Part shown: positions 1 through 64,000 of the stretch, one piece after another | How positions within the stretch are numbered: the first letter of the stretch is position 1 | Layout: every line of letters starts with the position of its first letter | Assembly (NCBI GenBank): GCA_963664875.1 | Contig: OY761611.1 | Coordinates: 2,880,001 to 2,944,000 of the forward strand | From: Candidatus Kapaibacterium sp. | GTDB lineage: Bacteria; Bacteroidota; Ignavibacteria; Kapaibacteriales; UBA2268 | Reading direction: 5' to 3' | Length of the DNA stretch: 64,000 bases | The notes under the pieces: generated by a model | Told to the model about the DNA's origin: nothing | The model's database searches: none | The model's input: the letters and a program-made list of their open reading frames with translations, nothing else | Position numbers and translations under genes: made by a program

Positions 1-512
1 GATTGGGCTAAATATTGAAATATCTCAACAGCCTGAAGGTGGAATTCGTTTTGCTGCAAAATAGCAGCTTTGGAAAACATAGCCTCTTCATTGCCACTAT
101 TGTACTCCAAAACCGAATTAATCATCTCCAAAGCTTCTTTATGGTTGCCAAGCGAATCAAGAACTGCAGCTTTATGAATTAGCATGTCCTGATCCATTGG
201 GTCAAAAGTGAGTGCTTTGTCCACTGCCTCCAAAGCTTTTTTATAATCGCCCAAACCGGCATGGCACATTGATTTTTTATACCATGGGTCAGAAGAAAAT
301 TGATTGTATTCCAGCAGATAACTGACAAATGACAGAGCGTCAGAATAGTCTTCCTTTGTTAGGCAGTAATCTATCATTTTGTCGAGTGTTTCAGGATCAG
401 GCAATTCCGAAGAATCGAGCTTGCGTTTACGCATGTTCTTTTTGTAGAAGCGGACTTGTTCGTCCATCTCCTCATTGAATTCATTCAATTCAAAATCATC
501 AAATCCGGTCAT
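1..512 (-). CDS. Tetratricopeptide-repeat protein (partial, runs off the left edge)
   Basis: Manual translation from ATG at 512: MTGFDDFELNEF...PWYKKSMCHAGLGDYKKALEAVDKALTFDP...KAAVLDSLGNHKEALEMIN, a TPR pattern. Confidence 0.8.
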   Translation of the reverse strand, partial: MTGFDDFELNEFNEEMDEQVRFYKKNMRKRKLDSSELPDPETLDKMIDYCLTKEDYSDALSFVSYLLEYNQFSSDPWYKKSMCHAGLGDYKKALEAVDKALTFDPMDQDMLIHKAAVLDSLGNHKEALEMINSVLEYNSGNEEAMFSKAAILQQNEFHLQAVEIFQYLAQ

Positions 513-760
513 TCCTGACACCTAACATTAAAATACGACAGCACACATAAAGCAAATTGCAAAAAGACCTGATAAGAACAACACAATTTTGTGTTAAGTT
601 ATATTAATCGACATTCCGAACACAGTTTAAAAAATATTCTAATACATAAATAGTAACATCTTAAATATTGAAAACAATTTTGACAGCGATGTGAAACGAA
701 TAGTTAAGTGTATAAATTGAGAGTTTTATCCGTGAATTTGCTTATTGCTTCTACTGTATA

Positions 761-786
761 GACACGAAAAAAAAGAATAAGTTACA
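761..786 (-). promoter_or_regulatory. Candidate ECF-sigma promoter TGTAAC-N16-TGTC upstream of the TPR gene
   Basis: Minus strand TGTAAC ttattcttttttttcg TGTCT, directly downstream of the yicC terminator. Confidence 0.5.
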
Positions 787-788
787 AC

Positions 789-821
789 AAAAAAACAGTG
801 GCTTTGATAAACCACTGTTTT
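789..821 (-). terminator. Intrinsic terminator after yicC
   Basis: Stem aaaacagtgg/ccactgtttt with an A-tract (U-tract on minus). Confidence 0.75.
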
Positions 822-846
822 AAAATAGACTTATATTATAATAATA

Positions 847-1722
847 CTACTCTATGTTCTGCACTTGCTCTCTGATTCTTTCCAATTCTTCTTTGACACC
901 AACTACAAGCTGAGAAATATTGGCATCATTGATTTTTGAACCGATAGTGTTGATTTCTCTGTGCATTTCCTGAAGCAAGAAATTGATTTTCCTTCCTGCT
1001 GATTCTTTTGATTTCATAGCATCAACAAAGAATTTGATATGAGAATTGAGTCTTACTGTTTCTTCTGAGACGTCTAATTTATCTGCGAGAACAACTATTT
1101 CCATTTGCAGGCGTTGCTCGTCTATCTCATCTGATTCGAAGAGCTGAGCAATTCTCTGACGCAATCTGTCTCTTTCTTGCGGAACTCTTTCGAGAGCCAT
1201 AGATTCGATTTTATCAACAGTAGTTTGAATGCTTTTTACTCTCATGCTCAAATCTTTTGCAATTTCTTTGCCTTCTTTTTTGCGCATTTCGTCTAAGTTT
1301 TTGAGAGCTTCTTTCAAAGCTTTTTCTACAAGCACGTACTGTTTCTCTTCGTCTTCGGAGTTGTCTTTTTGGTAGAACATATTAGAGAAATGTAGAACAT
1401 GTTCGATTTTTATAGCTTCTCTTAGTTTCAATCTCTTTCTTAGCTCAGAAAGGTCATTGAAGCAGCTTTCAGCTAAGTCGTGATTCATTACAAACTGTTT
1501 GGATGCATCTACCAATTCTATATTGACATTGACGTTGACGCTACCCCTGCTTATAATAGTTCTTACAGCTTCTCGTATTTGAAGCTCTTTGTGCTGTAGA
1601 TTGCGAGGCATTCTTGTGCTTACTTCGAGGTATCTTCCATTAAGACTTTTCACCTCGACCGTTACGGAAATGCCGTCTTCTGTAATTTCGGCTTTACTAA
1701 AGCCGGTCATGCTTTTAAACAT
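847..1722 (-). CDS. yicC: YicC/YloC family endoribonuclease
   Basis: N-terminal SMTGF and KSLNGRYLE; C-terminal GRKINFLLQEMHREINTIGSK and REQVQNIE. Confidence 0.95.
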   Translation of the reverse strand: MFKSMTGFSKAEITEDGISVTVEVKSLNGRYLEVSTRMPRNLQHKELQIREAVRTIISRGSVNVNVNIELVDASKQFVMNHDLAESCFNDLSELRKRLKLREAIKIEHVLHFSNMFYQKDNSEDEEKQYVLVEKALKEALKNLDEMRKKEGKEIAKDLSMRVKSIQTTVDKIESMALERVPQERDRLRQRIAQLFESDEIDEQRLQMEIVVLADKLDVSEETVRLNSHIKFFVDAMKSKESAGRKINFLLQEMHREINTIGSKINDANISQLVVGVKEELERIREQVQNIE

Positions 1723-1753
1723 TGCTTTTTAACCTAATAATAATACATCTATA

Positions 1754-2302
1754 TTAATCTTGGGGCAGTTGGTCGCGATATTCAGAAACATATTTCATGT
1801 AGTTATATGGTGTTTTAGACACTCTTTCGAGCTCTGTTTCTGTCAATTTACGAATAACTTTCCCGGGCACACCGGCAACTAATACTCCTTCCGGTACTTC
1901 AAATCCTTCTTTTACTACTGTACCTGCGGCAATCAAAGAGTTTGAGTTTACAACCGCACCGTCGAGAACGATAGCGCCAATGCCGATTAAACAATTATCT
2001 TTTAAAGTGCAACCGTGTAAAGAAACTGAATGAGCTATTGATACATTCTTTCCGATTTCCAAAGGGTGTTTACCATTTGTTACATGTAGCATACAGTTGT
2101 CCTGTATATTGGAGCGATCACCGATTTTAATATGGTGAACGTCGCCACGAATAACTGTGTTGTACCAAACAGAAACATCTTCGCCAATCTCTACATCACC
2201 TATAATTCTCACTCCTTCACAAAGGAAAGCACTATCGTGAATTTTAGGGAACATACCTTTATAGCCAATCAAGCTTGCATTTTTTCCGGTTTCTAATTTC
2301 AT
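1754..2302 (-). CDS. Gamma carbonic anhydrase family (left-handed beta-helix) protein
   Basis: IIGDVEIG, VWYNTVIRGD, NIQDNCMLH, HSVSLHGC hexapeptide and metal-ligand motifs. Confidence 0.92.
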   Translation of the reverse strand: MKLETGKNASLIGYKGMFPKIHDSAFLCEGVRIIGDVEIGEDVSVWYNTVIRGDVHHIKIGDRSNIQDNCMLHVTNGKHPLEIGKNVSIAHSVSLHGCTLKDNCLIGIGAIVLDGAVVNSNSLIAAGTVVKEGFEVPEGVLVAGVPGKVIRKLTETELERVSKTPYNYMKYVSEYRDQLPQD

Positions 2303-2330
2303 ATCTCTATCTTTCTGATGTTTTGTGTAA

Positions 2331-3578
2331 CTAATCTAAAATTTTATTGAGTTGTGTGTCTTCTGTCCTAATAATACAAAGACTATCTGCTCCTGCAAAA
2401 ATTATATTGCCATGCTCACTTACTGTTGGTTGCAAATTAAGAATAGGTGCATTGGAGAGGGAAAGTACTTTATAAAGATTTCCTTTATCTTTTTGCAGGA
2501 AAAATACTCCAATGGCATCCGGATTAGTGCCAACCAAGGCTATTTCATAGTTTGCTACCATAGGCGGCATTGGTACAGAGATATTTAAGTATTGCTTCCA
2601 TTTCTGATTGCCGGTCGAATCGTAGCAGTACACTCCTGTTTTTGCTCTACCCATGCCTGAATTGTAAGCAGTAACGTAAACATTTCCTTCTTTGTCTGTA
2701 GCTATATTGCGGAGCATAGCGGGAAGCATTTGTTCCCATTTCTTATTTCCAAGTGTATCGAAAGCAATTAGGTAGGAATCTCTACCTTTGCCGTTTTCTT
2801 TTAGTCCGCCCACAAAAATGGTGTTGTTGCCAAATGCCGGTTTTTGAATAAGTCTTGTATTTGCTACCATTTTTTGCCAAACTATCTTTCCGCTTTTATC
2901 TAAGAGAAGCAAACTATCGCTTTTTCCAAACTCGTTATTTGACAGACCTAAGATTGCATTTTCGCTGTTAGTTTCGGGTACTATCTCCAAAGGCTTCAAT
3001 CTTGTGTTGTAGCGCCAGATTTCTTTACCGTCAAAACCGAATTTGATAAATTCTCCTGTGCTTGCTGCAAGCAAAATACCAGATCTGCCTGCGATTAAAT
3101 CAGTAAATGAGTAGTATCTTGTTTTGTTACGGATTATCTGCTTTTTCCAGCGTAGTTTGCCTTTGTAATCTAAAGAATAAAGACAATCGTCTGATGCGAT
3201 AAAATAAATATTTTTATCCAAGTCAGCAGCAAATGTGCCTACCGGAAAAATGCCTTCATCCAATTTGTAATTCCAAAGTGCAGAAATATAGGTCATCAAA
3301 AATATATTTCCGGACTTATCTGCAAACACTGTCTCATTTTCTGAAATGGATAATGGTGGTATCACTGCACCTCGTGCATTGATTACAACAGAATCCTGCT
3401 TCTGAATATTAACATCTGCGTAGGAAACTTTGTGGTACTCTTTGAAGAATTTTTCGTATCGCTGATAATTATTATTGCCGTTTGGACCTCCATATTGGCT
3501 GTAAGGCAGCATCTCCTTTTCTTCGGAGCACGCAGACAATCCTACGACGATGCAAATCAGTGTTAGAAATTTCTTCAT
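2331..3578 (-). CDS. Lipoprotein with PQQ-like beta-propeller repeats
   Basis: Lipobox LSAC; repeated D-x-x-G-x-x-x-W motifs. Confidence 0.75.
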   Translation of the reverse strand: MKKFLTLICIVVGLSACSEEKEMLPYSQYGGPNGNNNYQRYEKFFKEYHKVSYADVNIQKQDSVVINARGAVIPPLSISENETVFADKSGNIFLMTYISALWNYKLDEGIFPVGTFAADLDKNIYFIASDDCLYSLDYKGKLRWKKQIIRNKTRYYSFTDLIAGRSGILLAASTGEFIKFGFDGKEIWRYNTRLKPLEIVPETNSENAILGLSNNEFGKSDSLLLLDKSGKIVWQKMVANTRLIQKPAFGNNTIFVGGLKENGKGRDSYLIAFDTLGNKKWEQMLPAMLRNIATDKEGNVYVTAYNSGMGRAKTGVYCYDSTGNQKWKQYLNISVPMPPMVANYEIALVGTNPDAIGVFFLQKDKGNLYKVLSLSNAPILNLQPTVSEHGNIIFAGADSLCIIRTEDTQLNKILD

Positions 3579-3579
3579 A

Positions 3580-4623
3580 TTACTTTACATCCCTTACAAT
3601 TCTGATACCGCAAAGCATTTTTTCAAGATTTTTAGTTCTGAAAGCAGAGCGACATTCGGTATTGCCTGATTGATAATTGCCGCCTCGGACGACTCTTTCG
3701 CTTCCCTCTGTTGCTCCCTGCGGGTCTTCATTAGGGGAAGAAGAGTAGTAGTCAGGAGCATATAAGTCAAAACACCATTCGCTTACATTTCCGTGCATAT
3801 CAAAAATGCCAAAATCATTTGCTGTTTTTTTGCCAATCGGCTGCAGTTGCATACCGGAATTAGCAGAATACCATCCCATATCTTCTAATCTTCCGTTTCC
3901 GGAAAAATCATTTGATTTGCCTGCTCGGCACAGGAATTCCCATTCTGCTTCAGTTGGCAGTCTCCAGCCATTAGCAGTATCTATTACGGTTACTACTTCA
4001 CCTTCAATCAGATATGCAGGGGAGTAATCCATTTTCTCAGAAAGGAGATTGCAAAAAATTACAGCATCTAACCAGCTAACATTATGTACCGGATAATCAG
4101 AAGCTAACATTTGCGAAGGATTTTCACCTGTGATTAGCTTGTAGAATCTCTGTGTTATTTCGTATTTGGCTACTTCGAGAGTTTTTGTGATAGTTACCTG
4201 ATGGATTGGTCTTTCATCTTCGTTTCCTGTAACCGACCCCATTGGGTATGTATTTCCGGATACTACAACAAGTGGCAAATCAGGAATCGCAGAAATCTTA
4301 ATTGGCAGAAGATTGGAATGCTCTCCGCTTTTGTCTATATAAATATCTGTAGAAAATGCTTGAGTTGGTACTTCAAACATAATTTTGTTACTAGACCAAA
4401 AAATACATCTGTCTGAAGTCATGGCAAAAGTTGAGTCGAAATTTACTGAAGAATTAGTGCCATTGCCGAGATTATTTCCCCAGATAGTGATAGTGTCACC
4501 AATATAAGTATCTGAATTTTCAATATTTCTAATTTCAAATATTCCTTGTTCGACAACGATATCTTCATTGCTGCAAGCACTCATAAGCCATGCGAGGCAG
4601 AACAAAACTGCTATATATTTCAT
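3580..4623 (-). CDS. Lipoprotein with IPT/TIG-like domain and FGE/SUMF1 domain
   Basis: Lipobox MSAC; GDTITIWGNNLG; PVHNVSWLDA, RLPTEAEWE, DMHGNVSEW, RVVRGG. Confidence 0.88.
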   Translation of the reverse strand: MKYIAVLFCLAWLMSACSNEDIVVEQGIFEIRNIENSDTYIGDTITIWGNNLGNGTNSSVNFDSTFAMTSDRCIFWSSNKIMFEVPTQAFSTDIYIDKSGEHSNLLPIKISAIPDLPLVVVSGNTYPMGSVTGNEDERPIHQVTITKTLEVAKYEITQRFYKLITGENPSQMLASDYPVHNVSWLDAVIFCNLLSEKMDYSPAYLIEGEVVTVIDTANGWRLPTEAEWEFLCRAGKSNDFSGNGRLEDMGWYSANSGMQLQPIGKKTANDFGIFDMHGNVSEWCFDLYAPDYYSSSPNEDPQGATEGSERVVRGGNYQSGNTECRSAFRTKNLEKMLCGIRIVRDVK

Positions 4624-4942
4624 ATCTAAAAACTTAATTCTTAATTATACCTTTTCGTAGATAGTAAATATAAAAAAAATTTGCGTATTAAAGTTATATA
4701 GTTTGTTGCGAATCGTTGCTTAGCTATTTGATTGTCGCCAAATACGAGAAGGAGACTTGCTCATAATGTACGAGAAACCTTTATTGTTTGATCAATATTG
4801 CTTTTAGGCGAAAATCCTTTGTAGAAAATCAGGTTTTACACAAAAGAATTATAATATTTATAATTTATTGCTTGCTTAGCTAAATAGAAATTTACTAAAT
4901 TGTCGGCAAATACTTTATGTACCATTTTATTTGAATAGGTTT

Positions 4943-6721
4943 ATGGCAGGGAAAACTTTTGTTGAAAAGGTATTAAAAGCTCCCGTGGGAGCTATTGTTT
5001 TTGAAAAACCCGATATAGTCTTAACTCATGACAATACTGCATCGATTGCGTCAACTTTTAAAAAAATGGGCGGAGAAAAAGTTATAGATGCTAATCAGCT
5101 ACTTGTTGTTTTAGACCACAATGCACCACCGACCAATGCAAAACTTGCTACTCAATATCAGGATATTAGAAATACTGTAAATGAGCAAGGTATTTCCAAA
5201 TTCCATGATGCCGGCGATGGGATCTGTCATCAGCTGATGGCAAACTATGCGAAACCGGGTATGATTATAGTCGGAAGCGACAGCCACACCTGCACAGCCG
5301 GTGCATTTAATGCTTTAGCTGCAGGCATAGACCGCACGGAAGCAGCAGGTCTTTGGAAGCGAGGTGAGACTTGGTTCCGTGTACCGGAATCAATCAAAAT
5401 TACTTTAACAGGTAAGCTACGTGAAGGAGTGCATGCAAAAGACCTATCCTTATATATCATTGGCAAAATTAGCTCTGCCGGAGCTAACTATATGTCTATC
5501 GAATACCATGGCGAGGGAGTAGCTACTCTCTCTATCTCTGATAGGATGACTATTGCAAATCTTGCAAGCGAAATGGGGGCAAAAAATGCAGTATTCCCTT
5601 CAGATAAAGTGCTCCACGAGTATCTTGGTGCCGATATAGAAGGCGTGTGGGCTGATGATGATGCTAAATATGCTTTTGAAATGCTGATAGATTTGAATGA
5701 GATAATTCCACTAATTGCTGCTCCGCATCATGTAGATAATGTGAAATCGCTCAAAGAACTCGAAGGCACTGATATAGATCAGGGGCTCATAGGCACGTGT
5801 ACCAATGGAAGAATTGAAGATTTGCGAATAGCTGCAGAAGTGCTTAAGGGCAAAAAAGTAAAACCGGGATTCCAGTTGCTGGTAGTTCCTGCTTCAAAGG
5901 AAATATATCTTCAGGCAATAAAAGAGGGGATACTTACTACTTTACTCGAAGCAGGTGCAAATGTCTTGAGTTCTTCTTGCGGACCTTGCCTTGGTACAGG
6001 TCAGGGTATTCCTGCAGATGGATATAAGGTAGTCTCCACTGCCAATAGAAACTTCCTTGGTAGAATGGGAAATAAAAATTCTGAGGTTTATCTCGCTTCG
6101 CCGGAAGTAGTAGCATATACTGCAATCAGTGGAAAACTTGGACATCCGAATTTAGAAAGTCTGACAGGCAAATTCGAGATTGCTGAAAAATCTGAAGGAA
6201 GTACGATTTTAATTGATGCTAAGGATATCCGCAAACAAAATGGTGTTTGGGATTACTCAGATGTTGATAATTTGAATACAGATCAGATGTTTGCCGGCAA
6301 TTTAACTTATAACATACTCAGCTCTGACGCTGAAGCGATAATGCCACACCTGTTCGCAGGATTTGATGAGAATTTCACAAAATTAGTAGCAGAGGGAGAT
6401 ATTATAGTTGCAGGTGATAATTTTGGTTGCGGAAGTTCGAGAGAGCATCCTGCAGTAGGCTTGGCTCATGCAGGAGTCAAAGCCGTGATAGCCAAATCTG
6501 TCAATAGAATCTTTTATCGTTCCTCTGTAAATCAGGGTTTACCTATTATTATCCTGCCCGAATTTGTTGATAATTACAAAGCAGGGGACTCTATCCAGCT
6601 GGATATGTCAGCCGGAATTTTAAACTTAAATGGAAATACCTTTTCTTTTGCTCCACTTCCTGAAGAGTTAGTAAAAATATTTGAATGTAAAGGGTTGGTA
6701 AATTATCTAAAATCAATATAG
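4943..6721 (+). CDS. Fused large+small subunit 3-isopropylmalate dehydratase / homoaconitase-family enzyme
   Basis: DSHT, GTCTNGR and SCGPCLG (4Fe-4S ligands), STANRNF, then swivel domain NTDQ and NFGCGSSREH in one ORF; ATG at 4943 preferred over TTG at 4931. Confidence 0.88.
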   Translation: MAGKTFVEKVLKAPVGAIVFEKPDIVLTHDNTASIASTFKKMGGEKVIDANQLLVVLDHNAPPTNAKLATQYQDIRNTVNEQGISKFHDAGDGICHQLMANYAKPGMIIVGSDSHTCTAGAFNALAAGIDRTEAAGLWKRGETWFRVPESIKITLTGKLREGVHAKDLSLYIIGKISSAGANYMSIEYHGEGVATLSISDRMTIANLASEMGAKNAVFPSDKVLHEYLGADIEGVWADDDAKYAFEMLIDLNEIIPLIAAPHHVDNVKSLKELEGTDIDQGLIGTCTNGRIEDLRIAAEVLKGKKVKPGFQLLVVPASKEIYLQAIKEGILTTLLEAGANVLSSSCGPCLGTGQGIPADGYKVVSTANRNFLGRMGNKNSEVYLASPEVVAYTAISGKLGHPNLESLTGKFEIAEKSEGSTILIDAKDIRKQNGVWDYSDVDNLNTDQMFAGNLTYNILSSDAEAIMPHLFAGFDENFTKLVAEGDIIVAGDNFGCGSSREHPAVGLAHAGVKAVIAKSVNRIFYRSSVNQGLPIIILPEFVDNYKAGDSIQLDMSAGILNLNGNTFSFAPLPEELVKIFECKGLVNYLKSI

Positions 6722-6747
6722 ATTTTCTGATAATATAATATATTAAC

Positions 6748-6774
6748 AAGCTCGATTTTTTATCGAGCTTTTTT
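6748..6774 (+). terminator. Intrinsic terminator
   Basis: aagctcgat/atcgagctt stem followed by a T-tract. Confidence 0.8.
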
Positions 6775-6977
6775 GTTGTAATCAGTATAATGTATCATAA
6801 GAAATGTCTCGAAATTACGTAAATACACGCAACTTTATCGTGTTGCTAATGAAAAGTGAAGTTGGAATCTTTAACAATATTGTGTTAAATGTTGATAATT
6901 TTATTGTATATTGTTCGGATTGTAACTAAATTGTATTTGTGCGTAGAAAAGAGAATTTTATTTAGCCGGAGTGTAGA

Positions 6978-9900
6978 ATGTGTGCAAAAACACATCCAAC
7001 AACTAGTATTTTAATAAGTTATGATAAACTCCTTGGTAAATTTGTAGATAAGTACAATTTACCGATTTGTCTTTATGATAATAGTGCAGATGATTATCTT
7101 TGGGTAGCCCAAAACGATAAATTATCAAAAGAGTATGATAATTATTTTAATCATGTTAAAAATAACATTAAAGAGATTGTTGAGAGCGAATCCTCGCTAT
7201 TTTCATCAGGCAAACATTCTATACTACGTTATAAAACTTCGGACAACAGATTCCTAATCATTTCTGCTCCATTTTATGCGGATAATCAGATACAGATAGA
7301 TACTCCTATTGGTATTATCGAAAAAATGCCGTCATTGGAAGCTATCTCGATGGAACAGCAGGATATAGATTATATAAGTGAGAAATTTAGTTTCTTTGCA
7401 GAACTCTTAGAAGAAAATATACGACTCCGCGAAGAACTATACATAAAAAGCACACCAAAAACTGATTGGGAGCAATACGAAAATCTCCCTTTTCCTATAA
7501 TAGAAATAGATGCAACCGGCAGATTCCTAAATGCGAATCCGGTTTTCGCTCAGGATACACAACTGCCAATTAAGAATATTTTGGGTAAAAATATATCTGA
7601 TATTTTATCTCTCGAAGGTAAAAAATCGTTTGAGTTAGCTATGCCTTCAATAGCTTCTCTCGAAGCAAGAGTTATTGACTTAGAGATTCAGCTCAATACT
7701 AAAATAGTTTATTTTCGTTGCGGTTTACTAAGTCACAAAAATAACTCTTATACTTTAGGCCTAATGGACATTAGCTCTCAGCTAAAAAAAGACATAGCTC
7801 AAATCAATACCAAAAATAGAATGGAAGTGATTCTTAATTCTATTGGTGATGGAGTAATAGCCACAGATACAAAGGGTAAAATCACCGGAATGAACTCTGT
7901 AGCTGAGTATATGACCGGCTACAAAGAAGAAGAAGCTATTGGTATGGAACTTGAGCAGGTATTTAAAATTTTTAGTGCAATCTCAAAAAAACCGGTAGAT
8001 AACCCTGTCAGAAAAGTACTTGAAAATGGACAGATTGTTGGTCTTGCAAATCATACAGAGCTTATAGCAAAAGACGGTAGAGTATTTCAGATTGCTGATT
8101 CTGCAGCACCTATTAAGTTCGAAAATGATATATATGGCGTTGTCTTAGTTTTCAGTGATGTTACCGAAAACTATGCTATGCTGAAATCGCTCGAAGAAAG
8201 TGAAGTCTTTTACCGGACTCTGTTTGATAGTGCTAACGACGCAATCATTATATCCGACGAATCCGGAAAGATTGTAGATGTTAATGTCAAATCTGTTTCT
8301 ATGTTTACAAAATCCAAATCAGAATTTTTGCAGCTCAGACTTACTGATTTGTTTGATATTGATTTAGAAAAATTGCATTTAGATGGCTATGATGGAACTG
8401 TTGTCAAGGTAGAAAAAGAGTATCACAGTACACTAACCCATCAGTTGTCATTAGAATTGTCGATTTCTGCTTTTAATGTCAAAGGAGCCAAGAAATATTT
8501 GGCTGTTATCAAAGATATCAGCGACAAAAAGGAAGACGAACAAATGATTATCCGTCAAAAAGAAATGATGGAACTTATCATTGATTCGATACCTCAGTAT
8601 ATCTTTTGGAAAAATAACAATTCGGTTTATACCGGTTGCAATGCAAACTTTGCTGAATTAGCAGGCCTAAAAGACGTTAATGATATTATTGGTAGGACGG
8701 ACTACGAACTTCCTTGGCAAATGGATGAGGTTGTTTCCTTCAGAGACTATGACAAACAAGTGCTCGAACAGAAAAAAGTCATTAGCAGCATAATAAATAG
8801 ACTGACAAAAGCGGACGGCAGCCAAATAATTACTGAAACTACCAAAATCCCATTGACAAACGAAGATGGCAAAGTTATCGGTATTTTGGGAATGCTTTCT
8901 GACATAACCGAAAAACATAGATACGAAGCTACAATCAAAGAGTCTCAAGAGAAATTTAAGACAATTTTCGAACAAAGCCCTTACGGCATTTGTCATTTTG
9001 ACACTACGGGAACTATTACAGATCTAAATGGTTCGCTTATAGCTATGTTGAATCTGTCCAAAGATGAAATATTAGGTTATAATATAATCGATGATTTGAA
9101 AAACAATCAGTACGTCAGCAAACAGGCAAAAGCTGCTTTGGATAATGGAATAAGCTTTTTCAATGGCGAATTTAAAATAGTAACAGAACATCAAAACAGA
9201 CAAATCTGGGTAAAAGCTATCTTCAAGCGTCTTGGTTGTAAAGATGATGCTGCCGGCGGTATTGCTATAATAGAAGACTTCACTGACAAATACATAGCTG
9301 AAACAAAATTACGTAAAACAGAAGCTCTCCTTAGCTCTGCAATCGAATATATGGCTTCAGGTGTTGTTATCACCGATTCCAAAGGTGAATTTATCAGAGT
9401 AAATCGTGGTGCTTGTGAAATTTTGGGAGACACAGAAGATAATCTTTTGGGCAAATCTCCTTCAAATCCTTCTAAAAACTGGTGGATTTATACCCTTGAG
9501 GATAAACCATTTAATTTAGAAGAATTTCCACTTACACGGGCTATAAGAAATGGTGAAAAAACAAGAAACTTAGAGCTTTACGTTAAACGCCGCGATGGTG
9601 TGAAAAGATGGATTTTACTAAATGCTTCTCCTGTTTGGGACAGCACAGGTGCTATTATAAGTGCTGTGGTAATCTTTCAGGATATTACTGCTCGGAAACA
9701 TGCAGAAGGTCAGATACTCAAGCTCAATGAAAAGCTTGAAGATATGGTCGAATCAAGAACAGAGCAGCTCAAAGATGCTTTGGAAGAATTGCGTTACGAA
9801 GTGGACGAACGCAAACGTGCAGAAATAGAACTTTACAAAACTCAGGAAGAGCTTAGGATCTCCTACGAAGCCGAAAAAGAGCTTAACGAGTTGAAAACAA

Positions 9901-10562
9901 GATTTATCTCTATGGTTTCCCATGAGTATCGCACTCCTCTGACTGTAATCCTATCTTCAACTTATATTTTGGATCAGTTCTACCAGATGCAGGATTATCG
10001 GGGATTTTCAAAGCAGATAGATCATATTCAGAGTGCTGTGAAATCAATGACAGAAATGCTGGAAGATGTCCTTGTAATTGGCAGACAGGAATCGGGCAGA
10101 GTAGAAATTTTTAGCGAGAAATACGATATAGTTGACCTTTGCCTCGAGATTAAAGATCAAATGGAAGCACTTTTCAAAGGTGAGCACGATATTGTTATCG
10201 ACTCGTCATCGCCGAAGGTTTATGTTAGAACAGACAGCAAAATTTTGTTGCATATACTAAACAATCTGGCTTCTAATGCCTGCAAATATTCTCCAAAGGC
10301 AGAAAGCGTTAGAATAAAAATTCGTGAATCCGAAGAAGAAATCTCAGTAGCAATAATTGATAAAGGCATAGGCATACCTGAGAAAGAGCAGAAATCAGTC
10401 TTCGAACCATTTTTCAGAAGCCATAATATAGGTACAATCCCGGGCACCGGCTTGGGGCTTGCCATCGTAAAACGATTTGTGGATATGCTTGATGCGAGAC
10501 TTACTTTGCAAAGTAAAGAGCACGAAGGTTCAACTTTTACTTTGTTCCTCAAGAAAAATTAA
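6978..10562 (+). CDS. Cytoplasmic multi-PAS sensor histidine kinase (no adjacent response regulator)
   Basis: Several PAS/PAC repeats; H-box SHEYRTPL; N-box NLASNACKYS; G-boxes DKGIGI and GTGLGL; no obvious TM helices. Confidence 0.93.
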   Translation: MCAKTHPTTSILISYDKLLGKFVDKYNLPICLYDNSADDYLWVAQNDKLSKEYDNYFNHVKNNIKEIVESESSLFSSGKHSILRYKTSDNRFLIISAPFYADNQIQIDTPIGIIEKMPSLEAISMEQQDIDYISEKFSFFAELLEENIRLREELYIKSTPKTDWEQYENLPFPIIEIDATGRFLNANPVFAQDTQLPIKNILGKNISDILSLEGKKSFELAMPSIASLEARVIDLEIQLNTKIVYFRCGLLSHKNNSYTLGLMDISSQLKKDIAQINTKNRMEVILNSIGDGVIATDTKGKITGMNSVAEYMTGYKEEEAIGMELEQVFKIFSAISKKPVDNPVRKVLENGQIVGLANHTELIAKDGRVFQIADSAAPIKFENDIYGVVLVFSDVTENYAMLKSLEESEVFYRTLFDSANDAIIISDESGKIVDVNVKSVSMFTKSKSEFLQLRLTDLFDIDLEKLHLDGYDGTVVKVEKEYHSTLTHQLSLELSISAFNVKGAKKYLAVIKDISDKKEDEQMIIRQKEMMELIIDSIPQYIFWKNNNSVYTGCNANFAELAGLKDVNDIIGRTDYELPWQMDEVVSFRDYDKQVLEQKKVISSIINRLTKADGSQIITETTKIPLTNEDGKVIGILGMLSDITEKHRYEATIKESQEKFKTIFEQSPYGICHFDTTGTITDLNGSLIAMLNLSKDEILGYNIIDDLKNNQYVSKQAKAALDNGISFFNGEFKIVTEHQNRQIWVKAIFKRLGCKDDAAGGIAIIEDFTDKYIAETKLRKTEALLSSAIEYMASGVVITDSKGEFIRVNRGACEILGDTEDNLLGKSPSNPSKNWWIYTLEDKPFNLEEFPLTRAIRNGEKTRNLELYVKRRDGVKRWILLNASPVWDSTGAIISAVVIFQDITARKHAEGQILKLNEKLEDMVESRTEQLKDALEELRYEVDERKRAEIELYKTQEELRISYEAEKELNELKTRFISMVSHEYRTPLTVILSSTYILDQFYQMQDYRGFSKQIDHIQSAVKSMTEMLEDVLVIGRQESGRVEIFSEKYDIVDLCLEIKDQMEALFKGEHDIVIDSSSPKVYVRTDSKILLHILNNLASNACKYSPKAESVRIKIRESEEEISVAIIDKGIGIPEKEQKSVFEPFFRSHNIGTIPGTGLGLAIVKRFVDMLDARLTLQSKEHEGSTFTLFLKKN

Positions 10563-10573
10563 AAATTGCGAAA

Positions 10574-10621
10574 GTGGGAAGATTCTTGTCTTTTTTATTT
10601 GATTTAGGGCAAATCTCCCAC
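10574..10621. terminator. Imperfect hairpin between convergent kinase and LexA-like genes
   Basis: gtgggaagatt ... aaatctcccac inverted repeat. Confidence 0.45.
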
Positions 10622-10627
10622 CTGCAT

Positions 10628-11263
10628 TTAGATTTTACTGAGTTTACCCACAATTACCCCCAATATTTGTAAGTCGCGTTCCAAATCTCCATTTATCACA
10701 GAAAAACCTTTTCCGGCAGGATGAAGTTCATATCCAAAAAGATTGCTTACATACTCACGTATGATATATCGTTCGCCTATTTTTACAGCTACTAGATTGC
10801 CATTTTCAGGAGTAATAGCTTTATCAGCTATAACAACATCTCCCGGGTTTAATCCTTTCAGCAACATAGATTTATCTATCACAAAAAGAGCCACTGCTTC
10901 TTCTGAAATTCCGAAAAATGCTTTATCTACAGCAAGGGCTGTTTCAGTAAACTCTTTTGGCGTATTGAAGATTTTTAGCCCTTCGGTTTGATTTATAGCC
11001 ACTTCTTCAGTAGTTTTTCTACCGGCTTTTTTGATTATTTTAATACCTCTCGAGGCACCCTTGGCAATTCTTTTAATATATCCTTTCTTTTCGAGTACAG
11101 TAAGTACCTGATGTACGCCATTCGTAGAAGCGAAACCAAATTCATTGCAAATATCTTTGATAGTAGGAGGCATATTGTCGCGCTTAATCACGCGTTTGAT
11201 ATAGTCGAGTATCTCTTTCTGCCTGTCTGTGAGCTGGTTTTTGTTTTTTCTTCCAACAGCCAT
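10628..11263 (-). CDS. LexA-family repressor, apparently lacking the autocleavage residues
   Basis: LTDRQKEILDYI...PPTIKDIC...GFAS winged HTH; S24-like SM and GDVV; start at ATG 11263 or 11314. Confidence 0.8.
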   Translation of the reverse strand: MAVGRKNKNQLTDRQKEILDYIKRVIKRDNMPPTIKDICNEFGFASTNGVHQVLTVLEKKGYIKRIAKGASRGIKIIKKAGRKTTEEVAINQTEGLKIFNTPKEFTETALAVDKAFFGISEEAVALFVIDKSMLLKGLNPGDVVIADKAITPENGNLVAVKIGERYIIREYVSNLFGYELHPAGKGFSVINGDLERDLQILGVIVGKLSKI

Positions 11264-11335
11264 TTTATTGCTTCCGCTATGTGAAATAGATTGATATTTA
11301 TTATAAAGACGCATTAGGTTCTGAAAGAGTATTCA

Positions 11336-11350
11336 GTAAAAATTGTGCCA
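11336..11350 (-). promoter_or_regulatory. Candidate sigma54 (-24/-12) promoter for the LexA-like gene
   Basis: Minus strand TGGCAC-AATTT-TTAC against consensus TGGCAC-N5-TTGC. Confidence 0.4.
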
Positions 11351-11505
11351 AAAATCCTACCCATTATTGCAATATTTTCATAAGTAAAATATGTAAAAAA
11401 ATAATATTGACAATAGAAATAATGAAATTGCCGATTATGCAAAAAAATGAGACATATTGGAGTGGATAAGTATTTTTCAAAAAACGTAAAAACTTTTTTT
11501 CCTAT

Positions 11506-11556
11506 AAAGTGGTGATTTGTGTTATTTGCATACATCAAAGTGGGAGAAAGTGGGTA
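11506..11556 (+). promoter_or_regulatory. MraZ-binding (DCW box) direct repeats
   Basis: AAAGTGGT (11506), AAAGTGGGAG and AAAGTGGGTA (11537-11556), GTG(G) cores at ~10-bp period upstream of mraZ. Confidence 0.75.
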
Positions 11557-11614
11557 ATGTTCCCATGATAATTCCAAACTATGCCGGCTAAAAAACAAAT
11601 TTGACAATCTGACT

Positions 11615-12061
11615 ATGGCTTTTTTTAAAGGACAAGAACTTTACTCTATGGATAGTAAAGGGAGGGTCAATATACCTGCAAAAATGCGTAAAGGTATATC
11701 GCCCGAAGCCAATGGCACCTTTACTGTTACACGTGGTAAGGATAAGTGTATCGAAGCTTATCCTCTCGACGAATGGAAGAAGTACGAAGAAAAGTTCGAA
11801 GCCCTCAATCAATACGATCCGCAGAACAGACGCTTCCTAAGGATGATATTGATGTGGTCAGAAGAAGTCAATTTGGATAGTCAGCAGCGAATTACTGTTC
11901 CAAAAAAATTGTTGGAATACGCAGGCATCAACAGCAAAGTGTTGATTTGCGGTATGGGTGATCATATTGAATTATGGGATCCTGACGAGTTTGACAAATA
12001 CTTAGATAGTGAAGATATTAGCTACGAAGAAGTTTCCGGTACTGTGATGGGCGAAGAGTAA
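11615..12061 (+). CDS. mraZ: Division/cell wall cluster transcriptional repressor MraZ
   Basis: MDSKGRVNIP, LDSQQRITVP, GDHIELW; directly upstream of rsmH. Confidence 0.97.
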   Translation: MAFFKGQELYSMDSKGRVNIPAKMRKGISPEANGTFTVTRGKDKCIEAYPLDEWKKYEEKFEALNQYDPQNRRFLRMILMWSEEVNLDSQQRITVPKKLLEYAGINSKVLICGMGDHIELWDPDEFDKYLDSEDISYEEVSGTVMGEE

Positions 12062-13071
12062 TGAGCAAAAAGAAAGCATCACAGCACAAGTCAGGCAGGA
12101 CGCGAATAGACAAAAGCATGGCGGCAGAGTATAATTACCATTTGCCGGTAATGCTCAAGGAAACAATCGATTTTCTGGTTACAGACACCAATGGTATTTA
12201 TATAGACGGAACGCTCGGAGGTGGTGGGCATGCGGCCGAGATTTTGCAAAGGATAGATTCTGGGGGGAAACTATACGCCTTTGACAAACACAGCACTGCT
12301 ATCGAGCATTGTAATGCAAGATTTGCTGAAGAACTCATAAGAGGAACTTCGAGTCGTCTCCGTTTATATAATTACTGCTATTCGGAAGTCTGCAACTTTG
12401 ATGAAATTAGGGGGCAAATATCAGGTCTCTTGTTGGATCTTGGCGTTTCCTCAAAGCAGTTAGACACAGACTCTCTCGGACTTAGCTACAGAGTGGATTC
12501 CAAACTCGATATGAGATTTGGAGATACTGGTTTGACAGCAGGAGACCTGTTATATTCCGTTTCCGAAGATGAACTAATCGAGATACTCCGCAATTATGGC
12601 GAAGAGCCTATGGCTCGCAGAATAGCCAAAGCCATTATTCTCAAACGCAATGCTAACTCAATGAATACTACGTTCGATCTACGAGCGGCAGTAGAGTCAT
12701 GTGTGCCGACCGCACTCCATTTTAAAGCAATGTCGCGTGTATTCCAGGCTATTCGCATAGCAGTCAATCAGGAACTAAAGGTGCTGGAAGATACTTTGAA
12801 AGGAATAATTCCTATGTTGGCACCGGGCGGAAGAATAGTAATTTTATCATACCACTCTTTAGAAGACAGAATAGTAAAAAGTATATTCAAAGAATATTCA
12901 AAAAAAATAAAAGTCAACAAACAACATCCCGACTACAACAAAGAAGGCAACTTGCCACCTCTAACCTTGCTTACTCCTAAGCCTATGCTTCCGAGCGAGC
13001 AAGAAATCCAAATCAACCCACGAGCAAGAAGTGCGAAGCTCAGAGTAGCAGAGAAGACTGTGGTGGAGTGA
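12061..13071 (+). CDS. rsmH: 16S rRNA m4C1402 methyltransferase RsmH
   Basis: HLPVML, DGTLGGGGH, DLGVSS, FQAIRIAVN, SYHSLEDR, NPRARSAKLR. Confidence 0.97.
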   Translation: MSKKKASQHKSGRTRIDKSMAAEYNYHLPVMLKETIDFLVTDTNGIYIDGTLGGGGHAAEILQRIDSGGKLYAFDKHSTAIEHCNARFAEELIRGTSSRLRLYNYCYSEVCNFDEIRGQISGLLLDLGVSSKQLDTDSLGLSYRVDSKLDMRFGDTGLTAGDLLYSVSEDELIEILRNYGEEPMARRIAKAIILKRNANSMNTTFDLRAAVESCVPTALHFKAMSRVFQAIRIAVNQELKVLEDTLKGIIPMLAPGGRIVILSYHSLEDRIVKSIFKEYSKKIKVNKQHPDYNKEGNLPPLTLLTPKPMLPSEQEIQINPRARSAKLRVAEKTVVE

Positions 13072-13073
13072 CG

Positions 13074-13129
13074 ATTACTTCGATACTTCGACAAACTCAA
13101 TACATCTCCTGCTTTTCTCGCTCAGTGAT
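13074..13129 (+). repeat. Degenerate nested CTTCGAC...CTCAG-type short palindromic repeat
   Basis: Outer ATTACT-TCGA...CTCGCTC-AGTGAT enclosing inner TACTTCGACAAACTCAATA. Confidence 0.45.
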
Positions 13130-13255
13130 TCTAGATAGTGGCGTTTTTTTGCCGAAAGCTACATCTTATTAAACTTAAATACTGTAAATAATGCCTTATT
13201 GTGTGCTCGTCTCGTTAGTCAAAAATTACATCTTATTATTAAATTATGAGAGTTT

Positions 13256-13284
13256 TGCCGCAAGCTAAAGCATGCGGTTGCACT
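13256..13284 (-). repeat. REP-like palindrome, left copy
   Basis: Exact 29-bp reverse complement of 13876-13904; internal CCGCA..GCTTTAGC..TGCGG hairpin. Confidence 0.88.
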
Positions 13285-13379
13285 GTAGATACAATTTATG
13301 TCTATTTGAACCATCTCATATTTTAGCTATGAAGGAAACTATAGTATATCTTTTTGTACAAATTTTGTGAATTGTTAAT

Positions 13380-13865
13380 ATGGTACAAAAAAACAAGATA
13401 TGGCATGTGACCTGGGTTACTCGTAATAGTAGAATTAGCGAAAGGATGACTCTATATAAGGTTAAGCTTGAAAATCCAGTCATACTCACTGATGAAATGC
13501 GTAATATTATTGTAGAAAGTATCAAACGAAAAACACAAGAAGAAGCATTGGAAATCTATGCTTTTAATGTACTACTTGATCATGTCCATATTCTTATTAA
13601 ATCATCTGAAACTGAATTTGAAGAAATTGTTCGTAAATTAAAAGGGTATTCTTCTTATCAAATATCCAAAACTCTGGGTTACACATTAAAAAGTCAAGGA
13701 AAGCAGACAAAAATATGGGCTAAAAGCTTCAGCAAAACTTTAATCAGAGATATGAACCATCTTGGTGAATCGGTAAACTATATAAAAAACAATCACCTAA
13801 AACATGGTGTTTCTCAATGTAAAGCACTCTCTGTGTTCTCTCCAAGTACAATAAAGCAGTATTAA
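13380..13865 (+). mobile_element. REP-associated tyrosine transposase (RAYT / IS200-like Y1 HUH enzyme)
   Basis: WHVTWVT, HUH motif DHVHIL, LKGYSS, IWAKSF..LIRD, YIKNN with candidate catalytic Tyr; flanked by inverted REPs. Confidence 0.85.
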
Positions 13866-13875
13866 ATTATATGAG

Positions 13876-13904
13876 AGTGCAACCGCATGCTTTAGCTTGC
13901 GGCA
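13876..13904 (+). repeat. REP-like palindrome, right copy
   Basis: AGTGCAACCGCATGCTTTAGCTTGCGGCA, 10 nt after the transposase stop. Confidence 0.88.
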
Positions 13905-13977
13905 TTTTTAACTACTGATTTTTTTACTTGCTATTAACAATATTTTTACATATTTTTACTTCCAGCGATTAAGATTT

Positions 13978-14037
13978 CCGAACGGGTTTTGCGTATATTT
14001 AGCAGCACTAATTAGCACGAGCCTGTTCGGTTTTTTT
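13978..14037 (+). terminator. Long GU-containing hairpin with U-tract
   Basis: ccgaacgggttttgc pairs with gcacgagcctgttcgg, followed by T7. Confidence 0.6.
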
Positions 14038-14256
14038 ATTTTGCCCTCAAAATGTCTATACTTTTAGTCAAATCTGGTTTATTCATTATTCCGGTTTATT
14101 GCTGAAAGTTACCGATATATCCTATCACATTCGATGTTTTTAATGCCAACGATTTATTACCGAGATTAGACTTTCGTATCTTATGATTTCTAAGAAAAGC
14201 TAAGAAAGATAAATTTGTATTTGTTATCAAACTGTATTATATATCACATTATTCAA

Positions 14257-14994
14257 ATGACAGATGAGAATCAAATGCACACAAAGCTGACTGCAAACTC
14301 AGAAGTATCTGCACATCAGGCAGACTACCTAAGACGCTTAAAACTTAGTAGTTTCTTTGATATAATGCAGGACGGAGCATACAAAAATGCTGACGATTAT
14401 GGCTATGGTTTTTACGATATGGACGACAAGGGTCTCGTATGGGTCATTTCAAGAATCAAAGTAATCTGGGAGAATGACGCATACTTTGAAGACTCGCTCA
14501 AATTTTCTACTTGGGCAAAAGGTCTTGAGCGCCTATTTTTTAAGCGTGACTATGTTTTGGAATCTCAAGGAAAAACTATAGCAAAAGCCACAGCGTTGTG
14601 GCTGATTATTGATGAAAAAACTCGCCGGCCTCAAAGACCCAATGTTATAACGGATTACCAAACTAAATTCATAGACGAAAGTGCAATAGACGAAATTCCT
14701 CGCAAGATTGACATCATAGAAGATACTGAATTCGTTTTTACTAAATCAGTAAGGCATTGCGATATTGATATCAATGGTCACATGAACAACGAAAGATACG
14801 TAGAACTTGCATTAGATGCCCTTCCAAAGGAGCATTTCGAGAGAAAGCTAAAAACATTCGAGATAGAATTTAAACAGGAATGTAACTTTGGGGACGAACT
14901 TATATTAACCCGAAAAATTTTCGACAATTCTGTTTATGTTAGAGCGTGTAATGACTTAGGGGAATGCGTTTTTGCATCAATATTTGAGTTTTAA
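14257..14994 (+). CDS. Acyl-ACP thioesterase (double hotdog fold)
   Basis: WVISRIKV, TWAKG, DIDINGHMNNERY, EFKQECNFG. Confidence 0.9.
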   Translation: MTDENQMHTKLTANSEVSAHQADYLRRLKLSSFFDIMQDGAYKNADDYGYGFYDMDDKGLVWVISRIKVIWENDAYFEDSLKFSTWAKGLERLFFKRDYVLESQGKTIAKATALWLIIDEKTRRPQRPNVITDYQTKFIDESAIDEIPRKIDIIEDTEFVFTKSVRHCDIDINGHMNNERYVELALDALPKEHFERKLKTFEIEFKQECNFGDELILTRKIFDNSVYVRACNDLGECVFASIFEF

Positions 14995-15066
14995 GAAGTA
15001 AAGTTTGGTACAATCCTAAAAAAATAATTACACAGTTTGATAAACTTTTAACAAAATCACACGCAC

Positions 15067-16026
15067 ATGAAAAGAATCGGTATTTTGACAAGTGGGGGCG
15101 ACGCTCCCGGAATGAATGCTCATGTAAGAGCGGTCGTTCGTACTGCTCTTGCTCGGGGAGTTGAAGTCTATGGAATTATAGGCGGTTACTCAGGCATGAT
15201 TGAGGGCAATTTCGAAAAGCTCGGCAGAAAAGAAACTGCCAATATTATTGCTCGCGGTGGCACTATCCTTAAAACAAGCCGCTCCAAAGAATTTATGAAT
15301 GCCGGCGGACGTGCAGCAGCCGCTGACAGTATTCGTGAGGCAGGTATCGAAGGTATTATCGCTTGCGGCGGTAATGGAACATTGCAGGGTGCTCACGCGC
15401 TTTGGGAAGAGCACGGCATTCCGATTGTCGGCACTCCCGGCACTATTGATAACGACCTTTACGGAACATACTATACTATCGGCTATGATACTGCTCTTAA
15501 CACAGCTGCAGAAGCAATTGACCGAATTCGTGACACTGCTGATTCGCATGGTCGTGTTTTCTTAATTGAAGTAATGGGCAGACATGCCGGCTTTATAGCA
15601 ATGGATGTTGGTATCGCCACGGGAGCTGAGTTCATAGCAGTTCCTGAGTCACTAACTAATATGGATACACTCTATCAGCGAATACTCAAGCAAGGCAAGA
15701 CACGAAGAACTATCGTTATCGTTGGTGAAGGTGACGAAAACGGAGGAGCCACTAAAATGGGGCAAATTCTTCAGGAAAAATATGATATCAATCCGAAAGT
15801 AACAATACTAGGGCATATCCAACGTGGTGGCAGCCCAACTGTTAGAGACAGAGTTCTCGCAAGCCACCTTGGAGTAGAAGCAGTAAATGCCCTTTTAGAC
15901 GGTAAAACAGATGTAATGATTGGCAGAAAATATCACGAAATCCAATATACCCCTCTAAAAGATACCTGGACGAAGAAAAAAGAGCTTTGGAAGTATCTAA
16001 TCGATCTTTCCGATATGTTAATATAA
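15067..16026 (+). CDS. pfkA: ATP-dependent 6-phosphofructokinase
   Basis: TSGGDAPGMNA, GGTILKTSR, PGTIDND, EVMGR, LGHIQRGG. Confidence 0.96.
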   Translation: MKRIGILTSGGDAPGMNAHVRAVVRTALARGVEVYGIIGGYSGMIEGNFEKLGRKETANIIARGGTILKTSRSKEFMNAGGRAAAADSIREAGIEGIIACGGNGTLQGAHALWEEHGIPIVGTPGTIDNDLYGTYYTIGYDTALNTAAEAIDRIRDTADSHGRVFLIEVMGRHAGFIAMDVGIATGAEFIAVPESLTNMDTLYQRILKQGKTRRTIVIVGEGDENGGATKMGQILQEKYDINPKVTILGHIQRGGSPTVRDRVLASHLGVEAVNALLDGKTDVMIGRKYHEIQYTPLKDTWTKKKELWKYLIDLSDMLI

Positions 16027-16048
16027 CAACGTACATCAGTAGTTTATT

Positions 16049-16086
16049 GCTCTCTATTCTAATTTGCAGGATAGGGAGTTTTTTTT
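16049..16086 (+). terminator. Intrinsic terminator after pfkA
   Basis: gctctctattct/aggatagggagt stem followed by a T-tract. Confidence 0.75.
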
Positions 16087-16254
16087 GTGAGAAAAAGTAA
16101 TTTATATTGTTTATTAAAATATTTTTTAATACTTTTTATAGAGGTGCTAAGGGCTGTATAGGTTTAACAATCTCACACTTGAAAAAGTTTAAAGAGATTA
16201 GAGTAGGTAAGCACTAAATGCGCTTACACTTGTTAAACCGATATTGGAGGTAGT

Positions 16255-16416
16255 ATGCAAAATACCACTGAAAATACAAAAAAGAGCGGCAGCCCTGACA
16301 AGCCCCACCGCTCTTTTTTGAAATACTTAACTCAAAGCATTGAAGCTGTGAGTAAGTTAACGTCGCTAGCTAAAGGGATTAAATCTCTTTTAAAAGCGAT
16401 AAGTGAGATATTCTAA
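16255..16416 (+). CDS. Unannotated 53-aa peptide with an amphipathic C-terminal helix (candidate type I toxin)
   Basis: GGAGG 4 nt before ATG; MQNTTENTKKSGSPDKPHRSFLKYLTQSIEAVSKLTSLAKGIKSLLKAISEIF; own promoter candidate and downstream hairpin. Confidence 0.6.
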   Translation: MQNTTENTKKSGSPDKPHRSFLKYLTQSIEAVSKLTSLAKGIKSLLKAISEIF

Positions 16417-16466
16417 TCTCGCAATTGGATGTCCCTTTTCTTTCGAGACGAGGGGCATCCTCTTGT
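16277..16466 (-). ncRNA. Candidate cis-antisense RNA (~190 nt) to the 53-aa ORF
   Basis: Minus-strand TTGGAT-N17-TATATT promoter (16501-16473) and a terminator inside the ORF (13-bp stem at 16277-16320, extended by GU pairs only on minus). Confidence 0.5.
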
Positions 16467-16470
16467 TATT
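16427..16470 (+). terminator. Hairpin terminating the peptide mRNA
   Basis: ggatgtccct/aggggcatcc stem capped by tct-TTCG-aga, followed by tcttgttatt. Confidence 0.6.
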
Positions 16471-16589
16471 GTAATATACTAAGTAATTGATATATATCCA
16501 AATAAGGAAACCTTTTTAAATATATACCTGTACTGTTTTTTTAGAATTGAAAATATTATTGAGCGTTAGCTTATACTATCAACTATCAA

Positions 16590-17129
16590 TTATTCAATGA
16601 TTGTATAAATAGGGCCTTTGTTTGTAAGTTCGCTTGCTACTAATTTCACATCAAATCCATCCATAAATCCAAACTGTTTATCTTTATAAGTTTTGATTTT
16701 TTGTGAAAATGTATTTTTATCTGCTTCTTTTATTCTAATCAGTGTAAGGTGCGATTGGAATTTATGTTTTTCGCGAGCAAAGCCAATTTTTTCTAACTTT
16801 GATTCTATTTGACCGGCTATTTTGTTTAATATATTTGCTTCCGAAAAGACAGGAACATAAAGAAGACGAGGATTGTGCAAATTGGGAAATGCTCCTACTC
16901 CCGAAAATGATAGATTGCGTTTGAAATGCTTTAATTCGTCTTTCAAAGCATCCTTTATCTCCGGAATCTTTGACTCTTCTGTGTCCCCGAGGAATTTGAA
17001 AGTAAAATGCAGATTGGAGTGTTCGACCCATTTACCTTTAATGCAGCCTGCAAAATCATCTTTGATGTCATCTAATACAAATCGGAATATATCCTGATCG
17101 ACAAAAGTAGCGAGAAATAATCTTTTCAT
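16590..17129 (-). CDS. thpR: RNA 2',3'-cyclic phosphodiesterase (2H family)
   Basis: RLFLA; two HxT motifs LHFTFKFLG and SHLTL; C-terminal GPIY. Confidence 0.92.
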   Translation of the reverse strand: MKRLFLATFVDQDIFRFVLDDIKDDFAGCIKGKWVEHSNLHFTFKFLGDTEESKIPEIKDALKDELKHFKRNLSFSGVGAFPNLHNPRLLYVPVFSEANILNKIAGQIESKLEKIGFAREKHKFQSHLTLIRIKEADKNTFSQKIKTYKDKQFGFMDGFDVKLVASELTNKGPIYTIIE

Positions 17130-17141
17130 TTGAAAAACCTG

Positions 17142-18335
17142 TTAGAAATCAAATTCAGCTTTTAATAAAGGCAAAATACTATATTCTTTTTTTTCTGCAA
17201 TGAAATAAATTGCACCGAGCTTGAAAGAAATATTATAAAAGTTGTACTGTATTGCGTTGCTAAGGATATAAGCCTTGCCTTGTGCTTCTTTTAGCATACT
17301 TGCTTCGCTTGTATAGTAAAAATTATTGTAGAGTCTAAATACTCCTGCCAAGTTCAAAATATTAGAAGCAAAATCTTTTTCCATCTCTGACTGGTAAGAA
17401 TACAATACAGAAATGTTATTCTCATCACTACCGAAATTAAGACCTAAATGTAAAAGTCCCGGCATTTTACCCTCTTTATGGAATGCAATTGCTTCTGCAA
17501 ATAGTTTGAGAGACTTTGTTAAAGGAACAGCCCCCTTTACTGAAAAAGATATTGGGTACTTTCCGCTTTGTTCGTAAAGTATTGGCATTGCAAAGCCTCC
17601 GCCTATTTGCAGCCAGTGGCTGATGTTATAACTAACAGTTGTATAATATAAATCTATAACTTCAGCCTTCACTTCTTCTGCATTCCCAATGTATGCTGAG
17701 GGTAAAAATAAATATCTGCTACTAAAGCGGTTTATTATATTCTGATAGTCAAACATTGTATCACCATTAATGCTGATGATGCTTTCAAGGTTCAAATGTA
17801 AAGTATCATTGTCTCTAATTGCACTACAAGCTGCTGAGTTCAGCCCGACTACCCTGCAATCAAAATCCCCGTATTCATAGGTACGGAGTGTTATGCTTTC
17901 TCTCTTATTTTTGATAAGTTGTATCAGGTTAAAAAGTCTAATATCGGGGAAGTCGTCAGAATACTTATCTTCAATCACATCAATTGGCAACTGCATGATT
18001 CCTGCACCTGTGTCTAAAAGAATTTTGTCTTGACTTAATCCGAAGAAGATGCCTTTGCATTTTTCAATTCTTTTTAAATAAATTGGCAGGCCTTTAGGCA
18101 ATATCTCTAACTTTTCGCGGAAAGATAACTCCGGGAGAGAAAAGAGCATCTCTATTCTGTTTTTTGGAATATGCTTTAGTTTGTTATTGTTAAAAATTGA
18201 AATATTGAGACTATCGTGAGAGTTTATCTTGCCGATGATTATATGCCTTGAATTTGTAACAAGAATATCTATGCTCATGGCAGAATGTAGCATTGTAAAC
18301 AGTAATCCGGCAATGAGTATTGCATAATTTGGCAT
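17142..18335 (-). CDS. Hypothetical exported protein with probable C-terminal outer-membrane beta-barrel
   Basis: Signal peptide; alternating amphipathic strands; ends in aromatic AEFDF. Confidence 0.55.
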   Translation of the reverse strand: MPNYAILIAGLLFTMLHSAMSIDILVTNSRHIIIGKINSHDSLNISIFNNNKLKHIPKNRIEMLFSLPELSFREKLEILPKGLPIYLKRIEKCKGIFFGLSQDKILLDTGAGIMQLPIDVIEDKYSDDFPDIRLFNLIQLIKNKRESITLRTYEYGDFDCRVVGLNSAACSAIRDNDTLHLNLESIISINGDTMFDYQNIINRFSSRYLFLPSAYIGNAEEVKAEVIDLYYTTVSYNISHWLQIGGGFAMPILYEQSGKYPISFSVKGAVPLTKSLKLFAEAIAFHKEGKMPGLLHLGLNFGSDENNISVLYSYQSEMEKDFASNILNLAGVFRLYNNFYYTSEASMLKEAQGKAYILSNAIQYNFYNISFKLGAIYFIAEKKEYSILPLLKAEFDF

Positions 18336-18547
18336 TGGTTTGGATTCTAATCATCAAACATAATTGCAAATATAAATCAAATGATGTATTCTAAAGAAAT
18401 AACTTCAAGCTTTTTCCGTAAATTTGTTTGGTAGGCAAGGAATTTATAATCACACCTTGCCTTATACGATTTAGAATAGTATATTGATATTATGTAATCA
18501 TATCTTTTGACTGAACAGAAAATATCAACTTTCAAGATAGAGCTATT

Positions 18548-19729
18548 ATGAAAATAGAACAGATAGAAATCAAAAACTTTAAAGCGTTCAAACATGCGGT
18601 CATGAAAGATATACCAAACCTTTGTGTGGTTGTTGGTGCCAATGGTACTGGGAAATCAACACTGTTCGACGTTTTTGGCTTTCTAAAGGATGCAATGACA
18701 GACAATGTAACATCTGCCCTAAATAAAAGAGGTGGATTTGTCCAAGTTGTAAGTAGAAATATTGATAAGCCGATAGAACTTGAAATTAAGTTTAGAGAAG
18801 ATAAAGATAAGCCTCTAGTTACATATCATTTGATAATTTCACTCGAAGCGGGAAAGCCAGTGGTCGAAAGAGAAATATTAAAATATAGGAGAGGTAGCAA
18901 AGGGAAACCTTGGCACTTTCTAGACTTCTCCCGTGGTAGAGGCTCTTCAATCACAACAGAGTTAGAATATTTAGAGGATGAAACAAAAGAATTAGAAAGA
19001 CAAGATCAAAAGCTTTCTAGACCAGATATTCTTGCAATTAAAGGCCTGTCTCAATTTGAGCAGTTTCCAGTAGCTGTCAAGTTTGGTAAATTAATTGAAA
19101 ATTGGCACATCTCCGATTTCCATATTACAAGTGCTAGAACTATTCAAGATGATGCATATGCGGAACATTTGTCTAGAGAAGGGGAGAATTTGTCATTAGT
19201 AACGAAATACTTATATGATCAGCATCATTTTGTTTTTCTATCTATACTTGATAAATTAAAAAGCAGAGTTCCTGGAATTACTTCAGTTAGTGCAAAAACT
19301 ACCGAAGAAGGGAGGGTCTTACTTAAATTCCAAGATGGGAGTTTCAAAGATCCATTTTTAGCAAGATATGTATCAGATGGTACAATCAAAATGTTTGCTT
19401 ATTTAGTATTGTTATATGACCCAGCACCTCACCCTCTACTTTGCATCGAAGAACCCGAAAACCAGCTTTATCCCAAGTTATTAGTCGAGCTTGCAGAAGA
19501 GTTTCGGTTGTATGCAAACAAAGGCGGTCAGGTTTTTGTCTCAACTCACTCACCGGATTTTCTAAACGCTATGAAAATTGAAGAAGTTTTTTGGTTGGAG
19601 AAAAAAAACGGATATACCGGAATTAAGCGTGCTTTTGATAACGAGCAACTCAAAATATACATGGAGAACGGTGATCAAATGGGGTATCTCTGGACTCAGG
19701 GATTTTTTGAGGAGGTTGACACAATATGA
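18548..19729 (+). CDS. AAA_15/AAA_21-type ABC-like ATPase
   Basis: IKNFKAF, Walker A GANGTGKST, signature SDGT, Walker B CIEEPEN, H-loop STHSP. Confidence 0.9.
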   Translation: MKIEQIEIKNFKAFKHAVMKDIPNLCVVVGANGTGKSTLFDVFGFLKDAMTDNVTSALNKRGGFVQVVSRNIDKPIELEIKFREDKDKPLVTYHLIISLEAGKPVVEREILKYRRGSKGKPWHFLDFSRGRGSSITTELEYLEDETKELERQDQKLSRPDILAIKGLSQFEQFPVAVKFGKLIENWHISDFHITSARTIQDDAYAEHLSREGENLSLVTKYLYDQHHFVFLSILDKLKSRVPGITSVSAKTTEEGRVLLKFQDGSFKDPFLARYVSDGTIKMFAYLVLLYDPAPHPLLCIEEPENQLYPKLLVELAEEFRLYANKGGQVFVSTHSPDFLNAMKIEEVFWLEKKNGYTGIKRAFDNEQLKIYMENGDQMGYLWTQGFFEEVDTI

Positions 19730-20283
19730 TGCATCTTGTGTTTTTTGTAGAGGAGCTTTCTGCTAAAGAATTCATAGACAAACTAATTCCGAGAATATCT
19801 ACAGAAGTTACGTTCAAAACAATTCCCTTCAATGGGAAGCAGGACTTAGAGAAGAATTTATTCAAAAAAATGAAGTATTACCTCGTATCCAATTCCTATT
19901 TCTTTGTTGTACGAGATCAGGATTCGGGTGACTGTATTAAAATAAAACAGAATCTTTCCGACATCTGTAGAGAAACAGGCAAACAGGATTATATAGTAAG
20001 AATTGCTTGTAGAGAATTAGAAAGCTGGTACTTGGCGGATTTATCTGCTGTCGAAAATGCTTTAGACATTAAAGGCATTGCTAAACTGCAAAACAAATCT
20101 CAATATAGGCAGCCTGATAATTTAGAAAATCCTTCCAAAGAGTTGGAGACACTGACTAAAGGCCAATATCAAAAAGTATCAGGTTCAAGAAAAATAGCTG
20201 ATTTTATTGATTTGAATAATAATCGCTCTAAAAGTTTTTATCATTTTGTGCAAGCCGTTCGTCGCATTAGCACAGCTTCCTGA
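19726..20283 (+). CDS. DUF4276-like (TOPRIM-related) protein coupled to the ATPase
   Basis: VEELS, GKQDL, RDQD, CRELESWYLAD, NRSKSF; ATGA overlap with the ATPase stop. Confidence 0.8.
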   Translation: MMHLVFFVEELSAKEFIDKLIPRISTEVTFKTIPFNGKQDLEKNLFKKMKYYLVSNSYFFVVRDQDSGDCIKIKQNLSDICRETGKQDYIVRIACRELESWYLADLSAVENALDIKGIAKLQNKSQYRQPDNLENPSKELETLTKGQYQKVSGSRKIADFIDLNNNRSKSFYHFVQAVRRISTAS

Positions 20284-20376
20284 CATATTGCATCCTATTT
20301 CCCTTTTTTATCTGCTTTTAGCTGTGATTTTCCGTAAATTTGTTTAATTGAAAAAATAATTATTGGCGGAAGAGAT

Positions 20377-21015
20377 ATGGAAAAGAAATTTCTCGTAATT
20401 GGTCTGACCGGCGGTATAGGCTCCGGCAAATCCGAAGTTGCAAAATACCTTTTGGAGCAAGGCTATCCTGTAATTAGTTCTGATGAGAACGCAAAAAAAA
20501 TTATGGCTGAAGACAAATCTCTGCAGCAGGATATCAAAAAGACTTTTGGCGATGAAGCATATCTCGAAGATGGAACTCTTAATAAAGAATTCCTAGCAAA
20601 AAAAGTTTTCGGACGCGATAAAACCTCTGAAGATAACTTAGAAAAACTTAACCAACTTGTGCATCCCCGCACAATAGAGCTAATGGTAAATACAGTTGAC
20701 AACTACCGCAAAGAAGGCAAAGAAATAGTCTTTGTTGAGTCTGCTCTCATTTTTGAAATTGGGATAGATGACGGCTTTGATTATGTAATAGCGGTAGATG
20801 CGAAAGAAGATATAAAAATCAAGAGGGTAATGGAAAGAAGCAGCATCAGCGAAGAAGAAATCAAATACAGAATGAGTCGCCAGTTAAGCTCCGAAGAAAA
20901 GCTAAAAAGTGCCGACTTTTCAATAGAAAACAACGGCAGCATAGCACAGCTACGCTCAACTGTAGATTTTCTCATGGACATTGTCAAAGAGTTACCACCA
21001 AAAGAGTTTGAGTAG
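20377..21015 (+). CDS. coaE: Dephospho-CoA kinase
   Basis: IGLTGGIGSGKS, LNQLVHP, ESALIFE, ADFSIENNG. Confidence 0.95.
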   Translation: MEKKFLVIGLTGGIGSGKSEVAKYLLEQGYPVISSDENAKKIMAEDKSLQQDIKKTFGDEAYLEDGTLNKEFLAKKVFGRDKTSEDNLEKLNQLVHPRTIELMVNTVDNYRKEGKEIVFVESALIFEIGIDDGFDYVIAVDAKEDIKIKRVMERSSISEEEIKYRMSRQLSSEEKLKSADFSIENNGSIAQLRSTVDFLMDIVKELPPKEFE

Positions 21016-21017
21016 GA

Positions 21018-22124
21018 TTACACAACTACCTCAAACTCAAAACGTCCCCAAACTTCACCATTTATCTGCAAGGATAAATAGTGTTCGCCTGTGTATAATT
21101 TGCGGGTTGTTCGTTCCTGAAAGGAATATTTCTTTTCTAAATGGCGGGTTTCTGCTGAATCGATGTGTAATTTTTTCAGTTTAAAGACTTTTGGAGCATT
21201 TTTACCGTTGGCTTTTTTGAACTCAATAATAAAGTCTATCATGAAATCTGCTGCTTCTCCGGTGTTGCTTATATCAAAAGAGAAAATCTGCTCTTCTCCG
21301 ATTTTAACTTCCGGTTTCAGCTTGAAATTATTTATTTCAAATTTCGCAGGAGCAATTCCCATAAGCTTTAATGCAGCAAGATAGCCTTGCTTTATAAGTG
21401 TTCTTAATGCGTGCGAAGTCAGCCATTTCATTTCAGGTGTAGAAATTTCTTTATTCCATCTTTCTAAAGTGTCGCAGACTATTTGAGGATTGTCTTTTGA
21501 AATATCATTCAAATTATTAGCCACCGAGCGCCTCACATAAAGTACTTCGTCGTTTTTGAGTAGCTCCAATAAATCTATCACCGGCTTTGGATCTTTGACA
21601 AACTGATGCAGTCTTGAGCCAAGTGGCAAACGTGGGCGAGTGCCCTCAGATACCAATCGTCTTACGTGCAAATTTTTATCCTTAGCCCACTCTGCAAGAA
21701 GTACCTGCATCTTATCAGGATATTTCTCTATAAATGGTCTGATGTCTCCTTCTGCTGTAAAACGTTTGGTCATTTCGTAAAGAGCATTTGTAGAAATTTC
21801 AAAGTGTTCTAATCCGTTGCGAGCCACAAAGTGAGTCAGAGGCATAATTATAAAATTATCAAATCCGCTAAGCTCGCTTGTATCTAATTCTGGTGGAAGT
21901 GCTTTGATTAGAACATTTAATGACTCTGCATAGTCTTTTGGAAGATGCTTCTCAAGAGAATAAGTTATAAGTAGCATTCTGTCTTTATAGTTCAAAGCGT
22001 CTATATCTTTGGCTATTTCATTTACAAATTTGTTGCTGTCGAAGTCAGCATATACAGCTTTTATCCAAGAGGCAAGTTCTTGAACTTTTGCAGTGTTGAA
22101 AACCGTCCGAAATTCAAAATCCAT
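21018..22124 (-). CDS. HEAT-like-repeat DNA alkylation repair glycosylase (AlkC-like)
   Basis: FTAEGDIRPF, HVRRLVSEGTRPRLP, YVRRSVANNLNDISKD; C-terminal KVFKLK and TTRKLY. Confidence 0.85.
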   Translation of the reverse strand: MDFEFRTVFNTAKVQELASWIKAVYADFDSNKFVNEIAKDIDALNYKDRMLLITYSLEKHLPKDYAESLNVLIKALPPELDTSELSGFDNFIIMPLTHFVARNGLEHFEISTNALYEMTKRFTAEGDIRPFIEKYPDKMQVLLAEWAKDKNLHVRRLVSEGTRPRLPLGSRLHQFVKDPKPVIDLLELLKNDEVLYVRRSVANNLNDISKDNPQIVCDTLERWNKEISTPEMKWLTSHALRTLIKQGYLAALKLMGIAPAKFEINNFKLKPEVKIGEEQIFSFDISNTGEAADFMIDFIIEFKKANGKNAPKVFKLKKLHIDSAETRHLEKKYSFQERTTRKLYTGEHYLSLQINGEVWGRFEFEVVV

Positions 22125-22285
22125 GTTTTAGGCTCTCTATTTTGTTTTGATTTATATCGAATATACTTCTTGTATATTGGAGAAAAACTTACCTGATTAA
22201 CCAATAACTGCAATGGAAAAAAAAGAGTTTTCTTTTAGTATGGATAGATAGTATCTTTGGAGCTTATTATCATAAAATTCTTCAC

Positions 22286-23140
22286 ATGGGCAATATGCGA
22301 TTTTCCCTACACGATACTGCTGTAAAAGTTGGATTAACTAAAAGGACTATCAGAGCCTTAGAGATTAGATATGCTGCAGTAAAGCCTGTTTATGATTTAC
22401 ACCAAAAACCGTTTTACTCTGCAGAAGACTTAGAACGCTTAAAATATTTTTCTGAAGCAATTAAATTAGGCATGGATGTTAAAACTATTGCACATTGCAC
22501 TAATGATGAGCTCGAGCTAAAAGTGAAGCTGTATAAGATTGACAATCAACATCCGCTTTTTGACAATCTACAAGAGGCAGTTTCTATGGTTGAAAATTAC
22601 GATGCCTTTAGTCTGCAAAAACTGCTATACGATATGAGGATTGAGCTCAGTAGAGAGAAACTTATATATGATTTTATACTGCCATTGGTTACTATTAAAT
22701 CAATCTCCGGATTAGAAAAATCATTTGTTGAGACTGAATTACTGTCTTTTCTTGCAGATATTATAAAATCTTCGAAAACAAAAGAATACCATCCGCATCT
22801 AATCCTCTTTTGTCATCATGACAAATTTAAAACACTTCTCTTTGCCGTAGCAAGTTTGCTTTCAGGTTTTAAAATAAATATCTCATTTGCAGCAACCACT
22901 AATCTGAAATCTTCGATTTATAACATTTGTTATAAAGTAAACTGCGAGGCTGCATTGCTTTTAGGTCCTTATAAAAAAGAAGTTTACGATAATCCTCCGG
23001 ATCATATTCCTACTTATTTTGAGATAGTTGATATTTCGGCACAGGAATTGATAAATACAGAATTCTCGCAGGAGAATTTTGTTCTTAAAGATAAAGTCGA
23101 AAAAGCGATTGAAAATATAAAGAAAGCTCTCAACCTATAA
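22286..23140 (+). CDS. MerR-family transcriptional regulator (CarH/MlrA-like architecture)
   Basis: N-terminal GLTKRTIRALEIRY and YSAEDLERL; helical cap plus Rossmann-like C-terminus. Confidence 0.7.
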   Translation: MGNMRFSLHDTAVKVGLTKRTIRALEIRYAAVKPVYDLHQKPFYSAEDLERLKYFSEAIKLGMDVKTIAHCTNDELELKVKLYKIDNQHPLFDNLQEAVSMVENYDAFSLQKLLYDMRIELSREKLIYDFILPLVTIKSISGLEKSFVETELLSFLADIIKSSKTKEYHPHLILFCHHDKFKTLLFAVASLLSGFKINISFAATTNLKSSIYNICYKVNCEAALLLGPYKKEVYDNPPDHIPTYFEIVDISAQELINTEFSQENFVLKDKVEKAIENIKKALNL

Positions 23141-23251
23141 TCCGATGGCTATATAACACCACCTTGTAATATTAGCCACTAATGGTCGAAATTAACCTGA
23201 CTTGAATATTAAAATATCCGTTTTTGCCAAAAAATAAGAGTATTTGCTCTT

Positions 23252-23266
23252 TGGCACTTATTTTGA
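23252..23266 (+). promoter_or_regulatory. Candidate sigma54 promoter of the flagellar operon
   Basis: TGGCAC-TTATT-TTGA against TGGCAC-N5-TTGC, ~40 nt upstream of flgB. Confidence 0.6.
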
Positions 23267-23305
23267 AGTAGTGCTTTAAGCAGATAATACGTAAAGGTGG
23301 AAAAA

Positions 23306-23731
23306 ATGGTATTTAGAAATCATTTATTCAAAGACAGATTGCCTCTGATGAATAGAGCTTTAGATGCTTATGCTGTGAGAAACAGGACAACGGCAAAGAA
23401 TATAGCTAATGTCAACTCTCCGCACTACCGACCTGAGAATGTGAAATTCGAAGAGTTTTTCCAAAATCAGGAAGTAGTAGTAAAAGGCGAAAGCTCTGAT
23501 GGTGGAGTCTCTATTCCTTTGGGCAAAGTAGAATACGAAGATGTAGAAGGCGAAGTGCAAAATGCACCTGTTCCAAAACCGGAAATTTATTTCTCGGGCG
23601 AAACACATGTCAATATTGACCGCGAAATGTCAAAAATGGCTGAAAATCAAATCCGTTTCAGATTTGGCTCGCTAATGGTAAATAAGTTTTTCCGCGGAAT
23701 GTCTTCTTCTATATTTGGAACTAAAGAATAA
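23306..23731 (+). CDS. flgB: Flagellar basal-body rod protein FlgB
   Basis: AKNIANVNSPHYRP and VNIDREM; first gene of the operon. Confidence 0.93.
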   Translation: MVFRNHLFKDRLPLMNRALDAYAVRNRTTAKNIANVNSPHYRPENVKFEEFFQNQEVVVKGESSDGGVSIPLGKVEYEDVEGEVQNAPVPKPEIYFSGETHVNIDREMSKMAENQIRFRFGSLMVNKFFRGMSSSIFGTKE

Positions 23732-23782
23732 GTATTTATACTGTTGCAGGTTTGTTTTTTTTGAATCATATTAGGTGCGAAT

Positions 23783-24268
23783 ATGCCTGAAAATATATTT
23801 TCATCGTTTGACATTAGCGGTCAGGGCATGAGTGTGCAAAGAATGCGTCTTAGCTCAGTTGCAAAAAATATTGCTAATGCCAACACGACAGTTGGAGAGG
23901 ATGGCAATCCTTACCAGAGAGAAGTTGTTGTAGTTAGGGCAATTCCCGATAGCCCGTTCGAAGACGAAGTGCAAAATCAGATAGCTTTGAAGCAGTCCGA
24001 TTCTTCACATGCTTCCAACGCCAGACCGGGAACTTATCCTCCAAACTACGATGTGCTAAAAGCAGCAGTTGCACGAGACAACTCTCCGGCAAGACTTGTT
24101 TATGATCCTAATCATCCACACGCCGACGACAACGGATATGTCAGGATGCCTAATATCAATGTTGTTACGGAGATGGTAGAAATGATTACAGCCCAAAGAG
24201 GCTTCGAGGCAAATACAGGAGTAGTTGATGCTACTAAGAATATTGCTAAAAACTCTTTGGAAATTTAA
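23783..24268 (+). CDS. flgC: Flagellar basal-body rod protein FlgC
   Basis: NIANANTT, PYQR, YDPNHPHADDNGYVRMPNIN, EMVEMI. Confidence 0.96.
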   Translation: MPENIFSSFDISGQGMSVQRMRLSSVAKNIANANTTVGEDGNPYQREVVVVRAIPDSPFEDEVQNQIALKQSDSSHASNARPGTYPPNYDVLKAAVARDNSPARLVYDPNHPHADDNGYVRMPNINVVTEMVEMITAQRGFEANTGVVDATKNIAKNSLEI

Positions 24269-24299
24269 TGGGGGGTTATAATTTATAACCGAGGTATGT

Positions 24300-24599
24300 A
24301 TGAAGGTATCATCTGTTGAATCATATATCAATAGCGTTTACTCTCAGGGGCTAAATGCCACCAGAGTAAACGGTGGAATCAATAAAACTCAGCAAACTGA
24401 GCAAATCGCAAAAACTCAGACTGAGAAAACCGATTCCAATAAAACTCAGGATTTAATATCGCAACAGGAAAGAGAATTTTTTAAAAGTATGTTTCCTGAA
24501 AGCTCGGAGCAAATTGATAAACATATCATTTTCAATCGAAATGGTAAAGTTACTGCTCCAAATCTAAATAAAGGTATGATAGTGGACGGCAGAATATAA
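24300..24599 (+). CDS. Hypothetical small protein within the flagellar operon
   Basis: 99-aa ORF with GAGG RBS, co-oriented between flgC and fliE. Confidence 0.7.
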   Translation: MKVSSVESYINSVYSQGLNATRVNGGINKTQQTEQIAKTQTEKTDSNKTQDLISQQEREFFKSMFPESSEQIDKHIIFNRNGKVTAPNLNKGMIVDGRI

Positions 24600-24671
24600 T
24601 ATCTGCTATTCGCTCCTGCTTTTGCTATTTTGGCAAGGATGCCATGTTTTACTAACGAAAGGAATCGCATC

Positions 24672-24980
24672 ATGGTAGTTAATGAACTCGCTGCGGGTAA
24701 GCAGTATTTACCCATCGTACAGCAACGCACCAATGAGCTGGAATTGCCCAGACATGACGGCGTTACATTCAAAGACACTTTATCTGAATTGGTGGATGAT
24801 GTCAATTCCCTTCAGGTCGATGCTGCTGAGCAAAAAGAAAAGCTCATCAAAGGCGAACCTGTGGACTTGCATGATGTAATGATTTCCGCTCAGAAAGCTA
24901 AAACAAGTTTTGAGCTTTTGCTTGAGTTGCGCAACAAAGGTATGGATTTGTATCGCGAAGTTATGCGTATGCAGGTCTAA
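24672..24980 (+). CDS. fliE: Flagellar hook-basal body protein FliE
   Basis: DLHDVMISAQKA, ELRNK, YREVMRMQV; ATG at 24672 follows GAAAGGA. Confidence 0.95.
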   Translation: MVVNELAAGKQYLPIVQQRTNELELPRHDGVTFKDTLSELVDDVNSLQVDAAEQKEKLIKGEPVDLHDVMISAQKAKTSFELLLELRNKGMDLYREVMRMQV

Positions 24981-25018
24981 GTTTATTCTTTTTTGTTAAC
25001 GCCAATGAGTAGGGTACG

Positions 25019-26821
25019 ATGGCTGAAAATAAAGTTATAGAACAAACCAGAAATTTCTTTTCTAATTTGTCAATGATGCAGAAATGGCTCTTTGGAGCTG
25101 TAGCCGGGGCTATTTTGCTGGTTGGGGCTTATTTTGCTCTTTCGCTTAACGAAGACAAAGTCGAAATGGGGATGCTTTATAAATCTTTAGAGCCGGCAGA
25201 AGCCTCAAAAATAGTGGACTACCTAAAAACAAGTGAAATACCTTATGAGCTGACTGAAAACGGTACTGCTATTCTTATCGACAAAAATAAAGTTTATGAT
25301 ACAAGAATTGCATTAGCAGGTCAGGGATTGCCGGAATCCGGAGTTGTTGGTTATGAGCTTTTTGACAAAACAAATCTCGGTATGTCCGAATTTGTACAAA
25401 AGCTCAACCATAAAAGAGCTCTCGAAGGTGAGCTTGCACGCACCATCAGCTCTATGGAAGAAATCAAGAGAGTAAGAGTTCACATCGTTATCCCTGAAAA
25501 AGCATTGTTTAAAAAAGATCAACGTTCTCCAACTGCTTCTGTAACTCTTCACCTTAATTCCACACGCAGCGATAACAAATTGAATATAGAAGGTATTCAA
25601 AATTTGGTTGCTTCAAGTGTCGAAGGTATGAAAGTTGAAGATGTAAGCGTGGTCGATCAAAGAGGTAAGCTGCTTTCAGAAGCTCCTTTCGACGAGACTA
25701 CTCTTGCAGGCAAAACTGCTTTGCAACACGAACAGCAAAGAAGAGTCGAACAGCACCTTACAAGCAAAGTTCAGTCTATGCTTGATAATGTTATTGGCAC
25801 CGGTAATTCTAATGTAGAAGTTAATGCGGATCTTGATTTTACAAGTATAGAAAAAACTATTACCGACTATGATCCCGAACGCCAGGTTGTTAGAAGTGAA
25901 CAAAACATTGTCGAAAAAAGTGCATCTTCTGATTCACTGAGCTATCCTGCTGTAAATATGTCGAAAGATCAGGCGAATAACATACAGAACTATGAAATTT
26001 CCAAATCTGTGGAGCATATTGTCAATTCTGTGGGCAATGTGAAACGCCTTTCTGTTGCTGTTATGATAAATGGTACACACGAAGTTATTACCAACGAACA
26101 GGGACTCAAAGAGCTAAAATATGTACCCCGAAGCGATGAAGAAATGCAACAATTCCGTGACTTGGTTCAAAATGCGGTAGGATTTGCACCCGATAGAGGA
26201 GACAATATTTCTGTTTTGAATATCCCGTTCGATACTTCATGGGAAGAAGACGCTCAGCAGATAATTCAGGAACTACCTTGGTGGCAAATAGAAGAAAACC
26301 AAAAGCTAATATTACTTGGTTTTGCTATCTTGCTTACTATGCTGATATTCTGGAGAGTACTAAGGTCAAAACTAATCAAAGAAAGAATGCGTATTGCACT
26401 TTCATTGCCTGCTGATGTAACTATGGGTTTAGATGAAATCGGAGAAGACGAACAGGACGAAGAAGACGAAAGACTTGACGAAGAAGAGCAACTATTCGAA
26501 GAGCTCGACTTAGATGAAGATGAAATGATGTTGCTTCCTGCTGAACTGCCCGAACAGCTACTTTTAGAAGGTGAAAAGCTGGTAAAAGAAAAAGAAGAGG
26601 AAATGGAATTAGATGAAACTGAAGAAATAGATTCCGAATCTTTGGCTGCAAGAGCAAGAGCTTCATTAGAACAAGCTGACTCACCGGAACTTACAGAAGA
26701 AACTTTGATGAAAATTGAAATAAAACAAAAAGTAGAAAATTACCTCGCTGAGGATACCGAAGATGCTGTAAAACTGATTAGATTATTATTATCACAGGAT
26801 TTAGATATTCGAGGCTACTAA
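25019..26821 (+). CDS. fliF: Flagellar MS-ring protein FliF
   Basis: GYELFD, RALEGELARTI, ARVH-like VRVHI, LVASSVEG, RLSVAV, RGDNISV. Confidence 0.96.
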   Translation: MAENKVIEQTRNFFSNLSMMQKWLFGAVAGAILLVGAYFALSLNEDKVEMGMLYKSLEPAEASKIVDYLKTSEIPYELTENGTAILIDKNKVYDTRIALAGQGLPESGVVGYELFDKTNLGMSEFVQKLNHKRALEGELARTISSMEEIKRVRVHIVIPEKALFKKDQRSPTASVTLHLNSTRSDNKLNIEGIQNLVASSVEGMKVEDVSVVDQRGKLLSEAPFDETTLAGKTALQHEQQRRVEQHLTSKVQSMLDNVIGTGNSNVEVNADLDFTSIEKTITDYDPERQVVRSEQNIVEKSASSDSLSYPAVNMSKDQANNIQNYEISKSVEHIVNSVGNVKRLSVAVMINGTHEVITNEQGLKELKYVPRSDEEMQQFRDLVQNAVGFAPDRGDNISVLNIPFDTSWEEDAQQIIQELPWWQIEENQKLILLGFAILLTMLIFWRVLRSKLIKERMRIALSLPADVTMGLDEIGEDEQDEEDERLDEEEQLFEELDLDEDEMMLLPAELPEQLLLEGEKLVKEKEEEMELDETEEIDSESLAARARASLEQADSPELTEETLMKIEIKQKVENYLAEDTEDAVKLIRLLLSQDLDIRGY

Positions 26822-26887
26822 TATGAATCAAACAAATTCGTATTAAACTTAAACAGGCAATTTCTTTGAATTGAGGCAATAAAAAAA

Positions 26888-27907
26888 ATGGCAAAATTTA
26901 AAAACATACAAGAACTTACCGGCAGGCAAAAGGCAGCTGTGCTTCTTATGTCTATGGATGTGGACGTAGCTGCGAAAGTCTTTCAGGAACTTGAGATGAA
27001 GGAAGTAGAACAAATTGCGGTGGAGATTACTAACCTTCGCGATTTGCCGCCTATGATAGTAGAAGACGTTATCGACGAGTTTTATCAGTTGATGACCGCT
27101 TCCAGTTATATGATAGAAGGTGGTTTAGAGTATGCACAGGTGCTGTTGGAAAAAAGTTATGGTTTAGAGCAAGCTCGTGAAATTATAGAAAAAATCAGAG
27201 TGCTGACTACTGTTCGTGGTTTTAATATTCTTAAAAAAGCAGATCCTCAGCAACTTGCTAACTTTTTATCAAAAGAGCATCCGCAAACTATTGCCCTTAT
27301 TTTATCGCATCTAACACCCGATCATGCTGCGGAAGTGCTTAACGAATTCAAAGAAGATGTACGTTCTGAAACAATTCACCGTATAGCTATCCTCGGAAAG
27401 GTTTCGCCTCAGTTAGTTTCCGAGATAGAGCATGTCGTAGATCAAATTGCAGAATCTACACTATCGCAAAACCTTGCTACAGCCGGTGGTGCTCAGATGG
27501 TAGCTAATATCCTCAATAAGAGTAACAATGCTACCGCTAAGCAAATGCTCGAAAGTATCGAAGAAAAAGACTATAATATGGCTCTCGAAATCAAACGCAT
27601 GATGTTCCTTTTCGAAGATATTATCCTTATCGACGACAAAGGTATCCAAAGGATTCTTCGAGATGTGGACAAAAGAGACCTTGCTCTCGCACTCAAAGTT
27701 TCAGAAGAAAAAATCCGCGAAAAAATCTTCAAAAATATGTCAGAGCGTGCGGCTCAGGTGGTCAGAGAAGAACTCGAATTTATGGGACCAGTCAAACTCA
27801 AAGAGGTCGAATCAGCACAAATGCGTATTGTTGATGTGATTAAAGAACTTGAAGAACAGGATGAGATTGCTATTGGCGGCAGAGGCAAAGAAGATATCTT
27901 TGTATAA
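26888..27907 (+). CDS. fliG: Flagellar motor switch protein FliG
   Basis: GRQKAAVLL, EHPQTIALILS, MFLFED, NMSERAA, GPVKL. Confidence 0.97.
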   Translation: MAKFKNIQELTGRQKAAVLLMSMDVDVAAKVFQELEMKEVEQIAVEITNLRDLPPMIVEDVIDEFYQLMTASSYMIEGGLEYAQVLLEKSYGLEQAREIIEKIRVLTTVRGFNILKKADPQQLANFLSKEHPQTIALILSHLTPDHAAEVLNEFKEDVRSETIHRIAILGKVSPQLVSEIEHVVDQIAESTLSQNLATAGGAQMVANILNKSNNATAKQMLESIEEKDYNMALEIKRMMFLFEDIILIDDKGIQRILRDVDKRDLALALKVSEEKIREKIFKNMSERAAQVVREELEFMGPVKLKEVESAQMRIVDVIKELEEQDEIAIGGRGKEDIFV

Positions 27908-27943
27908 TCATTTATGCCGTTTCAGGAAATGGGAGTGTGAAAA

Positions 27944-28837
27944 ATGACCAAAATTGTTGTAAAGGTTCCTAGAAAAAAATCGAAAGTCAAGATAATTCGC
28001 TCTCAAGACATAATCGAGCAGGAATTAGAAAAGAAAAGGCTGAGGGAGTTAGAACTTCGTAGGCGAATTGAAGAGGAAAGACAAATACATGCCGTGCATG
28101 AGTATGTCGAAATTCCTGTGGCAGAACCTGAGCCCGAACCGGAACCGGAGATTGTAGCGGAGCCGGAGATTGAGGTTGCCCTAAAGACAGAAATACCACA
28201 TCAGCATTTCACTGAGACTTTTGTGATATACGATCATGAAAGCCCTGTCGAAATCAATCTGAGTAACATCAAAGAAGAAACTGTACCGCTCGATGTTGCG
28301 ATGACTGAGGTGCAAAATGCTTATGACCGTGGATTTTCAGATGGGCAAAAAGCAAGCGAAGCGGTATTTGTTACCGAAATTGAAGATTATAGGAAATGGA
28401 TGCTTCGTATAGATAAAGTTGTTGATGAAATGCGTGAATCATTTGCTGACGAATTAGTCAAATTCGAAAAAGTTCTTTTAGATACAGCTACCATGATTGC
28501 CGAGCATATTCTTGAACACGAAATTTCTCAAAATTCCGAAATTGTTATCGAGCAAATCAAAAAAGTTATCCGAGATGTCGAAGACGAAAATGTATATGAG
28601 GTGAGACTCAACAGCGAAGATGTGTTTATTCTAAAAGAAATTAAAAGCAGCGTCTTTGCTAATAAAGAAAAGTACCCTGATGTGAAATTTATTTCTGACG
28701 ATCGTATTCGCCCGGGTGGGTGCATTGTTCAAACCTCTGCAGGCACTATAGATGCAAGAATATCGAGGCAAATAGAGCGAATCAAAATTGCTTTGCGAGA
28801 AATAATGAATGACCCGGAATTAAAAGCACAAATGTAA
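27944..28837 (+). CDS. fliH: Flagellar assembly protein FliH
   Basis: AYDRGFSDG, GGCIVQTSAGTIDA; between fliG and fliI. Confidence 0.88.
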   Translation: MTKIVVKVPRKKSKVKIIRSQDIIEQELEKKRLRELELRRRIEEERQIHAVHEYVEIPVAEPEPEPEPEIVAEPEIEVALKTEIPHQHFTETFVIYDHESPVEINLSNIKEETVPLDVAMTEVQNAYDRGFSDGQKASEAVFVTEIEDYRKWMLRIDKVVDEMRESFADELVKFEKVLLDTATMIAEHILEHEISQNSEIVIEQIKKVIRDVEDENVYEVRLNSEDVFILKEIKSSVFANKEKYPDVKFISDDRIRPGGCIVQTSAGTIDARISRQIERIKIALREIMNDPELKAQM

Positions 28838-28843
28838 ACAATT

Positions 28844-30169
28844 ATGATAAATCCTGATATACTCAGAGCCAAACTTAATGATGCAGTCAAAACTGTTAAA
28901 TCAACAGAAATGACCGGCAGACTTAATAAAGTGATAGGAATGGTACTCGAAAGCGATGGACCTAAAGCACCTATTGGTCAGATTTGCCATTTGAGAGATA
29001 AAGAGGGCAATATCATATCAAAATCTGAGATAGTTGGGTTCAAAGATAGTAATAAGATTTTATCCATGGTGCTCGGTGATTTATATAATATTACTCCCGG
29101 CATGGATATAGTTGCAACCGGAGAAACGCTGAAAGTGGGTGTGGGCGATAGATTTCTCGGAAGAGTTTTAGATGGACTTGGCGAACCTATGGACGGCAAA
29201 GGTCACATCTATTCCTCAGAGAAGCGATCTATTTATGCTCAGCCTCCGAATCCGCTTCTACGAAAAAGAATTACCGAACCGATATCTACCGGAATTAAAG
29301 CTATTGACGGGATGCTCACCATGGGCAAAGGTCAAAGGGTTGGTATCTTCGCAGGTTCAGGTGTCGGTAAATCTACTTTACTTGGCATGATAGCAAGACA
29401 AACTTCTGCCGATATTAACGTTATTGCTCTAATTGGGGAACGTGGAAGAGAGGTCAGAGAGTTTATCGAAAAAGATTTGGGCACAGAAGGATTAGCAAGG
29501 TCGGTAGTTGTTGTTGCAACTAGCGATGCTCCTCCTTTAGTTCGTGTTAAAGCTGCCTTAGTAGCAACGAGCATTGCTGAGTACTACCGAGATAAAAGTA
29601 TGGACGTGATGCTGATGATGGATTCGGCGACAAGGCTGGCAATGGCACAGAGAGAAGTTGGTCTAACCATCGGCGAACCTCCTACCACGAAAGGCTATAC
29701 ACCTTCTGTATTTAGTTTGATGCAAAATACAATGGAAAGAGCAGGTACTTCCGAGCACGGCTCCATAACTGCACTATATACTATTCTTGTCGAAGGTGAT
29801 GACATGAACGAACCAATAGCCGACACTGCCCGTGGTATTTTAGATGGGCACATAGTGCTTTCCAGAAAGTTGGCTTCAGCAGGGCATTACCCTGCTATTA
29901 GTGTTCTTGATAGTATTAGCCGTGTGAAAAATGATATTGCTGACAGAGAACACCTTCAGGCGTCTCAGAAAATACAAACTTTGCTTGCTACTTACGCCGA
30001 TGCAGAAGATTTGATTAGTGTCGGGGCTTACCAGAGAGGAAGTAGCCCTAAAATCGATAAATCAATACAGATGATAGACAGAATCAATAGCTTTTTAATG
30101 CAGGAAGTCCTTGCGTCGCATAATTTATCAGACACTATCAGGGAATTAAAAGAGCTTGCAAACCAATAG
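28844..30169 (+). CDS. fliI: Flagellar export ATPase FliI
   Basis: AGSGVGKST, LIGERGREV, GEPPTTKGY, DGHIVLSR. Confidence 0.96.
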   Translation: MINPDILRAKLNDAVKTVKSTEMTGRLNKVIGMVLESDGPKAPIGQICHLRDKEGNIISKSEIVGFKDSNKILSMVLGDLYNITPGMDIVATGETLKVGVGDRFLGRVLDGLGEPMDGKGHIYSSEKRSIYAQPPNPLLRKRITEPISTGIKAIDGMLTMGKGQRVGIFAGSGVGKSTLLGMIARQTSADINVIALIGERGREVREFIEKDLGTEGLARSVVVVATSDAPPLVRVKAALVATSIAEYYRDKSMDVMLMMDSATRLAMAQREVGLTIGEPPTTKGYTPSVFSLMQNTMERAGTSEHGSITALYTILVEGDDMNEPIADTARGILDGHIVLSRKLASAGHYPAISVLDSISRVKNDIADREHLQASQKIQTLLATYADAEDLISVGAYQRGSSPKIDKSIQMIDRINSFLMQEVLASHNLSDTIRELKELANQ

Positions 30170-30309
30170 GTCCTGAATAAAACTATTGATATGGACGAAA
30201 AGTCGGGTTAAAAAACACGGAGTTGTTTACTAAGGTGATTTTTCGAAGAATTAGTTACAAGATTAGGCAAAATAAAACTTAAAGATATTATCTTATTTAT
30301 AGTACAGCG

Positions 30310-30753
30310 ATGGCAAAAAAATTCAAATTCAGATTAGATCCTCTTCTTCGATTGAAGAGCCATAAGGTTGAGCGAGCTAAGGAAATGCTTAGTGAAGTCA
30401 GCCAGATGCGTTTTATGAAAGAAGATGAGAAAGAAAAGAATTTGGCTTATCTCAAAGAAATGCTTAATACCGGCAAAAAATCCGGAAACGTATTGCAAAT
30501 GCAGGCAGCAAGCTATCATAATGCTTATGTTCGTTCACAAATAGAAAAATTGCAAAAAGAAATAGATAAACTTAAAGAAATTGAAAACATAAGACGACAA
30601 CAACTAAATAAAGCGATGCAGGAAGAAAAAGTTCTTACTAAGCTGAAAGACAAAAAAGAACACGCTTATCTGCATGATGTGCTAAAAGAAGAAAATGCCT
30701 TTATTGACGAAATAGCTATCCTTCGTGGCAATCAAAAAAGAGGAGAATCCTAA
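30310..30753 (+). CDS. fliJ: Flagellar export protein FliJ
   Basis: FKFRLDPLL, coiled coil, IDEIA; follows fliI. Confidence 0.88.
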   Translation: MAKKFKFRLDPLLRLKSHKVERAKEMLSEVSQMRFMKEDEKEKNLAYLKEMLNTGKKSGNVLQMQAASYHNAYVRSQIEKLQKEIDKLKEIENIRRQQLNKAMQEEKVLTKLKDKKEHAYLHDVLKEENAFIDEIAILRGNQKRGES

Positions 30754-31472
30754 TGGAAATGAATATCAAAAAAGCAGCAATGATTATTGTAGGTATCAGC
30801 TTTTCGCTGACGCTGACAGTGCTTGCTGTAATTGGTATTTACCAGTGGGATCCGACTTTAATGGGACTGCCACCTCATCCTCAGGATACTACTCAGGTTG
30901 TGGAGCTTCCTCCGCCACCGCCAAAGCCAGTAGAATCTATTAAAACAGTAGAAATCACAGAAGCCCAGTTCAAAGAAATGGAAGATGAGCTCATAGCTAA
31001 GCATAGGATTGTACAAAGCAAAGATTCACTTGCCAAAGCTAATAAGCAACTTCAGGATTCCATAAAGAAGCTGGTAGCTATGGGCAAAAAGTATAATGAC
31101 TCTATCAAATCTGTTTCAAAATATCTTGACAGTGCCAAGCTGGCAAAATCTCATTTGTCTGATTCTTTGGCAAAGCTTGCCGCTAAGGTGAAAAAAGATT
31201 CCATCAAAATATTGCTTAAGCAAAATAAAATAGATAATCTTCAGGACTATCTTGTTGCCAAAGCAGATTCATCTGAAACAGAAAACTTCAAAGTGTTTGC
31301 TAAAATGTACGATGCTACTAATCCTGCAGATGTTGCCAGAATATTAGAACAAATAGACGAACGCGACGCTGCTGTAATCCTCAAACTTATGCAAAAAAAG
31401 AAAGCTGGCAAGGTTCTTGAATCTATGACTCCTGAGAGTGCTGCTGCAATATTGTTATTGGGTAGCGAATAA
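30753..31472 (+). CDS. MotE/FlbB-like flagellar protein (MgtE N-terminal-like domain)
   Basis: TM helix, coiled coil, AKMYDATNPADVARILE...KKAGKVLESM. Confidence 0.75.
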   Translation: MEMNIKKAAMIIVGISFSLTLTVLAVIGIYQWDPTLMGLPPHPQDTTQVVELPPPPPKPVESIKTVEITEAQFKEMEDELIAKHRIVQSKDSLAKANKQLQDSIKKLVAMGKKYNDSIKSVSKYLDSAKLAKSHLSDSLAKLAAKVKKDSIKILLKQNKIDNLQDYLVAKADSSETENFKVFAKMYDATNPADVARILEQIDERDAAVILKLMQKKKAGKVLESMTPESAAAILLLGSE

Positions 31473-31510
31473 AAAAATTAGGAATGTAGATTTTAGTGCA
31501 AGGACGCACC

Positions 31511-32746
31511 ATGCAAATCTTCCCTGTAAATAATGCCGGAAACCAAATCTCTACAAATGCGGAAAAGCGATATGCCGAAGAGGCAGCTATGGCTTTGGCG
31601 AGTATGGGTAACCTGTTTAGCGATGTGCTGAATAATATTCAGGCAGATAAGTCAGCAAACCAAAATAAATCTGATGCTAATTATAGCCAAAATGTTAAAG
31701 AAGATAACTCTTCGCAAAGAAAAGCAAACAACGGAGAGGTGGAGAATAACATCAAATCGGCTGATAATAGCCCAAAAAAATCAGAGACTACAGACAATAA
31801 ATCTGAAGAAAGTAAAAATTCCACATCCACTGAAAAAAAATCTGAAGATACAAAAATGTCTAAATCTGACAGCATATCTTCCGTTAAGGCAGACTCTAAT
31901 CAATCTAAACAAACCACTTCCGTAAGCGTTAAGTCTGAGCTCCCTCAAACAGGCACACAGACGGGCGAACAGACAAGCTTACAAGAGCAGATGGATTTTG
32001 TCAAAAAATTTGAAAATGCCAATATAAAAGTGTCTGTCAAATCAGAAGCAGTTGCCGTTGAACCGAGCATAAAAGATATTCAAAATATGTTTATGGCTAA
32101 TAGTAGTGCGGCGAATATTGAAAATATGTCTGATAATCTACTAAAAAATGCAGGCATAAAAGAATTATTTGACGGCAAATCATTCGAGCAGATAAAAGAA
32201 ATACTAAATAATTCGGGTTCCGGCTTTTCTGATATGTCCGGTTTTAATTTCGAGTTCAACGGACAAAAAATATTGGACAGAGCTAATAACCTGAAATTTG
32301 AGAAAGTTATAAGAACACAGATAAAAGATTTTGCTGCAAAGCTAACCTCTGTGGTCAAAAATGTTCCTAATTCTACAAATGCCACAGCCAAGATGGTACT
32401 TCGTCCCGAATCGCTTGGCACTGTATTTGTAGATATTAACTCAACTGAGGGGGTAGTTAAATTGAAAATCAAGGCTCAGTCACAGGAAGTGATTGACAAG
32501 TTAGAAGCCCAAATAGCAGAGCTCAGGCAAAAACTTGAAAAGTCCGGCTTAGTCGCCGAACACATTGAGTTTGCTCTCTACGAGGAAGGAGAAAATGCTT
32601 TTAACAGCTTTGCATTTTCAAAAGAAAAACAGGACGAAATGGAAGCACGAAAAGATTTCGTGCGCTCTTTTACCGGATTAGCTTCTGATTCTACTCAGGA
32701 TGAGCCTACAATCAGCAGTAAAAATGGTATAGAGCAGTACATTTAA
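31511..32746 (+). CDS. fliK: Flagellar hook-length control protein FliK
   Basis: Low-complexity N-terminus, LRPESLGTV T3S4 motif; precedes flgD. Confidence 0.88.
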   Translation: MQIFPVNNAGNQISTNAEKRYAEEAAMALASMGNLFSDVLNNIQADKSANQNKSDANYSQNVKEDNSSQRKANNGEVENNIKSADNSPKKSETTDNKSEESKNSTSTEKKSEDTKMSKSDSISSVKADSNQSKQTTSVSVKSELPQTGTQTGEQTSLQEQMDFVKKFENANIKVSVKSEAVAVEPSIKDIQNMFMANSSAANIENMSDNLLKNAGIKELFDGKSFEQIKEILNNSGSGFSDMSGFNFEFNGQKILDRANNLKFEKVIRTQIKDFAAKLTSVVKNVPNSTNATAKMVLRPESLGTVFVDINSTEGVVKLKIKAQSQEVIDKLEAQIAELRQKLEKSGLVAEHIEFALYEEGENAFNSFAFSKEKQDEMEARKDFVRSFTGLASDSTQDEPTISSKNGIEQYI

Positions 32747-32769
32747 CCCTTTCAACATGGAGGTTGCAA

Positions 32770-33462
32770 ATGACTCAGGGAGTAACCGGAACTACTTCGA
32801 GTGCGTATAACTATTCTGGTAGCAGCACGTCAGCAAGCAGCGGAAGCGATGTGAGCAAAGACGAATTTTTGAAGCTGCTTACCTATCAGTTAAAAGCACA
32901 AAACCCGTTGAAACCATACGACAACCAAGAGTTTGCCTCTCAGTTAGCTCAATTCTCGCAATTGGAAATGCTTACTGACATTCGTTCTATAATGGAAGAA
33001 CAATCGCAGGTCAATCTCTTGCTTACTCAAACTATGTCCAATACTGCTTTGCCGGGGATGCTTGGCAAATCTGCCAAAGCTTACACCGATGGTGTTTCCT
33101 TTGACGGTGAAAACCCTGTGCAACTTGGTTATACTTTACCTTATTCGGCTTCATCAGGTTCTGTTTCTATATATAACGAAAGCGGAACGCTGATTAAAAC
33201 AATTGACCTTGACAGCTCTGTGCTGCGAACCGGCGATAACACTATCGAATGGGATGGCACTGATGCAGAGGGCAATACTGTCGATGAGGGTAAATATAGT
33301 TTTGTTGCTAATGTGGCAGACGGCGAAGGCAAAGCAATAACAACGGAAACTTTTGTCAACGGAAAAATCGAAGCAGTTCGTTTTAAAAGTGAAGGTACTG
33401 TATTGGTTATCAATGGTATGGAAATACCACTTGGTGACATTTCTGCAGTTACTTCCGGGTAA
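32770..33462 (+). CDS. flgD: Flagellar hook capping protein FlgD
   Basis: FLKLLTYQLKAQNPL, QLAQFSQLE, WDGTD; ATG at 32770 follows GGAGG. Confidence 0.96.
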   Translation: MTQGVTGTTSSAYNYSGSSTSASSGSDVSKDEFLKLLTYQLKAQNPLKPYDNQEFASQLAQFSQLEMLTDIRSIMEEQSQVNLLLTQTMSNTALPGMLGKSAKAYTDGVSFDGENPVQLGYTLPYSASSGSVSIYNESGTLIKTIDLDSSVLRTGDNTIEWDGTDAEGNTVDEGKYSFVANVADGEGKAITTETFVNGKIEAVRFKSEGTVLVINGMEIPLGDISAVTSG

Positions 33463-33492
33463 TTGATTTAACTAAAAAAACAGGAGGCGTCT

Positions 33493-33882
33493 ATGATTGA
33501 TATTGAAGGCGTCAGACTACCGTTTGTTCCCGCAGGCGGTGTGCGTTCTCTCAAAAATCCTGCTCAGCAGATTAAAGTTCCGGATGGGAAAAGTACTGAT
33601 TTCAGTGATATTTTCAAAAAAGAACTGGAAAAGGTAAACTTTTCGTCTCATGCTCAATCGCGCATGGTAAGTAGAGATATTAGTATCTCGCCTGCTGAAA
33701 TGGAAAAATTAGAAACAGCAATTGATAAGTTAGCTGAAAAGGGCGGTAAAGATTCGTTGGTGATGATGCAGGACAAATCCTTTATTGTTAACGTACCATC
33801 TAAAACAATCGTTACCGTTTTTGACAGCTCGCAGATGCAGGAAAACGTTTTTACAAATATCGACTCGGCTGTGATAGCATAA
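33493..33882 (+). CDS. TIGR02530-family flagellar operon protein
   Basis: FSSHAQSRM, KGGKDSLV, TIVT, NVFTNIDSAVI; between flgD and flgE. Confidence 0.9.
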   Translation: MIDIEGVRLPFVPAGGVRSLKNPAQQIKVPDGKSTDFSDIFKKELEKVNFSSHAQSRMVSRDISISPAEMEKLETAIDKLAEKGGKDSLVMMQDKSFIVNVPSKTIVTVFDSSQMQENVFTNIDSAVIA

Positions 33883-33885
33883 GAG

Positions 33886-33988
33886 CGAGCAGGACTTTGC
33901 CTTTGTCTCAGAGAATAAGGGCGAGATGCTCGAAAAGCCTTGACCGACTGATAGGCTTTTTCGGTTGAAAATCAACAAGGAGGTTGAT
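33886..33988 (+). promoter_or_regulatory. Structured RNA leader of flgE
   Basis: Two long hairpins (GGA bulge; loop TGACCGACTGAT) plus an SD-in-loop hairpin. Confidence 0.6.
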
Positions 33989-35311
33989 ATGGGCTTAATA
34001 AGATCGCTTTCGATTGGAGCGAGTTCCTTAAAAACCCATCAAAAAGGATTTGACGTTATTTCAAATAACTTAGCCAATGCTAATACAGTAGCTTATAAAT
34101 CAAACTCTGCTAACTTTGCAGAGGAATTCAATCAGGTTTATAGCTATGGAAGAGGCCCGGGAGACACCGGCACTTCCGCTGCAGGAGGTACTAATCCTTT
34201 GCAGTATGGGCTTGGAGTTAAGTTGAGCTCAATCCAACAGAATATGACGCAGGGAGTTATCGAATCTACCAACAGACCATTAGATATGGCTTTGCAGGGT
34301 GGAGGCTTTTTTGTGTATAATCTTGGTGGTACAGATTATTATTCTCGTGCCGGAGCCATTTCGCAGGACAAACTTGGTAATCTTGTGGATAGTGGCACAG
34401 GTGCATTCTTGCAGGGATATAATGTATCCTATGATGCTAACGGACGAATCAATAAAACTTCTGACGGTGCTAATATCCTTGACGCAACCGTCTCTAATTT
34501 GACAATTTCGCCCGATGTGGTCTCTGCTCCTAAACAGACAGAAAATATTGCATTGAAAGGTAATTTGAATTCTGAAGCAGACGAAGGAAATGTTCGTACT
34601 ACCAGTATTGATATACTCGATAATAACGGCGGTTCGCACACAGTAACACTTTCGTTTACAAAAAGTGCTACTGCCAATCAGTACGATGTTGCCGCTAAAG
34701 TTGACGGAAACGATATATCATTAGATGCTACAAACATTACTTTCAATCCTGACGGTTCGATAAGTACACCTTTAGAATTGAATATGACAGCTGCTGATTT
34801 GAATACTGCAGTTGGATCTGATGTATTTGATACAGGCACTCCAAAAAATGTAACTATTACACTTGCAAATTCAAATAACCTGTTGCAGGGACTAACCAAT
34901 TTTGCACAGGCAGATTCTGCAACAGCGACCTCGCAGGACGGTTACAAACCCGGATCATTACTTTCCCTTTCTGTTCAGCCTGATGGTAGAATAGTGGGTA
35001 GTTTTTCGAATGGGCAGGCAGAAGTCTTGGGGCAGGTGGTAGTCGCAAAATTTACCAATGAAGATGGTTTAGTCCGATCAGGTAACAATTTCTTTGTGCC
35101 TTCTCCAAATAGTGGATTGCCAGTGATCGGTACGGCTACAGAAACATTTGCTTCTACGATGGTTGCTGGACAGTCATTGGAACAATCAAATGTAGATATG
35201 ACAGAAGAATTTACTGATATGATATCGACTCAAAGAGCTTTTGAAGCTGCTTCGCGAACAATTTCCGTAAGCGATCAGCTACTTCAGGAAATAAATCAGC
35301 TTAAAAGATAA
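33989..35311 (+). CDS. flgE: Flagellar hook protein FlgE
   Basis: ISNNLANANTVAYK, DMALQGGGFF, SRAG, LEQSNVD, QRAFEAASR. Confidence 0.95.
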   Translation: MGLIRSLSIGASSLKTHQKGFDVISNNLANANTVAYKSNSANFAEEFNQVYSYGRGPGDTGTSAAGGTNPLQYGLGVKLSSIQQNMTQGVIESTNRPLDMALQGGGFFVYNLGGTDYYSRAGAISQDKLGNLVDSGTGAFLQGYNVSYDANGRINKTSDGANILDATVSNLTISPDVVSAPKQTENIALKGNLNSEADEGNVRTTSIDILDNNGGSHTVTLSFTKSATANQYDVAAKVDGNDISLDATNITFNPDGSISTPLELNMTAADLNTAVGSDVFDTGTPKNVTITLANSNNLLQGLTNFAQADSATATSQDGYKPGSLLSLSVQPDGRIVGSFSNGQAEVLGQVVVAKFTNEDGLVRSGNNFFVPSPNSGLPVIGTATETFASTMVAGQSLEQSNVDMTEEFTDMISTQRAFEAASRTISVSDQLLQEINQLKR

Positions 35312-35315
35312 TAGC

Positions 35316-35342
35316 TAATGTTTTAGCAAATTAAGTCGATAA
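35316..35342 (+). promoter_or_regulatory. Candidate sigma28 (FliA) promoter
   Basis: TAAT-N15-GTCGATAA against consensus TAAA-N15-GCCGATAA, 5 nt after the flgE stop. Confidence 0.55.
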
Positions 35343-35348
35343 TAATAA

Positions 35349-35447
35349 AAAGTGTCAATCATCGAGGCAGATGACAAGACAATCAGGGAAATATATCCCT
35401 GATCCTCCATAATTCGGGTGGTTGCAATATACTACCCGTTTTTTTTT
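35349..35447 (+). ncRNA. Candidate ~100-nt sRNA with exposed anti-SD seed; its 3' hairpin also terminates the flagellar operon
   Basis: Hairpins tcatc/gatga and atcaggga/tccctgat, single-stranded CCTCCATAATT, terminator cgggtggt/actacccg plus T9. Confidence 0.55.
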
Positions 35448-35650
35448 GCTTTCAGTCTGAAAGAGCCCTGAAATAGCACCCTTTCCTGCTCCTGAATATC
35501 TATCTCCCAAAAAAAACAATAGCAATCCTGTTCGTCAATATTCTCAGTATTTTCTAAGTCTGATCTTTTCAATTTCCATTGCTTATGTTCATATATAGTG
35601 GTAAATTAGGAGATTGGAATTAAACTAATTATCAAAACGGAATATTGAAA

Positions 35651-38182
35651 ATGACATCTAAAGAGATAAGACAATCCTTCCTTGACTTTTTTAAAGGCAA
35701 AGAGCATGCTATAGTGCCGTCTGCGCCTGTAGTGCCTCACGGCGACCCTACTTTGCTTTTTACTAATGCAGGTATGAACCAGTTCAAAGATGTATTTCTT
35801 GGACAGGGAAAAAGAGATTTTAACCGTGCTGCTGATACTCAAAAATGTATCCGTGTGAGCGGTAAACATAATGATCTTGAAGAAGTTGGTGTTGACACTT
35901 ACCACCATACTTTCTTTGAAATGCTTGGTAACTGGAGCTTTGGTGATTATTATAAAGAAGAAGCTATTGCTTGGGCTTGGGAACTTCTCACAGGAGTTTG
36001 GAAACTGCCTGCTGACAGACTTTACGCAACAGTTTTCGAATCAGATGATGAAGCTTTGGAAATCTGGAAAAAATATCTTCCTGAAAATCAAATCCAACGC
36101 CATGGCGCTAAAGATAACTTCTGGGAAATGGGCGAAACAGGTCCGTGCGGCCCTTGCTCTGAAGTACACTATGACAGAACAAAAGACAAATCAGGTGCAA
36201 AACTTGTAAATATGGATAGCCCTGAAGTTATAGAAATATGGAACCTTGTATTTATCCAATACAACAGAAAAGCTGACGGTTCTCTTGAAAATCTTGCTAA
36301 CACTCACGTTGATACAGGTATGGGATTTGAAAGAATCTGTGCAGTGCTTCAAGGTAAAAACTCAAACTACGACACAGATGTATTTATGCCGATTTTGAGA
36401 AAAATTGAAGAGTTGAGTGGCAAGGCTTATAGTACTGAATTGACTGACAAAACCGGTATTGCAATGCGTGTTATCGCTGACCACGTTCGTACACTTAGCT
36501 TTGCAATTGCCGATGGCGCTATGCCGGGCAATGAAGGCAGATCTTATGTCCTTCGCAGAATTTTGCGTCGTGGTTGCCGCTTTGCTAGAAATCTCGGTTT
36601 CAGAGAAGCTATGATGTACAAACTTGTTCCTACTTTAATTGAAGTAATGGGCGAGCAATTCCCTGAAATAGTTAAACAGCAGACAACAATCGAAAAAATC
36701 ATCAAAGGCGAAGAGGAATCATTCCTTCAGACTCTTGATAGAGGGATCGAAAAATTTGAAGAGATGACAAAAGACCTAAAAGATAATACTATCGCAGGTG
36801 CAGATGCATTTATGCTTTATGATACTTTTGGTTTTCCTCTTGACCTGACTGAGCTAATGGCTCGCGAAGCAGGCTATAAAGTTGACATCGAAGGCTTCAA
36901 TGCAAACATGAAAGAGCAAAAAGAACGCTCTCGTGCAGCTCGCAAAGTTACTTCTCAGGAAGCAGAAATACCTGAAGTAAATGAAAAATCAGAGTTTATT
37001 GGTTATCATACTTTAGAAGCCGAAGCAAAAATTCTTTGGGCAGATGATAATAAAGTAGTTCTTGACAAAACTCCATTTTATGCAGAAAGCGGTGGTCAAG
37101 TGTCAGATCATGGCACGCTTACAATAGCTGCTAATAAATATGATGTTATCGACGTTAGAAAAGTGGGTGATGCTATTATTCATATCTGCGACCGCGAAGT
37201 AGAGCAGCTTATCGGCGGTTCAGCTCTTGCAAAAGTAGATGAAAAACGCAGACAAGCTATCAAACGAAACCACTCTGCAACTCACCTCTTGCACGAAGCG
37301 CTTCGCACTGTTCTCGGTAATCACGTGCAGCAGGCAGGTTCACTTGTAGCTCCTGATTATCTACGTTTCGACTTTAACCACTTTGAAAAAGTAACAGATG
37401 AGCAAATCGAGCAAATCGAAAGGCTTGCAAACGAAAAAATACTGGAAGCTCATTCAGTAGATATTGAAGAAAAATCTATCGAAGATGCTCAGAAAAACGA
37501 TAAAATCAAAATGTTCTTCGGAGACAAGTACGGCTCAACAGTTCGAGTAATTACTATGGATCCTAGCTATTCTATGGAGCTGTGTGGTGGTACTCACGTT
37601 AGTAACACAGCAGAAATCGGTTTGGTAAAAATTACATCTGAGTCTTCTATTGCTGCCGGCGTTCGTCGTTTGGAAGCAGTAACAGGCAAAGGTGTGGAAG
37701 AATATATCCATAATCAAAATGCTAAGCTAAAAGAAAAAGACGTTACTATTGCGGAATTGCATCACAAAATCAAGCAAATGGAAAAAGAAATGTCTGAGCT
37801 AAAAGTGCAGGGCATGGCTTCGCTTGTTCCTGATATGATAGCTGCGGCTGAGCTTGTGGGCGAAATCAGAGTAGTAGCCAAAGAAGTAGAAGCAGAAGAT
37901 ATGGATCAGCTCCGCGACCTTGGCGAGGAGCTTAGAAACGGTTTCGGCAAACAGGGTATCGGTCTTCTTGCTCGCATAGATGAAGATAAAGTGCAGCTCG
38001 TGTGCGTTGCTACTGATGACTTAGTCAAATCGCATCCTGCAGGCAAATTAGTCGGAGCTGCTGCAAAAGCACTTGGCGGCGGCGGAGGTGGTAAACCTCA
38101 CATGGCTACAGCAGGCGGCAGAGATGTATCAAAATTGCCTGAATTACTATCAAACTTTGCCGCAATGGTAAAAGATATGTAG
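35651..38182 (+). CDS. alaS: Alanine--tRNA ligase
   Basis: LLFTNAGMNQFK, HHTFFEMLGN, GPCGPCSE, DTGMGFER, NHSATHLL, ELCGGTH, GGGGG. Confidence 0.99.
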   Translation: MTSKEIRQSFLDFFKGKEHAIVPSAPVVPHGDPTLLFTNAGMNQFKDVFLGQGKRDFNRAADTQKCIRVSGKHNDLEEVGVDTYHHTFFEMLGNWSFGDYYKEEAIAWAWELLTGVWKLPADRLYATVFESDDEALEIWKKYLPENQIQRHGAKDNFWEMGETGPCGPCSEVHYDRTKDKSGAKLVNMDSPEVIEIWNLVFIQYNRKADGSLENLANTHVDTGMGFERICAVLQGKNSNYDTDVFMPILRKIEELSGKAYSTELTDKTGIAMRVIADHVRTLSFAIADGAMPGNEGRSYVLRRILRRGCRFARNLGFREAMMYKLVPTLIEVMGEQFPEIVKQQTTIEKIIKGEEESFLQTLDRGIEKFEEMTKDLKDNTIAGADAFMLYDTFGFPLDLTELMAREAGYKVDIEGFNANMKEQKERSRAARKVTSQEAEIPEVNEKSEFIGYHTLEAEAKILWADDNKVVLDKTPFYAESGGQVSDHGTLTIAANKYDVIDVRKVGDAIIHICDREVEQLIGGSALAKVDEKRRQAIKRNHSATHLLHEALRTVLGNHVQQAGSLVAPDYLRFDFNHFEKVTDEQIEQIERLANEKILEAHSVDIEEKSIEDAQKNDKIKMFFGDKYGSTVRVITMDPSYSMELCGGTHVSNTAEIGLVKITSESSIAAGVRRLEAVTGKGVEEYIHNQNAKLKEKDVTIAELHHKIKQMEKEMSELKVQGMASLVPDMIAAAELVGEIRVVAKEVEAEDMDQLRDLGEELRNGFGKQGIGLLARIDEDKVQLVCVATDDLVKSHPAGKLVGAAAKALGGGGGGKPHMATAGGRDVSKLPELLSNFAAMVKDM

Positions 38183-38237
38183 CATATTCACAACCGTAGG
38201 GCTCGCCCTGCTGTTAGGAATAGGAAATATAAAATAG

Positions 38238-38282
38238 AACCGCAGAGAGTAAATGACAATAAACTCTCTGCGGTTTTTTTTT
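38238..38282 (+). terminator. Intrinsic terminator after alaS
   Basis: 13-bp stem aaccgcagagagt/actctctgcggtt followed by a T-tract. Confidence 0.9.
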
Positions 38283-38348
38283 GAGACCTTTTACAATTAA
38301 ATGTGTTTATCATTATAGATAGATAATTTTATGTTGTGGAGGTATAAG

Positions 38349-41300
38349 ATGAAAACGTTATTTTACATATTATTTTTAATTGCAAGTGTAGCAAGTTTAA
38401 GCGCAGTAGAGTGGGAAAAAATTGATTTACCATCTTATCCGTATTATGAGGTCAAACATAACTCCAACCTTTCTGAATTAGAAATACACGGGGTGGATTC
38501 TTTACCAAAACCTAAAGCAAAGTATCAAGTCGATTATGATTTCGAATCAACTATTTGCCAATCCTTTTTCGATTTAGGAATAGATACTGTAGATTTTAAA
38601 AGTAATCACAGTATTGCTAATCCTTTTTTCAATGTACTATTTGTATCAATTCCTTCGCAAGATAAATGCCTATATTCAAAGGACGGAGGTCGAATTTGGG
38701 CAGTTACCGGCTCAGAAATAGAAAATTTGTCTTTTGGTGCTCTGTTTGAGTCGGTTGTTGTTGGCAATAGCTTTTTTGTATGCCCACATACACCGGATGT
38801 AATATTGCAAACTAAGGATTCTTGTAAAACATGGACAATATTTGCTGATGATATATCTGATCAAAAATTGGACCCTAGCTATAACCAACTTCAGGCAGTC
38901 AATGATTCTACACTGTTTTATATACAGCAATCAGCTTATTTTCTTGATTCTACAGTCTATCATAATACGATAACAAACAAAAAAGAATCTTCAGTTATTC
39001 CTTCTTACATGATGAAATGGTCTTATGATCCAACAGTTGTGAGAGGAGATACAATAGATTATTTTTTATGGTATTTGCCTAGCTATATATACAGAAGCAT
39101 TGATAGAGGTAATACATGGGGAATATGGTTTGATATGACAGATGTGTTTCACAAACTAGCTCCGGCAGCTGCTAATCAAGGAATTGAATATACTTTTGAT
39201 GGTGATGTAATAACAGCAGTCATGGACAGAAAGGGTTCGGATGGTAAGTTTGAAAACCGATATTGCGTTTCTCCTGACTATGGAAAGACATGGTATTTTA
39301 CCGACAAGGAAAAACCAATTGTAATCAATGGTGCATGTTATTTCCCAAAAGGCACATATATTCAATATGATACATTATTAGATTTGCGCTCAAACGCTTA
39401 TTTTTTGGGTACTGATTATGGAACTTATAGAGAATCCGGCAATAAAGCATACTATCAAACTAGAGTGACAAATAATAATGACATCAAAAATCTAAATCAG
39501 GTAACATGGGACAAGTATAATTTCACAGAGGAGCAAATATATCTTACAAAACATGATAAAGAATATTTCCTTGATGAAGGTATATTACATCTCCGCAAAC
39601 AACCGGAATCAATAGAATTGGCTTCAAGTATCTCTTCTTTTGAAGTAATTTTAGAAACTCCTTGGCTTGATATTCTGCTTTGCCAAAACTCAGAAGAGAA
39701 TTCACATCGATTGTTATATATCAAAGATTCAGAAGTTGTTGAAGAGATGTTAGTAACAGAAAATCAAGAAATTTTTGCAGGTATAAATACAGAAAACCCG
39801 GATCAGATATATTACATTTATATAGAAAAATCCGATAATATTAAGCTCATATCTGAAGATATAAATAAAGCAGGTAAAGATACTATTGAATTGAATCTTG
39901 ATATAAATGATGATAAGATTATCAAGTCCATTCTTAGCGGAGACAACTTATATCTAATCGGCAAAGAGAAGCTGTATATATCTGACAACAAAGGTTCTTC
40001 ATTTATATCAATTACAAACCCTCAAACATATAAAGCAAAAGATGTTTTGTGTGACAACGTAGCAGTATATCAAGGTGATATTTATACTTCGGGATCAAAA
40101 GGAATTCTAAAGCTAAATGATAAACTTGAATGGGAAAACGTGCTTGATAGTGTTACAACTGCTTATGCTTTTGCAGTAGAGTTTTTGAACAATAAAATCT
40201 ACGCTTACACAGAGGAAGGACTTTTTGTAAGCCTGGCTACCAATAAAGTCAGCACAGAAGACGGAAACCGAAATACAATTATTGAAACATCCGGTGGAAT
40301 CTATTTTGGCTACTCAAATGTCTTTTGCTTTTATGCAGATCGGCTGCAGCAAGAATATGCCGGCAGATTCTCCTATGTTGTTTATCACGGGAATTACGAA
40401 AGTAGCACTCCTAAAAATGATACTGATCCCGATTTTAGAACAGAGGGAGCAGACAGTGTACTAGCATATATTCGGGATTTAAACGAATTGAACAGGAATT
40501 ATTATATTGATATTACGGATGGCGATGAAGTTACTGATCCGATGGACAAAATTCACGCCCAGACTTCAGAAGTAAATATATCAGTTTCAGCAGATGTAAA
40601 CCCTAATACAAGGGAGCTTACTGCAAATGTTTCCTATTTGTACAAAAAAGAAGGTAGTGGCTCGCATACTTTGTCTGTATTCCTGCTTCAGGACTATATA
40701 AAAGGAAAACAAGAATTGTATACAAATGTTTTACTACCACCATTGGCTCTGGATGGTCAATATTACCACCGCAACGTGTTCAGAATGAGCCTAAGTGACG
40801 ATGCTAAAGGAGACAAAATACCGAATACTTCTGAAGGTATTTACGGCGAAAGGAATTTTAAAATTATCTTACCTGACACAATTGGAAATATCAAACTTGA
40901 ATTGGCCGATTTGAAGCTTATAGCTTTTATAAACAAAGAAGATGAATATAAAGAAGTTTTGCAGGTTGTAGAAACTGAAGTAAATCTTCCTGACAAAAAC
41001 CTTGTAAATCTGAACATAGAAGACATTACAGAAACTAAATATGAGTATTTCTTTAATGAATTTATTCCTAAAGTTCACATTACAAACTATGGTTCAACTA
41101 ATATAAATCAGTTTGATTTGAACTTGAAACTTACAGACACTACTTACTCAAATACATACTATGAAAAAATCAATAACAACTTTGCTAAATCTGTTATTGT
41201 TGATACTGTTAAAGCTGATTTTGTCGGGAACTATTCCTTTGCAGTTACAGGTTTTGGGAATATTAACAATTCCCACGTGACAGGAGAATATATTGCGGAC

Positions 41301-42461
41301 AATAATCCCCTAGATAATGATTGTTTGATAGAGGGCATTAGGCTCCAAAGAAATGCTTTTGTATATACCCAATTTACTTTTGAAGAGGATTCAGATAAGA
41401 ACTATGGTATAGAATATCGCAATGGTCTTTCGGTTCAACTTCTAAAATCTACAAATGGAGATTCAATTGGTGCAGAAAATTCCCATAATACTTTACAATT
41501 TTATTTAGGTAAATCAGGTGAATATGAGTTTAAAACAGCTTATGTAGTTTTTGGAGAAGCTGATTTTACTAGTGTATCTGAAGCTTATATGTCTTACTAT
41601 TATGCGTATTTAGCCGACGAAGCAGGCGGAACTCTACCAACTTGTACTTCTGAGTACTCTACTGACGACGGTAAGACTTGGATAGAAATACATTCTATGA
41701 ATCTGAAACAAACATCCTCAACTAAATCACCTTATCATAAACTTCATTCAGATGAATATATAAAAGAGTATGTTCCCATAAAGGAATGCATAGGCAAAAA
41801 AGTGATACTTAGAATTGGCATTACAGCCGGCTTAGACGGTTTAGCCTGCTGGCTCGATCAGATTAGTATAAGCAACTCTGCTCCTATTTTGTCAGCATCA
41901 ACAGATAAAATGGATTTTGGCAAAGTAACAATAGCAGATAACTCATACAGCGAAAGAACAGTACAGTTAAATAATATCGGCTCTGAAACACTTACACTCG
42001 AATCATTCAATTTCAGGGGCGCTGACGCTGCAGCCTTCGAATTTGTAGATATTCAAAAGGATACAAGCTTGGCAGCGGGAGAATCGCTGATTGTAACAAT
42101 CAGATTCACTCCGAAAGAAAATTCGCAATATTTAGCAAACTTAGAATTTGAAACAAATGATCCGGAAAACAAAACTTCGATCATCAGATTAGAAGGTTGG
42201 GGAGAAGGAACATCTATAGCTGAGAAAGAAACATCAGAAGTCTCACTTTCTATCTCTCCTAACCCTGCCTCTGAGTATATTTACTACTCATTTGGCGGCA
42301 ATATAGAGCAAATAGAAATAATCGACCTAAACGGCAAAACATTCCAAACAGAAAGCAACGGAAACCAAATTGATATTTCAAATCTAAGTTCAGGCACTTA
42401 CTTCCTGAAAATAAAATCCGACGGCAGAGCTTTCTTGAAGCAGTTTGTTGTAGCCAGATAA
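38349..42461 (+). CDS. Large secreted protein with Asp-box repeats, Omp28-like domain, Ig-like domain and T9SS C-terminal sorting domain
   Basis: Signal peptide; SxDxGxTW repeats; YYHRNVFR; DFGKV..NNIG..L; ISPNPASE...SGTYFLKI...QFVV. Confidence 0.85.
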   Translation: MKTLFYILFLIASVASLSAVEWEKIDLPSYPYYEVKHNSNLSELEIHGVDSLPKPKAKYQVDYDFESTICQSFFDLGIDTVDFKSNHSIANPFFNVLFVSIPSQDKCLYSKDGGRIWAVTGSEIENLSFGALFESVVVGNSFFVCPHTPDVILQTKDSCKTWTIFADDISDQKLDPSYNQLQAVNDSTLFYIQQSAYFLDSTVYHNTITNKKESSVIPSYMMKWSYDPTVVRGDTIDYFLWYLPSYIYRSIDRGNTWGIWFDMTDVFHKLAPAAANQGIEYTFDGDVITAVMDRKGSDGKFENRYCVSPDYGKTWYFTDKEKPIVINGACYFPKGTYIQYDTLLDLRSNAYFLGTDYGTYRESGNKAYYQTRVTNNNDIKNLNQVTWDKYNFTEEQIYLTKHDKEYFLDEGILHLRKQPESIELASSISSFEVILETPWLDILLCQNSEENSHRLLYIKDSEVVEEMLVTENQEIFAGINTENPDQIYYIYIEKSDNIKLISEDINKAGKDTIELNLDINDDKIIKSILSGDNLYLIGKEKLYISDNKGSSFISITNPQTYKAKDVLCDNVAVYQGDIYTSGSKGILKLNDKLEWENVLDSVTTAYAFAVEFLNNKIYAYTEEGLFVSLATNKVSTEDGNRNTIIETSGGIYFGYSNVFCFYADRLQQEYAGRFSYVVYHGNYESSTPKNDTDPDFRTEGADSVLAYIRDLNELNRNYYIDITDGDEVTDPMDKIHAQTSEVNISVSADVNPNTRELTANVSYLYKKEGSGSHTLSVFLLQDYIKGKQELYTNVLLPPLALDGQYYHRNVFRMSLSDDAKGDKIPNTSEGIYGERNFKIILPDTIGNIKLELADLKLIAFINKEDEYKEVLQVVETEVNLPDKNLVNLNIEDITETKYEYFFNEFIPKVHITNYGSTNINQFDLNLKLTDTTYSNTYYEKINNNFAKSVIVDTVKADFVGNYSFAVTGFGNINNSHVTGEYIADNNPLDNDCLIEGIRLQRNAFVYTQFTFEEDSDKNYGIEYRNGLSVQLLKSTNGDSIGAENSHNTLQFYLGKSGEYEFKTAYVVFGEADFTSVSEAYMSYYYAYLADEAGGTLPTCTSEYSTDDGKTWIEIHSMNLKQTSSTKSPYHKLHSDEYIKEYVPIKECIGKKVILRIGITAGLDGLACWLDQISISNSAPILSASTDKMDFGKVTIADNSYSERTVQLNNIGSETLTLESFNFRGADAAAFEFVDIQKDTSLAAGESLIVTIRFTPKENSQYLANLEFETNDPENKTSIIRLEGWGEGTSIAEKETSEVSLSISPNPASEYIYYSFGGNIEQIEIIDLNGKTFQTESNGNQIDISNLSSGTYFLKIKSDGRAFLKQFVVAR

Positions 42462-42485
42462 AAACAATTATCAGTAGTAAAATCA

Positions 42486-42521
42486 GCAGAGGGTATATAA
42501 AAATACTCTCTGTTTTTTTTT
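42486..42521 (+). terminator. Intrinsic terminator after the T9SS cargo gene
   Basis: gcagagggtat/atactctctgt stem followed by a T-tract. Confidence 0.85.
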
Positions 42522-42543
42522 GAGTTTTATATTCAGATGCAAT

Positions 42544-42634
42544 AAAAAAAGCCGCAATTCTTTGTTTGAATATGCGGCTCAGGGTTTAGTGCTAAGCTTG
42601 TATGAGTTAAGCTTTTATGAGTAGGGTTGTTACT
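42544..42634 (-). ncRNA. Candidate ECF-sigma-dependent sRNA (~90 nt)
   Basis: Upstream TGAAAC-N16-CGTA; internal 15-nt tandem repeat; terminator agccgca/tgcggct with U-tract on minus. Confidence 0.55.
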
Positions 42635-42640
42635 AATTGA

Positions 42641-42666
42641 TACGCCTGAGCTATTTAAAAGTTTCA
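42641..42666 (-). promoter_or_regulatory. ECF-sigma promoter TGAAAC-N16-CGTA
   Basis: Exact match to the B. subtilis SigW-type consensus on the minus strand. Confidence 0.6.
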
Positions 42667-42784
42667 AAACTATTTCCAATATTTTAGCTCTGCAAAAGCA
42701 TTTCTCGAAATCTTAACTTTTTCAGCTGATTTTTCGTATTTTTGCTTAGTTATTATGTCAAATTTATTTTCGGGATATAAAATT

Positions 42785-43883
42785 ATGTTCGAACCGCAAA
42801 GAGAAAAGCTCAGAGGTTTGGAGTCAAGAGTCAATCAACTACGGAGGTTCCTTTGACATTGACGGTAAGTTAGCAATGATCAAAGAAAAAGAAGAACTCT
42901 CCCATGTCGAAGGCTTTTGGAATGATAATATCAAAGCTCAGGAGATAATGAGACAAATTTCGGAGGCGAAAGACTGGGTAAAGGTATGGGAGGACACAAA
43001 TGCTGCAGTGCAGGATGCAGTTGCCTTCATAGAATTGGCAGAAGAAGAAAAAGATGAATCCATGGAAGCTGATGCAAATGCAGAAGTAGAACAAGCAGAA
43101 AAAATTGTCAGTTCATTAGAAGTCCGAAAATTATTGGGTCACAAAGATGACGACAGAACCGCTATTCTTGCTATCAATGCGGGAGCCGGAGGCACTGAGG
43201 CATGCGATTGGGCTCACATGCTGCTGCGTATGTATGTGCGTTGGGCTGAAAGAAAAAATTACAAAGTTGCTTTGCTTGAAGAACTCGAGGGTGATGGAGC
43301 CGGAATTAAATCTGCTTCAATAGAGATTACAGGTAAGTTCGCTTATGGCTATTTAAAAGCAGAAAACGGTGTACACAGATTAGTTCGTATCTCACCGTTT
43401 GATTCGAATGCAAGAAGACACACTTCTTTTGCTTCTGTTTTTGTATATCCCGAAGTTGATGATGATATAGACATTGAAATCAATCCGGCTGATTGCGAAT
43501 GGGACACTTTCAGAGCCGGAGGAAAAGGTGGTCAAAATGTGAACAAAGTCGAAACAGCCGTCAGACTTAGACACATTCCATCAGGCATTGTGGTAGCCTG
43601 CCAGCAGGAACGTTCTCAATTCCAAAACAGAGAAAGAGCTTTGAAAATGTTGAAATCAAGGCTTTATAAAAAACGTATGGAAGAAGAGGAAAAAGAAAAA
43701 GCTGCTGTCGAGGGTGCTAAAAAGAAAATCGAATGGGGAAGCCAAATCCGTAGCTACGTTTTCCAACCATATACCATGGTTAATGACCACCGCTCTGAAT
43801 ACAAACGAACTGATATTCATGCAGTGATGGATGGGGATTTGGACGATTTTATAAAAGAATTTTTAATGCTGCTCGAAGATTAA
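42785..43883 (+). CDS. prfB: Peptide chain release factor 2 with programmed +1 frameshift
   Basis: ATG at 42785; GGAGG-ttc-CTT-TGA-C slip site at 42843-42857; +1 frame joins ORF 42876..43883 with SPF and GGQ motifs. Confidence 0.97.
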
Positions 43884-43909
43884 GAGCTATAAGATAAAAT
43901 TTGACAAAA

Positions 43910-43943
43910 CAAAGGGGTATCATTTTCATAATGTACCCCTTTG
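43910..43943. terminator. Hairpin between convergent prfB and the ammonia-lyase gene
   Basis: caaaggggta/tacccctttg inverted repeat. Confidence 0.7.
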
Positions 43944-43967
43944 CTGTAAATATGATTCAGAAAGGAA

Positions 43968-45560
43968 CTATGCAAGCAAATCATACAATTTATCAGATTC
44001 GATGAGTTCTATGCGAACTTTTTCAACTTCATCCTGCATATATCTGTCTTCTGTAACAACAGGGAATACATCTTTCATATTTTCAATCAAAGTTTTACCT
44101 GTAGTCCCTGCTACCATTTTTGCATCCTGAGGAATTTTTCCTGCTTCTTTCCAGCTGCTTTCCATTTTTTCAAGTACATAATAGCCTTGTCGGATAATAG
44201 AAGCCTGAAGAGCAAGCTGAACTGAGTGAAGCTCAATTGCATCTCTCATATTCAAAATAACAGTAGGAGCATGTGAAACATGGTCTTCCTGATGGCTTGC
44301 GCTACTTTGAGCATGCAAAAATGCAGTATTGTTTTTAGATAGCAGCAAGTTGCCATGAGCTGTGTGGCTATATTCTAAAATCATCATGCCGCTGCTGATT
44401 GAGTGGTTAGCTTCCGGAGAAATAAGGCAGCTAACACCTAAACGGTTTTTGTCTTTATCAACTATTCTTCTTACTAATGACATATTTATAGCTACAGTGC
44501 CACAGAAAGCATTAAATAAGTTAGCTGCTGCGATAGAAAGCGGCATACCATGGAAATTACCACCTGAAATAACCATGTCGTCAAATACTAACGGGTTATC
44601 AGTAGCAGAGTTCATTTCAATTTCTAATTTCTTTTTAGTTTCGTCCATTGCATCAAACAAAGGTCCGTAAACCTGAGGCAAACAGCGAGAGCTGTAAGGA
44701 TCCTGAACATTTACATCATAATCAAAGCTTTCGTGAGCTTTTCTGATTTGGCTTTCTGCAAATACACCTTTCAAGATAGCTGCAGCTTTAGCTTGCCCCG
44801 GATATGGACGTAAAGCGTGTATTTCAGGGGTGAAAGGTAAGTCCGAAGCCATCATGATTTCTGACATCATTCCTGCAAACAACAGACCTAAAGTAGCTCG
44901 TTTTTCAATTTGATATAAGTTCCAAGCAAGAAAAGCATTTGACCATTGCATCCCGTTATTCAAAGCCAAGCCTTCTTTTGCGGCTAATTCGATCGGTTTC
45001 AAACCTGCTTTTTCAAGTGCTATTCCGGCATCTATCAGCTCATCTTTATAATAACATTTTCCTTCGCCCATCAAGTTCAAAGCAATGTGCGAAAGCGGAG
45101 ACAAGTCTCCGGATGCACCTAAAGAACCTGCTTCAGGGATATAAGGATAAATATCATCGCAATTAGCGAAATCAACAATTGATTGAAGCAATTCGAATCT
45201 GATACCGCTGTGTCCTTTAGAAAGAGCGTTAGCTCTGAACAGCATAGACATTTTAGCGATTTGTTTTATCGTTGGTTTGCCAAATGAGATAGAGTGTGTT
45301 CTAATCAAGTTTTTCTGAAGCTCAATCAAACCTTCCTCAGACACAGCTACATCTTGATTTTGACCAAAACCGCGAGTAAAGCCATAAACCGGTTTGCCTG
45401 ATTTGGTAGAAGCAATTACTGCTTCTCTGTTTGCTTCTACTTTAGCTTTTACATCTTTATCTAATTCAATTTTACAATTACCAAGAGCAAAAGATATAGC
45501 TTGCTCAAAAGTAAGATTGCTACCGTTTAAAACAATATTAGAGTGATGATGCGAATCCAT
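43968..45560 (-). CDS. hutH: Aromatic amino acid ammonia-lyase, probably histidine ammonia-lyase
   Basis: MIO motif GASGDL, VYGFTRGFG, KEGLALNNG, QDPYS, DNPL, GGNFHG, QEDHVS; HAL-like His in LIRTH. Confidence 0.8.
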   Translation of the reverse strand: MDSHHHSNIVLNGSNLTFEQAISFALGNCKIELDKDVKAKVEANREAVIASTKSGKPVYGFTRGFGQNQDVAVSEEGLIELQKNLIRTHSISFGKPTIKQIAKMSMLFRANALSKGHSGIRFELLQSIVDFANCDDIYPYIPEAGSLGASGDLSPLSHIALNLMGEGKCYYKDELIDAGIALEKAGLKPIELAAKEGLALNNGMQWSNAFLAWNLYQIEKRATLGLLFAGMMSEIMMASDLPFTPEIHALRPYPGQAKAAAILKGVFAESQIRKAHESFDYDVNVQDPYSSRCLPQVYGPLFDAMDETKKKLEIEMNSATDNPLVFDDMVISGGNFHGMPLSIAAANLFNAFCGTVAINMSLVRRIVDKDKNRLGVSCLISPEANHSISSGMMILEYSHTAHGNLLLSKNNTAFLHAQSSASHQEDHVSHAPTVILNMRDAIELHSVQLALQASIIRQGYYVLEKMESSWKEAGKIPQDAKMVAGTTGKTLIENMKDVFPVVTEDRYMQDEVEKVRIELIESDKLYDLLA

Positions 45561-45700
45561 TATAACTCCGAATAATATTTATATTTCATACACTTAAATT
45601 TATCAGTGCAAATTAAGAAAAAAGCTTTTGATTTCGCATCATATTAAGGCAATTTAATTGTATGAGACTAAAGATTAATTTAATGTTATGCAGGACTTTT

Positions 45701-46105
45701 TTATGATTGCAATTCTTTTAGAAGAGCGAGATCGTGTGATAGGTCTATAAGGTTTCTTACGCTACCTTGTGTTACTTCTAAATAAGTAACATTGAATCGG
45801 GAGACAACATATTCTTCGGCACCTTCAATTGCATTTGAGATGAGTTCTACAAGGTCGTTGATGTGTCGTTTAAGTTCATATTCAAGTTTATCGGTCAGTT
45901 CACTTGAGCCGGAAGCACGTCTTAAAGTTTCTGATATTTTCCAAAGAGACTTACCCGAAAAGACAATTCTATTAAGAAGCTCATGGTCTAATTTTAATGC
46001 TATCAGCTCAAGAATTGCAGCTAAATCAGCTTCTTTGCGAAGACTGTTGTCTGATTTTATATTCAGTGCCTCTATGATTTGTAATATATCTTCGGAATAT
46101 TCCAT
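45701..46105 (-). CDS. Hypothetical alpha-helical protein
   Basis: 134-aa ORF co-oriented with its neighbours. Confidence 0.65.
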   Translation of the reverse strand: MEYSEDILQIIEALNIKSDNSLRKEADLAAILELIALKLDHELLNRIVFSGKSLWKISETLRRASGSSELTDKLEYELKRHINDLVELISNAIEGAEEYVVSRFNVTYLEVTQGSVRNLIDLSHDLALLKELQS

Positions 46106-46248
46106 AGTTTTTAGATTTATTACCTACTATGTGGTATAATTATTATTAAACAAAATGGGAAAACAATCTTATAAGTAAAGACGGATTGTTTTTGCTGCGA
46201 ACAAGAGTTCGAAAATTTAACAGCTAATACTTCGCTCAATCAAAACTT

Positions 46249-46881
46249 TTAGTTGAACTGAATAGAGGCAACTATAGAATCAAAAATTCTGTCCATATCC
46301 TGTCTGCTTGGCAACGGCTTGCCAATTACATCCATAGGCATCAAAGCAAATTCGTAATAGTTCCCTGTTTCAGTCATGAATACTATTATGTCTGATGAAA
46401 GTGCACCACCGGTAGTACTAATTTTGTATTTGACAAAATGCTTATTTCCTATAGAAAAGGGTTGGTATTGGCCAATAAGTTTAATGTCACCGGCAGTTTT
46501 GCGTTTATGTCTCTCTAAATTCATCCTTGCAAGACCAAAAAGTCCCTCTTTCTCTATAGTCTTATCCATAATATTATTACTACGAATAAGTGAGAAAACG
46601 GCTGACAGTGAATAATCAGGATTGACTGCAACTGCTATCAAGCCTGATGCAGCCCTTTCTTCTACATCAATCAGAAACCAGTCCTGAGGAATAAAAGAAA
46701 TCATGTCGCCTTGTGCAGAGCGAATTATTACATCGGACATCTGTATTTCAGGTTTCGGACTCAAATCCATTTCCGGTTGCCTGTCGTCAGAGTTGTTGTA
46801 TTTCACAAAAATACAAGAGCTCATAGCGAAAGCTATAAGCACAAATATAAATACTATTTTGTTCGTTATTTTGAAGCTCAT
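46249..46881 (-). CDS. Hypothetical lipoprotein
   Basis: Hydrophobic signal peptide with lipobox MSSC. Confidence 0.7.
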   Translation of the reverse strand: MSFKITNKIVFIFVLIAFAMSSCIFVKYNNSDDRQPEMDLSPKPEIQMSDVIIRSAQGDMISFIPQDWFLIDVEERAASGLIAVAVNPDYSLSAVFSLIRSNNIMDKTIEKEGLFGLARMNLERHKRKTAGDIKLIGQYQPFSIGNKHFVKYKISTTGGALSSDIIVFMTETGNYYEFALMPMDVIGKPLPSRQDMDRIFDSIVASIQFN

Positions 46882-46893
46882 ATAGGGCTGTTT

Positions 46894-47523
46894 TTATTTG
46901 TTTACAGAAAATATCTTTTCGCCTGCTTTTATCTCTAAGTCTATATGATTGCTAAGCGGCACTACCGGGCAACTGTAATTATCACTATATGCACAGTAAG
47001 GTGCGTATGCAGTGTTAAAATCGAGCGTTACCTGATTGGTTTTTGGGATTCCCATTATATCAAGATATCGACCGGCTGAATAACTCGTGATGCCATTGGT
47101 TTTGTCAGAAAAAGGAATAAAGATGTATTTAGTAGCTCCTTCCTTTAGAGACAGAAAAGCATCTATCGAGCAGTTTGTGCCGGAAAGAATAAAACTCAAC
47201 TTTGCATATCTCAGATATTTTTTAGTTATATCAGGTTTACTTGTGAAAAACTCTACTGTGTCAGGATTATCGTAAATATTGAAATCTGCTGTTACTCTAA
47301 AAGACTTATCTGGTTCAAAATAATTAAGACCTTTAAATTTGTCTCTTATAGATTCAGGGATAGGAGATTCCTTATCATATTTATAATAATTATCGTTTTT
47401 TTGCCTTTCCGCAAGTAAATCATTTATATAAGAACTATGATTATTGCAAGCATTTACAAAGATAAGAAATGCAAAGAGAAAAACAGCATTTAAAAGCTTA
47501 AAAAATTTAATACTCCTCGACAT
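46894..47523 (-). CDS. DUF1684-family lipoprotein
   Basis: FKGLNYF, FSDKTNG..SYSAGRYLD, LDFN.AY.PYCAY...SCP, IKAGEK. Confidence 0.88.
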   Translation of the reverse strand: MSRSIKFFKLLNAVFLFAFLIFVNACNNHSSYINDLLAERQKNDNYYKYDKESPIPESIRDKFKGLNYFEPDKSFRVTADFNIYDNPDTVEFFTSKPDITKKYLRYAKLSFILSGTNCSIDAFLSLKEGATKYIFIPFSDKTNGITSYSAGRYLDIMGIPKTNQVTLDFNTAYAPYCAYSDNYSCPVVPLSNHIDLEIKAGEKIFSVNK

Positions 47524-48301
47524 GTAAAGCTCCTGCGCACTCAGTTGAATGTTTTGTGTATCCAAATTTATGCAAAAAAGCAGTAACAGATTCTACCATT
47601 TTTGGATTGCCACAAAGAAAAAAGTGAGTTTTCGCAGGATCTACTTCGATTCCTGCATCTTGCAGTACCCCGGCTTCAAGGTGTTTCTCTATATAACCTG
47701 TAAGACCGTTCCAAGTCGAATCTGCTTTAAGAAGAGTAGGGAAGTAGTGAAAATTAGCAAAAGAATTTTGTATAAATGTAAGCTCACTGTAATAACCCAA
47801 ATCCCAAGGGTAAGCAGCACCGTGAAAAACAGCCATTCTGTTATTAGAAGAGTCTTGCATGTGAGACCTCAAAAAACTGATATAAGGGGCAAGCCCTGTG
47901 CCGGTAGCAATCATTACAATATTGCAGGATTCGGGAATTTGGCTAAGATGGAAAATGCCGAAAATATCTTCATCTACCCACATACGTCTGCCAAGAGAAA
48001 GATTGAATAAGCGAGGAGTGAGCTGACCGGATTTGACCTGGCTTATGTAAAATTCAAAATCTTGAGTCTGATGATTAGCAGATGCAATGGAGTAAGGTCT
48101 TTTGATAAGTGTCTTTTCAGGCATAGTCTCGAGCGGCATGACACTATTTGGGCTTCTTGTTTCCGAGGCAGCTAAGCCGATATTCGTATATTGCCCTGCA
48201 ATAAACTTATCGCGGGGAGAGTCAGTTCTTACTCTGAGCATCATCAGGTCAGGAGTAAGCATTATTTTACCTGTAACCGTAGCATTGTATAAACTTTCCA
48301 T
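47507..48301 (-). CDS. fpr: Ferredoxin--NADP+ reductase (bacterial Fpr type)
   Basis: AGQY, RPYSIAS, GQLTPRL, ATGTGLAPY, CGNPKMV, terminal EEY. Confidence 0.9.
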   Translation of the reverse strand: MESLYNATVTGKIMLTPDLMMLRVRTDSPRDKFIAGQYTNIGLAASETRSPNSVMPLETMPEKTLIKRPYSIASANHQTQDFEFYISQVKSGQLTPRLFNLSLGRRMWVDEDIFGIFHLSQIPESCNIVMIATGTGLAPYISFLRSHMQDSSNNRMAVFHGAAYPWDLGYYSELTFIQNSFANFHYFPTLLKADSTWNGLTGYIEKHLEAGVLQDAGIEVDPAKTHFFLCGNPKMVESVTAFLHKFGYTKHSTECAGALHVEEY

Positions 48302-48429
48302 GTAGCATATTTCCGTAATAGGTTAGAATAAAGAATGAAAAAGAAAAAAATAGGAAACCGTATTTGTATATCAATGCGAGAAATATAAAATCTCGTAAAT
48401 TAATTTTACGAGAGAGTCGAAAAAATATT

Positions 48430-48459
48430 TTGACAGACTATCAAAAAGGTGTATATTTG
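48430..48459 (+). promoter_or_regulatory. Housekeeping promoter upstream of the tRNA cluster
   Basis: TTGACA-N16-TATATTTG; further TAnnTTTG boxes near 48555 and 48670. Confidence 0.65.
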
Positions 48460-48688
48460 CGAGCTCTCTTAAGGGAGGCACTTAGCTCTTAAACATCAAA
48501 AAGCCGAATCGAAAAAAAATCTAAAAAAGATTTTGCAGGTTTCAAGAAAAGTTGTATTTTTGAATTCCTGTTATTTGACAAGGTAGAAAAAGAGGCGTTA
48601 TTATTAAGGCTTAGAAAAAAAAATAAAGAAATCTAAAAAAAAAGATTTTTTTATCTCGAAAAAAAGCTTTAATTTTGAAGTCTAAATC

Positions 48689-48772
48689 GGGCAGGTACCG
48701 AAGTGGCCAAACGGGGCAGACTGTAAATCTGCTGGGCTCCGCCCTACGGAGGTTCGAATCCTTCCCTGCCCA
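48689..48772 (+). tRNA. tRNA-Tyr (GTA)
   Basis: GGGCAGG/CCTGCCC acceptor stem, anticodon loop CTGTAAA, long variable arm, TTCGAAT. Confidence 0.97.
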
Positions 48773-48789
48773 CACTGACTTTATTTTCC

Positions 48790-48865
48790 GCGGGAGTAGC
48801 TCAATTGGTAGAGCATCAGCCTTCCAAGCTGAGGGTTGCGGGTTCGAGTCTCGTCTCCCGCTCCA
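48790..48865 (+). tRNA. tRNA-Gly (TCC)
   Basis: GCGGGAG/CTCCCGC, loop CTTCCAA, encoded CCA. Confidence 0.97.
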
Positions 48866-48946
48866 ATTATGGAAAATGAGTTAAATAAAATAAGTCGGCA
48901 ATAGAATTGCTGGCTATTTTATGTTTGTAGAGGACAAGACGCTGCT

Positions 48947-49018
<72 letters not shown>

Positions 49019-49084
49019 CAGATGATAAAAAAAGCCGTTAATTCGGTGAAGATGTTAGAAGCAGGAGACTAAGTGAACATATAT

Positions 49085-49157
49085 ACGGGTGTAGCTCAAT
49101 TGGTAGAGTGGCGGTCTCCAAAACCGTAGGCTGTGGGTTCGAGTCCTACCACCCGTG
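49085..49157 (+). tRNA. tRNA-Trp (CCA)
   Basis: ACGGGTG/CACCCGT, loop CTCCAAA, upstream of secE. Confidence 0.97.
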
Positions 49158-49209
49158 CCCGAGAAAAAATTAAAAAGTCGCAATCTCAGCGACTTTATTT
49201 TTATCAAAT

Positions 49210-49407
49210 ATGACACAGATAATTATGCTGGGTAAAATCAAAATATTCGCCAACGAAGTCGCCGGTGAAATGAAAAAAGTACATTGGCCGACTAAAGAGC
49301 AACTAAAAGAGTCAACCAAGGTTGTAATAGTAACAACTTTGGTTATAAGTGCATTGGTAATGGTTATCGATCAGATAGCTACTTACGGAATGGGCTTGCT
49401 CTTCTAA
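49210..49407 (+). CDS. secE: Preprotein translocase subunit SecE
   Basis: EMKKVHWPTKEQL plus a TM helix; start may be ATG 49225. Confidence 0.95.
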   Translation: MTQIIMLGKIKIFANEVAGEMKKVHWPTKEQLKESTKVVIVTTLVISALVMVIDQIATYGMGLLF

Positions 49408-49451
49408 TTATTGCACTGCATCTTTTAAACATTTATCTTATATAAGGTATT

Positions 49452-50027
49452 ATGAGTTTGGATCAAAATATATATACCGGTTATTTTTCCGACGAGCATA
49501 AGTGGTATGCTGTCCGAACTTTTACCGGTCATGAGGCAAAAGTAAAACAGGCGATTGAGTCTGAGGTAAAAAGACTTGGTTTGAGCGACAGAGTCAAAGA
49601 GGTTGTTATTCCTCAGGAAACTGTTTTCGAAGTAAGAAACGGTAAACGTCGAACTAAAGTGAAAAACTTTTTGCCGGGCTATATATTAGTCCATACTATT
49701 ATGGATAAAAAAGTTAAAGATGTTATTCAAAACCTTCAAGGTGTTGTGAGCTTTGTAGGCAGAAGAAATGATGCTACTCCTCTGCAACAATCCGAAGTTG
49801 ACAGAATCATCGGAAGGGTAGAGGAACGCAAAGATCTCGCTACTGTGGATACAGCTTTCTCAGTGGGCGACCCTATCAAAGTTATTGACGGTCCTTTCTC
49901 TACGTTTAGCGGTATTGTAAAAGAAGTTAACGAAGAGAAGCAAAAACTGAAAGTAGAAGTCGGTATCCTCGGAAGGAAAACTCCGGTAGAATTAGATTTT
50001 AGCCAAGTAGAACTAGAAAGTCACTAA
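49452..50027 (+). CDS. nusG: Transcription factor NusG
   Basis: KWYAVRT..GHE, PGYIL, KOW motif VIDGPF, GRKTPVEL. Confidence 0.98.
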   Translation: MSLDQNIYTGYFSDEHKWYAVRTFTGHEAKVKQAIESEVKRLGLSDRVKEVVIPQETVFEVRNGKRRTKVKNFLPGYILVHTIMDKKVKDVIQNLQGVVSFVGRRNDATPLQQSEVDRIIGRVEERKDLATVDTAFSVGDPIKVIDGPFSTFSGIVKEVNEEKQKLKVEVGILGRKTPVELDFSQVELESH

Positions 50028-50074
50028 GCAAAAATTCAAATAAAATATATTCACATTTCCGGTGAAAGAATAAA

Positions 50075-50500
50075 ATGGCAAAGAAAGTAGCAGGTTCGTT
50101 TAAGCTCCAGCTAAAAGCTGGTGAAGCAACTATGGCTCCACCTGTTGGTCCGGCTTTTGGTCAACGTGGTTTGAATGGTATGGAATTCGTTAAACAGTTC
50201 AATGGTAAAACTGCAAAAGATAAAGGTTTTATATTGCCTGTTTTAGTAACGTTCTATTCAGACAAATCGTTTGTCTTTGATATCAAAACTCCTCCTGCAG
50301 CATTCCTTATCAAAAGAGAAATTGGTTTGGAAACTGGTTCTGCAGAGCCTAACAAGAAAAAAGTCGGCAAAATCACTAAACAACAATGCGAAAATATCGC
50401 TAAAATCAAAATTGTTGACATGAACTGTGACTCTCTTGAAAGTGCAACTAAAATGATCGCAGGCACTGCAAGAGCTATGGGTGTAGTTTACGAAGACTAA
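50075..50500 (+). CDS. rplK: 50S ribosomal protein L11
   Basis: [24 protein letters not shown]. Confidence 0.98.
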
Positions 50501-50542
50501 TTCCGCGAAGAAAAATTATTAACTATAAATATGTGATATACA

Positions 50543-51250
50543 ATGAAATCTCGTGGTAAAAGATATGATGCCGTCGCTAAAACTATAGATAGCAAAAAAG
50601 AATACAGCTTGACTGAAGCTGTTGAAGCTGTCAGAAAATCTGCGACTGCTAAATTCGATGAATCATTCGATATTGCAATGAAGCTTGGAGTTGACCCGAG
50701 AAAAGCTGACCAGATGGTCCGCGGTACAGTTTCATTGCCGAATGGAACAGGTAAATCTGTTAGAGTTTTGGTGCTTTGTAAAGCTCCAAAAGATCAAGAA
50801 GCATTAGCTGCAGGTGCAGAATATGCAGGCTTGGAAGAATATGTAGAAAAAATCAAAGGCGGCTGGGCTGACGTTGATGTAATTATCGCTACTCCTGATG
50901 TAATGGGTGAAGTTGGTAAATTAGGTCGTATCTTAGGTCCTCGTGGTCTTATGCCAAATCCTAAAGTAGGTACTGTTACTCTTGACGTTGCTAAAGCTGT
51001 TCAGGAAGTAAAAGCAGGTAAAATCGAATACCGTGTTGACAAAACTGGTAATATTCATGCCTCTATAGGTAAATGTTCATTTGATTCTGAAAAGTTAGTA
51101 GAAAACCTTAACGCTTTTTATTCTAAAATATTAAAAGCTAAGCCTTCTACTGCAAAAGGCAAATACGTGAAAAGCGTGTTCTTGTCTTCTACTATGGGAC
51201 CAAGTGTCGGTGTAGAAGAATTGTCTTTCAAAGTCATTGACGTTGAATAA
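50543..51250 (+). CDS. rplA: 50S ribosomal protein L1
   Basis: [27 protein letters not shown]. Confidence 0.98.
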
Positions 51251-51260
51251 TAAAAAAAAT

Positions 51261-51320
51261 TAAGACTATTACGCATAATAATATGTACGGCTTTTTCGCT
51301 GCTTCTCCCGTAGTAAATTT
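51261..51320 (+). promoter_or_regulatory. Probable L10 autoregulatory leader
   Basis: TAAGAC followed by tattacg/cgtagta pairing in the rplA-rplJ spacer; call rests largely on position. Confidence 0.55.
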
Positions 51321-51371
51321 TACTAAGGGTGCGATAAGTCAAATTGAGAGAAAAACAAAGGTAAATGGCTA

Positions 51372-51905
51372 ATGATCTCTAAATCAAAAAAAACGGATAT
51401 CGTTGCCGGATTAGTTGAATTGCTAAAAGATGCTACAGGTATCTACTTTGTTGATTATGCTACAATGACAGTCGCACAAACTGGTGCTTTCCGCTCTACT
51501 TTGAGAGAAAAAGGCATCATCATGCGCGTAGCTAAAAACACTTTGATTAGAAGAGCTTTAGATGAAATCGGTGGTTATGAAAACATGCCAATCGAAGCCA
51601 CTAAAGGACAGACTGCTATGATTATCAGTTATGATGATCCTACAGCTCCTTCTAAGATAATCAAAGAATCAATGAAAAAATTAGAAAAACCTGTTTACAA
51701 AGCAGCTGTTCTCGAAGGCGAATTCTTTGACAGTACTAAACTTGAAGTACTTTCTACATTGCCTTCTAAACAAGATCTTTATGCTGCTATCGTTGGCTCA
51801 ATTGGTTCGCCGGCATCAGGTATCGTTGGTGCTATCAACGCAGTAATGCGCGACGTTGCGTCGTTGGTAGAAGAAGTTGCTAAAAAGCAAAATAACGTTG
51901 CATAA
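51372..51905 (+). CDS. rplJ: 50S ribosomal protein L10
   Basis: VAKNTL, LPSKQDL; position. Confidence 0.96.
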   Translation: MISKSKKTDIVAGLVELLKDATGIYFVDYATMTVAQTGAFRSTLREKGIIMRVAKNTLIRRALDEIGGYENMPIEATKGQTAMIISYDDPTAPSKIIKESMKKLEKPVYKAAVLEGEFFDSTKLEVLSTLPSKQDLYAAIVGSIGSPASGIVGAINAVMRDVASLVEEVAKKQNNVA

Positions 51906-51979
51906 AACACGTAGTTGATGCAATAGAAAAATATTCTAAATAAGTAAATAGTCAATAAATAATTTATAAAGGTGATAAT

Positions 51980-52363
51980 ATGACACCGATCGTTCAAGAA
52001 TTGCTTGAAAAAATTGGTAATTTAACATTAGTTGAAGCTGCTGAACTTAAAGAAGCTATGGAAGAAAAATTTGGCGTAACTGCTGCTGCTCCTGTAATGA
52101 TGGGTGGCGCTATGCCGGTAGCTGCTGCAGCTGAAGAAGCAGCTGAAGAAAAAACTGAGTTCGACGTAGAATTGACTGAAATCGGCGACAAAAAATTGAA
52201 CATCATCAAAATCGTTCGCGAACTTACAGGCCTTGGCTTGAAAGAAGCTAAAGATTTAGTTGAATCTGCTCCAAAAGTAATCAAAGAAGCTTGCACTAAA
52301 GAAGAAGCTGAAGCTCTTAAAAAACAACTTGAAGAAGCAGGCGCTAAAGCTAACCTTAAATAA
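51980..52363 (+). CDS. rplL: 50S ribosomal protein L7/L12
   Basis: [25 protein letters not shown]. Confidence 0.98.
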
Positions 52364-52385
52364 GCCTAAGCCAGATATTTTAAAC

Positions 52386-52425
52386 GGGGCAAGCGGTTCT
52401 CTTAAAAAAATCGCTTCCCCTTTTT
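52386..52425 (+). terminator. Terminator/attenuator after rplL
   Basis: ggggcaagcggtt/aatcgcttcccc stem followed by T5. Confidence 0.7.
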
Positions 52426-52536
52426 CTCATTTAGGTTTTTTACGTTTTTCTTTATATGAAGTGTAAAACACTATTTGCCGCCGGTTTTTTCTAATATAAG
52501 TTAAGAAATAGATGAGAAATTTACTAATAAAATTTG

Positions 52537-52591
52537 AATAGGATTTTTTGATAATTCACATGCCTGAATTATCAAAAAATCCTATTTTTTT
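52537..52591 (+). terminator. 22-bp perfect hairpin with U-tract just upstream of rpoB
   Basis: aataggattttttgataattca-catgcc-tgaattatcaaaaaatcctatt followed by Ts. Confidence 0.7.
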
Positions 52592-52620
52592 CGTAATGTA
52601 TTCAAGCGAGGAGGTGTTCC

Positions 52621-56532
<3,912 letters not shown>

Positions 56533-56632
56533 CTTAGCCGGGCAAACATGTTTGCCTTGCAAAAGGGAATTAAGCAATAGAAAAATTATAATAAGAAATC
56601 AAAAAAGTAGAATAAATTTATAGAGGACACCC

Positions 56633-59600
56633 ATGCAATCTATGGCTATACCAAGGCGAGGATTTAGAAAAATCTCGATCAAAATAGCTTCTCCGGATGA
56701 TATTTTGAATCGTTCGCATGGTGAGGTAACTAAACCTGAAACTATAAATTATAGATCTTTCAGACCTGAAAAGGATGGTCTATTTTGCGAGAAAATCTTT
56801 GGTCCTATCAGAGATTGGGAATGTGCCTGCGGTAAATACAAAAGAATCAGATACAAAGGTATTGTCTGCGACCGTTGCGGTGTAGAAGTTACCCAAAAAT
56901 CGGTTCGCCGCGAAAGAATGGGGCATATAATGCTTGCCGTTCCTGTGGTACATATCTGGTTTTTACGCACTTTGCCAAGCAAAATCAGTGCAATTTTAGG
57001 TATGCCGACTAAAGATGTCGAACGCGTAGTTTATTACGAATCATATATAGTTGTACAACCTGGTCGCACAGGTTTGCAGAAAAAAGACTTACTTACAGAA
57101 GAGCAGTATCTCGATGTGTTGGATTCTTTAACTAAAGAAGACCACGAGTTGGATGATGAAGATCCAAACAAATTTATTGCTCTTATCGGTGGTGAAGCTT
57201 TGAAGGAAATGCTCAAAAGAGTAGAACCTGAAAAAGAATACTTCGATTTGAAGGAAAGTCTAAAAACTGAAACTTCTCAGCAGAAAAAAGCTGATTTGCT
57301 AAAACGACTAAGAGTACTCGATGCTTTCAGACAAAGCCAGGAGGGTGAATTCCCGAATGAGCCAAGCTGGATGGTATTAGATGTTATTCCGGTAATTCCT
57401 CCGGATTTGCGTCCTTTGGTGCCTTTAGAAGGTGGTAGATTTGCTACTTCTGATTTAAATGACCTTTACCGTCGTGTTATCATCAGAAATAACCGTCTGA
57501 AAAGACTTATAGATATTAAAGCTCCTGAAGTTATCCTTAGAAACGAAAAGCGTATGCTTCAGGAATCTGTAGATGCACTTTTTGATAACAGCCGTCGTGC
57601 AGTTAGAAGTGAATCACAGAGAGCTCTCAAATCGCTTGCCGATACTTTGAAAGGTAAGACAGGCCGTTTCCGTCAGAACTTACTTGGTAAACGTGTTGAC
57701 TATTCAGGTCGTTCGGTTATCGTTGTTGGTCCTGAATTGAAACTTCATGAATGCGGTCTTCCGAAAGATATGGCAGTCGAATTGTTCAAACCGTTTATTA
57801 TTAGAAAGCTTATCGAACGCGGTCACGTTAAGACTGTGAAAAGTGCTAAGAAAATGGTTGAACGCAAAACTAATGAAGTATGGGATATCCTAGAAAAAGT
57901 GATCGAAGGTCACCCGGTAATGCTAAACCGTGCTCCTACGCTTCACAGATTGGGTATCCAAGCATTCCAGCCAAGGCTGATTGAAGGTAAAGCTATTCAG
58001 CTGCACCCATTGGTTTGTACTGCATTCAACGCCGACTTTGACGGTGACCAGATGGCAGTTCACTTGCCAATTTCCCATGAAGCACAGTTGGAAGCATTGC
58101 TCTTGATACTTGCTCCGCATAACATCATGCACACTCAGAACGGTAATCCAATCGCCGTACCTTCTCAGGATATGGTACTTGGTGCTTACTATCTGACAAA
58201 ATTGAAAAAAGGAGCTCCGGGAGAAGGCAAATTCTTTGCTTCTAAAGATGAAGTTGTTATTGCTCATAACTCTGACAAAGTACATCTTCATGCAAAAATC
58301 AAAGTAAGATACAATGGCACAGTGCTTGAAACTACTGTTGGTCGTATCTTGTTGAATGATATTGTGCCGGAAGAATTAGGCTATATCAATGAAGTATTGA
58401 CGAAAAAACGTTTGCGTCAGATTATTGGTGTTTGTTTCCGCCAGGCTGGTCTTGCTAAAACAGTTGTTTTCCTTGACAGCCTTAAAGAAATGGGCTTTAC
58501 TTATGCAACTCGCGGTGGTCTTTCTGTAAGTATCCACGACGTTGTAATACCTGACGATAAAATGACTATTATTTCTGCTACGCAGGATAAAATTGATACT
58601 ATCGAATCTGCATATACTAATGGTGTTATTTCCAGTGGTGAACGTTATAACAAAATCATCGATAACTGGTCGAACGCTACTAACAAAATTGCAGATAAAC
58701 TATATAATGAATTATCAAAAGACAAAGACGGCTTCAATACATTCTGGATGATGCTTGACTCACAAGCCCGCGGTTCAAAAGAGCAGATTCGTCAGCTTGC
58801 AGGTATGCGTGGTCTAATGGGTAAACCTAAAAAATCATTATCCGGCTCAACAGGCGAATTGATTGAAAACCCGATTATGTCTAACTTCAAAGAAGGCCTT
58901 TCTATCCTTGAGTACTTTATCTCTACTCACGGTGCTCGTAAAGGTTTGGCGGATACAGCATTGAAAACTGCCGATGCAGGTTACTTGACAAGACGTTTGC
59001 ACGACGTAGCTCAGGATGTGATTATCTCCGAACAGGATTGCGGCACTATACGTGGTGTAGAAATGACTGCACTCAAAGATGGCGAAGAAATCAAAGAACC
59101 GCTTTACGAAAGAATTCTTGGTCGTACTGCTCTATTCGATGTAGTAGATCCGATTACTAACCAAGTACTTTGCAAAGCAGGTGAAATGATTACAGAACAG
59201 GTAGCAAGAATTATCGAAGCGTCAGCTATCGAAAGAGTTGTTATCCGTTCGGTGCTTACTTGCGAATCGCGTCGCGGTGTTTGTGCGAGATGTTACGGTA
59301 GTAACATGGCTACAAGCAAACAGGTTGACGAAGGCGAAGCAGTAGGTACTATAGCTTCTCAGTCAATTGGTGAGCCTGGTACTCAGCTTACTTTGCGTAC
59401 GTTCCACACAGGTGGTACTGCTGCATTGATTGCTTCCCAGTCATCAGTTGTAGCTAAATTTGAAGGTAAAATCAAATTCGAAAATATTAGAATTATCAGT
59501 TACGAAGGCGACGATGGTCTAATCCAAATCGTAGTAAGCCGTAGTGGTGAAATTCATATCGTAGATCCTGAGTCAGACAGAACCCTTACTAAATACGATG

Positions 59601-60895
59601 CAACTTATGGTGCAGAACTGTTAGTAAACGAAGGTGACATCGTCAAAAAAGGTCAGATGATTTATGAGTGGGATCCTTACAATGCTTCTATCGTAACTGA
59701 AGCTACAGGTCGTGTGAGATATAGAGATTTGTTACAAAACGTAACATATCGCGAAGTAAACGACGAACAGACAGGGCACATTACAAAAGTTGTTACTGAC
59801 TCTCGCGACAGAACTAAAGCACCTGCAATCGAAATCATAGATGAAGATGGACAGGTACTAAAAACATACAATATTCCAACACGCGCTCAGCTTAGAGTTG
59901 ATGACGATGAGATGGTAACAATCGGTTCTCCATTGGTTAAAATACCTCGTGATTTGGGTCGTACCCGAGATATCACAGGTGGTTTGCCACGAGTAACTGA
60001 ATTGTTTGAGGCAAGAGCTCCTCAAAATCCTGCATCAGTATCCGATATTGATGGTATCGTATCATTTGGTAAGCAAAAACGTGGGCAGCGTGTAGTAGTA
60101 ATTACTTCATTAGACGAAAAAACTGTGATGGAATACAGCGTGCCTATCGGTAAATACATCCTTGTCCAGGAAAGTGACTTCGTACGCGCAGGTGACAGAC
60201 TGACAGAAGGTTCTATCAATCCTCATGATATTTTGAGAATCAAAGGACCACACGCCGTACAGGAATACTTAGTAAATGAGATTCAGGACGTTTACCGTAT
60301 GCAGGGTGTAAAAATCAACGACAAACACATTGAAGTGATTGTACGCCAAATGTTGCAGAAAGTAAAAATAGTTGACTCAGGTGACTCTACATTCTTGGAA
60401 AATGATAACGTTGACAGATTGCGTTTCAAAGATGAAAATGATAAATTGAAAGCAATGGTAGTAATCACAGAAAAAGGTGATTCTAAGTTCAACGAAAATT
60501 ATTTGATGTCAAGAAAGAAAGTTAGAGAAGCTAACAGAGAGCTCAAAAAGCAAGGATTAAGAGCTGCAGGTTTCAGACCTGCAGAGCCGGCAGTGTCAGT
60601 ACCTATATTATTAGGTATCACTCAGGCATCTTTGACTACTGAAAGCTGGCTGTCTGCCTCTTCATTCCAGGAGACAACAAGAGTACTTTCTGATGCTTCA
60701 ATCGCCGGAAAGGTTGACAATCTGGTCGGTTTGAAAGAAAATATTATCTTAGGTCAGCTTATACCTGCAGGTACCGGACTCAGAGAGTACCAGGAAATGT
60801 TGGTAACAAGCCATGTAGGAAATATTTTTGGAAGACCGGTAGAAGACCAGTACAACGAAACTGCTATTTCTAAAAGAGAAAAGCCGGCATTGTAA
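56633..60895 (+). CDS. rpoC: RNA polymerase beta' subunit
   Basis: KPETINYR, zinc finger, [17 protein letters not shown]. Confidence 0.99.
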
Positions 60896-60911
60896 CTTGT
60901 TATATGACCGC

Positions 60912-60947
60912 AAAAGCCGCTTTTGTAATAGTAAAGCGGCTTTTTTT
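60912..60947 (+). terminator. Intrinsic terminator after rpoC
   Basis: aaaagccgcttt/aaagcggctttt stem with a T-tract. Confidence 0.88.
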
Positions 60948-61166
60948 GGTTTAGGAGAAAACAGCAAGTTTTATATAAGCAAATTAATATATTAGTCAAG
61001 CAAAATATTATTTGAAATATCGGCTAAGAAATACACGAAAAATTGATTAAATATTTTGCTTACAATAATTTACATTTGTTATCGCATATAGTGTGATACA
61101 ATAAAAGAAGAAAATCAAAAAAGCTATAGTAATATTATTAATAATTCTATCAGGGTTGGTAAAGAA

Positions 61167-63257
61167 ATGATAGACATTTCAAAAATCAGGAATATCGGTA
61201 TTGCCGCTCACATTGACTCGGGTAAAACAACATTAAGCGAAAGAGTTTTGTTTTACACTGGTAAGATTCACCAAATCATAGAAGTAAGAAGTAAAGGTGG
61301 AAATGGTCCAACTATGGACTCTATGGATTTGGAAAGAGAAAAAGGTATCACTATCCAGTCAGCAGCAACACATGCAGAATGGAAAGGTTACCATTTTAAT
61401 CTTATTGATACTCCGGGCCATATCGATTTTACAGTAGAAGTAGAAAGAGCGCTTCGCGTTTTGGACGGTACTGTTTTGGTACTTTGTGGTGTAGCGGGTG
61501 TACAGTCTCAATCTATCACTGTTGACAGACAGATGAGAAGATATAACGTACCACGCATTGCTTTTATCAATAAAGTAGATCGCCAAGGTGCCAATCCTGA
61601 TAAAGTAGTTAATCAGCTACAGGAAAAATTAAATCACAGACCTGTTCTTCTTACTATGCCTATCGGCTTAGAAGATAACTTCGAAGGTGTTGTTGATCTA
61701 ATCAAAATGAAAGCTATTTACTACCAAGGTGACCAAGGGTCAGAAGTAGTAGAAAAAGACATCCCTGCACACTTAGTAGAAGAAGCTCAGTCAAGAAGAG
61801 CAGCAATGATTGAAATCTTGGCTGACTATGATGATGTTGTTGCAGAAAAATTCCTTGGAGAAGAGGAAGTTTCTATCGAAGAAATCAAAAATGCTATCCG
61901 CGTACACACTATTGCGTTGCACATTACTCCTGTGTTTGTCGGTACAGCGAAAATGAACAAAGGTGTTCAGACAATGCTTGACGGCGTTATAGATTATCTT
62001 CCTGCACCAAACGAAGTAAAAAATATCGCTTTGGATTTGGATGATAACGAAGCCGAAGTTGCTATGAACAACGATCCAAACAAACCTGCAGTACTTCTTG
62101 CGTTTAAATTGGAAGACGGTCAGTATGGCCAGCTTACATATATGCGTATATATCAAGGTTCTGTAAAGAAAGGTGATTTTATTTATAATGCTGCAAACGG
62201 CAAAAAAGTAAAAATCCCTCGTCTTGTGAGAATGCACGCAAGCGAAATGCAGGAAATCGAAGAAGCTTCAGCAGGCGACATCGTAGCATTGTTTGGTGTA
62301 GATTGTGCATCTGGTGATACTTTCACTGATGGCAAAGTAAACTATTCTATGACTTCAATGTTTGTACCTTCTCCGGTAATCGAATTATCTGTGAAGCCAA
62401 AAGAAAGATCAGCTCAGGCTAACTTCTCTAAAGCTATGAACAGATTCCAAAAAGAAGACCCAACATTTAGAGTTTATCGCGATGACGAATCCGGTGAAAC
62501 TATTATGTGTGGTATGGGCGAGCTTCACTTGGATATCTATGTAGAACGTATCCGTAGAGAGTACAATTGCGAAATCGTAGTTGGTCAGCCAAAAGTTGCA
62601 TATAGAGAAACAATCACAACTCGCGCTGATTATGATTATACTCACAAAAAACAATCAGGTGGTTCAGGTCAGTATGCAAGAGTTGCAGGTTACATCGAAC
62701 CATTACCGGCAGACAGTGCAGAACCATACGAATTTTCAAACAAAATCGTTGGTGGTGTTATCTCTAAAGAATACATCCCTGCCTGCGATAATGGCTTTAA
62801 AGAACAGCTTGCAGAAGGTGTATTGATCAAACAGCCTTTGGTAAATGTAAAAGTAGAATTAAATGACGGTTCTATGCACTCTGTGGACTCCTCGGATATG
62901 GCGTTCAAACTAGCAGCACGTGCAGCAATCAGACAGGCAGCTTCAAAAGCACAACCTGTAATTTTGGAACCAATCATGAAACTGGAAGTATCAGCTCCGG
63001 AAGAATTCCAGGGCGTGATTATTGGTCAGCTCAATCAAAGACGTGGTATAATTATCAATACTTCGATCGACGCAGGCTATGTAACAATAGATTCAGAAGT
63101 GCCTTTGAAAGAAATGTTTGGTTATTCTTCTGATTTAAGAGGTTCGACTCAGGGTAAAGGCGAATTTACAATGGAATTTGCTAAATATATGCCAGTGCCT
63201 AAGAGCGTACAAGAAGAAATCATCAAAGAATATCAAGAGTCAGAAAAAAATAAATAA
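61167..63257 (+). CDS. fusA: Elongation factor G, spirochete/mitochondrial EF-G1-like subtype
   Basis: [53 protein letters not shown]. Confidence 0.93.
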
Positions 63258-63288
63258 GTACCTGAAAAATAAATATTTTAAAAAATAT

Positions 63289-63319
63289 TTGACTAAGTGG
63301 CAAAATGTTTGTATATTTG
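63289..63319 (+). promoter_or_regulatory. Promoter of the str operon
   Basis: TTGACT-N17-TATATTTG. Confidence 0.7.
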
Positions 63320-63381
63320 CAAGCTCTGTCACCCTAGGTATATTGTATATATGTATATAGATTTGTAAATGGAGTAGTTGA

Positions 63382-63756
63382 GTGCCTACTATAAGTCAAT
63401 TAATCCGTAAGGGAAGAAAGAAATCACACTATAAAAGTGATTCTCCTGCTCTTAACTCATGCCCGCAAAGACGCGGTGTATGTACTAGGGTTTATACCAC
63501 TACACCTAAAAAACCAAACTCTGCATTGCGTAAAGTAGCGCGTGTTAGATTGACAAGTGGTTTTGAGGTTACTGCGTATATTCCCGGCGAAGGCCATAAT
63601 TTGCAAGAGCACTCTATCGTATTCGTAAGAGGCGGTAGGGTAAAAGATCTTCCAGGTGTGCGTTATCACATCGTACGAGGTACTGCCGACACGCAAGGTG
63701 TAGATGGCAGAAAGCAAGGCAGGTCTAAGTATGGAACTAAAAGACCTAAAAAATAA
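63382..63756 (+). CDS. rpsL: 30S ribosomal protein S12
   Basis: [24 protein letters not shown]; GTG start. Confidence 0.99.
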
Positions 63757-63788
63757 TCGTTTTTAATCAATGATGCGTTAGAAAAAAA

Positions 63789-64000
63789 ATGAGAAAAAGA
63801 AGAGCAGAAAAGAGAAGATTATTGCCTGATCCAATGTACAATGATGTACTTGTAACAAGATTTATCAATAATCTTATGCTTCATGGTAAGAAAAATACCG
63901 CTCGTTCATTGGTTTACGAAGCATTTGAAATCGTAGCTCAAAAAACTAAGCAAGAACCATTAGATGTTTTCAAAAAAGCAGTTTCTAATGTTGCTCCGGT
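63789..64000 (+). CDS. rpsG: 30S ribosomal protein S7 (partial, runs off the right edge)
   Basis: Manual translation MRKRRAEKRRLLPDPMYNDVLVTRFINNLMLHGKKNTA. Confidence 0.96.
   Translation, partial: MRKRRAEKRRLLPDPMYNDVLVTRFINNLMLHGKKNTARSLVYEAFEIVAQKTKQEPLDVFKKAVSNVAP

Follow-up and report, generated by a model that had tools for sequence, protein, structure and literature searches.

The 136 nt that lie 3′ of the flagellar hook gene flgE in this Candidatus Kapaibacterium genome most likely correspond to a structured non-coding RNA of about 100 nt, restricted to one genus and ending at the terminator of flgE itself. The element behind flgE is very probably a functional, conserved RNA element, and the explanation that best integrates the observations as a whole is proposed here tentatively. 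According to this explanation, the element would be made by two routes: in the first it would be the 3′ end of the flgE mRNA and in the second, most likely in addition to the first, it would be a separate sRNA transcribed from a FliA-type promoter located 5 nt past the flgE stop, an arrangement corresponding to that of a 3′-UTR-embedded sRNA with its own promoter. We consider the locus a credible one for a new sRNA of a type already known, whose mechanism we infer, and, as classed from sequence and fold, it would represent a new RNA family, again of a known kind, in which features are combined in a new way. The chief competing explanation is a flgE 3′ UTR that acts in cis or is processed.

The genome is closed (3.83 Mb, 36% G+C, 100% complete). 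In the window, that is, the whole stretch of 64,000 nt that was analysed, a flagellar block spanning from 28.8 to 35.3 kb contains fliI, fliJ, the gene for an MgtE_N-domain protein, fliK, flgD (starting with the ATG at 32770, versus the TTG at 32764 in the raw ORF list), a TIGR02530-family gene and flgE. The latter starts with the ATG at 33989 and stops with the TAA at 35309-35311, while the start of alaS, downstream of the element, is found at 35651. A terminator scan yielded a sole terminator-like site within 34900-35900, at 35415-35447, which serves flgE and the element alike. Because there is no terminator between them, the flgE mRNA must continue into the element, which is in any case the flgE 3′ UTR. 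The parts of the locus are the following:

33989 to 35311, + strand: flgE, encoding the flagellar hook protein (NCBIfam FlgE and TIGR03506), the last gene of the block
35316 to 35323, + strand: −35-like box TAATGTTT, matching TAAAGTTT at 7/8 positions, with 7/9 columns invariant in five species
35324 to 35334, + strand: putative promoter spacer of 11 nt (12 nt in two species), free in sequence, with 2/11 columns invariant
35335 to 35342, + strand: −10-like box GTCGATAA, matching GCCGATAA at 7/8 positions, with GTCGAT invariant in 6/6 columns
35349 to 35447, + strand: predicted RNA of about 99 nt (flgE 3′ UTR plus terminator), defined by folds, conservation footprint and covariance-model matches
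35353 to 35381, + strand: hairpin 1, with outer stem UGUC/GACA, inner stem UCAUC/GAUGA and loop GAGGCA, predicted in the folds of 5/5 species
35382 to 35403, + strand: hairpin 2, AUCAGGG(A) with (U)CCCUGAU, with seven pairs kept in 5/5 species and one A-U to G-U change
35404 to 35414, + strand: linker CCTCCATAATT (as RNA CCUCCAUAAUU, unpaired), preceding the terminator
35404 to 35411, + strand: candidate anti-Shine-Dalgarno seed, core CCUCCAUA, 8/8 invariant
35415 to 35447, + strand: intrinsic terminator from the terminator scan, with the stem-loop at 35415-35438 and T9 at 35439-35447

The element is found beside flgE in 5/5 genomes of one genus (Candidatus Kapaibacterium-like MAGs), the four closest relatives being MAGs denoted as Candidatus Kapaibacterium sp., Chlorobiota bacterium or "uncultured bacterium". 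When 60 relatives were searched by blastn, the first 136 nt past the flgE stop matched the 4/4 same-genus genomes with 83-86% identity, and the element was absent from the 56 outside the genus. In the alignment of the five species, invariance reaches 10/10 columns in the 5′ tail AAAGTGTCAA, 14/16 in hairpin 1 (35359-35374), 17/22 in hairpin 2, 8/8 in the linker core CCTCCATA and 16/24 in the terminator stem-loop, and then drops to 6/106 columns in the roughly 100 nt that follow the T-run. Since the four-fold sites of flgE, taken as a neutral yardstick in the same species, are rarely invariant (23/174), the element must be under strong purifying selection. The conservation pattern is, as judged from the alignment, that of a promoter plus an RNA, and the sequence features are real and beyond chance.

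Beyond this genus, a covariance model based on the five sequences recovered the five genus genomes only, with 116-124 bits. The element was not found in the other 125 of 130 family genomes, 22 of which gave weak matches (E 0.004-0.9), and flgE was present at none of the 23 weak-match loci outside the genus. The 26 flgE loci from other genera usually carry a short spacer and a terminator behind flgE, and a run of the model over them with its filters off gave terminator-type weak matches only, the best with 23.5 bits and devoid of CCUCC. An exact-pattern scan of a genome collection returned the same four genomes and no further homologue, and the scans of a metagenome collection produced 0 matches and then 6, all of them attributable to chance, without flgE and with unrelated flanks. 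Thus, the conservation of the boxes and the CCTCC linker among relatives, on which the first-pass annotation depended, holds for the five same-genus species but does not extend to other genera. The possibility that the element is a leader or attenuator of the downstream gene was ruled out, as this gene varies between species: in the 4/4 same-genus relatives a different gene follows the element and the alaS leader of the query has its match at another place, so that the element is linked to flgE rather than to its downstream neighbor.

The predicted RNA (35349-35447) folds with −33.2 kcal/mol (z = −5.2), a value equalled by 0/200 shuffles, and the fold retains a z of −4.1 without the terminator. 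The five orthologues share one fold architecture (z = −3.9 to −6.1). Both hairpins, the linker and the strong terminator described in the first-pass annotation are located where it placed them. In the inner stem of hairpin 1, 35359-63 pairs with 35370-74 and one U-A pair becomes U-G in two species; the stem of hairpin 2 is formed by 35382-89 and 35396-403; and the terminator accumulates one compensatory and several wobble changes across species. Altogether, 97.3% of cells are paired and 16/22 pairs are invariant, while five pairs vary on one side (four of them in a wobble-compatible manner) and a single pair, which belongs to the terminator, has both of its sides changed. Covariation is not significant (154/500 shuffles reach the observed score) because only five closely related sequences, with 83-86% identity, exist. 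The CCUCCAU stretch is unpaired in 5/5 minimum-energy folds, although the final A of the core is paired in one species (G001). The statement that the region contains no ORF needs qualification, as an ATG frame of 13 codons does exist at 35371-35412, but none is conserved: a 1-base indel breaks this frame in 4/4 relatives, and the ATG is GTG in two, so that a small conserved peptide was rejected. A permissive Rfam scan from 34800 to 36000 gave only sub-threshold chance matches, the best with 26.5 bits against a gathering score of 85.6.

The conserved RNA might alternatively act as a protein-binding or decoy RNA (for instance, a CsrA sponge, or the partner of another RNA-binding protein) rather than as a base-pairing regulator. 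This notion is in keeping with the presence of csrA and fliW next to motB and with the invariance of the hairpin 1 loop (AGGCA) and of the 5′ tail, which have no obvious pairing role. However, the five-species alignment lacks a conserved loop GGA, the only GGA being that at the edge of the hairpin 2 stem (GGGC in 2/5), and the element is a single short RNA without repeated sites, unlike known CsrA sponges. We regard a decoy function as very improbable.

As to how this RNA would be produced, the boxes behind flgE lie exactly where the earlier reading had them, 5 nt past the stop: TAAT occupies 35316-35319, its first base being the fifth after the stop, and GTCGATAA occupies 35335-35342. Considered as 8-mers, TAATGTTT-N11-GTCGATAA matches 14 of 16 positions of the textbook consensus of FliA (sigma28), TAAAGTTT-N11-GCCGATAA, whose spacer has 11 (±1) nt and whose transcription start is expected 5-9 nt past the −10 box. 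Among the five species, the spacer has 11 nt in three and 12 nt in two, position 4 of the −35 box is T or G and in none of them A, the tail of the −10 box varies (AA, TA, AT or GT), and the discriminator retains 2/6 invariant columns. Invariance recurs from 35349, 7 nt beyond the −10 box, and an RNA start near 35349 is suggested by the position of the boxes together with this point at which conservation resumes. Two short boxes that flank a spacer of fixed length but free sequence, with conservation returning afterwards, are the footprint that a promoter, followed by a functional transcript, would leave. The genome does encode fliA, the presence of which had been set as a check (205.6 bits, cut-off 189.6). 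A genome scan for TAAAGTTT-N10-12-GCCGATAA with at least 14/16 matches returned 11 sites, compared to 2-7 (mean about 3) in eight whole-genome shuffles in 1-kb blocks, and 6/11 were intergenic. The sites that can be assigned are these:

66 nt before a flagellin gene: FliA-type site TAAAGTTG-N11-GCCGATAA, 15/16
before the gene for a 1533-aa protein: two FliA-type sites, intergenic, at least 14/16
before an 81-aa ORF: FliA-type site, intergenic, at least 14/16
genome position 72392: FliA-type site with a perfect match, intergenic
downstream of flgE: FliA-type site, intergenic, 14/16

The motB-fliW-csrA promoter (TAATCTTT-N11-GCCGATAT) scores 13/16. It is kept in 5/5 species, as is that of the 81-aa ORF, in a cross-species alignment that covered these two promoters, the flagellin promoter being read in one genome. 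The −35 box of motB is TAAT or TAAG across species, which is the same deviation at position 4 as in the candidate, and the −10 box of the 81-aa ORF appears at orthologous positions as GTCGATAA, GCCGATAA or GTCGATAC. Hence, the two deviations of the candidate from the consensus are both seen again at other conserved FliA-type promoters, and for this reason FliA-type is the best reading of the boxes. These comparisons make it probable that the element has its own FliA promoter.

The public sequencing runs that cover the locus include two metatranscriptome runs with small shares of the stretch and five of unrecorded type with most of it, all in the form of assembled contigs, from which starts, ends, strand and level cannot be read and in which a gap in coverage carries no information. 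One metatranscriptome contig of 249 nt corresponds to 35139-35387, with five differences, all within the flgE coding sequence, and thus reaches from flgE across the boxes and 39 nt into the predicted RNA. Provided that it derives from RNA, it represents read-through from flgE, and plain read-through fits; because it bridges flgE and the element, the latter is at least the flgE 3′ UTR.

It could then be argued that the element is the flgE 3′ UTR plus terminator and nothing else, and that it lacks its own promoter. In that case, the mRNA 3′ end would be shielded by the hairpins, CCUCC would pair in cis with Shine-Dalgarno sequences on the flgD-TIGR02530-flgE transcript and tune its translation or decay, and the boxes would be sites acting at the RNA level (recognized, for instance, by an RNase or a protein). 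The lack of a terminator between flgE and the element and the contig that joins them are in agreement with this possibility, as is the finding that 4/26 other-genus loci carry a CCUCC-type stretch within 100 nt past the flgE stop and before the terminator, where a promoter has no room, while the next 230 nt of those 26 loci contain only two such occurrences. In addition, flgD, the best complement, may share the mRNA if the sigma54-like box within fliK is a promoter, and a precedent is offered by icaR of Staphylococcus aureus, for which an anti-SD motif in the 3′ UTR is reported (PMC3868564). In contrast, two correctly spaced boxes, a spacer of unconstrained sequence and a conservation that returns exactly at the expected start make up a promoter pattern; the boxes match the FliA-type promoters of the genome even in the variants that these tolerate; and the Shine-Dalgarno sequence of flgE itself is complementary over 5 bp only. 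We regard it as unlikely that the element is the 3′ UTR only.

A second alternative is suggested by CJnc230 (FlmE) of C. jejuni, the closest analogue as regards location and build. As reported (PMC11187230), it is found downstream of flgE, is co-transcribed with it, has its own promoter past the flgE coding sequence and pairs with the flgM and Cj1387c ribosome sites, processing by RNase III and RNase Y being its main route of production. Similarly, the Kapaibacterium RNA would be cut from the flgE mRNA, with middle-class expression and a minor promoter, and would promote late genes by way of other targets (for instance, the mRNA of an anti-sigma factor). The resemblance includes a size of about 90-100 nt (88-98 nt in C. 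jejuni), the location directly behind flgE, a single-stranded anti-RBS region (predicted here), co-transcription with flgE, with which the bridging contig agrees, and an own, weak promoter (PMC11187230). However, the promoter of CJnc230 is described there as RpoD-type, versus the predicted FliA-type of the Kapaibacterium element, and the Rfam scan detected no relation in sequence or Rfam family; the phyla are also different. A search for flgM with TIGR03824 produced no match in the genome, and an 84-aa protein, weakly matched by PF04316 (E = 0.29), was accepted as FlgM candidate from its sequence. CJnc230 is reported to pair with flgM, whereas the ribosome site of this candidate is hardly complementary to the linker (−3.4 kcal/mol, rank 2566/2956). 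The absence of an Rfam match and the clear constraint on the boxes, which a negligible promoter leaves unexplained, likewise speak against a processed RNA of this kind, and it appears to us quite improbable.

Returning to an sRNA with a promoter of its own, parallels in the regulation of flagella are provided by four UTR-derived sRNAs that depend on sigma28 in E. coli, UhpU, MotR, FliX and FlgO, all of them reported to bind Hfq (PMC10578931). FliX and FlgO represent flagellar-gene 3′ UTRs, the pairing sites of MotR and FliX are located within coding sequences, and UhpU is transcribed from a sigma28 promoter of its own that lies in the upstream coding sequence, and shares the 3′ end of the upstream gene. 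The predicted likeness to the Kapaibacterium element lies in the control of the flagellar hierarchy through FliA, and the element is also reminiscent of the MicL/DapZ/UhpU type in having promoter-like boxes just past a coding sequence (35316-35342) and a terminator shared with the mRNA (35415-35447). In contrast, none of the four is placed behind flgE or related in sequence to the element, and they bind Hfq, whereas hfq was not found here: TIGR02383, which detected it in 5/14 control genomes (in four over the cut-off), had no match at E ≤ 0.1 in this 100%-complete genome. Full-text literature searches on Kapabacteria and Ignavibacteria returned no paper that, judged by its title and the beginning of its abstract, deals with such a flagellar sRNA, in line with the first-pass annotation, to which none was known in the FCB group.

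The linker provides the clue to a possible mode of action. CCTCCAT is, as annotated at first, the exact complement of ATGGAGG in the flgD ribosome site (32757-32763), which is invariant in 5/5 species; the matches also claimed for flgE and the TIGR02530 gene are generic, in that GGAGG is present in both but nothing beyond it pairs. A precedent is found in the Rsa RNAs of Firmicutes and S. aureus, whose conserved, unpaired C-rich motif is described as pairing with G-rich Shine-Dalgarno sequences independently of Hfq (PMC2790875). Compared with these and with icaR, CCUCCAU belongs to a flagellar setting and to another lineage, is located in a linker and not in a loop, and has a pairing that is predicted. 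The sites in question, together with a box located upstream of them, are:

32415 to 32431, + strand: sigma54-like box TTGGCACTGTATTTGTA, located within fliK some 340 nt ahead of flgD, with one mismatch to TGGCAC-N5-TTGCW
32753 to 32766, + strand: flgD ribosome site, mini-hairpin CAAC-AUGGAG-GUUG, with the complement of the 7-nt seed, AUGGAGG, at 32757-32763
33973 to 33986, + strand: flgE ribosome site, mini-hairpin CAAC-AAGGAG-GUUG, a 5-nt complement only

The 23 nt of the flgD intergenic stretch are invariant in 5/5 species, and its hairpin is also present, though its arms differ, in three genomes that belong to two other genera; that of flgE appears in other genera as AACC-A[AU]GGAG-GGUU, with compensatory arms. 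Equivalent hairpins are present at the ribosome sites of flgG (GUUAC-AUGGAG-GUAAC) and of the flagellin encoded at genome positions 2273935-2274870 (UCAC-AUGGAG-GUGA). The Shine-Dalgarno sequence is thus found in the loop of a 4-5-bp hairpin in flgD, flgG, flgE and the flagellin with a sigma54-like box; only six sites presented in this way exist in the genome, four of them being those just named and the fifth lying between flgN and flgK.

Targets were ranked by the duplex energy of the 15-nt linker with positions −30 to +15 of 2956 genes, which were crude home-made calls with starts chosen by Shine-Dalgarno preference, and the ranking had no accessibility or comparative term. In this ranking, flgD occupied position 140, the TIGR02530 gene 144 and flgE 377, and the best 20 of the 2956 were functionally mixed (including flhB, an MCP fragment, T9SS proteins, DsrC and Nuo subunits), and hence flgD is not singled out as a target. 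The motif itself is biased toward flagellar genes: GGAGG-type Shine-Dalgarno sequences occur in 7/35 flagellar genes versus 149/2921 others, and ATGGAGG, found at this position in 17/2956 genes, occurs in 4/38 known flagellar genes versus 13/2918 others (Fisher p = 5e-5, or 9e-4 without flgD), in tests that were post hoc and relied on crude gene calls and an incomplete list of flagellar genes. The four flagellar genes are flgD, flgG, flaG and the flagellin at 2273935-2274870, and the other 13 are non-flagellar or have no Pfam match. The sites of flgD, flgG and the flagellin are invariant in 5/5 species, while that of flaG is not conserved. The feedback on flgD suggested initially is therefore favored by an exact, invariant complement and by the enrichment of the 7-mer at flagellar ribosome sites, but weakened by the rank of flgD (140/2956) and by a pairing of only 7 bp (about −11 kcal/mol). 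Taken together, these data make anti-SD action on hook, rod and flagellin mRNAs plausible. The element may well be a base-pairing anti-SD regulator, a point on which we stop somewhat short of even confidence, and that flgD, flgG or the flagellin are its true targets is a more doubtful proposal.

The distribution of promoter classes can be integrated with such a role. The proposal that the hook genes are driven by sigma54 gained support in silico, as rpoN is present in the genome and sigma54-like boxes precede flgB and flgD. The box TTGGCACTGTATTTGTA sits in a 29-nt run that is invariant in 5/5 species and is a possible promoter of flgD-TIGR02530-flgE. The flagellin with the ribosome-site hairpin carries a conserved sigma54-like box, and the sigma28-type flagellin lacks the hairpin. 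This class split fits a predicted FliA-driven RNA that would dampen earlier-class mRNAs. The designation of the element as a late-class sRNA is consistent with its predicted FliA-type promoter, but the seed is not purely "late class", because the flgE mRNA also carries it as its 3′ UTR.

Briefly, the model would operate as follows. The two hairpins would keep CCUCCAUA single-stranded ahead of the terminator, and the C-rich stretch would base-pair with Shine-Dalgarno regions and so keep ribosomes from binding, independently of Hfq. The foremost candidates for targets are the ribosome sites of flgD, flgG and the flagellin with the sigma54-like promoter, which present AUGGAGG in a loop. In this way, FliA activity would lead to a damped translation of earlier-class flagellar mRNAs. 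Transcription from the boxes, action in trans, the targets and the direction of regulation are all steps that we infer. In its most elaborate version, which is speculative and which we deem improbable, a FliA-driven, Hfq-independent sRNA embedded in the flgE 3′ end would close a negative loop from late to middle genes by docking CCUCCAU on the hairpin-borne AUGGAGG of flgD, flgG and flagellin, thereby ending middle-class translation after hook completion; it might compete with CsrA for the hairpins, and the C-rich flgE 3′ UTRs of sister genera would be the promoter-less ancestral form.

What has been worked out to date on the post-transcriptional control of the flagellar hierarchy by sRNAs comes from E. 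coli and Campylobacter. If the model is true, an sRNA at the same place (behind flgE), with a different promoter class (FliA) and an anti-Shine-Dalgarno seed, would have arisen by independent invention in a little-studied and mostly uncultured lineage of the Bacteroidota/Chlorobiota group, devoid of hfq, and the circuit would be small and testable: one RNA, one 7-nt seed and three or four leaders (those of flgD, flgE, flgG and a flagellin). Other bacteria already provide examples of the principle, and conservation is confined to one genus; should the promoter be inactive, the result would be the more ordinary one of a conserved flgE 3′ UTR.

Two further observations concern the candidate targets. 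The presence of a flagellin among them blurs the simple logic by which late genes would repress the hook. Separately, csrA and fliW, which adjoin motB, provide an independent possible reason for the AUGGAGG hairpins, namely that they serve as CsrA-type binding sites; the hairpin-presented ribosome sites could be CsrA-type sites, docking sites for the sRNA, or both.

In flgD, flgE, flgG, a flagellin gene and the gene lying between flgN and flgK, the Shine-Dalgarno sequence is placed in the loop of a hairpin of 4-5 bp, whose general form can be written as xxxC-A(A/U)GGAG-Gxxx. The sites are the following:

Window 32753-32766: Shine-Dalgarno hairpin of flgD.
Window 33973-33986: Shine-Dalgarno hairpin of flgE.
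Genome 1095838: Shine-Dalgarno hairpin of flgG.
Genome 2274883: Shine-Dalgarno hairpin of flagellin.
Genome 1091248: Shine-Dalgarno hairpin of the gene between flgN and flgK.

Hairpins of this form are found at the Shine-Dalgarno position only six times genome-wide, and five of these six belong to flagellar genes or clusters. Those of flgD and flgE are retained in other genera, where their arms have changed in a compensatory way. The flagellar sites look like CsrA-type binding sites, and both fliW and csrA are present in the genome. A separate hairpin stands between the TIGR02530 gene and flgE:

Window 33905-33955: hairpin AAAAGCCU...AGGCUUUUU.

Its 3' arm has been conserved among the four same-genus relatives. 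Possible roles are attenuation, processing or, for flgE, stabilisation as a 5' structure.

With respect to promoters, 16 sigma54-like boxes of the pattern TGGCAC/T-N5-TTGA/TA were found in the genome, their -12 element being TTGA or TTGT, not TTGC. They include the following:

Window 23252-23267: sigma54-like box upstream of flgB.
Window 32415-32431: sigma54-like box inside fliK, about 340 nt upstream of flgD.
Genome 2274984, minus strand: sigma54-like box upstream of one flagellin gene.

In all five species (the source genome and the four relatives), the box within fliK is part of an invariant run of 29 nt. FliA-type promoters were also identified outside the window, all on the plus strand:

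Genome 72392-72600 (locus L007:1393-1620): second promoter of FliA type (perfect match, TAAAGTTT-N11-GCCGATAA), with a conserved stretch.
Genome 3011766 and 3011991 (locus L008:1794-6395): pair of FliA-type boxes (14/16 and 15/16) upstream of a 1533-aa protein.
Genome 2403860 (locus L010:1425-1670): conserved FliA-type promoter upstream of a conserved 81-aa ORF.

The first of these is intergenic, with both flanking genes on the minus strand, and its 27 bases, spacer included, are all invariant in the five species. It is followed by some 80 conserved bases, which hold no long ORF, and then by a terminator-like hairpin; a possibly leaderless frame, 11-13 codons long and with ...CKDKY(K) at its end, is open in 5/5 species. 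The 1533-aa protein, which gave weak fn3-like hits only and no confident family match, may be a late-class surface protein. The 81-aa ORF has no family match; the 84-aa FlgM candidate is a different ORF, located at genome 2820587-2820841.

As for the element itself, the conserved folded stretch directly 3' of flgE, contigs of the public sequencing run X7, which carries the same organism label, break within it at window 35400-35404. The sequence differs beyond the break on both sides, with a 5-base overlap between the two contigs. A strain variant, an insertion or a branch in the assembly may underlie the break.

Among the 26 flgE loci of other genera, four (L067, L078, L079 and L084) carry a CCUCC-type run (CUCCCUCCC or CCUCCCUCCCC) within 30 nt 3' of the flgE stop, directly 5' of a terminator and with no promoter-like boxes beside it. 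In L078, L079 and L084 the run is preceded by a small hairpin, an arrangement that matches the part of the element made up of hairpin 2, linker and terminator, and these downstream regions may represent a promoter-less version of the element.
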